From: Eledone cirrhosa
Taxonomy: Eukaryota
Reading direction: 5' to 3'
DNA: 55,344 nucleotides
Assembly: GCA_964016885.1 (NCBI GenBank)
Contig: CAXHJY010000396.1
Span: forward strand, 1-55,344
Below, one piece after another: positions 1 to 55,344 of this stretch. Each line of letters opens with the position of its first letter. The stretch's first letter is position 1. The position numbers and the translations under genes were made by a program. The notes beneath the pieces were generated by a model. It did not search any database, was not told the origin of the DNA, and saw only the letters and a list, made by a program, of their open reading frames with translations.

Positions 1-225
<225 letters not shown>

Positions 226-239
226 CTATATCTATCTAT

Positions 240-362
240 CTAAGGCGGGTAAAATTCCCGAGATCCATGGACGAGTTCTCTCCAGCGGTCTCTGTCCCTC
301 ACTATCGCTGCCATATCCTGCATCTCCAACAGACCAGTGTCTGTCCTTAGGGCATCAACATA
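240..362 (-). mobile_element. 5'-truncated 3' end of the RTE-like LINE (copy 1)
   Basis: Near identical to 4391-4512; encodes [10 protein letters not shown]...EFYPP*, followed by a short (ATAG)n tail. Confidence 0.95.
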
Positions 363-391
363 TATATATATATACATATATAAATATATAC

Positions 392-422
<31 letters not shown>

Positions 423-424
423 AG

Positions 425-483
<59 letters not shown>

Positions 484-510
484 CTATATATATATATATG
501 TATATATATG

Positions 511-591
<81 letters not shown>

Positions 592-592
592 G

Positions 593-675
<83 letters not shown>

Positions 676-731
676 ATATATATGTGTGTATATATATATA
701 TATACGTATATATATATATATATATATATAC

Positions 732-811
<80 letters not shown>

Positions 812-839
812 GTGTATAGATATATATATATATATATAC

Positions 840-1374
<535 letters not shown>

Positions 1375-1380
1375 CATATG

Positions 1381-1519
<139 letters not shown>

Positions 1520-1527
1520 CTATCTAT

Positions 1528-1643
1528 CTAAGGCGGGTAAAATTCCCGAGATCCATGGACGAGTTCTCTCCAGCGGTCTCTGTCCCTCATTATCGCTGCC
1601 ATATCCTGCATCTCCAACAGACCAGTGTCTGTCCTTAGGGCAT

Positions 1644-1650
<7 letters not shown>
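1528..1650 (-). mobile_element. 5'-truncated 3' end of the RTE-like LINE (copy 2)
   Basis: Same boundaries as copy 1, 1288 bp downstream; one substitution seen versus copy 1. Confidence 0.95.
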
Positions 1651-1714
<64 letters not shown>

Positions 1715-1717
1715 TAC

Positions 1718-1941
<224 letters not shown>

Positions 1942-1942
1942 G

Positions 1943-1974
<32 letters not shown>

Positions 1975-2001
1975 CGTATATATATATATATATATATATA
2001 C

Positions 2002-2271
<270 letters not shown>

Positions 2272-2491
2272 GTATATATATATATATATATATATATACG
2301 TATATATATATATATATATATACGTATATATATATATATATATATACGTATATATATATACGTATATATATATATATATATATATATACGTATATATATA
2401 TATATATATATATACGTATATATATATATATATATATACGTATATATATATATATATATATATACGTATATATATATATATATATATATAC

Positions 2492-2523
<32 letters not shown>

Positions 2524-2607
2524 GTATATATATATATATATATATATACGTACATAAATATATATATATATATACGTACATATATATATATATATATATA
2601 TATACGC

Positions 2608-2640
<33 letters not shown>

Positions 2641-2673
2641 CGCATATATATACATATATATATATATATACGC

Positions 2674-2706
<33 letters not shown>

Positions 2707-2707
2707 C

Positions 2708-2866
<159 letters not shown>

Positions 2867-2939
2867 CATCTATATATACATATATATATATATATATATA
2901 CATCTATATATACATATATATATATACATATATATATAC

Positions 2940-3038
<99 letters not shown>

Positions 3039-3060
3039 TGTATATATATGTATATACATA

Positions 3061-3093
<33 letters not shown>

Positions 3094-3106
3094 GTATATA
3101 CATATA

Positions 3107-3175
<69 letters not shown>

Positions 3176-3176
3176 G

Positions 3177-3208
<32 letters not shown>

Positions 3209-3275
3209 TATATGTATATGTATATATATATATATGTATATATATATGTATATGTATATATATATAATATATATG

Positions 3276-3537
<262 letters not shown>

Positions 3538-3542
3538 GATAT

Positions 3543-3842
<300 letters not shown>

Positions 3843-3871
3843 GTATATAGATATGTATATATATATGTATA

Positions 3872-8584
<4,713 letters not shown>

Positions 8585-8706
8585 AAGATAGACATAGAAT
8601 ATTCGAAATTATCCTGTATGTTTATAATAAACATTTTGAAGACCTAATCGCTATAGAATAGAATACGTCACGTATTACAATTAGATTCTCGATAAAAGCA
8701 AGGGAA

Positions 8707-8749
8707 GTAACCTACGCGTTTCATTCTTATTAGAAATCTTCAGGATTAC
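8707..8749 (-). ncRNA. Type I hammerhead ribozyme (left arm)
   Basis: GUAAUC CUGAAGA U-UUCU-AAUA-AGAA-U GAAA CGCG UA GGUUAC: 6-bp stem I, palindromic stem III ACGCGU. Confidence 0.85.
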
Positions 8750-8875
8750 ATATCCAGTGCTTTTATCGAGAATGACACAGCTAGAGACTTATAGAATACT
8801 TAAACCAGTTCCTGTACACAGCTAAGTATTCTATAATTCTCTAGCTGTGTCATTCTCGATAAAAGCACTGGATAT

Positions 8876-8918
8876 GTAAGCCTGAAGATTTCTAATAAGA
8901 ATGAAACGCGTAGGTTAC
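8876..8918 (+). ncRNA. Type I hammerhead ribozyme (right arm)
   Basis: gtaagc CTGAAGA tttctaataagaat GAAA cgcg TA ggttac; one stem I mismatch; stem I extended by ttctcgataaaagca/tgcttttatcgagaa. Confidence 0.8.
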
Positions 8919-9073
8919 TTCCCTTGCTTTTATCGAGAATCTAATTGTAATACGTGACGTATTCTATTCTATAGCGATTAGGTCTTCAAAATGTTTATTA
9001 TAAACATACAGAATATTTTCGAATATTCTATGTCTATCTTCACATATATATCGCTATTTCAGAGCATTTAATC

Positions 9074-14044
<4,971 letters not shown>

Positions 14045-14047
<3 letters not shown>

Positions 14048-14250
14048 TAGTATAATAAACCTTTCAAGGATTTACACAAATCCAGCCTCCTGTCATTTCA
14101 TTATAATATTTAACTCCGTAATAGCACCACCAACTACAAAAACAAAGACGGTTGAACTGCCTGACGTTGAGTACTCTCTATATTATTGCATTACGATTGA
14201 CCATACGGAATAGACCAGCTCTATACAGTGGTAAACCTCAAACCTGAATA
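14045..14250 (+). mobile_element. Solo 3' portion of the HHR element family seen at 54899-55269
   Basis: Aligns by eye to 55066-55269 (tcatagtataataaacctttcaagg...gtggtaaacc); flanked by (TA)n. Confidence 0.85.
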
Positions 14251-14256
14251 TGTATG

Positions 14257-14493
<237 letters not shown>

Positions 14494-14527
14494 TTATATA
14501 TATGTATATATATATATATGTATGTAT

Positions 14528-14562
<35 letters not shown>

Positions 14563-14599
14563 TGTATTTTTGGAGGGCCATGCCAATAAATCTTGCAAA

Positions 14600-15888
14600 A
14601 CAAATACAAAACTGAAGTATATATAAACATACTAGGAATGTCCAAAAATCCTAACAAAAACAGTAAGTTTAAGTCTATGAAATCAGAAATTCAGAGCAGT
14701 CTTCGGCAAATGAAAGATAATTGGTGGCAACAGGACGCTAATGAAGCACAAGCAGCTGAAGACCGCAAATACTCTAAAACCTTCTTTTCATATATAAAAG
14801 AGTTTTTTTTTGTCCTAGAGCAAGCAACGATATCCCCTGTGAGATCTGTTGATAGGCAACAACTCTTTACGGATGTCATATCCATACAGAAAAGTTGGGT
14901 GCAACGCTACTCTGATCTGCTTAACAGGCCATCAAGTGTGAATATGGACACAATTGAGAGAATGGACAATCTTCAAGTCATTGAAGAAATGTCTTCTGAG
15001 CCTTCAGTAGATGACATCACCGCAGCTGGGAAGAAATTAAATAGCAATAAATCTCCTGGTATCGATGGTATCACTTCAGAAATATTGAAATTTGGTGGAC
15101 AAACAATGATCGAAATACTTCACTCATTACTTTTGCATCGTTGGAGAGTGGATGAAGTACCACAGGACTGGGTCGATGCTATTTTAATATCACTTTTTAA
15201 GTCTGGTGCTAAATATTTATGCGGTAAATTTCGTGGCATATCTTTGTTATATGTTGTTGGAAAGGTACTCTCGTATATTCTTTCATAGCGTCTTCACAAA
15301 TTAATTCATCGTTCCAAGAGCTGTGTCAGAATCACTGTGTGGTTTTCGCCCCTCTCGCGGGACAGTTGACATAATTTTCACTGTCCACCTGTATAAGAAA
15401 AATGGACAGAGCAAAACATGGAATTATATCATTGTTTTAAAGACCTTAGCAAAACATTCGACACTGTTACCAGGACTACACTGTGGTTGGCGTTGAAAAG
15501 ATTTGACTGTCCTGAAAAGTATATGAATATGATTAAAGCCCTCCATAAGGATATGAAGGCCTGTATTAATATTGGTGGCACTCATTCAGAACGGTTTGAA
15601 GTGGAAAATGTAGTAAGGCAGGGAGACCTTGAAGCACCAACACTCTTAGCCATCTATTTTGCGGCGATGCTGTCAAATACCTTTGCAACATCAACAGATG
15701 GAGTATTTATCCAATATCGATCTTCAGGCAATGTGTTCAATATGACTAGAATGAGATTCAACTCTAAAGTCTTCACCTCTTTGATCCGTGGACTTCTATA
15801 TGCAGCTCACTGAGGAGGGCTTGTAAAGCCTGATCAGTGGTTTCGACGCAGATTGTGATGTGTTGGGTCTTATAATTAATTTGAAAAA
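14600..15888 (+). pseudogene. Decayed RTE/BovB-like reverse transcriptase fragment
   Basis: ORFs 14593-15288 (KSPGIDGI, VPQDWVDA, FRGISLL) and 15418-15813 (FKDLSKTFDTV, VRQGDLEAPTL, LLYAAH); stops and frameshifts. Confidence 0.88.
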
Positions 15889-16430
15889 GGTTTCTTGGTG
15901 AGGAGGGTGACTTTGGACATCCTGCAGGACTAAAAACAAAACCTGTCAAAGGGCAAAGGAGCTTTTAAGAGTCAATGGCCATCCAAAATCACCGGGAGAG
16001 ATGACCCCTTAGCCTTTGTACAGGCAGAATTCTAGGAGAAGGAAAACTCTGATATAACACCTGCAACCCTGATGGTATCCAATGATGTTAACTTGTTCTT
16101 CTTTTTGGTAAATATCATCTTGGTTAATAGAGTGGGACTGGCTTTGTGCAGTGCCTTTGCTCACTATAAAAGCTTCAAGGCACAGACATTGCTTTATATC
16201 TGGATATCTCTCTGCACTTGTCAACACATGGTACCATGGGCCCAGCACTATGTGTCAATAATTGTCACAAGTGTAGTGTTTGTACCAAAGTTTTGAAGTC
16301 ACTGGCTGGACTAAAAAGTCACACTTGTTCAGCGCATCGGTAGGGGTTCTCCTACATGGATATAAAGTAGTGGCCGTACTCGAAAACGAGTTGGAAGCCA
16401 CCATGTATGTATGTATGCATGTGTTTATGT
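15889..16430 (+). mobile_element. Non-coding retroposon copy with (TATG)n tail; same family as 50575-51190
   Basis: Reverse complement of ~50575-51093; ends ggaagccaccatgtatgtatg. Confidence 0.8.
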
Positions 16431-16433
16431 ATG

Positions 16434-16566
16434 TCATTGGATACCATCAGGGTTGCAGGTGTTATATCAGAGTTTTCCTTCTCCTAGAATTCTGTCCTGA
16501 CAAAGGCTAAGGGTCATCTCTCCCGGTGATTTTAGATGGCCATTGACTCTTAAGAGCTCCTTTGCC
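16434..16566 (-). repeat. Inverted partial duplicate of 15952-16085
   Basis: tcattggataccatcaggg...ctcctttgcc is the reverse complement of 15952-16085. Confidence 0.9.
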
Positions 16567-16589
16567 TTTTTTCGTCTGCATTATTAAAC

Positions 16590-16790
16590 TTTACGGTGGA
16601 TTTGCAGTATCGGTTGAGGGTCGGACGCCATGCTTTGCAGCAAAGAGTTACGGCCCTTTGTGATCTGAGTTCAAATCACGCAGAGGTTAACTTTACCTTT
16701 CATCTTTATGGGGTCGATAAAATAAAGTACCAGTAATACACTGGAATAATTGCTGACCTTGTGCCAAAAGTAAAAACAATTATTAAACTT
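16590..16790 (+). mobile_element. tRNA-derived SINE (Octopus-type); further copies ~20820-20950, 21375-21510, 22615-22770, 23490-23630(-), 23980-24165, 24285-24435, 29150-29260(-), 29485-29695, 29735-29945, 32830-33005(-), 43215-43400, 43610-43835
   Basis: Shared core gagttcaaatcccgccgaggttaactttgcctttcatccttacggggtcgataaaataaagtaccag with B-box-like GTTCAAATC. Confidence 0.85.
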
Positions 16791-17211
16791 TACGAGACGC
16801 ATGCTGCTGTGAATATAAAATGTATTGACATGCCGATTATAGAGGCTGTCAGCTTTGCTATTTCCACGAGAATTTGTCAAAATACAATCTCGTTCTCTCT
16901 CTCTCTCTCTCCCTCACTCCCTCTCTTACCTTCTCTCCCCCCCCCCCCCCCTCTTTCTCTCCATCCGTCTGTATGTGAGAGAGAGAGAGTATTTGTGATT
17001 CAATTGCCTAAAAACAACTTTTTGTATTTTAGCGATTTAGAGATATTTAATGTTCTATATCATCTTACTTGTTTCAGCGGCCATGCTGGGGTACCGCCTT
17101 AATTTAATTGATCACATCGTCCTCTTCCCACCACTACATATTCATATTTTCAAGTCTAGTACTTATTTATCTATCTCTTTTTTATCGACTCTCCACTAAG
17201 TTACATGACCG

Positions 17212-17331
<120 letters not shown>

Positions 17332-17422
17332 CGAAGGAAATGTGGTAAGGAACCAGGTGGACCATAACGCACCAAAGTACTCAATACTTGAGGTAGTAGA
17401 GTGGGTAATAGGAACCAGTAAG

Positions 17423-17516
17423 ACCCCGACAGCTGAGCTCAAGCCGTTTCGACGGCTAATTCTGGACTAAATGAAAATTTATCCTGGTATTTAGATAGCC
17501 GATCTTCTCAAGGGGT
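17423..17516 (-). ncRNA. Type I hammerhead ribozyme, U3-A8 core variant (left arm)
   Basis: Mirror copy of 19565-19658. Confidence 0.75.
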
Positions 17517-19564
17517 AATTCCATATATGGTCAAAGTGATTGTCAAAAATCAGTAGTAATTCTGTGGTTGCAAATTAGTAGGGGAGATGGTGGCTAAACC
17601 TGCCAGTAGGAGAAAGAGGGGAGGGGGTGGAGTAGACCCAATCAAGCGTTGGTAGTGCCAGCTACAGCTGGGCATGAGGTCAAAGAAGATACAGGGGAGG
17701 GGGAGGGGGAGGAAGTCGGAACGGTAGGTAGAACAATGGGGGGTAGAAATAGGAAAGAAAAAATACTGAGAGTGAAGAAAAGCAAATAAGTGTAAAGAAA
17801 AAAGTAAAGTAAATTAAATTCTACGACCTAGGTGTCAAGCTATTGTTAGGCAAGAATAAGATAAAGAAAGAAAGAAAGAAGTAAATAAATAAATAAATAA
17901 AGAAATAAAGAAATAAGTAAGAGAACTAGGTGGGACGGATAAGGCAAGGACCCTTTTAAGAGGTATAAGTACGTAAATGATACGGTGACGGGTCAAGAAA
18001 AGGGGCCAAAATACTAAAGAGACTACCACGAAATAAACAATAAAGGTTTCCATCCCGGGCCAGCAACGACCCAGTGCAGCAAAGTGAACTTGTACGAGAT
18101 AATAATTCTGAGTCCCGAGAAAAATATATACTAATGCTAACTCTAAAAGATCTAAAACAAGCTACATGAAAGTTCGTACGAAATAAAGGTAGAATACGGA
18201 GAAATAAATTCAGAATCCACCCCGCCCAGAAGAAAAGCGAAGCAAGAAATACTGAAACGAAAAAATAAGGCATAAGTGCCACTAAGAAATATAGAGGGCA
18301 CAGAGAATAGTGGGAGCGGTCGGAAAGAGGGGGAAAGTATCCGGGGTCTAAGCCAACTGCTATAAAGGGCGGAGTCCGCCAAATCTATCAAAGACTAGGG
18401 GAGGGGGGGTACTAAGGCTACATGGGGCCAAAGGCAGCCTCGGGTGGGCGAGAAAAGACGCCGACAAAGGAGAAGAGCTGGGGTAGAAGGACAAGGGAGA
18501 GAGGGGGGGAGGAAATAAAGGAAGCGATAAAAGAATCTTTGTATTCTTTTATCGCTTCCTTTATTTCCTTCCCCCCTCTCTCCTTTGTCCTTCTACCCCA
18601 GCTCTTCTCCTTTGTCGGCGTCTTTTCTCGCCCACCCGAGGCTGCCCTTCGGCCCCATGTAGCCTTAGTACCCCCCCTCCCCTAGTCTTTGATAGATTTG
18701 GCGGACTCCGCCCTTTACAGCAGTTGGCTTAGACCCCGGATACTTTCCCCCTCTTTCCGACCGCTCCCACTATTCTCTGTGCCCTCTATATTTCTTAGTG
18801 GCACATATGCCTTATTTTTTCGTTTCAGTATTTCTCGCTTCGCTTTTCTTCTGGGCGGGGTGGATTCTGAATTTATTTCTCCGTATTCTACCTTTATTTC
18901 GTACGAACTTTCTTGTAGCTTGTTTTAGATCTTTTAGAGTTAGCATTAGTATATATTTTTCTCGGGACTCAGAATTATTATCTCGTACAAGTTCACTTTG
19001 CTGCACTGGGTCGTTGCTGGCCCGGGATGGAAACCTTTATTGTTTATTTCGTGGTAGTCTCTTTAGTATTTTGGCCCCTTTTGTTGACCCGTCACCGTAT
19101 CATTTACGTACTTATACCTCTTAAAAGGGTCCTTGCCTTATCCGTCCCACCTAGTTCTCTTACTTATTTCTTTATTTCTTTATTTATTTATTTATTTACT
19201 TCTTTCTTTCTTTCTTTATTTTATTCTCGCCTAACAATAGCCTGACACCTAGGTCGTAGAATTTAATTTACTTTACTTTTTTCTTTACACTTATTTGCTT
19301 TTCTTCACTCTCAGTATTTTTTCTTTCCTATTTCTACCCCCCCATTGTTCTACCTACCGTTCCGACTTCCTCCCCCTCCCCCTCCCCTGTATCTTCTTTG
19401 ACCTCATGCCCAGCTGTAGCTGGCACTACCAACGCTTGATTGGGTCTACTCCACCCCCTCCCCTCTTTCTCCTACTGGCAGGTTTAGCCACCATCTCCCC
19501 TACTAATTTGCAACCACAGAATTACTACTGATTTTTGACAATCACTTTGACCATATATGGAATT

Positions 19565-19658
19565 ACCCCTTGAGAAGATCGGCTATCTAAATACCAGGAT
19601 AAATTTTCATTTAGTCCAGAATTAGCCGTCGAAACGGCTTGAGCTCAGCTGTCGGGGT
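19565..19658 (+). ncRNA. Type I hammerhead ribozyme, U3-A8 core variant (right arm)
   Basis: acccc TTGAGAA ga(t)cggcta-[loop with ctaaat/atttag]-tagccgtc GAAA cggc-ttgagctca-gctg TC ggggt; predicted cleavage after C19653. Confidence 0.78.
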
Positions 19659-19693
19659 CTTACTGGTTCCTATATATATATATATATATATAT

Positions 19694-19909
19694 GTAAGTA
19701 TAGCAACACAACAGTTAGTTCACCATACCGAGAACAACTGTTTCACCTTAAGCGGTCAACCATGACCAGTCCGAGCTGAAGATCCGCCTAAGATGAAACA
19801 ATTGTTCTCGGTATGGTGAACTAACTGTTGTGTTACTACTTCTACCAAACTCGTCCCATGGACTGATTGCTCTACTACTACGGATATAACCCTCCAGTGT
19901 TCTACCCCC

Positions 19910-19910
<1 letters not shown>
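19694..19910. mobile_element. Small fold-back HHR element (arms ~19704-19755 / 19784-19833, tail to ~19910)
   Basis: aacacaacagttagttcaccataccgagaacaa versus ttgttctcggtatggtgaactaactgttgtgtt. Confidence 0.8.
19771..19811 (+). ncRNA. Minimal type I hammerhead ribozyme
   Basis: ccgag CTGAAGA tccgcctaagat GAAA caattg TT ctcgg: 5-bp stem I, palindromic ACAAUUGU stem III, weak stem II. Confidence 0.75.
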
Positions 19911-19965
<55 letters not shown>

Positions 19966-19973
<8 letters not shown>

Positions 19974-20312
19974 ATACTTTGGGAGGGTCATGTTGCCAAT
20001 AAGAAACACACACACCAGTTGTGCCCCTCCTTTGTTCTGTCCTACGCCATCAAACAACATGGCGTAGGAGAGAACAAAGGAGAGGCACAAAAACAAAAAA
20101 AAAGAAAAGAATCCCCAATCACTGAAGAGGTCACAGAATGTGTGACAAATAACTTTGACAATATATAAACAACCATCTGGTTGTGGAACCAACCAACCAA
20201 CCGGAAATTTATAAATTCCTAATTTTATAAATTTATTATAATAAATTGAAGTGAAAGCAACTGGTGCGTGTGTTTCTTATTGGCAACATGACCCTCCCAA
20301 AGTATAACAATA
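19966..20312. repeat. Inverted repeat pair (~55-bp arms, ~235-bp spacer) between (TA)n runs
   Basis: tattgttatactttgggagggtcatgttgccaataagaaacac versus gtgtttcttattggcaacatgaccctcccaaagtataacaata. Confidence 0.8.
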
Positions 20313-20626
20313 TCGGTTTCAACACACGTTTTCAGATAAAGAATCTTGCTAAACAAATTCAGAAACGAAATATATATATATATATATATATAAGAATAAG
20401 AGGAAAGGAAGGGGACCACAGTTAAATAAAATACTCAATACATTAGTAGGGCGGGCACATATTTATTTCATATAGAATGACATTATATATAAATATATAT
20501 AGTGTATTGGTATGTAATGCTTAGTCGCAAATGATTCACCCGTTTCAGCTCTCAATGCTATTATTTGTGTCAGGCTACCGATGTGGGGTTCTGCATTTGT
20601 TGCTACACCATAGTCGGTATCCTTAA

Positions 20627-20709
20627 GTCTGATGAGCTATCGATTCCAGAATCGGGCCTGGTCACTACTGATCGTATCTTGAACTGATCAATCACGAAAC
20701 GCGCGTCAC
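20627..20709 (+). ncRNA. Possible degenerate hammerhead ribozyme
   Basis: CTGATGA g...c GAAA cgcgcg TC with palindromic stem III, but only a 2-bp stem I. Confidence 0.4.
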
Positions 20710-20959
20710 GCGTGTACAAACATGATGATGTTATATCGATATTTCGTTCCTGCTCATAATGCACTGGGATAATTGTTGGCCTTGTGCCTAAAGTAGAAAT
20801 AATAATTATTATCAAATACCGTCGAGGTTAGCTTTGCTTTTCATCGTTACGGGGTCGATAAAATGAAGTACCATAGATGCACTAGGGTCGATTTAATCGA
20901 CTTTCCCCTCACCCGTATTGCTGGCCTAGTGCCTAAAGTAGAAATGATTATTATTTTAC

Positions 20960-21100
20960 GAAGAGCTTCGGCAGTTTCCGTCTACCAAATTTTAGTCAAA
21001 CCAAGGCTATAGTAAGAGACACTTACCAAAAGTGGCACGCAGTGGAATTGAACCCAGAACTAACTAGTTGCGAAGCGAGCTCCTTAACCCCTCCGCTACA
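20960..21100 (-). mobile_element. tRNA-derived SINE fragment (second family)
   Basis: Minus strand ggttcaattccactgcgtgccacttttggtaagtgtct, a B-box plus typical SINE core. Confidence 0.65.
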
Positions 21101-21857
21101 CCAGTAATACTTCTATATATTTCACCAGGAGCCTGACTAGTGTATCTAAGCTAATGTGTATTGAATAAGCAACTGCCATGGTTTTGAGTTGGCATCACTT
21201 TGCAAACAATGCATCGTATATCAATCCCAAAGTCAAGAAACCTAACTCTGTTGATCAAGTTAGTTTCGCCCACCTAGTTTAGGGTTAAAAGTTAGTTATC
21301 ACCCTTTAGTGCAGTTTAAAGTACTGTATACTCATCGCTTGGTTTCTAATTTTGAGTCGTTAGAACAATGACTTTAGGCAATCCATTTAGCAGAGTCGTT
21401 AGAGAGTTGGATATTTCTTCCGGGTCCATGCTTTCTGAGATCAAATCCTGCCGAGGTCCAATTGTTTTCATCCTTTCGGGGTCGATAAAGAAAGTAAATA
21501 CGCAGTACTAGTGCAGCCCCCTTCCTTCCAGATGTCACATCGAGGATGTTCTGGTAGATCAAGAGAGGGTCGGAAAGATGCTTGTGTCTACTCGCGATTT
21601 CATGGACGCCTAAAAACCTTAACGAAAACATGTTGCATACGACGAAGTCATACTCGATTGCGAGTAACGACTGTACTACGATAATGACTTTCCCTTGCAA
21701 ATGCTCCTTGGAAAATGAATCAACAAAGTGCGATTTCAATATCTTCCATTTCTAAATCTGTGGCCAGGTGGTAAAATATTGATTTCTTCAACTTCTGCTT
21801 AACTCTGCGCCTGAGCATGATTTAAGAAGGTCAATTTGCTGCTGTTGCTGCTGCTGT

Positions 21858-22180
21858 TTCTTCTTCTTCTTCTTCTTCTTCTTCTTCTTCTTCTTCTTCT
21901 TCTTCTTCTTCTTCTTCTTCTTCTTCTTCTTCTTCTTCTTCTTCTTCTCCGTCTCCTCCTCGTCGCTCACTTATTCCTGAGAGGGTCATGGGAGCAGAGT
22001 CCTCAAACACACCATCCAGAGGGTCCTGTCAGAATCAACTGTCTCCAATTGATCCGGTTGGATCCCCAAACGAGACCAGCCGCGCTCATGGATGTTATCC
22101 AGCCATCTGGCTCGGGGTCTCCTGCCGGTTGGTTTTTGCCCGTAAACTCTGCCTTGGTATTTGTACCGGCTCACTGCGTT
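21858..22180 (-). mobile_element. 3' fragment of a LINE with (GAA)n tail
   Basis: YQGRVYGQKPTGRRPRARWLDNI...DRTLW C-terminal LINE motif; (TTC)n at 21858-21948. Confidence 0.7.
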
Positions 22181-22776
22181 CTAAGCCCCCACCCCCACCA
22201 CCACAGACACAGACACACACACAAACACATACATACACACGCAGACAGACACACACATACACACACACATATACACACACACACGGATGAAGGCAACTGG
22301 TTTTTCTACTTTCGGAGTTAATAAATAAAGAAGAGGTCAAGAGGAGCTGAATTGGTGGAATTGTTAATAGAATCGGACAGGATGCTTTGCAGTATCTGAT
22401 CATACCCTGTGTGTTTTGTATTGAAATCCTGTCTCCTCCATACATGTGGTGATACATTGCAGTAAACGCTACCATTAAAGAAAATGTTTTGATGAAGTCA
22501 AGGATTCCCTAATGTTTCACCTTCTCAGGGGAGTGGATAAAACAGGGCAATGATCAAAAGCATTCTTGCCATAGCAATCTGCTTTTTTTTCTTTTTTCAC
22601 AGCCTAGTATATATAAGGCGAAGAGTTAGCAATTATAATTAGGGATCGGATTTAAAACGCCTCAGTTTTTGTTCCAGCTCACTGCGCTCTTGAGTTCAAA
22701 TCCCATCGAGGTAAACTTTCTCTATTATCCTTTCGAATCAATAAATAAAATAGCAGTCCAATACTGTAGTCCAATC

Positions 22777-22828
<52 letters not shown>

Positions 22829-23680
22829 TATACTGGAAGAAATCGGCTACATTCAGACCAGGGAACGGATGGGCTCAGTCAGGTTTGAAATACCGAAGAT
22901 GGTACTCCTATGACACCATCAGGTATTAAGGGCCTTTTACTTACATCATTTTTTTTTTAAATAGCAAAGTGGTATTTGAAGAAGATTTGGCTACTATTTC
23001 TTGCATGTCAAGTAACCACACATCAGTATCACCATTAGCTCCTTATGCTTAGTTTCTTTGGTAAGGTGGTGATTCGGAACAACTGAATACCTTACAGTAC
23101 TTGGTTTGTGGCCTAACTATTCGCCGGATCAATTTATTTGACTCTAGTTTTCCCCTAATATTTCCTTTTTCTTTGACCCGCAACTCCTGATAGAGTCATA
23201 GGGTCACCGTAGTGACATACGGAGTTTCTTGGACATTTTAAACCTGGCGGAGCCCATCTCCTTTCCAGGCTTGAACAAAGTAGATTTCTTCCAAAGAAGG
23301 AGAGAATGTGACAGAGAGGAAACTGTAGGTTTTATGAAACAATTGTACCATAAATTAAACAGGCCTCTGGTGTATGAAGTAATTACGGTCATCGTGAGAA
23401 AATCACTGCACTATAATAATTTGATACTGTTTATCCCCTCATTATATTTCGATGAAAGAGATATAGAGCAAGAATCTATAATTCTAGTATTAGATTGGTA
23501 CTTTATTTATTGAAAGGATGAAAGGCAAAGTTGACCTCGGCGGGATTTGAACTTAGAGAGTAGAGAGCTGGAACGAATACCGTAAAGCATTCCATCCGAC
23601 GTTCTAAGTCCTCTGCCAATTCGCTGCCTTCCCCTATATTTACATATGGAAAAAAAAATTTCGAATTGAATGGTCTCGGG

Positions 23681-23974
23681 TAGGGACGTTCAACAGGCGC
23701 CCCGCGAGCCACAATCCGGCCCGCCAGACCAGTCACAGTGACCCGCGATGATCGTTTTTAATGTTTACTTTGTAGACTTATTTAGAATTTTTTTCATAAC
23801 CGTAATACAATTTTCTGTTAGTTGACCTATACTAAAGGGCTTCACTGATAGGGTTATGTGTTATAGTTCCTAGTTCCATGTTATGGAAAGAAGTGCTTAA
23901 TAAATATTAATGGCCGTAATAGTTGTTTCAATGTTCAAAAGTGGCCTGCCAATGGAATATGTTGCACATCCCTG
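23681..23974. mobile_element. hAT/Charlie-like MITE
   Basis: Ends tagggacgttcaac / gttgcacatccctg with subterminal ggcccgc motifs. Confidence 0.55.
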
Positions 23975-24529
23975 GTCTAGGGTGATGAATTGGCACAATC
24001 GTTAGAACTTCGGAAAAAATACCCTGCCGTTCCTTACGTTCTGAGTTCAAATCCCGCCGAGGTAAACTTTACCTTTCATCCTTACGGGGATCGATAAAAT
24101 AAAGTACCAGTAACGCACTGTGGTAATTGCTGGCCTTGTGCCAAAAGTAGAAACAATTATTATAACCATGACGAGACAAATTTGCCTTTTATGTTTCTGG
24201 GAGCAACACACTGGTGTCGATGTAATCGACTTACACCCCCCCCCCCCTCAATTGCTGGCCATATGTCAACATTTGAAATATTATTGATTGGCAGAATCGG
24301 TAGAACGTCGGACAACTTGCTTAGCGGCATAGAGTTATGGCGCTATAAAGTGCCAGACACGCACTGGGGTCGATTTAATCGACTTTCCCCTCCCCCATAA
24401 TTGTTGTCCTTGTGCCTAAATCAGAAACCCTCATTATAACCACAACTTGCTGTGATAGTGAAAATATTGAGCATATTACCTTATTGTTTACATATGTTTT
24501 AAGTATTAATCTAATCTAAACTCCAAAGT

Positions 24530-24805
24530 CTGTCTCGAGCCAACAGGCTCATCAGATCGCTGCTAATCCTGGTTTCCGTCGCGTGAAGTGACTGAGACTA
24601 CAAGACTGCTTCTAGCCAGAGCGCCAGTCCTTTGCAGGGTTAAACCCCTAGCTATTGCCAGTACTCATTTTCAGCTAAGTATACTGGAGCTACCTGAAAT
24701 GAAGTGTTTTGCCCAAGAACGCAACACACAACGTAGTATAGGATTCGAACCCACGACATTATGATTGTAAGTCCAACATCCTTACCACTAGGCCACGCAC
24801 CTCCT
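24530..24805 (-). mobile_element. tRNA-derived SINE (third family)
   Basis: Minus strand tRNA-like head gcgtggcctagtggtaaggatgttggacttacaatc...gggttcgaatcc followed by SINE body. Confidence 0.75.
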
Positions 24806-25054
24806 CTATTGCGTCTAAGATTTGTTTCATTTGTGTGTGTTGTACACATCCTTGAGTTTATTGAATCCTAACTATTCCTAAATCAATGTTCTAATTCTAT
24901 CATCTTACTTTTTTAACCTAGTGTCTGTAATTAATTTCTCTCTCCTCCAGGTTGCCTCGATACATTTTTAAAATCAGAATCTTATATCAATTTCTGTGGT
25001 GAATCCATGTACTGTCTGTCTTCAGCACTTTTTCTAGTTGTTTATCATCTACAG

Positions 25055-25251
25055 CAGTCATGTCAAACATGAGGTCCGCGGGGCGCATGCGGCCCTTTAC
25101 AAGCACACCTGCGGCCCGCACAAAGGTTTTTACAGCGCGCGCGTAATATAAAATAAAAAATATTAGTTGTAATGTGCGCAATTAGTTGTCATGTGTGGCC
25201 CTCAGACAACACATATGTGGCCCTCAGGGGACCCTCAGTTTGATATACCTG
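25055..25251. mobile_element. hAT-like MITE
   Basis: TIR-like cagtcatgtcaaac / gtttgatatacctg, internal ggccc motifs. Confidence 0.6.
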
Positions 25252-25256
25252 ATTTA

Positions 25257-25486
25257 TACGGGTGAGTCATAAGTAACCGGGCAATCGATGCATTTTTATT
25301 GCAACGTTCACATAACCTTTGTGAGATCAACCATGGTTATATTTTTTTAACTACCTTTGTTTCATATATTTAAAATTTCGTAATGTATGACTAGAATTTT
25401 AATGAATATATATTATCATTTGGAATATTAATGTGGGAGTGCCCACATTAATATTCCAAATGATAATATATATGACTCACCCTGAA
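25257..25486. mobile_element. Tc1/mariner-like MITE containing a ~66-bp hairpin (25407-25472)
   Basis: TIR-like tacgggtgagtcat / atgactcaccctgaa; internal palindrome ttatcatttggaatattaatgtggg-agtg-cccacattaatattccaaatgataa. Confidence 0.55.
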
Positions 25487-27244
25487 TAAAAGATGTTTGG
25501 ATATCCTACTATAGCATTTGTATCCGAGTCCAGTCTTGTTTAACATGTTGGTTAAATGTGTCATCCTCTAACAGAAAAATATAGACGAGTTCCTTTGGAA
25601 TATTTCTCTTCTAATGGAATTTGGATTAGTTTTTATAATACACTCTTTTGTCTGCCCCTGCAGAATTGTCCCCGATTTACTCATGTGTTTAATGTATATG
25701 TTATTGGTGATACCTTACTCATTGGTGTTTCCAGGATGCATATGAAGGGAACACTTTAAAAATACTTCTAATACTCAGCCCATGCCATTCTTAACCCCTC
25801 TTTCTCCCTCCACAGTCTTCTGTTTTATTGATCAGTAATTGATCTGTACAACCATATAAGATTTTCTAGCATCCTTTCTGTTCTTCTGGAGACTTATTTT
25901 TCTCAAGATGTCTTTTTATTCTCTACAATATTAAGACTTTAGACCTTGGGGGTCCGGAGCAGTTCAGATTTGGCGAGCCCCTCATATAACATACACACAC
26001 ACACACACATACACACACACACACGCACATACACATGTATATATACACATATATATACATATATATATATTTATTAAAATAACAGATTAAAGTTTAAGCA
26101 AAGAATCGCTGCTTATCGAGCCCTCTTTGGATTTTAGTCTTCAAATTTATTATTATTACATATATATATATATATAGGTATATACATATATATATGTGTG
26201 TGTGTGTGTGTATTGGAACTTCGTATTTTAGAAGAAATACGGTATGTTTAAAATAAACATTTAGAGAGCCGTAGCTATACCAAAACACCAGCGACTAACG
26301 GCGTCTGGCGGTGTCTGAAGCTAAATTGTAATTCTCTCTATATATATATATGTGTGTGTGTGTAAACACACGTACGCAAGGAGAGAGAGAGGGGGGGAAG
26401 GGCTCCTGTTGGGAGAAGGGAAGGCTCTGTTTGATGAGGGGAACCAGATAATTCGACCCCACCACACCGCGATAAATCCGGCCCTGCAGTTGTTACTGTT
26501 TGTTCTTTCTTTAGTTTTCACCTCGGTGAGCTAATCATGTATCAGTATCTTATTAAACATCTCTTATAGAACCTTATGTTTTGTTGAATAATTTAATCAG
26601 AATCTTTTTTATCTTATCGTTTGGTAGTATCTTCCATTTGTTTATGTTTTGTGGCGTCTAAGCTACTTGTATTAATAAGGCTTTTCACGATTGTTCATGT
26701 GCTGTGTTCGTTGTTTTGAACAATCTCGTCCACGGCGATGACTTTGCTGCTCAATAATCCTCTAAAAAATTCTACTTCTTTTACTGTTGCTGCTACATGA
26801 ATTTCTAATTTATTTTTACCAAACTCTTAATAAAATCATTTTTGATTGGATTCGAAGTTTGTTTTATTCAAACCATCGTTTATCGGTTTTCATGCAGACG
26901 ACGAATTGTTGGTGATTTAATGAGGATTTCTTGTTTCAAACATTTTTTTTTTTCAATTCTTTTTTAATTACATTCTTTTGTATTTGCTTCTTTTTCTCTG
27001 TTTTTTTTTCTTTGTTTTTTAGTTGAGTCAATGTGTATCTAATATCAACTAATATATAATAGTCTTGTGTATTTGTCCGTCACACATTAGAGATGACTGA
27101 GAAGGAGGGGGCGATTACGTCGACTGAGGAGGGAAGGGATGTGTTCGTGTGTTTGTATCACTTGTGCCAGTGAGCACGAAGGACCCAACACACTAACCAA
27201 CAAACAAACATCTCTTTTTTTATATTATGTATAGATAGTATAAT

Positions 27245-27280
27245 TAGCCATCGATTTTGACGGCACGGGGCCAGCTAGTA
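27245..27280 (+). mobile_element. Helitron-like 3' terminus
   Basis: Imperfect hairpin ccatcgattttgacgg followed closely by CTAG|T. Confidence 0.45.
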
Positions 27281-27900
27281 TATTTATAAAAGTTAGGAAA
27301 CAATATATATATATATTAATTTATTAAAATAGATTAAAGTTTAAGCAAAGAATCGCTGCTTTCACCCTTAACGGGATCTTCTGAAACTAACAAAGTCAAT
27401 CTGTGAACGCAGAAGTGAATATTTCAAAAAACGTTGCAACCGGAGGAAGACAGGAAGGCGATACTTTGGTTCGTGGAAACGTTCCCTGGCAAAGAACGGG
27501 AAAAAACGAATATAATACGACATTAATTGGAGCGGTGAAAAACAATTACACGCAAAGAAAAAACCACGTTTATGGTATAAAAGAAGTCGTAGACTAATAT
27601 TCTATTAGGTGGTTCATAGAGACGTTCTCTGGCAATGAACGGAAAAAAACGAAGATAATACGTCATATGTGGAGCGGGGAGAATAATTGCACGCAAAGGC
27701 AAAACCACGTAAATGGTATAGCAGAAGTCGTAAACTAAAATTCTAACTAGAAGACCGAATGAATCTCCGCTTCAGAGTTAAGAATAAAGTAAATAAAATA
27801 CAGAGGTAATTGAAATTAAATAAATACATACACGCATCCATATACGTACATACACAAGCATACGCGAAAACACTCGCCATAGGTATACAAATACACGCAC

Positions 27901-27937
<37 letters not shown>

Positions 27938-27973
27938 TGTATGTATGTGTTTATGTATATATGTTTATATATG

Positions 27974-28052
<79 letters not shown>

Positions 28053-28075
28053 ATATTATGTGTATGTGCATTTAA

Positions 28076-28129
<54 letters not shown>

Positions 28130-28384
28130 CAATGAGATTAAACAAAAAACGGTTAATTCATAGTAAAACTCATTATTTTACGATTGTTTCTGGGGTGGGG
28201 GTAGTTCCCCGTATGTCCATTCAATTATTGATCTATGTAATATTTCTATTTTTGACTCTGTATCCAATGAATTATATCGTTGAAAATTTTGTATTTTAAA
28301 CTTTGCTTCACGACATCTTCTACATACAGATTATATTGAGTTCTTCATACGGTTTAGACCCTACCATTGATTGGTAGATTTATC

Positions 28385-28427
<43 letters not shown>

Positions 28428-30495
28428 CAGGAATAACTAGACAGGAAAAATTGGTCAGGAGGAGAAATTTATTGAGTGTTCATTCTTTAACATATGTTTC
28501 TGTACAATATCTGTCTACATGCGCTGACTGCAAATTCCATGTTTATATAACTCGTTGGGCTGTGTAAGTGGTTGAGTATGTATGTGTGTATATCTGTGAT
28601 GTCCGAACGAGTATCCTCCACCTCCAACTAACCTACACTCCGCCTCATGGACTCGGCCAACAGGATGGAGAATAAATTGCCTTGGAGAACGGTGAGGGAT
28701 AGGCACTTGAACAGCCACTCCACATCGTGGGGCTTGCACTTGCGGGCAGCCAACTCTGCTCCTATAACAGTGAGCAGGGATGAAGGTCTGAGAGATCTTT
28801 TCTCTTATTTCCTATCTTTTTTCTGTATATTTGTTTTTCGTGAGGTTTGATATTTCTGTATAATTAGCTGATAGAGTACTCAATCTTCTCCACAATTAAT
28901 GTAAATGCTGCATAGATTATTAAGTTTAACACAGTGATATTGATGTTTGGGTTTCAGAGTATGTATGGTCCCGTAACACTTTATAGAGTCGTAGGGGTGC
29001 CATATTGACATACGGCGTTTCTTGGGCATTTTTAAAGCCTGACAGAGCCCATCTCTCTCCAGGCCTGAGTTCAGTAGATTTCTTCCAATGAAAGATAGAA
29101 AGTGAGAGAGGGGAAATAAGAAAGAGATATGGATGAACAATCGACGCCAGTACTAGACTGGTACCTTTTTTTATCGAGCTCGAAAGGATGAAAGGTACAG
29201 GAACGAATATCATACAGCATTCTTATCCGGCATTTTAACGACTCTGCCAATTCGCCGCCTATGGGTTTCACAGTATATATACTAAATTCGTTAGTCCACT
29301 GTTACATCTAGATTCGGAATAGTGCCCTCTAAATTCTATGAGTATATTCTTACAGTTTCGTTTTGGTAGTAGTCTCCATGCAAAATATGTATATACTCCT
29401 TTGATCTATTTATGTCTTTTCTGTTTTATAAACTCATAATTTAGATTGACATCATTTTTGTGATTACAGGTGTTGTTATTATCATTGGCAGTATCGGTAG
29501 AGCGTCAGACGCCATGCTTTGTAGCATAGGGGTTATGGCCCTTTACATTCTGAGTTCAAATCCCGCCAGGTTAAATTTTCCTTTCATCCTTACGGGGTCG
29601 ACAAAATAAAGAACCAGTCACGCACTGGGGTCGATTTAATCGACTTCCCCCTTACCCCAAATTGCTGGCCTTGTGCCTATATAAGAAACTATTATCATTA
29701 TTATTATTATTATTGTCATTTCTTGGATGCTAATAAGGGCGGTGGATCAGCAGTTTCCGTAAAACGTCGGACGACACGCTTTGTGCGTAGAGTTACGTCC
29801 TTTTACGTTCTGAGCTCAAAGTTAGCTTTGCTTTTCATCCTTACGGGTCCTACAAAATAATGTACCAGTAACGCACTGGGGTCGATTTAATCGACATTCC
29901 CCTCTCCCGAATTTGATAGCCTTATACTTAAACCAGAAACCATTGAGGATGAGTAATTTTGTGTTTTGGTGCACGACGGACGACTATTGAGTCGGCTCCG
30001 ACAAAATTAGATTATCACCAAGTTTTACTGGATGTATTCTTTCTTTTCTGACTTATTTTGCAAACAGGAGATTGCGAAACGTTTGGACGTCTATATCAAT
30101 ACCTGGAGTGGATAAAAAATATGATTTTCGGACGTATTGTATTTTTGATTTCGTGTTTATATTTATTTCAATATGACTTCTCGCAGTTGAAAAGCGAGAA
30201 TGAACACCAATGAGACTAGAATGAGAACAAATACGAGGTTCGGATGAAAGATTCATAAGCTGACAAAGATACTCTCATGGAATGACTACCAATGAGACTA
30301 GAATGAAAACAAATACGATGAGAAACACTGCTTTAGAGCTTCCTTCAACTGTTCTTTTGAGCGCAATTGGAAATCCCCATCTTCGTTCATATAACTGAGG
30401 CATAGTGTTTCTCAATTTTTCCTTCCTTGTGGCCAAATTTTGGATTCAAAACAATTTCAGTCTAAATTATGTTTTAAATCAATTTAAAAATATAA

Positions 30496-31896
30496 TCTAT
30501 ATATCTATATATATATGATATTAAAGAGATATGTTTATTGGTTGGTTGGTTGGTTTAATCACACGAAAACCACACACACACATGCACACACACATACATA
30601 CACACATCTAAAGAGACAACACAGACGGAGACGCAGAGAGAGAGAAGCCGTTAATCAGAGAGAGGTACAATTAAAGTGTTAGATATTCAGAGAGAGGGAG
30701 AGACGTCCTACTAAAGTCTAGAATCATCATAAACTATAAATCAAAGTATCAGTTGAAGGTTTAACAATATTGCGTTAGGTTTTATAAAGTTGTTTTACAC
30801 CAGTCTTTGATTTTACACAACAGAAAAAATTGATACTATTTGAAATTAATCTACGGTGTATATTAATTTAGCTTTTTGAGGATAATGTCATGTCATTATT
30901 GACCTACTTCAGATGACAGAGTGTCAACCTATTCTCTAAGGCTGCTTTGCATTTCTTTCTTTTTTATAGATTGCTTTGTATTGGTTTTTTTTTTGGTTTT
31001 TTGTATTTTTTTTACGATATTTTCCAAGAAAATTAATTTCATCCATCACCAAAACACCGTTCATCTATCGAGGAAGTTACAATGTCTGCCAAACAGTTGA
31101 AATCTTCAAGTGAAAGAGAAACTCACGAACAATAAAAAAAAAAAAAAAAGGTTTGGGAATAAAGGGACAAGTCAACATTGTGACATTCAGCAGTATATGA
31201 GACGGGAAATAGAAAGGTTAAGAAAACAAGAAAGACCATCGCAACTTTGTGAAAGTGTACAGAATCTGAGACAGGAAACAGAAAGGTTAAGACAAGAAGA
31301 AAGACTATCGCAATAAACAGAGGTTCAATATGAAAATCATCAAGAGGCAATGACAGTTGCGATGCAAACTCGACGAGCACAAGCGACTCTTCAAGGCAGA
31401 ATAAACTGGATAAGAGCTGCGTTTTCATATGATCCATTGAAGAATTATAGAAATGATCCGAAGTTGCGATTGGTAGCATGGCTATTACACTTGGCATGTG
31501 TTGCTTAGGAGGAAAGGTCAAACTTCTACTGATAGAGGACCCTCCAACTTTTATTCATATACTGCTTACAGACCGTAGTAACAAAGCTAAACACTTCAGA
31601 AGCAATGTTATGCGGAATATTGCTGTGTTTCAGAAGACGTCCTTTGGAGCTGAAAAAGATCATACTGACTATGGTTATTTCACATTTAAAATCCAAGGCC
31701 AATGCTACAATTTAATCATCAGTTTACTCCCCCAGCCTAATAAAGAAGTGTTATGGTTATTGTTTTTTGTCTCTCTCACACTCATTACGGTCTCACCTCA
31801 TACTGTAAACCAGACAACACATCCAATACAGTCGTTTTCTCTTTTGTCGGTCTTCTCTTAACTGTTCTCCCGGGCGAAGCCGGGTACCTCAGCTAG
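30496..31896 (+). mobile_element. Non-autonomous Helitron with decayed Rep/helicase N-terminal coding fragment
   Basis: 5' A|TCTATA, 3' hairpin cccggg-cgaag-ccggg then CTAG|T; ORF 31478-31861 GMCCLGGKVKL, KHFRSNV, FQKTSFGA, FTFKIQGQCY..IISLLP resembles Helitron helicase-like N-terminal domain. Confidence 0.85.
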
Positions 31897-33148
31897 TTTA
31901 TAATAAGGAGAAAGCATCGAAAATTTAATTTAGATAGTTTCTGAATTATTATCCTTTAAAAATAAAGTAAACCAGTTTGTGTTTTCATAATTTTACGCCT
32001 GTGGAAAAAAATAGAATTTCAAAGCCCACCTATTTTTGTTGGGCCAGCCAACTCCTGGCCCATTTAAAAAATGTCTCGGCCCACTTGAGAGCCTAATGGC
32101 CTAGGTTTAGAACCACTGCTCTTACGGACATATTTAACTCTATTTCTCCTGTTAAACAAAACAAGGTATATGTGAGAATATGCATAATCTTGCGAACAGG
32201 TAATGCTGGTGCGACACACAATCTCACAAAACTGACTTAAACACACAGAACAAGGTCACACTGAGTAACATTTGTAGTGACGTTAGACGTTAGCTTGTTA
32301 CCTTTGTGTGGCAGTGTAGACAGGAGGTGAGTACTGAAATAATGTGTTTGGGTGGCATGTGTTTGGGTGGGATGTACATGGATATGCATGTCCTAGTGAC
32401 CTCTGAATTCACGAAGCTATACTCCATTGTGGGTGCAAAAAGAGAGTTGATAGAATTGGTTGTGTAGGGAAAAAATAACAGTTGTTATAGTCGTGAAAAT
32501 TAACAATCTCTTGAGAGTTTTCTGGTCTAAGGAGCTGAAAAAGGCAGAGAAGGTGAAAAGGAACACATGCTTCAAAAACAACAACGCATCCCAGAAGCCG
32601 CTGTTTTCATAGCACCACCAACCACTTCACTAGTCCCACCACCAACTCCACAATCTGTTGCACAACCAAATGCACCTCAAGTTACACCACTAGTTGCAAC
32701 TCCAAGGACAGCGAAATAAATCGCTTTGTCCTTACTGTCAAAGGCCGACAACCAGGGATCACCTCTCCTAGTCACAACCACAATAATGGTTTCTGATTTT
32801 ATACCACAAGACCAACAATTTTTGGATAGGGAATGTCGACTAAATCTACCCCAGTTTCACACTGGTACTTTATTTTATTGCCCTCGTAAGGAAAAAGGCA
32901 AAGCTAACCTCGGTGGGATTTGAAATTAGAACGCAAAGGAACGTACTCTATGCTGCGAGGTATGGTGTCCGATGCTCTACCGATTACTACCAATCACCGC
33001 CCTTATTGTTTTGCAATAATGAGGAGGGGGTGGAGAATGAACAGCGGTGGACAACTTCCACTGCTCTCCAAAATACAAGCAGAAAGTGAGGAGAAGCTTG
33101 TCTCTTTTTAGGGCTGTATGAAGACCTTCGAGTAACCAACGATATATG

Positions 33149-33239
<91 letters not shown>

Positions 33240-33525
33240 ATGTATGTATGACTAAGTAGGTAGGTAGAAATCAAAAGTATAAATGGCTGGCGAGGTGTTG
33301 TGACAATTTCAATTCCAGATTCGTTACTATTTCTTTTAGTTCATAAAATACATTACATATGTGATCATTTCGTCTCTTATTGGCAAGAGAGTAGGGTATG
33401 ATTTGAGGGAGATTTTGGTGCCATTTATAGCGGATTGAGTAACCTTGTAGAGGTTGCACTATCTTTGGCTCTTCCAGAGGGTGGCAACAATAATACAGAG
33501 GAATTTATGAGTGATCCATCTGCTG

Positions 33526-36500
33526 ATAGTGATGACCAGTTTATAGTGATGACCAGTTTATAGTGATGACCAGTTTATAGTGATGACCAGTTTATAGTGA
33601 TGACCAGTTTATAGTGATGACCAGTTTATAGTGATGACCAGTTTATAGTGATGACCAGTTTATAGTGATGACCAGTTTATAGTGATGACCAGTTTATAGT
33701 GATGACCAGCTTATAGTGACGACCAGCTTATAGTAATGACCTGTTTATAGTGATGACCAGCTTATAGTGACGACCAGTTTATAGTGATGACCAGTTTATA
33801 GTGATGACCAGTTTATAGTGATGACCAGTTTATAGTGATGACCAGCTTATAGTGACGACCAGCTTATAGTGACGACCAGCTTATAGTGATGACCTGTTTA
33901 TAGTGATGACCAGTTTATAGTGATGACCTGTTTATAGTGATGACCAGCTGATAGTGATGACCAGTTTATAGTGATGACCAGCTTATAGTGACGACCAGCT
34001 TATAGTGATGACCAGTTTATAGTGATGACCAGCTTATAGTGATGACCAGTTTATAGTGATGACCAGTTTATAGTGATGACCAGCTTATAGTGATGACCAG
34101 TTTATAGTGATGACCAGTTTATAGTGATGACCTGTTTATAGTGATGACCAGTTTATAGTGATGACCAGCTTATAGTGATGACCAGTTTATAGTGATGACC
34201 AGTTTATAGTGATGACCTGTTTATAGTGATGACCAGTTTATAGTGATGACCAGCTTATAGTGATGACCAGTTTATAGTGATGACCAGTTTATAGTGACGA
34301 CCAGCTTATAGTGATGACCTGTTTATAGTGATGACCAGCTTATAGTGATGACCAGTTTATAGTGATGACCAGTTTATAGTGACGACCAGCTTATAGTGAT
34401 GACCTGTTTATAGTGATGACCAGTTTATAGTGATGACCAGCTTATAGTGATGACCTGTTTATAGTGATGACCAGTTTATAGTGATGACCAGTTTATAGTG
34501 ATGACCAGCTTATAGTGATGACCAGCTTATAGTGATGACCAGTTTATAGTGACGACCAGTTTATAGTGCTGACCAGCTTATAGTGACGACCAGCTTATAG
34601 TGATGACCTGTTTATAGTGACGACCAGCTTATAGTGATGACCAGTTTATAGTGACGACCAGCTTATAGTGACGACCAGCTTATAGTGCTGACCAGTTTAT
34701 AGTGATGACCAGTTTATAGTGATGACCAGTTTATAGTGATGACCAGTTTATAGTGATGACCAGTTTATAGTGACGACCAGCTTATAGTGACGACCAGTTT
34801 ATAGTGCTGACCAGTTTATAGTGATGACCTGTTTATAGTGATGACCAGTTTATAGTGATAACCTGTTTATAGTGATGACCAGCTTATAGTGCTGACCAGT
34901 TTATAGTGCTGACCAGTTTATAGTGATGACCAGCTTATAGTGATGACCAGTTTATAGTGATGACCAGTTTATAGTGATGACCAGCTTATAGTGACGACCA
35001 GCTTATAGTGATGACCTGTTTATAGTGATGACCAGCTTATAGTGATGACCAGTTTATAGTGATGACCAGTTTATAGTGATGACCTGTTTATAGTGATGAC
35101 CAGTTTATAGTGATAACCTGTTTATAGTGATGACCAGCTTATAGTGATGACCAGATTATAGTGATGACCAGTTTATAGTGATGACCAGCTTATAGTGATG
35201 ACCTGTTTATAGTGATGACCAGCTTATAGTGATGACCAGTTTATAGTGATAACCTGTTTATAGTGATGACCAGCTTATAGTGATGACCAGCTTATAGTGA
35301 TGACCAGATTATAGTGATGACCAGTTTATAGTGATGACCAGCTTATAGTGATGACCTGTTTATAGTGATGACCAGATTATAGTGATGACCTGTTTATAGT
35401 GATGACCAGTTTATAGTGATGACCAGTTTATAGTGATGACCAGCTTATAGTGATGACCTGTTTATAGTGATGACCAGATTATAGTGCTGACCAGTTTATA
35501 GTAATGACCTGTTTATAGTGATGACCAGCTTATAGTGATGACTAGTTTATAGTGATGACCTGTTTATAGTGATGACCTGTTTATAGTGATGACCAGATTA
35601 TAGTGATGACCAGCTTATAGTGATGACCAGCTTATAGTGATGACCAGCTTATAGTGATAACCAGATTATAGTGATGACCAGTTTATAGTGATGACCAGCT
35701 TATAGTGATGACCAGCTTATAGTGATGACCAGTTTATAGTGATGACCAGTTTATAGTGATGACCAGTTTATAGTGATGACCAGCTTATAGTGATGACCAG
35801 CTTATAGTGATGACCAGTTTATAGTGCTGACCAGCTTATAGTAATGACCAGTTTATAGTGATGACCAGCTTATAGTGATGACCAGTTTATAGTGATGACC
35901 AGCTTATAGTAATGACCAGTTTATAGTGATGACCAGTTTATAGTGATGACCAGTTTATAGTAATGACCAGTTTATAGTGATGACCAGATTATAGTGATGA
36001 CCAGTTTATAGTGATGACCAGCTTATAGTGATGACCAGTTTATAGTGATGACCAGTTTATAGTGATGACCAGCTTATAGTAATGACCAGTTTATAGTGAT
36101 GACCAGTTTATAGTGATGACCAGCTTATAGTGATGACCAGATTATAGTGATGACCAGTTTATAGTGATGACCTGTTTATAGTGATGACCTGTTTATAGTG
36201 ACGACCAGTTTATAGTGACGACCAGCTTATAGTGACGACCAGTTTATAGTGACGACCAGCTTATAGTGATGACCTGTTTATAGTGATGACCAGTTTATAG
36301 TGATGACCAGTTTATAGTGATGACCAGCTTATAGTGATGACCAGTTTATAGTGATGACCAGTTTATAGTGATGACCAGCTTATAGTGATGACCTGTTTAT
36401 AGTGATGACCAGTTTATAGTGATGACCAGTTTATAGTAATGACCAGTTTATAGTGATGACCAGTTTATAGTGATGACCAGCTTATAGTGATGACCAGTTT

Positions 36501-39500
36501 ATAGTGATGAGCTGTTTATAGTGATGACCAGTTTATAGTGATGACCAGCTTATAGTGATGACCAGCTTATAGTGATGACCAGTTTATAGTGATGACCAGT
36601 TTATAGTGATGACCAGCTTATAGTGATGACCAGTTTATAGTGATGACGAGATTATAGTGATGACCAGTTTATAGTGATGACCAGTTTATAGTGATGACCA
36701 GTTTATAGTGATGACCAGTTTATAGTGATGACCAGCTTATAGTGATGACCTGTTTATAGTGATGACCTGTTTATAGTGACGACCAGTTTATAGTGCTGAC
36801 CAGTTTATAGTGACGACCAGCTTATAGTGATGACCAGTTTATAGTGATGACCAGATTATAGTGATGACCAGTTTATAGTGATGACCAGTTTATAGTGATG
36901 ACCAGTTTATAGTGATGACCAGCTTATAGTGATGACCAGATTATAGTGACGACCAGCTTATAGTGATGACCAGTTTATAGTGATGACCAGATTATAGTGA
37001 CGACCAGTTTATAGTGATGACCTGTTTATAGTGATGACCAGTTTATAGTGATGACCAGTTTATAGTGATGACCAGTTTATAGTGATGACCAGTTTATAGT
37101 GACGACCAGCTTATAGTGATGACCAGTTTATAGTGATGACCAGATTATAGTGACAACCAGTTTATAGTGATGACCTGTTTATAGTGATGACCAGTTTATA
37201 GTGACGACCAGTTTATAGTGATGACCAGCTTATAGTGATGACCAGTTTATAGTGATGACCAGATTATAGTGACGACCAGTTTATAGTGATGACCAGCTTA
37301 TAGTGATGACCAGTTTATAGTAATGACCAGATTATAGTGACGACCAGTTTATAGTGATGACCAGCTTATAGTGATGACCAGCTTATAGTGATGACCAGTT
37401 TATAGTGATGACCAGTTTATAGTGATGACCAGCTTATAGTGATGACCAGTTTATAGTGATGACCAGATTATAGTGATGACCAGTTTATAGTGACGACCAG
37501 TTTATAGTAATGACCAGCTTATAGTGATGACCTGTTTATAGTGATGACCAGTTTATAGTGACGACCAGTTTATAGTAATGACCAGCTTATAGTGATGACC
37601 AGTTTATAGTGATGACCAGATTATAGTGACGACCAGTTTATAGTGATGACCAGTTTATAGTGATGACCTGTTTATAGTGATGACCAGTTTATAGTGACGA
37701 CCAGTTTATAGTGATGACCAGTTTATAGTGATGACCAGCTTATAGTGATGACCTGTTTATAGTGATGACCAGCTTATAGAGATGACCAGTTTATAGTGAT
37801 GACCAGTTTATAGTGATGACCAGTTTATAGTGATGACCTGTTTATAGTGACGACCAGTTTATAGTGACGACCAGTTTATAGTGATGACCAGCTTATAGTG
37901 ATGACCTGTTTATAGTGATGACCAGCTTATAGTGATGACCAGTTTATAGTGATGACCAGTTTATAGTGATGACCAGTTTATAGTGATGACCAGTTTATAG
38001 TGATGACCTGTTTATAGTGATGACCAGTTTATAGTGATAACCTGTTTATAGTGATGACCAGCTTATAGTGATGACCAGCTTATAGTGATGACCAGATTAT
38101 AGTGATGACCAGTTTATAGTGATGACCAGCTTATAGTGATGACCTGTTTATAGTGATGACCAGATTATAGTGATGACCTGTTTATAGTGATGACCAGTTT
38201 ATAGTGATGACCAGTTTATAGTGATGACCAGCTTATAGTGATGACCTGTTTATAGTGATGACCGGATTATAGTGCTGACCAGTTTATAGTAATGACCTGT
38301 TTATAGTGATGACCAGCTTATAGTGATGACCTGTTTATAGTGATGACCTGTTTATAGTGATGACCAGATTATAGTGATGACCAGCTTATAGTGATGACCA
38401 GCTTATAGTGATGACCAGCTTATAGTGATGACCAGATTATAGTGATGACCAGTTTATAGTGATGACCAGCTTATAGTGATGACCAGCTTATAGTGATGAC
38501 CAGTTTATAGTGATGACCAGTTTATAGTGATGACCAGCTTATAGTGATGACCAGCTTATAGTGATGACCAGTTTATAGTGCTGACCAGCTTATAGTAATG
38601 ACCAGTTTATAGTGATGACCAGCTTATAGTGATGACCAGTTTATAGTGATGACCAGTTTATAGTAATGACCAGTTTATAGTGATGACCAGTTTATAGTAA
38701 TGACCAGTTTATAGTGATGACCAGATTATAGTGATGACCAGTTTATAGTGATGACCAGCTTATAGTGATGACCAGTTTATAGTGATGACCAGTTTATAGT
38801 GATGACCAGCTTATAGTAATGACCAGATTATAGTGATGACCAGTTTATAGTGATGACCAGCTTATAGTGATGACCAGATTATAGTGATGACCAGTTTATA
38901 GTGATGACCTCTTTATAGTGAAGACCTGTTTATAGTGACGACCAGTTTATAGTGACGACCAGCTTATAGTGACGACCAGTTTATAGTGACGACCAGCTTA
39001 TTGTGATGACCTGTTTATAGTGATGACCAGTTTATAGTGATGACCAGTTTGTAGTGATGACCAGCTTATAGTGATGACCAGTTTATAGTGATGACCAGTT
39101 TATAGTGATGACCAGTTTATAGTGATGACCAGCTTATAGTGATGACCAGTTTATAGTGATGACCAGTTTATAGTAATGACCAGTTTATAGTGATGACCAG
39201 TTTATAGTGATGACCAGCTTATAGTGATGACCAGTTTATAGTGATGAGCTGTTTATAGTGATGAGCTGTTTATAGTGATGACCTGTTTATAGTGACGACC
39301 AGTTTATAGTGATGACCAGCTTATAGTGATGACCAGCTTATAGTGATGACCAGCTTATAGTGATGACCAGTTTATAGTGATGACCAGCTTATAGTGATTA
39401 CCAGCTTATAGTGATGACGAGATCATAGTGATGACCAGTTTATAGTGATGACCAGTTTATAGTGATGACCAGCTTATAGTGATGACCAGCTTATAGTGAT

Positions 39501-41936
39501 GACCAGTTTATAGTGATGACCAGCTTATAGTGACGACCTGTTTATAGTGATGACCAGTTTATAGTGATGACCAGTTTATAATGATGACCAGTTTATAGTG
39601 ATGACCAGTTTATAGTGATGACCAGCTTATAGTGACGACCTGTTTATAGTGATGACCTGTTTATAGTGACGACCAGTTTATAGAGCTGACCAGTTTATAG
39701 TGACGACCAGCTTATAGTGATGACCAGTTTATAGTGATGACCAGATTATAGTGATGACCTGTTTATAGTGATGACCAGCTTATAGTGATGACCAGTTTAT
39801 AGTGATGACCAGTTTATAGTGATGACCAGTTTATAGTGATGACCTGTTTATAGTGATGACCAGTTTATAGTGATGACCTGTTTATAGTGATGACCAGCTT
39901 ATAGTGGTGACCAGCTTATAGTGATGACCAGATTATAGTGATGACCAGTTTATAGTGATGACCAGCTTATAGTGATGACCTGTTTATAGTGATGACCAGT
40001 TTATAGTGATGACCAGTTTATAGTGATGACCAGTTTATAGTAATGACCAGTTTATAGTGATGACCAGTTTATAGTGATGACCAGCTTATAGTGATGACCA
40101 GTTTATAGTGATGAGCTGTTTATAGTGATGACCTGTTTATAGTGACGACCAGTTTATAGTGATGATCAGCTTATAGTGATGACCAGCTTATAGTGATGAC
40201 CAGCTTATAGTGATGACCAGTTTATAGTGATGACCAGCTTATAGTGATGACGAGATCATAGTGATGACCAGTTTATAGTGATGACCAGCTTATAGTGATG
40301 ACCAGCTTATAGTGATGACCAGTTTATAGTGATGACCAGCTTATAGTGACAACCTGTTTATAGTGATGACCAGTTTATAGTGATGACCAGTTTATAGTGA
40401 TGACCAGTTTATAGTGATGACCAGCTTATAGTGACGACCTGTTTATAGTGATGACCTGTTTATAGAGCTGACCAGTTTATAGTGACGACCAGCTTATAGT
40501 GATGACCAGTTTATAGTGATGACCAGATTATAGTGACGACCAGTTTATAGTGATGACCTGTTTATAGTGATGACCAGTTTATAGTGATGACCAGTTTATA
40601 GTGATGACCAGTTTATAGTGATGACCAGTTTATAGTGACGACCAGCTTATAGTGATGACCAGTTTATAGTGATGACCAGATTATAGTGACGACCAGTTTA
40701 TAGTGATGACCTGTTTATAGTGATGACCAGTTTATAGTGACGACCAGTTTATAGTGATGACCAGCTTATAGTGATGACCAGTTTATAGTGATGACCAGAT
40801 TATAGTGACGACCAGTTTATAGTGATGACCAGCTTATAGTGATGACCAGTTTATAGTAATGACCAGATTATAGTGACGACCAGTTTATAGTGATGACCAG
40901 CTTATAGTGATGACCAGCTTATAGTGATGACCAGTTTATAGTGATGACCAGTTTATAGTGATGACCAGCTTATAGTGATGACCAGTTTATAGTGATGACC
41001 AGATTATAGTGATGACCAGTTTATAGTGACGACCAGTTTATAGTAATGACCAGCTTATAGTGATGACCTGTTTATAGTGATGACCAGTTTATAGTGATGA
41101 CCAGTTTATAGTAATGACCAGCTTATAGTGAAGACCAGTTTATAGTGATGACCAGATTATAGTGACGACCAGTTTATAGTGATGACCAGTTTATAGTGAT
41201 GACCTGTTTATAGTGATGACCAGTTTATAGTGACGACCAGTTTATAGTGACGACCAGTTTATAGTAATGACCAGCTTATAATGATGACCAGTTTATAGTG
41301 ATGACCAGATTATAGTGACGACCAGTTTATAGTGATGACCAGCTTATAGTGATGACCAGTTTATAGTGACGACCAGTTTATAGTGATGACCAGCTTATAG
41401 TGATGACCAGTTTATAGTGATGACCAGCTTATAGTGATGACCAGCTTATAGTGATGACCAGCTTATAGTGATGACCAGCTTATAGTGATGACCAGCTTAT
41501 AGTGATGACTAGTTTATAGTGATGACCAGCTTATAGTGATGACCAGTTTATAGTGATGACCAGATTATAGTGATGACCAGTTTATAGTGATGACCAGTTT
41601 ATAGTGCTGACCAGCTTATAGTGATGACCATCTTATAGTGATGACCAGTTTATAGTGATGACCAGTTTATAGTGATGACCAGTTTATAGTGATGACCAGT
41701 TTATAGTGATGACCAGCTTATAGTAATGACCAGTTTATAGTGATGACCTGTTTATAGTGATGACCAGTTTATAGTGATGACCTGATTATAGTGATGACCA
41801 GCTTATAGTAATGACCAGCTTATAATGATGACCAGCTTATAGTGATGACCAGCTTATAGTAATGACCAGCTTATAGTGATGACCAGTTTATAGTGATGAC
41901 CAGCTTATAGTAATGACCAGTTTATAGTGATGACCA
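33526..41936. repeat. 17-bp tandem satellite (atagtgatgaccagttt), about 495 copies
   Basis: Constant 17-bp period with recurrent point variants; 8411/17 is about 495. Confidence 0.98.
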
Positions 41937-42086
41937 TTTGTATTTCCATTTCAGGGTCAACTTCCTTTCAAAGTATTTTCCCATTATGCGCACTTTTGGC
42001 TGTATTACATTACAGACAAGCAAGCAACTACAGACTTTTAGTATTGTATAGATAATCAACTGCTACGAATGGTTTGTAGGTGTGAT

Positions 42087-42118
42087 TACACTTTGATCTT
42101 AGCCAAAAAGCCGAAAAG
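42087..42118 (-). pseudogene. U2 snRNA 5'-end fragment
   Basis: Minus strand cttttcggctttttggctaagatcaaagtgta versus U2 5' CTTCTCGGCCTTTTGGCTAAGATCAAAGTGTAG. Confidence 0.75.
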
Positions 42119-42656
42119 TACTTGCATACAGGCACGTACGTACGTATGTAGGTGTGATAGTGTACGTCGCTAGCCGAAGATATAAACAGTATATAAACAC
42201 ATAGCCACTTGTACCGTTAAAAATGAATCTTTTCATTTATAGTATTCGTTACTGGTTCACTGAATGGTTTAACGACTGTTAAATAATGGGGTGGGGGACA
42301 TTTGCTTCTTATAAGCGGGATGGTGGGGGGATATCAGTAATTGTATAGTGTAAGTTCGTAAATATGAGATTTCTTGTAATGTTTTTTTATTATCATATAG
42401 TGATATATAATGTTTTTTAATGTAAAATAAAATTATTAGATGCTCCAGCTGTTGTATCGATATGAATGACTTACAATCAAATTTCACCGGAAATAGATTA
42501 GCAAATTTAATAAGTGGGTGGGCTGGAATAAAAGCGGAGTAAGAGGGGTGGAAAAAATCTGAAAAATTAATAAGCGGGGTGGATGGTGGGGACGATTATT
42601 CAAGACCTGAGAGTATGTAATTATATCCCCTAAATCCTTATATTCCAGTATTCATA

Positions 42657-43000
42657 TGATGATGATGATGGCCCCCACTCGGTCACGAATGGCCATGGTT
42701 TTGCGCCTAGAAAGTTCCCTCCCGCGGGACAAGCCCGCGCATGGTTTGTTTTGTAGAAGACCAGTAGTCGCCCATGTATACCAGTCTCCTCTCTACGCCA
42801 CCGATGTTGTTCAAGGGAAAGGCAATGACTGATACAGCTTGGCACCAGTGACGTCGCAACTCATTTCTACAGCTGAGTAAACTGGAGCAACGTGAAATAA
42901 AATGTCTTGCTCAAGAACACAACGCATCACCCGGTCCGAGAATCGAACTCACAACCTCTCAAATGCAAGCCCAATGTTCTAACCTCTAAGACATGCACCT
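42657..43000 (-). mobile_element. tRNA-derived SINE with (ATC)n tail
   Basis: Minus strand head gagttcgattctcggaccgg, body ttgtgttcttgagcaagacattttatttcacgttgctccagtttactcagctgtagaaatgag shared with 24660-24720. Confidence 0.75.
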
Positions 43001-44283
43001 TCATATTCATATGAACTTGGAGTTACATAAAGACTTCTTTATTTTCGATCGTTGTTTATCAATATGTTATAGTTGTTTGTCCTGCTTAAAGGAACACAAA
43101 ACCAATACATCTCCAACCCACTCTCGTTTTAATTCATTTATGTTTGTTTGCCATTCTGGACAGTGTGATAAACACACCTCTCTCCACTGACTTTCATTTT
43201 ACATCTATTATTTACTGGATTGGCAGTATCAGTAGAGGGTCGGACGCCATGCTTTCCAGCATAGTTACGTCCCTTTACGATCTGATTTCAAATCCCGCCG
43301 AGGTTAACTTTGCCTTTCATCCTTACGGGGTCGATAAAATAAAGTACCAGTAATGCACTGGTAGTTTGCTGGCCTTGTGCCTAAAGTAGAAACAATTATT
43401 TACTCTCTATCATTTGACAGTCTTCTATTTCCATGCTGTCGTGTTAACGTGACAGCAAGAAAATACACATTACTAATTATTATATATCGTTTCTTATGGC
43501 GGTGGATTAGCAGAAGCAGTAGAGCATCAGACAACATGCTTTGCGGCTTTGATTACAGGTGTTGTTGTTATTATCATTATTATTATCATTATCATCTTTT
43601 GGATGCTAATAAGGGCGGTGGATTGACAGTATCGGATGAGCATCGGACAACACGCTTTGCGGCATAGAGTTACGTCCTTTTACGTTCTGTGCTCAAATCC
43701 CGCCGAGGTTAGGGTTGGCTTTCATCTTTACGGAGTCGATAAAATAAAGCACCAGTAAAGCACTGGGGTCTATTTAGTCGACTTTCCCGTCCCGCAGAAT
43801 TGTTGGCCTTGTGCCAGAATCAGAAACCATTATATATAGTTATTTTTTAACTATGACCAGTTTTAGGTTTAGTTTTCAAATTAGGGATAAGATTGGGTTC
43901 ATATATATATAAGTAACGTTTAATTTGATTGCAGTAGAGATATTATTAGAAAGTCGCTACTTTTAAAATGAAAACACTGGCTAGTTTAGACTGAGATGAT
44001 ACTAGAGATAAGATGTGGAGAGGGAGTATTAAGACTGTGATTAAATCTTGCTACCGATACAATATTGTTGTGTAAGAAAATTGAGATGGGAAGAAATGGA
44101 ATTGGTTTACCACTTTTAAGAATGGCATCGTTTCCAGGAATGATTTCATAAACAATGATATTCTTTGAAATATACGCTTCCTGTTTCAACGTCTGTTTAA
44201 AGTATTACTTTGTAAAGTAATATAAAAAGTGTTTCACATAAACATATACACACAAATAAACATACATACACACACGCACACAC

Positions 44284-44321
<38 letters not shown>

Positions 44322-44323
44322 CA

Positions 44324-44359
<36 letters not shown>

Positions 44360-44576
44360 TAAACATACATATATATATATATATGAATATACATAGATAT
44401 ATACATCTCTCTCTTCTCTCTCTCTTTCTTTCTCTTTGTGTATAATATATATATAGGCATCTACGTGTAATGGTGGTAAAAAATTTCAGCTCACCTTTGT
44501 GTGTGTATGTATGTGTGTGGTGTACACACAGACACAGACACACACACACACATATATATATATATATTTTTTTTTT

Positions 44577-44642
<66 letters not shown>

Positions 44643-44645
<3 letters not shown>

Positions 44646-44828
44646 AACAAGTATGACCCCGACGGCAGAGCTCAAGCCGTTTCGACGGCTAATTCTGGAC
44701 TCCAGAATTAGCCGTCGAAACGGCTTGAGCTCTGCCGTCGGGGTCTTCCTATTACCCACTCTACTACCCTAAGTATTGAGTACTTTGGTGCGTTATGGTC
44801 CATCTGGTTCCTTACCACATTTCCTTCG

Positions 44829-44830
<2 letters not shown>
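44643..44830. mobile_element. Short fold-back copy of the 17331-19670 family (3' half of HHR only)
   Basis: Palindrome centred at 44700; tail ending ccacatttccttcgtt matches the 17331 end; flanked by (TA)n. Confidence 0.9.
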
Positions 44831-44864
<34 letters not shown>

Positions 44865-45161
44865 TGAAACAAAATGAAAACGAAATTTCATTTCTCACTC
44901 TTAGTATGGCACTTACTTAAATGTAAGTATGCATGTATACGTACATACATATATGTATACAGACGTACAGTAGCATGCACATATATATATATATATACAT
45001 ATATATATACATATGCATACAGGTACACATACATATATGCACGTATCAGTTTAGCGGCGCTAACGTCGCTTTGTTCGTTTGTAAACAAACTGAACAGCCT
45101 GAATTAATGCCATACGGTGTTAAGGCAACCACGTCACCTTTTTGTTCAACACTGACACAGG

Positions 45162-45206
45162 AACGATGTACGAGTTTCAAGCTTGTTAGCTATCATCAGC
45201 ACCGTT
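45162..45206 (-). ncRNA. Minimal type I hammerhead ribozyme, unit 1
   Basis: AACGGUG CUGAUGA U-AGCU-AACA-AGCU-U GAAA CUCG UA CAUCGUU; 7-bp stem I; stem III palindrome broken by one change. Confidence 0.85.
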
Positions 45207-45279
45207 TACCCATCTGCCAGATAGTTGAACGTTCGAAAGTATATACTTTCCTTATGAAAATTAACGGCTGAGCAGCCTA

Positions 45280-45287
45280 ATTTGCAT
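45280..45287. promoter_or_regulatory. Octamer motif ATTTGCAT (also 45746-45753, 46212-46219)
   Basis: Exact octamer ~75 nt upstream of the HHR on the ribozyme strand in every unit; function inferred only. Confidence 0.4.
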
Positions 45288-45627
45288 ATTGAGTGAGTTA
45301 AATCGGTCAGGCATACCGAAAACGATAAATTGAAACAAAATGAAAACGAAATTTCATTTCTCACTCTTAGTATGGCACTTACTTAAATGTAAGTATGCAT
45401 GTATACGTACATACATATATGTATACAGACGTACAGTAGCATGCACATATATATATATATATACATATATATATACATATGCATACAGGTACACATACAT
45501 ATATGCACGTATCAGTTTAGCGGCGCTAACGTCGCTTTGTTCGTTTGTAAACAAACTGAACAGCCTGAATTAATGCCATACGGTGTTAAGGCAACCACGT
45601 CACCTTTTTGTTCAACACTGACACAGG

Positions 45628-45672
45628 AACGATGTACTAGTTTCAAGCTTGTTAGCTATCATCAGCACCGTT
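45628..45672 (-). ncRNA. Minimal type I hammerhead ribozyme, unit 2
   Basis: As unit 1 but with palindromic stem III ACUAGU. Confidence 0.9.
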
Positions 45673-46093
45673 TACCCATCTGCCAGATAGTTGAACGTTC
45701 GAAAGTATATACTTTCCTTATGAAAATTAACGGCTGAGCAGCCTAATTTGCATATTGAGTGAGTTAAATCGGTCAGGCATACCGAAAACGATAAATTGAA
45801 ACAAAATGAAAACGAAATTTCATTTCTCACTCTTAGTATGGCACTTACTTAAATGTAAGTATGCATGTATACGTACATACATATATGTATACAGACGTAC
45901 AGTAGCATGCACATATATATATATATATACATATATATATACATATGCATACAGGTACACATACATATATGCACGTATCAGTTTAGCGGCGCTAACGTCG
46001 CTTTGTTCGTTTGTAAACAAACTGAACAGCCTGAATTAATGCCATACGGTGTTAAGGCAACCACGTCACCTTTTTGTTCAACACTGACACAGG

Positions 46094-46138
46094 AACGATG
46101 TACTAGTTTCAAGCTTGTTAGCTATCATCAGCACCGTT
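46094..46138 (-). ncRNA. Minimal type I hammerhead ribozyme, unit 3
   Basis: Identical to unit 2. Confidence 0.9.
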
Positions 46139-46654
46139 TACCCATCTGCCAGATAGTTGAACGTTCGAAAGTATATACTTTCCTTATGAAAATTAACGGC
46201 TGAGCAGCCTAATTTGCATATTGAGTGAGTTAAATCGGTCAGGCATACCGAAAACGATAAATTGAAACAAAATGAAAACGAAATTTCATTTCTCACTCTT
46301 AGTATGGCACTTACTTAAATGTAAGTATGCATGTATACGTACATACATATATGTATACAGACGTACAGTAGCATGCACATATATATATATATATACATAT
46401 ATATATACATATGCATACAGTGTCAGTGTTGAACAAAAAGGTGACGTGGTTGCCTTAACACCGTATGGCATTAATTCAGGCTGTTCAGTTTGTTTACAAA
46501 CGAACAAAGCGACGTTAGCGCCGCTAAACTGATACGTGCATATATGTATGTGTACCTGTATGCATATGTATATATATATGTATATATATATATATATATG
46601 TGCATGCTACTGTACGTCTGTATACATATATGTATGTACGTATACATGCATACT

Positions 46655-47019
<365 letters not shown>

Positions 47020-47069
47020 ATATATATATATATATATATATTCAATATATATATATATATATATATATT

Positions 47070-47126
<57 letters not shown>

Positions 47127-47217
47127 ATATTCAAAAGGCAAACAGAAATAACAAAGCAAACGACACAGTACAATGAAGAAATATATTAGTTTTACGTTTG
47201 ATATAGTAGGAAAAGAG

Positions 47218-47253
47218 TCTTAACGTTTCGGACAGTAGTCTTTCATCAGAAAA
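47218..47253 (-). ncRNA. Minimal hammerhead ribozyme, slightly decayed paralogue of 47714-47749
   Basis: UUUU CUGAUGA AAGAC-UACU-GUCC GAAA CG UU AAGA. Confidence 0.65.
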
Positions 47254-47422
47254 TGGAATTTTAAAAAAAATTACAAAGAAATAGAAAGATTCAGGAGACG
47301 GGCAGTGGTGGAAGCGAAACAATATATATATATATTAAAATTATGTGAGAAAAAAACTAATTATGGGAATACAAACAAGATAGACAAAAAAAAGTATTCT
47401 ATCTAAACTAGCTTGCATATAG

Positions 47423-47503
47423 ATCTCTACTATTGTTTCATATGGGGAAGAATTCTTATTGGAACCACCAATAATTGAAGAATCCGCCATACTCTTCAGG
47501 GAT
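47423..47503 (-). ncRNA. Hammerhead ribozyme with long stem II (decayed stems I and III)
   Basis: AUCC CUGAAGA GUAUGG...UUAUUGG-UGGUU-CCAAUAA...CCAUAU GAAA CAAUAG UA GAGAU. Confidence 0.6.
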
Positions 47504-47578
47504 GTTTAATTCTTAAAGAGCTAATAGAAACTGAACAATATATAATATAAACTGATTAATTAATATACATGTGTTTGT

Positions 47579-47616
<38 letters not shown>

Positions 47617-47713
47617 GTGTGTGTGTGTAAAAGATAAACAGAAATAACAACACAATCGGTACAGTATATGGAAGGTATATATTAGGTTAACGTTTTAAAT
47701 AGCAGGAAGAGGG

Positions 47714-47749
47714 TCTTAACGTTTCGGACGCTAGTCCTTCATCAGAAGA
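47714..47749 (-). ncRNA. Minimal type I hammerhead ribozyme
   Basis: UCUU CUGAUGA A-GGAC-UAGC-GUCC GAAA CG UU AAGA; palindromic AACGUU. Confidence 0.8.
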
Positions 47750-47989
47750 AAGAGTGAGAAATTAGATAGATTGAGGGGATGGAATTGGAAAAAATGTCTT
47801 TAGATAAAAATAACAGGTCCATTCATGTTGACATCTTTAACCGAACTGTAGGTTCAATAGCCTCACCAACATTCAATTGGCCACGCATTGTGAGTGCGGC
47901 TACATCCTTGACATGAAATAAACGGAACAGAAAGCGGTGGAAGTCAACTAGGGAGGAGATCCTCCAAGTAAGAAGACCCTCGATTGGAT

Positions 47990-48428
47990 TATATATACTC
48001 ACACACGCATCTATGTTCAGATGTATATATATATATATACTCACACACGCATATATGTTCAGATGTATATATATATATACTCACACACGCATATATGTTC
48101 AGATGTATATATATATATATACTCACACACGCATATATGTTCAGATGTATATATATATATACTCACACACGCATATATGTTCAGATGTATATATATATAT
48201 ATACTCACACACGCATATATGTTCAGATGTATATATATATATATACTCACACACGCATATATGTTCAGATGTATATATATATATACTCACACACGCATAT
48301 ATGTTCAGATGTATATATATATATACTCACACACGCATATATGTTCAGATGTATATATATATATACTCACACACGCATATATGTTCAGATGTATATATAT
48401 ATATACTCACACACGCATATATGTTCAA
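47990..48428. repeat. 40-42-bp minisatellite, about 11 copies
   Basis: Unit actcacacacgcatatatgttcagatg(ta)n. Confidence 0.95.
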
Positions 48429-49230
48429 ATGAAAGAAACCAGTGTTTTGTATTAATTGGAAACCAAAGAATGTTAAGGAAAACTAACAGTTGTCTTTGTT
48501 TTGTTTTGTTATTGTCTTATATGCATCCAACCAAGAGATTGATCAGTCGATCTGTTGCAGAAACTGACATGTGCAGTACCACCTTAATGTGCAAAGCTGC
48601 ACTGCCAGTAAGATGGGTGACGGGGTAAAGATGCAGCTGTTCTGTGTAACTATATGCATTTTCTGCTAAAACAATTTTTTAACGTTCCCCTTAAAAAAAT
48701 TGTTTTGGGTTTTGCCTGGTTTTCATTCGTTGTCTTATCCTCTCTGTTAATTTTCCTAAGTTTATCATCAATAGTCTGTGACGAACGTGTTATCCCCCTC
48801 CCTCCTTAATTTAAATTGCTTACATTTTTTAACACGATATCTTATTTTCTTCTTCTTGCTTTTTTTCTTCAATTTCTTTTCTTCTTTTTTTCCCCTGTTT
48901 CATTCCCGAGACAATTTTCCCTGGCGTTACGTGGAATTCTATGTGTACTTGTTATCGTGTAATTGCTATGAATTAATGTTTTGTCGCTCGTCTCTTACTC
49001 TACTGAACAGCGTTTGGCTTGTGTCAGACGCTGTGACTCTGAGTGGACCAGCAGTACCGTTGGTAGAGGTCGAAACTGTCAAAGTCCATCTCAAAAGCCG
49101 ATGAGCCTGGAATTCTGTGTCTGGAGTTTGTATTTTCATTTTTTTAAAAACAATTGTTTAAAAAACTGTTTTTCGTTTTGCCTTATTTTCGTTGTCTTGC
49201 CCTCTCTGTTAATTTTCCTAAGTTTATCAT

Positions 49231-49319
<89 letters not shown>

Positions 49320-49499
49320 GATAGGGGCGAAACTTTCTAATATTAGTTTGTCTAACTTGTATTCCTCCATGGATGTTTTGGCATTAGATAAACTATGTTT
49401 TAAATGCTTCTTTGATTCTTTTCATTGAGATTTCTAAGTATATTAGTGACCAATAACTTTCTGTCTGCAATATATATATGATGGCAGCATCTCGATTTC

Positions 49500-50020
49500 A
49501 CGAATTGCTGATCCCCCTCTCACACATGGGTGGCACAGACGTGTTTCTTTAGCCCTGCCAAAGACTTAAATTCCTTTCTGCATATGCTGCAATCATGAAC
49601 ATTACTTTCACTTCGGTTCCCCGTTTTGTTTTGGTGAATTTTCAAATGACATTGGAGTCCATTGGCCGAGGCACATTGTTTTCCACATTTCCGACAGGAA
49701 GAAATGCCAAACAGACCATAATCGACAACATTTTGTACATGGCTTCTATTGTGACTTCTAAGACCAGCTTTACTAAGGTAAATTCAGCCACAATCATTGC
49801 ACATAAAGTCATTTTAGGCGTCTGAAAATCCTGTAAAAGTAATATCGTATGGACACATACATACCTTAATTTTTCAAATTCCTGTTTTCCTCCAATATGA
49901 TCGACTGAGGCAATGTCTTCAAAGTTCTCTTCTCTTGTTTTGAACTTTAACAAAACTCTTTTGATGCTGTCTTTATACCTGAGTTTTGGTTTATGCCTTG
50001 GTCGTTTGCCTTTGACTGCA
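49500..50020 (-). pseudogene. Decayed RTE-like fragments
   Basis: KGKRPRHKPKLRYKDSIKRVL, an RTE C-terminal motif, in ORF 49642-50025. Confidence 0.55.
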
Positions 50021-50099
50021 TACATACATACTTACCTACCCACCCACCTACCTACCTACCTACCTACCTACATACATACATACATACATACATCATACA

Positions 50100-50515
50100 T
50101 ACATCATCATCATTCTGTGGCTTCAGCCGAAATTGACTTAACAACTGATCGCCACGTGGGGCTGTCGTTCATTGCCGTTGCCAAGTCCTGGATTTCAATA
50201 CCAGAATCTTTGGAGATGAATGACATCAGGTTAGGAGAGCTTGCGCCTCCTGTTATTAGTGACTGCTTGTGGTTTCCAAAGCACTAATGGGGACACAGCC
50301 TCATAGGTGGCACGATGGCAGTAGCCAGAAAATCTTACTCTCCTTTTACGTACAACGACAGATATGCGTGGGAGGCCGGCATATATTTCTCTCAAAGTCA
50401 AATGTCGCCAGCTTGTTCTGAATGCGTCGAAGCAAGCGAGTGTAAGTGCCATCAAGGCGCTTTTGTTTGGGGATGAAAGCGTCCATGTTTCACTTCCATA
50501 TAGCAAGATTCGTTC
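50100..50515 (-). pseudogene. Decayed 3' end of an RTE-like LINE related to the 4391-7535 element
   Basis: [10 protein letters not shown]...LPRISVVVRKRRVRFSGYCHR...LVLWKP; (GAT)n tail near 50103. Confidence 0.8.
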
Positions 50516-50574
50516 AATTGTTCATGCCTACATACATACGTACATGCCTATATACATGCCTACATACATACATA

Positions 50575-51190
50575 CATGGTGGCTGCCAACTCGTTTTCGA
50601 GTACGGCCACTACTTTATATCCATGTAGGAGAACCCCTACCGATGGGCTGAACGAGTGTGACTTTTTAGTCCAGCCAGCGACTTGAAAACTCTGGTACAA
50701 ACACTACACTTGTGACAATTATTGACACATAGTGCTGGGCCCATGGTACCATGTGACGACAAGTGCAGAGAGATCTCCAGATATAAAGCAATGCCTGTGC
50801 CGTGAAGCTTTTATAGTGAGCAAAGGCACTGCACAAAGCCAGTTCCACTCTCTTAACCAAGATGATATTTACCAAAAAGAAGAACAAGTCAACATCATTG
50901 GATACCATCAGGGTTGCAGGTGTTATATCAGAGTTTTCCTTCTCCTAGAATTCTGCCTTGACAACGGCTAAGGGGTCATCTCTCCCGGTGATTTTGGATG
51001 GCCATTGACTCTTAAGAGTTCCTTTGCCCTTTGGCAGGTTTTGTTTTTAGTTCTGCAGGATGTCCAAAGTCACCCTCCTCACCAAGAAACCTTGGTGGGG
51101 TTGCCAGTTTAGTCGCCAACGACCCGACCATGAGACAGGTTATACTGGGATACATGTTACCAGTAGCACCAACCGGTGACCTGACATATA
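50575..51190 (-). mobile_element. Non-coding retroposon with (TATG)n tail; longer copy of the 15889-16430 family
   Basis: Mirror ORF translations of 16009-16296; extends about 100 bp further 5'. Confidence 0.8.
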
Positions 51191-51923
51191 AAAAAAACGA
51201 ACGCAGGACAGCTTACCGACGACGGCTTCGGCGCCGCCACGCTACCGGAAAAGCACTAATCGACGCGCTATACATACATACATACATACATACATACATA
51301 CATACATACATACATACATACATACATACTCACTCAGGCAACGTGTTTGGTCCCAATCGAAAAATGAGTACTCAATACATTTATTAGTGATCAGCTGGAG
51401 ATTTATTTCCTTTTTACTCAGTTTCACAACTCATGCTACATATCAGTACGCGCGTGCGTGACTGTATATGTATATATATGTATATATATATATATATGTG
51501 TGCGTATGTATGAATGAATGAATGTACGTATATAGCGTCTTGAAATGAGTGTTTTTGTAATTATGCGAATTCGTAGCTGCCTTTCATAAGCTTAATTAAC
51601 TAACTACATATACAGTCGCTAAGCGTGGGGGGGGGGGGGGGGGATATGTGTGTGTGTGTGTGTGTGTATACACATATATACTTACACACACACACACACA
51701 CATATATATGTGTATATATTTATACATATATATATACATATACTTACACGCATATATATATATATGTATACATTTATACATACATATAAATGTGTGTGTA
51801 TATATATGTGTGTGTGTGTGTGAATACACATGTACTTACACACACATATATATGTATAAATGTATATTTATATGTGTATATATATATTTATACATATATA
51901 TGTGTGTGTATATATATATATAG

Positions 51924-51957
<34 letters not shown>

Positions 51958-52360
51958 ATACATATGCACACGCGTATTCCCATACACATACATAAAAGTG
52001 TTATATTTTAAACAGATGCTGAAAACATTAACTGACTTTAAAATCCAATAATAATAAAAATATAAATATCATAAATTAACCAACAAAAATGATGTATCCG
52101 AAAAGCAATACCAACGGACGTTTTTTTTGTTCTTTTTACTGTAATAATTAATTCCACCACCGCAAAACATCCCACTCCCTACATCACCAGTCCAGGGATA
52201 TATACTTTTCAATCGATAGATTTTGCTTCGTATTTTACATCTTTTTTTTGGGGGGGGGGGGGATTAAACTGATCTTTAGTCGTCTTTCTCAAAACCCCGG
52301 TCTCAAAGTTACACACCCCTACCTAATTGCGTCAATTAATTAATTTTATATATATATATA

Positions 52361-52398
52361 TTCTCGGTATGGTGAACTAACTGTTGTGTTACCACTTT
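52361..52398 (+). mobile_element. Solo fragment of the 19694-19910 HHR family
   Basis: ttctcggtatggtgaactaactgttgtgttac is identical to 19805-19836; preceded by (TA)n. Confidence 0.85.
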
Positions 52399-52474
52399 TC
52401 TCTCTCTCTCTCTCCCTCTCTCTCTCTCTCTGTATATATACGTATATATACACACACACACGCACGCACACACA

Positions 52475-52508
<34 letters not shown>

Positions 52509-52959
52509 TCAAACACTCCTATCTTTCTTAATTTAAGGTCATACAAGCCAACTGCGATGAGTTCGAAAGTTGGGAGTCATTTTCAAACAATTAAAAGAAC
52601 GTGATACTTCATAGCACTTCTATTACTTTATTTTCCTTTAGCCCACTTTTTTTTCATCCCCGCCTAGTTAGCTATGTATTTGGTAGGTGTAAATGGTAAA
52701 TTTCGAATTGCTCTTATCAGTCTGATACAGTCGCAATTAACGCACTAATTACAGGGCAGAAATTACGAAATTTATGTCGCTAATAATTGCGTTAGAAAAG
52801 GCTAGCCCACCACAACATATCGCTAACAAACCTAAGTTTAACTAGCCACATCCTAAAATTTGAGATATTACTGCTTTTTTAATTTTGCCAAATCAAAACC
52901 AGTTGGTTTCTGTTGATGTATGTTTAATCGTGCTCAGGTCCCGAAGCTTTTTATAGGCC

Positions 52960-53332
52960 CATTTCAGATGTAAAATGTAAGCCTATTCAAATTCGATAAT
53001 AGGTTCAGATTGATGTAAAATGTTAGCTCCCAAAACTGGTAATAAGCCCAGGTCAAAGCTGGTAATAAGCTGAGATCAGATGTAAAATATAGATCCCCAA
53101 AGTTGGTAATAGACCCAGAACAGATGTAAAATGTAGGCCCATAGACAACTGGTAATAGGCTCAATTCAAATGTAAAATGTAGAGTCATACAAAGCAGGTA
53201 GTAGACCCAGATCAGCAGTAAAGTGTTAGACCTCCAAAGCTGATAATCGACCCAGGTCAGATGTAAATTATAGGTCTATTACCAATTATCCAAAGTTGGT
53301 AATAGACCTAGGCCTGATGTAAAATATAGAAC
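52960..53332. repeat. Degenerate ~42-46-bp minisatellite
   Basis: Recurrent cagatgtaaaatgtag...ctggtaatagacccag. Confidence 0.75.
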
Positions 53333-54240
53333 TCATGACGAATTGATAATTAAGTATTTTAGTAACCAGTGCTAAATACATATGATTTATGTATGGGTCA
53401 TGGGTGTACATGTGTACATGTAGTGTACAGTATTTACATATGAGTAATGGAAGAAAAGACATAGAACTTGAGACGAATAGTCCCTTCTTTCCTCAAAATC
53501 ATAAGCCCATGCCAACTGAGCCCCTGGCCGTACACATAATCGCTCAAGATTATATGTAATTATATATATATATATATATATGAAAAGGGAAGTAAGGTTC
53601 TATGCAAAACAGTGGTTATAGAGAGAAGGTGAAATTGGAAATAGCACTGAAAATATATTTAAGGGTCTGTTTTTCTTTTTTCTTTTTTTTTTCCCCTTTC
53701 TTTGATTCGTCAAAGACGCCTTCTCATTTAATTCAAGGACCCAGCCTTGTCACACATTGTGTCACGCTGCACTTCCCTGAGAACTACATTACGAGTACGT
53801 GTCAGTGTAAGACTCAACTATTTATATGTTAATTTCACAAACTGACAACTCCGTTGACTAAATCAACTGGAGCACTCATCGTTAGAAACGATGGAGGTCC
53901 AACAACTCACATATGAGTGAGTTTGTGTTGGTGCGAAGAGGGCCAGGGAAGAAGTGTAGCAATAAATTGGTTGTTGGTTGTATGTATGAGTCCGTATTCG
54001 GGTGCTAAGTGGGGATACTGATGATTTCGAATGTTTAAGTGGAAGTGTGATGGTGTGGTGGATGCGGTGGAGTTGAATGAAAGGTTAAGGAAAGAAAGTG
54101 TCGGTCGGAGAAAAAGCTATTATTCATAGTCGAGTGTTGTTGTGACTACATACACACACGTGAATAAGCAAATAAAGAATTTTACAAAAATCTCATGTAT
54201 AAGGATTATACATAGATACCCACAGAAGCGTGTGTTAACT

Positions 54241-54347
<107 letters not shown>

Positions 54348-54378
54348 CAATAATCAAAGTTCAGTTTAAATCATTTAT

Positions 54379-54427
54379 TTGCTTACAATTGTTTCCTCCA
54401 AACCCAGGTTTGGATTCTTCGGAGCAA
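54379..54427 (-). ncRNA. Type I hammerhead ribozyme with U4-to-C core change
   Basis: UUGCU CCGAAGA A-UCCAAAC-CUGG-GUUUGGA-G GAAA CAAUUG UA AGCAA. Confidence 0.75.
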
Positions 54428-54585
54428 CAATTTAGTGATCTATAACATAAGATAGTAATTAACTATTTAGTGATCTATAACATAAGATAGTAATTAATGA
54501 CTATCTTTCACTATTTAGGGTTTGTACAAAAATATATAACCATAAAAGGTTTTATTACATACATAACCATAAATAGTATCCTTAA

Positions 54586-54637
<52 letters not shown>

Positions 54638-54641
<4 letters not shown>

Positions 54642-54885
54642 TTGTGAAGGAACAGGAGCTGTGTTGTTTCTGGATAAAGTGCATTTATAAATAAGAGGAA
54701 AGCACGAACAGGAGGGGGGCGGCTTCCCTTCATCAGTTGTCTTCTGGAGATCATGGACATTTCTACGCATTAAAGACAATATATATTGTCTTTAATGCGT
54801 AGAAATTTCCATGATCTCCAGAAGACAACTGATAAAGGGAAATTCCTCCTCTCCTGTTCGTGCTTTCCTCTTATTTATAAATATA
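54638..54885. mobile_element. Fold-back element (arms ~54683-54782 / 54783-54882, tail on left) in (TA)n
   Basis: Centre aaagacaatatatattgtcttt; mirror ORFs 54588-54779 and 54786-55025. Confidence 0.85.
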
Positions 54886-54943
54886 TATATATATATATAA
54901 ATAACAGGAGGCTGGACTGGTGTAATTCCTTGAAAGGTTTATT

Positions 54944-55001
54944 ACACTATGATCATTTCAATGGCCGGGTTCAGTACGAATCCGGTGACATCATCAGGTA
55001 T
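54944..55001 (-). ncRNA. Type I hammerhead ribozyme (left arm)
   Basis: Mirror of 55018-55074; stem I change is G-U compatible. Confidence 0.8.
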
Positions 55002-55017
55002 TCAAAATATAATTTGA

Positions 55018-55074
55018 ATACCTGATGATGTCACCGGATTCATACTGAACCGGTCATTGAAATGATCATAGTAT
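55018..55074 (+). ncRNA. Type I hammerhead ribozyme (right arm)
   Basis: atac CTGATGA tgtc-accgg-a-ttca-tac-tgaa-ccggt-catt GAAA tgatca TA gtat; palindromic stem III AUGAUCAU. Confidence 0.85.
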
Positions 55075-55263
55075 AATAAACCTTTCAAGGAATATTACAA
55101 CCACCAGCCTCCTGTTATTTTATAATAATTAACTCCGTACTCGCACCACCAACTACACAAACCAAGACGGGTGAGTTGCATTACGTTGAGTGCTCTCCAT
55201 AATATTACATCGAAGTTGACCATACGGAATGACCAGTTCTATCCAGTGGTAAACCAACAAACC

Positions 55264-55306
<43 letters not shown>

Positions 55307-55344
55307 ATAGAGGTGTAACACACGAGTTGTGATATATTAGTAGT

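Follow-up and report, generated by a model that had tools for sequence, protein, structure and literature searches.

A large U3-A8 hammerhead motif in a Penelope-like retrotransposon (Hydra clade) of Eledone cirrhosa, and the history of its 3-8 pair

The window analysed here, the whole 55,344-nucleotide stretch of contig CAXHJY010000396.1 from Eledone cirrhosa, contains a 2.3-kb inverted pair at 17331-19670, embedded in (TA)n, whose two arms are 98.9% identical. A type I hammerhead motif sits at the end of one arm, and an identical copy, overlooked in an earlier note on this DNA, lies on the opposite strand (Table 1). A short palindromic insertion of the same family is found further along the window. 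The earlier note had compared stem III of this 44.7-kb relative with that of the hammerhead; the relative turned out to be a palindrome of the 3' half alone, lacking UUGAGAA, the 5' core.

Table 1. Features of the window (positions in the 55,344-nt stretch)
Feature	Position	Strand	Remarks
Type I hammerhead motif, U3-A8 core (main finding)	19565-19658	+	Sequence, descriptor scan, fold
5' core, positions 3-9, UUGAGAA	19570-19576	+	U3 = 19570, G7 = 19574, A8 = 19575
Stem I strands	19565-19569 with 19654-19658	+	
Stem II	19577-19630	+	G10.1-C11.1, A-U, bulge, CGGCUA/UAGCCG, internal loop, distal helix; unbranched
Stem II distal helix	19597-19604 with 19609-19617	+	Outer pairs P about 0.9
Putative Initiator-like hexamer within stem II	19611-19616	+	Overlaps the genome-wide 5'-end hot spot, 31-43 nt upstream of the predicted cut
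G12-A13-A14, stem III, loop III, U16.1, C17	19631-19653	+	GAAA at 19631-19634; C17 = 19653
Loop III 6-nt palindrome	19641-19646	+	
Competing hairpin that pairs the 3' strand of stem II to the 5' strand of stem III	19624-19639	+	Masks GAAA; folding, RNAalifold
Plus arm, 3' UTR/pLTR of Penelope-like element	18518-19670	+	Ends 17 nt past the cut site, in (TA)n
Opposite (minus) arm of this inverted pair	17331-18536	-	Ends 97 nt past the cut site, in (TA)n (80-nt tail)
Second hammerhead copy, identical	17423-17516	-	Descriptor scan
Short palindromic insertion, same family	44641-44829		Centred near 44701, ending at +17 and about +90; carries just the 3' half of the ribozyme
Minimal hammerheads of other families	8707-8749, 45162-45206, 45628-45672, 46094-46138, 47714-47749	-	C3-G8
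SINE-like repeat copies	16590-16798, 20757-20958, 24028-24177, 29484-29944, 32783-33007, 43211-43838		

The motif contains the conserved members of the hammerhead core, namely U4, G5, A6 and N7, A9, G12, A13 and A14, the A15.1-U16.1 and G10.1-C11.1 pairs and H17, and its 3-8 pair is Watson-Crick (U-A) in the window copy. The core UUGAGAA, stems I and III, the CGGCUA/UAGCCG helix, GAAA, and GUC with C17 at 19653 can all be read directly in the sequence, just as the earlier note described them; the predicted cut lies 3' of C17. Stem III comprises five base pairs, one of them G-U, and loop III nine nucleotides. The minimum-energy fold of the window motif is a three-way hammerhead junction with stem I open. 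Stem II had been described as branched, with a nested ctaaat/atttag helix; this helix has a pair probability of about 0.01, compared with about 0.9 for a different distal helix, and although 65% of its cells are paired across copies, 293 of 500 shuffles reach as high, so that covariation is absent.

A descriptor scan of both strands returned this motif and its minus-strand copy, and nothing more. Rfam gave no hammerhead match, either at the gathering score or at E<=10, as expected from the variant core and long stem II; the prediction that standard searches would miss this family was therefore correct. Rfam matches to miRNA families fell on the adjoining palindromes, below their gathering scores, and were rejected.

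The window holds other repeats, some with hammerhead-like motifs of their own. Directly after the main motif, a second, older palindromic insertion (19701-19838, arms 82% alike) probably represents another Penelope-like family. One of its arms carries, at about 19771-19812, a small hammerhead-like motif that has C3-G8 and a weak stem II; the exact pattern of this motif had no match besides the window copy. A further descriptor scan located five canonical C3-G8 type I motifs of other families on the minus strand, three of which occur once per unit in a 466-bp tandem repeat at 44859-46420, either retrozyme-like or a local duplication. This descriptor missed the 19565-19658 motif on account of the stem II bulge, and its null of 0.125 matches per 31 kb is therefore not valid for that motif. 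An element at 19966-20313 has 56-bp inverted ends, an inner hairpin (20019-20090) and a decayed hammerhead-like motif at about 20120-20165, similar to those at two other loci (L068 and L078). At 4382-7533 on the minus strand, a non-LTR retrotransposon, whose endonuclease and RT frames measure 291 and 570 aa, lies inside long (TA)n; copies of its 3' end recur at 243-359 and 1521-1647. Also present are an 8.4-kb satellite at 33526-41936, built of a 17-bp unit (247 copies at a reported period of 34), and a dispersed SINE-like repeat of 150-250 bp, with many copies that are 77-90% alike.

The 1.2-kb arm of the window is found elsewhere in the 3.0-Gb genome of this animal after an RT/GIY-YIG ORF. 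The unit measures 3,531 bp and carries an intact 716-aa RT/GIY-YIG ORF at other genomic sites; one locus holds about 4.5 such units head to tail, with 99.97-100% identity and an intact ORF in each, plus an inverted arm. The hammerhead recurs once per unit, and downstream of its predicted cut site 193 nt precede the AUG of the ORF that follows. Insertions of the family have (TA)n targets and show pLTR, tandem and inverted arrangements. One cluster of these insertions encloses a GIY-YIG fragment (L017:6924-7298) from another Penelope-like family.

In the encoded protein, the RT (YRDD at 347) is followed by a C-terminal GIY-YIG domain (GIY-YIG-like at 590-607). DKT replaces DKG, GxKF/Y is absent, and the N-terminal RWK motif is present as RWR at 36. 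A CxCX5C linker is located at 571, with CxxC at 669 and CxH at 697 around the E and N residues, and without CX2-5CxxC. Pieces of the ORF matched no RT or GIY-YIG family in Pfam and nothing in the PDB. The 101 candidates, of 90,026, that were scored in a protein search were all 95-100% identical and stop-free, and relatives at about 40% identity are frequent in public data (2,205 of 8,000 scored). Based on these motifs and on a comparison by eye with published Hydra-clade proteins, which look similar to the 716-aa ORF, we assign the element to the Hydra clade of Penelope-like retrotransposons; the hammerhead motif lies in its terminal repeat (pLTR). A Naiad or Chlamys element was ruled out by the domain order, without an N-terminal endonuclease or a DKA motif. 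A non-LTR retrozyme was likewise rejected: the unit is coding and 3,531 bp long rather than a short non-coding tandem, and the window copies form an inverted pair.

The likeness to the Hydra-clade elements described by Craig et al. (2021; PMC8557442) extends from the protein, with its C-terminal GIY-YIG, DKT, CxCX5C, CxxC and CxH and no GxKF/Y, to the insertions, with (TA)n targets, inverted and tandem arrangements, a one-sided tail and a type I hammerhead near the 3' end. RWR in place of RWK also occurs in Hydra-1_Crog from the same work. The Eledone element differs in its unit size (3.5 kb, against generally under 3 kb in the clade) and in its tail (80 nt, against the 30-40 described for PLEs). 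The ribozymes differ as well: while 26 of 26 Hydra rows in File S2 of that paper are C3-G8, the loop on stem II being short and loop III only 1-3 nt long, the Eledone element has U3-A8 or C3·A8, a 54-nt stem II and a 9-nt loop III with a 6-nt palindrome.

Exact genome-wide counts in one common context were 5,853 for U3-A8, 2,026 for C3·A8, 58 for U3·G8 and 14 for C3-G8, with 0 for the reversed-pattern control of each of the four classes. The contrast of 5,853 copies of the core context with 0 for its reversed pattern excludes chance. A longer pattern reaching to GAAA gave 5,807, 1,781 and 47 matches, the last against 33 in the control. The 3-8 pair is Watson-Crick in 5,867 of the 7,951 exact matches; the 2,026 with the C3·A8 mismatch form several successive amplifying subfamilies, and the reading of the pair as compensatory and fixed thus does not pass the check that the earlier note itself proposed. 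In 100 copies retrieved without specifying the 5' core, hand counts gave U4 100, G5 98, A6 100, A8 100, A9 99 and G10.1 96, whereas position 7 was any base (G 63, C 13, A 12, U 12) and position 3 was U in 76, C in 23 and G in 1; core differences besides positions 3 and 7 were singletons only. Accordingly, of the two bases that had been expected to be fixed across the family, A8 is and U3 is not. Hand counts also placed G7 in 94 of 100 listed C3·A8 copies versus 52 of 100 listed U3-A8 copies, an association that is only suggestive, the subfamilies being few and related. A C3-G8 sister subfamily within the recent family was considered and rejected: the 14 C3-G8 and 58 U3·G8 copies amount to 0.7% and 1.0% of their parent classes, and since G8 copies bear the diagnostic sites of their parents, they resemble single post-insertion mutants.

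Selection was assessed in 18 insertions, a change being counted when common to two or more copies. Shared changes were found at 0 of 14 core positions and at 3 of 46 positions of core, stems and palindrome, compared with 52 of 165 fourfold sites (p 0.011 and 0.0005); the distal stem II loop had 11 in 37, second codon positions, to which the 3 of 46 comes close, 23 in 386, and the loop III palindrome 0 in 6. In the nine C3·A8 insertions alone, core, stems and palindrome had 0 of 46 against 19 of 165 at fourfold sites (p 0.016), while the core by itself (0 of 14, p 0.37) showed no significant constraint. Judging from these substitution patterns, the core, stems and loop III palindrome are under purifying selection. 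When the hammerhead structure was laid on 30 copies, 83% of cells were paired, versus 22-45% when it was slid, and the G10.1-C11.1 pair was present in 30 of 30; double changes occur in stems I and II in the old relatives, and none in stem III. Most loci in this sample were retrieved by core-containing patterns, and the covariation counts are inflated by related copies, kinship being disregarded by the shuffle control. The RNAalifold consensus did not recover the three-stem hammerhead and had the competing hairpin as its sole helix. The hammerhead reading of the earlier note is therefore supported by topology, by the free position 7, by a G10.1-C11.1 pair that does not vary and by the purifying selection acting on the core as well as the stems, but its compensatory pair and its branched stem II are not supported.

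The order of the core changes was examined in an ORF tree of 1,162 columns and 23 natural copies, with which a shorter 31-row tree agrees. The young U3-A8 clade, which includes the subfamily of the window (support 100/100), is nested in a ladder of C3·A8 subfamilies, and older U3-A8 subfamilies lie near the base. A single origin of U3-A8 was rejected by the AU test (10 rows versus 13, p 3.5e-44). Old relatives in the same genome, with ORF pieces 57% and 52% identical, are canonical C3-G8, as are three of eight metagenome loci, all one motif, with proteins 36-37% identical. Together with the tree, the C3-G8 state of the old relatives indicates that the departure from C3-G8 is old, that A8 was fixed afterwards and that position 3 switched at least two times. 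The direction of the first position-3 switch would follow from the rooting, and the tree does not settle the root among the oldest A8 subfamilies. In the youngest subfamily, the 3-8 pair is restored and the predicted probability of the three-stem fold is the highest, at 0.58-0.65, versus 0.02-0.43 in the 10 other copies, older subfamilies included.

A chance resemblance or an assembly artefact could be suspected from the fold, the stability of which is on a par with shuffles (non-significant z of -0.5 and -1.0), and from the source, a 55-kb contig rich in microsatellites. However, there are thousands of copies on large contigs at a fixed place in an intact retroelement, the core is under selection and canonical relatives exist. 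These observations refute such an explanation, to which we give next to no credence.

The ends of the insertions provide information about the template of reverse transcription. Among 179 distinct 3' ends, 90 lie within 25 nt past the cut (64 at +17) and 69 at +85 to +110 (57 at +97), while 16 run on, 4 lie elsewhere and none is at the cut itself. Inverted pairs with both ends scored mostly combine one short and one long end. The longer subfamilies are represented by only 61 copies in the analysis of inverted arms. The arms of one insertion in G000 inverted pairs (e.g. C1:20843850 with 20844233; C1:132893188 with 132894456) often differ by an apparent 8-nt micro-inversion of the stem II distal loop, which suggests hairpin-linked template switching during integration. 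For 5' ends, 400 kb were sampled at round coordinates: of 34 arms, 25 start at -31 to -43 from the cut and no arm starts less than 10 nt away from it; a complete ribozyme is present in one. Extrapolated from these 400 kb, half-ribozyme arms like that at 44.7 kb would number on the order of 100,000 genome-wide. Elsewhere, 7 of 237 5' ends fall at the cut, no excess over adjacent bins. Since there is no pile-up of 5' ends at the cut, linear cleaved RNA is not the main template, and since insertions run across the cut site, the templates must be continuous there, whether circular, multimeric or uncut. Such continuity fits the cleavage-and-ligation model put forward in PMC4209133; the cleavage predicted by that model is not proven by it. 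A public RNA run yielded one 200-nt contig, outside the hammerhead motif.

The 5' stop coincides with a hexamer in stem II that is kept across subfamilies while its pairing partners change. This hexamer is Initiator-like. It may serve as a transcription start, and a structure-induced stop of the reverse transcriptase is the alternative. A related model, in which RNA starts at -41 and the reverse transcriptase jumps via the terminal repeat, is disfavoured: the whole upstream ribozyme is present in 32 of 43 AUG-bearing copies and one copy starts at -40, that is, 1 of the 33 long AUG-bearing copies, most of which were chosen for a long open frame.

From the identity of the element, its geometry, its copy counts and selection, we infer that the motif likely self-cleaves the element transcript after C19653, at a modest rate. 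The explanation that we favour, and consider somewhat probable, is that a slow self-cleaving ribozyme processes the element RNA to unit length, while ligation or incomplete cleavage supplies the template. Cleavage of tandem or pLTR-flanked precursors would yield unit-length RNA, which would be re-ligated or often remain uncut. Reverse transcription would take its primer from nicked (TA)n a little downstream of the junction and proceed across it, and this passage would generate partial tandems and arrays. A slow core (U3-A8, sometimes C3·A8) and the competing hairpin would be tolerated or even favoured, because the template must survive uncut during reverse transcription.

The C3·A8 mismatch is expected to cripple hammerhead cleavage, and G8A by itself strongly lowers activity; the amplification of about 2,000 copies carrying C3·A8 is therefore a counterpoint to the self-cleavage reading. 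The core pair in question is C3-G8 (PMC3884650), and the parts of PMC2920678 and PMC3884650 consulted here give no rates for 3-8 variants. One way of accommodating the mismatch would be that the lineage had a working hammerhead without a Watson-Crick 3-8 pair, a new natural core in which the partner of C3 may have been G7, through a shift in register, or A8 in protonated form. This proposal, made because G7 was held during the C3·A8 phase, is speculative and on balance doubtful. If it is true, the genome would preserve a dated series of C3-G8, U3-A8, C3·A8 with G7 and again U3-A8, and a retrotransposon would tune its own ribozyme down, protecting the template of reverse transcription.

Another possibility would be that a largely inactive hammerhead is retained as an internal promoter, with a start about 41 nt upstream of the old cut, and as a priming or stop signal for the reverse transcriptase, and that position 3 drifts because catalysis has become irrelevant. 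Such a role would account for the long C3·A8 phase with ongoing amplification, the concentration of 5' starts on the conserved Initiator-like hexamer, the lack of ends at the cut site and the conserved competing hairpin, and it has a precedent in the internal Inr/DPE promoter of the Drosophila virilis Penelope pLTR (PMC2377424). However, the stretch upstream of the start contains U4, G5, A6, A9, G10.1 and the 5' strand of both stem I and stem II, all of them fixed although N7 takes any base, and the pairs of stems I and II have double changes in the old relatives. The Watson-Crick 3-8 pair in most copies and in the youngest clade, and the scarcity of starts at -40 among AUG-bearing copies extending past the cut, also argue against an inactive hammerhead, which we regard as rather unlikely.

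The palindrome of loop III raises the question of dimers. In the old relatives (L194, L195, L197 and L202), the palindrome of the loop (19639-19647 in the window) is flanked by two A and one A, a layout that a retroviral kissing-loop dimerisation site also has. The ribozyme could act mainly as a dimer through loop III pairing, or in trans, with half-ribozyme RNAs from about -41 as substrate strands, and dimerisation could deliver two templates to two target ends, which would explain the inverted pairs. The palindrome is free of shared changes and persists in old C3-G8 relatives, a stem III self-duplex is predicted at -26 kcal/mol versus -5 for the hairpin, and metazoan PLE hammerheads have been described as dimeric with a palindromic loop 3 (PMC4209133). 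On the other hand, folding predicts that the monomer already has the 5-bp stem III (P 0.85), as in the fungal PLE ribozymes that are active as monomers (PMC4209133). Moreover, the arms of one insertion frequently cluster in a tree of 80 of 171 copies, and one template fits as well as two. We therefore consider a mainly dimeric or trans-acting ribozyme improbable and retain the slow self-cleaving ribozyme as the preferred reading.

U3-A8 by itself is ordinary. Natural U3-A8 variants, arising by covariation from C3-G8, were reported by Perreault et al. (2011; PMC3088659) and stated to be active in vitro, in agreement with the earlier note's claim that U3-A8 retains activity. The section on variants in that paper names no C3·A8, and its figures S6 and S7 may bear on the point. 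In Penelope-like elements, U3-A8 is also known: the Cercyon PLEs of Schistosoma mansoni (Cervera and de la Pena 2014, PMC4209133) carry this core in the terminal repeat in more than 1,000 copies, with about 1,300 matches. These reports remove any novelty from U3-A8 as such. However, the Cercyon hammerheads are minimal, with almost no helix III, and belong to another PLE family, and the main text of that paper mentions no mismatch lineage. The non-LTR retrozymes (PMC7229834; bioRxiv 10.64898/2026.07.22.740005) likewise carry a type I hammerhead once per tandem unit, and cleavage with ligation to circles has been proposed as the source of their template, but they are short non-coding tandem repeats, unlike the Eledone family, an autonomous element plus truncated arms. 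A literature search that covered mainly papers outside subscription turned up no account of a C3·A8 lineage in nature; this scope is too narrow to establish absence from print, and supplements may bear on it. The novelty lies in a large U3-A8 hammerhead for the Hydra clade and in a mismatch phase that succeeded and whose history can be read.

To conclude, our work describes a young, autonomous and very abundant family whose natural variants of the catalytic 3-8 pair form an allelic series, for which both the order of the subfamilies and the number of copies are available. The function of PLE hammerheads has been called unclear, and the status of a parasite allowed for them, by Craig et al. (2021; PMC8557442). 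For the mechanism of PLE integration, the family supplies base-level landmarks in its fixed ends, at +17 and +97, and in the stop near -40. The roughly 2,000 copies with a mismatched pair would amount to a natural test of the use of the ribozyme to the transposon. Cleavage rates of the four natural variants would tie the speed of the ribozyme to the success of transposition and reveal whether a core with a mismatch can work in nature.
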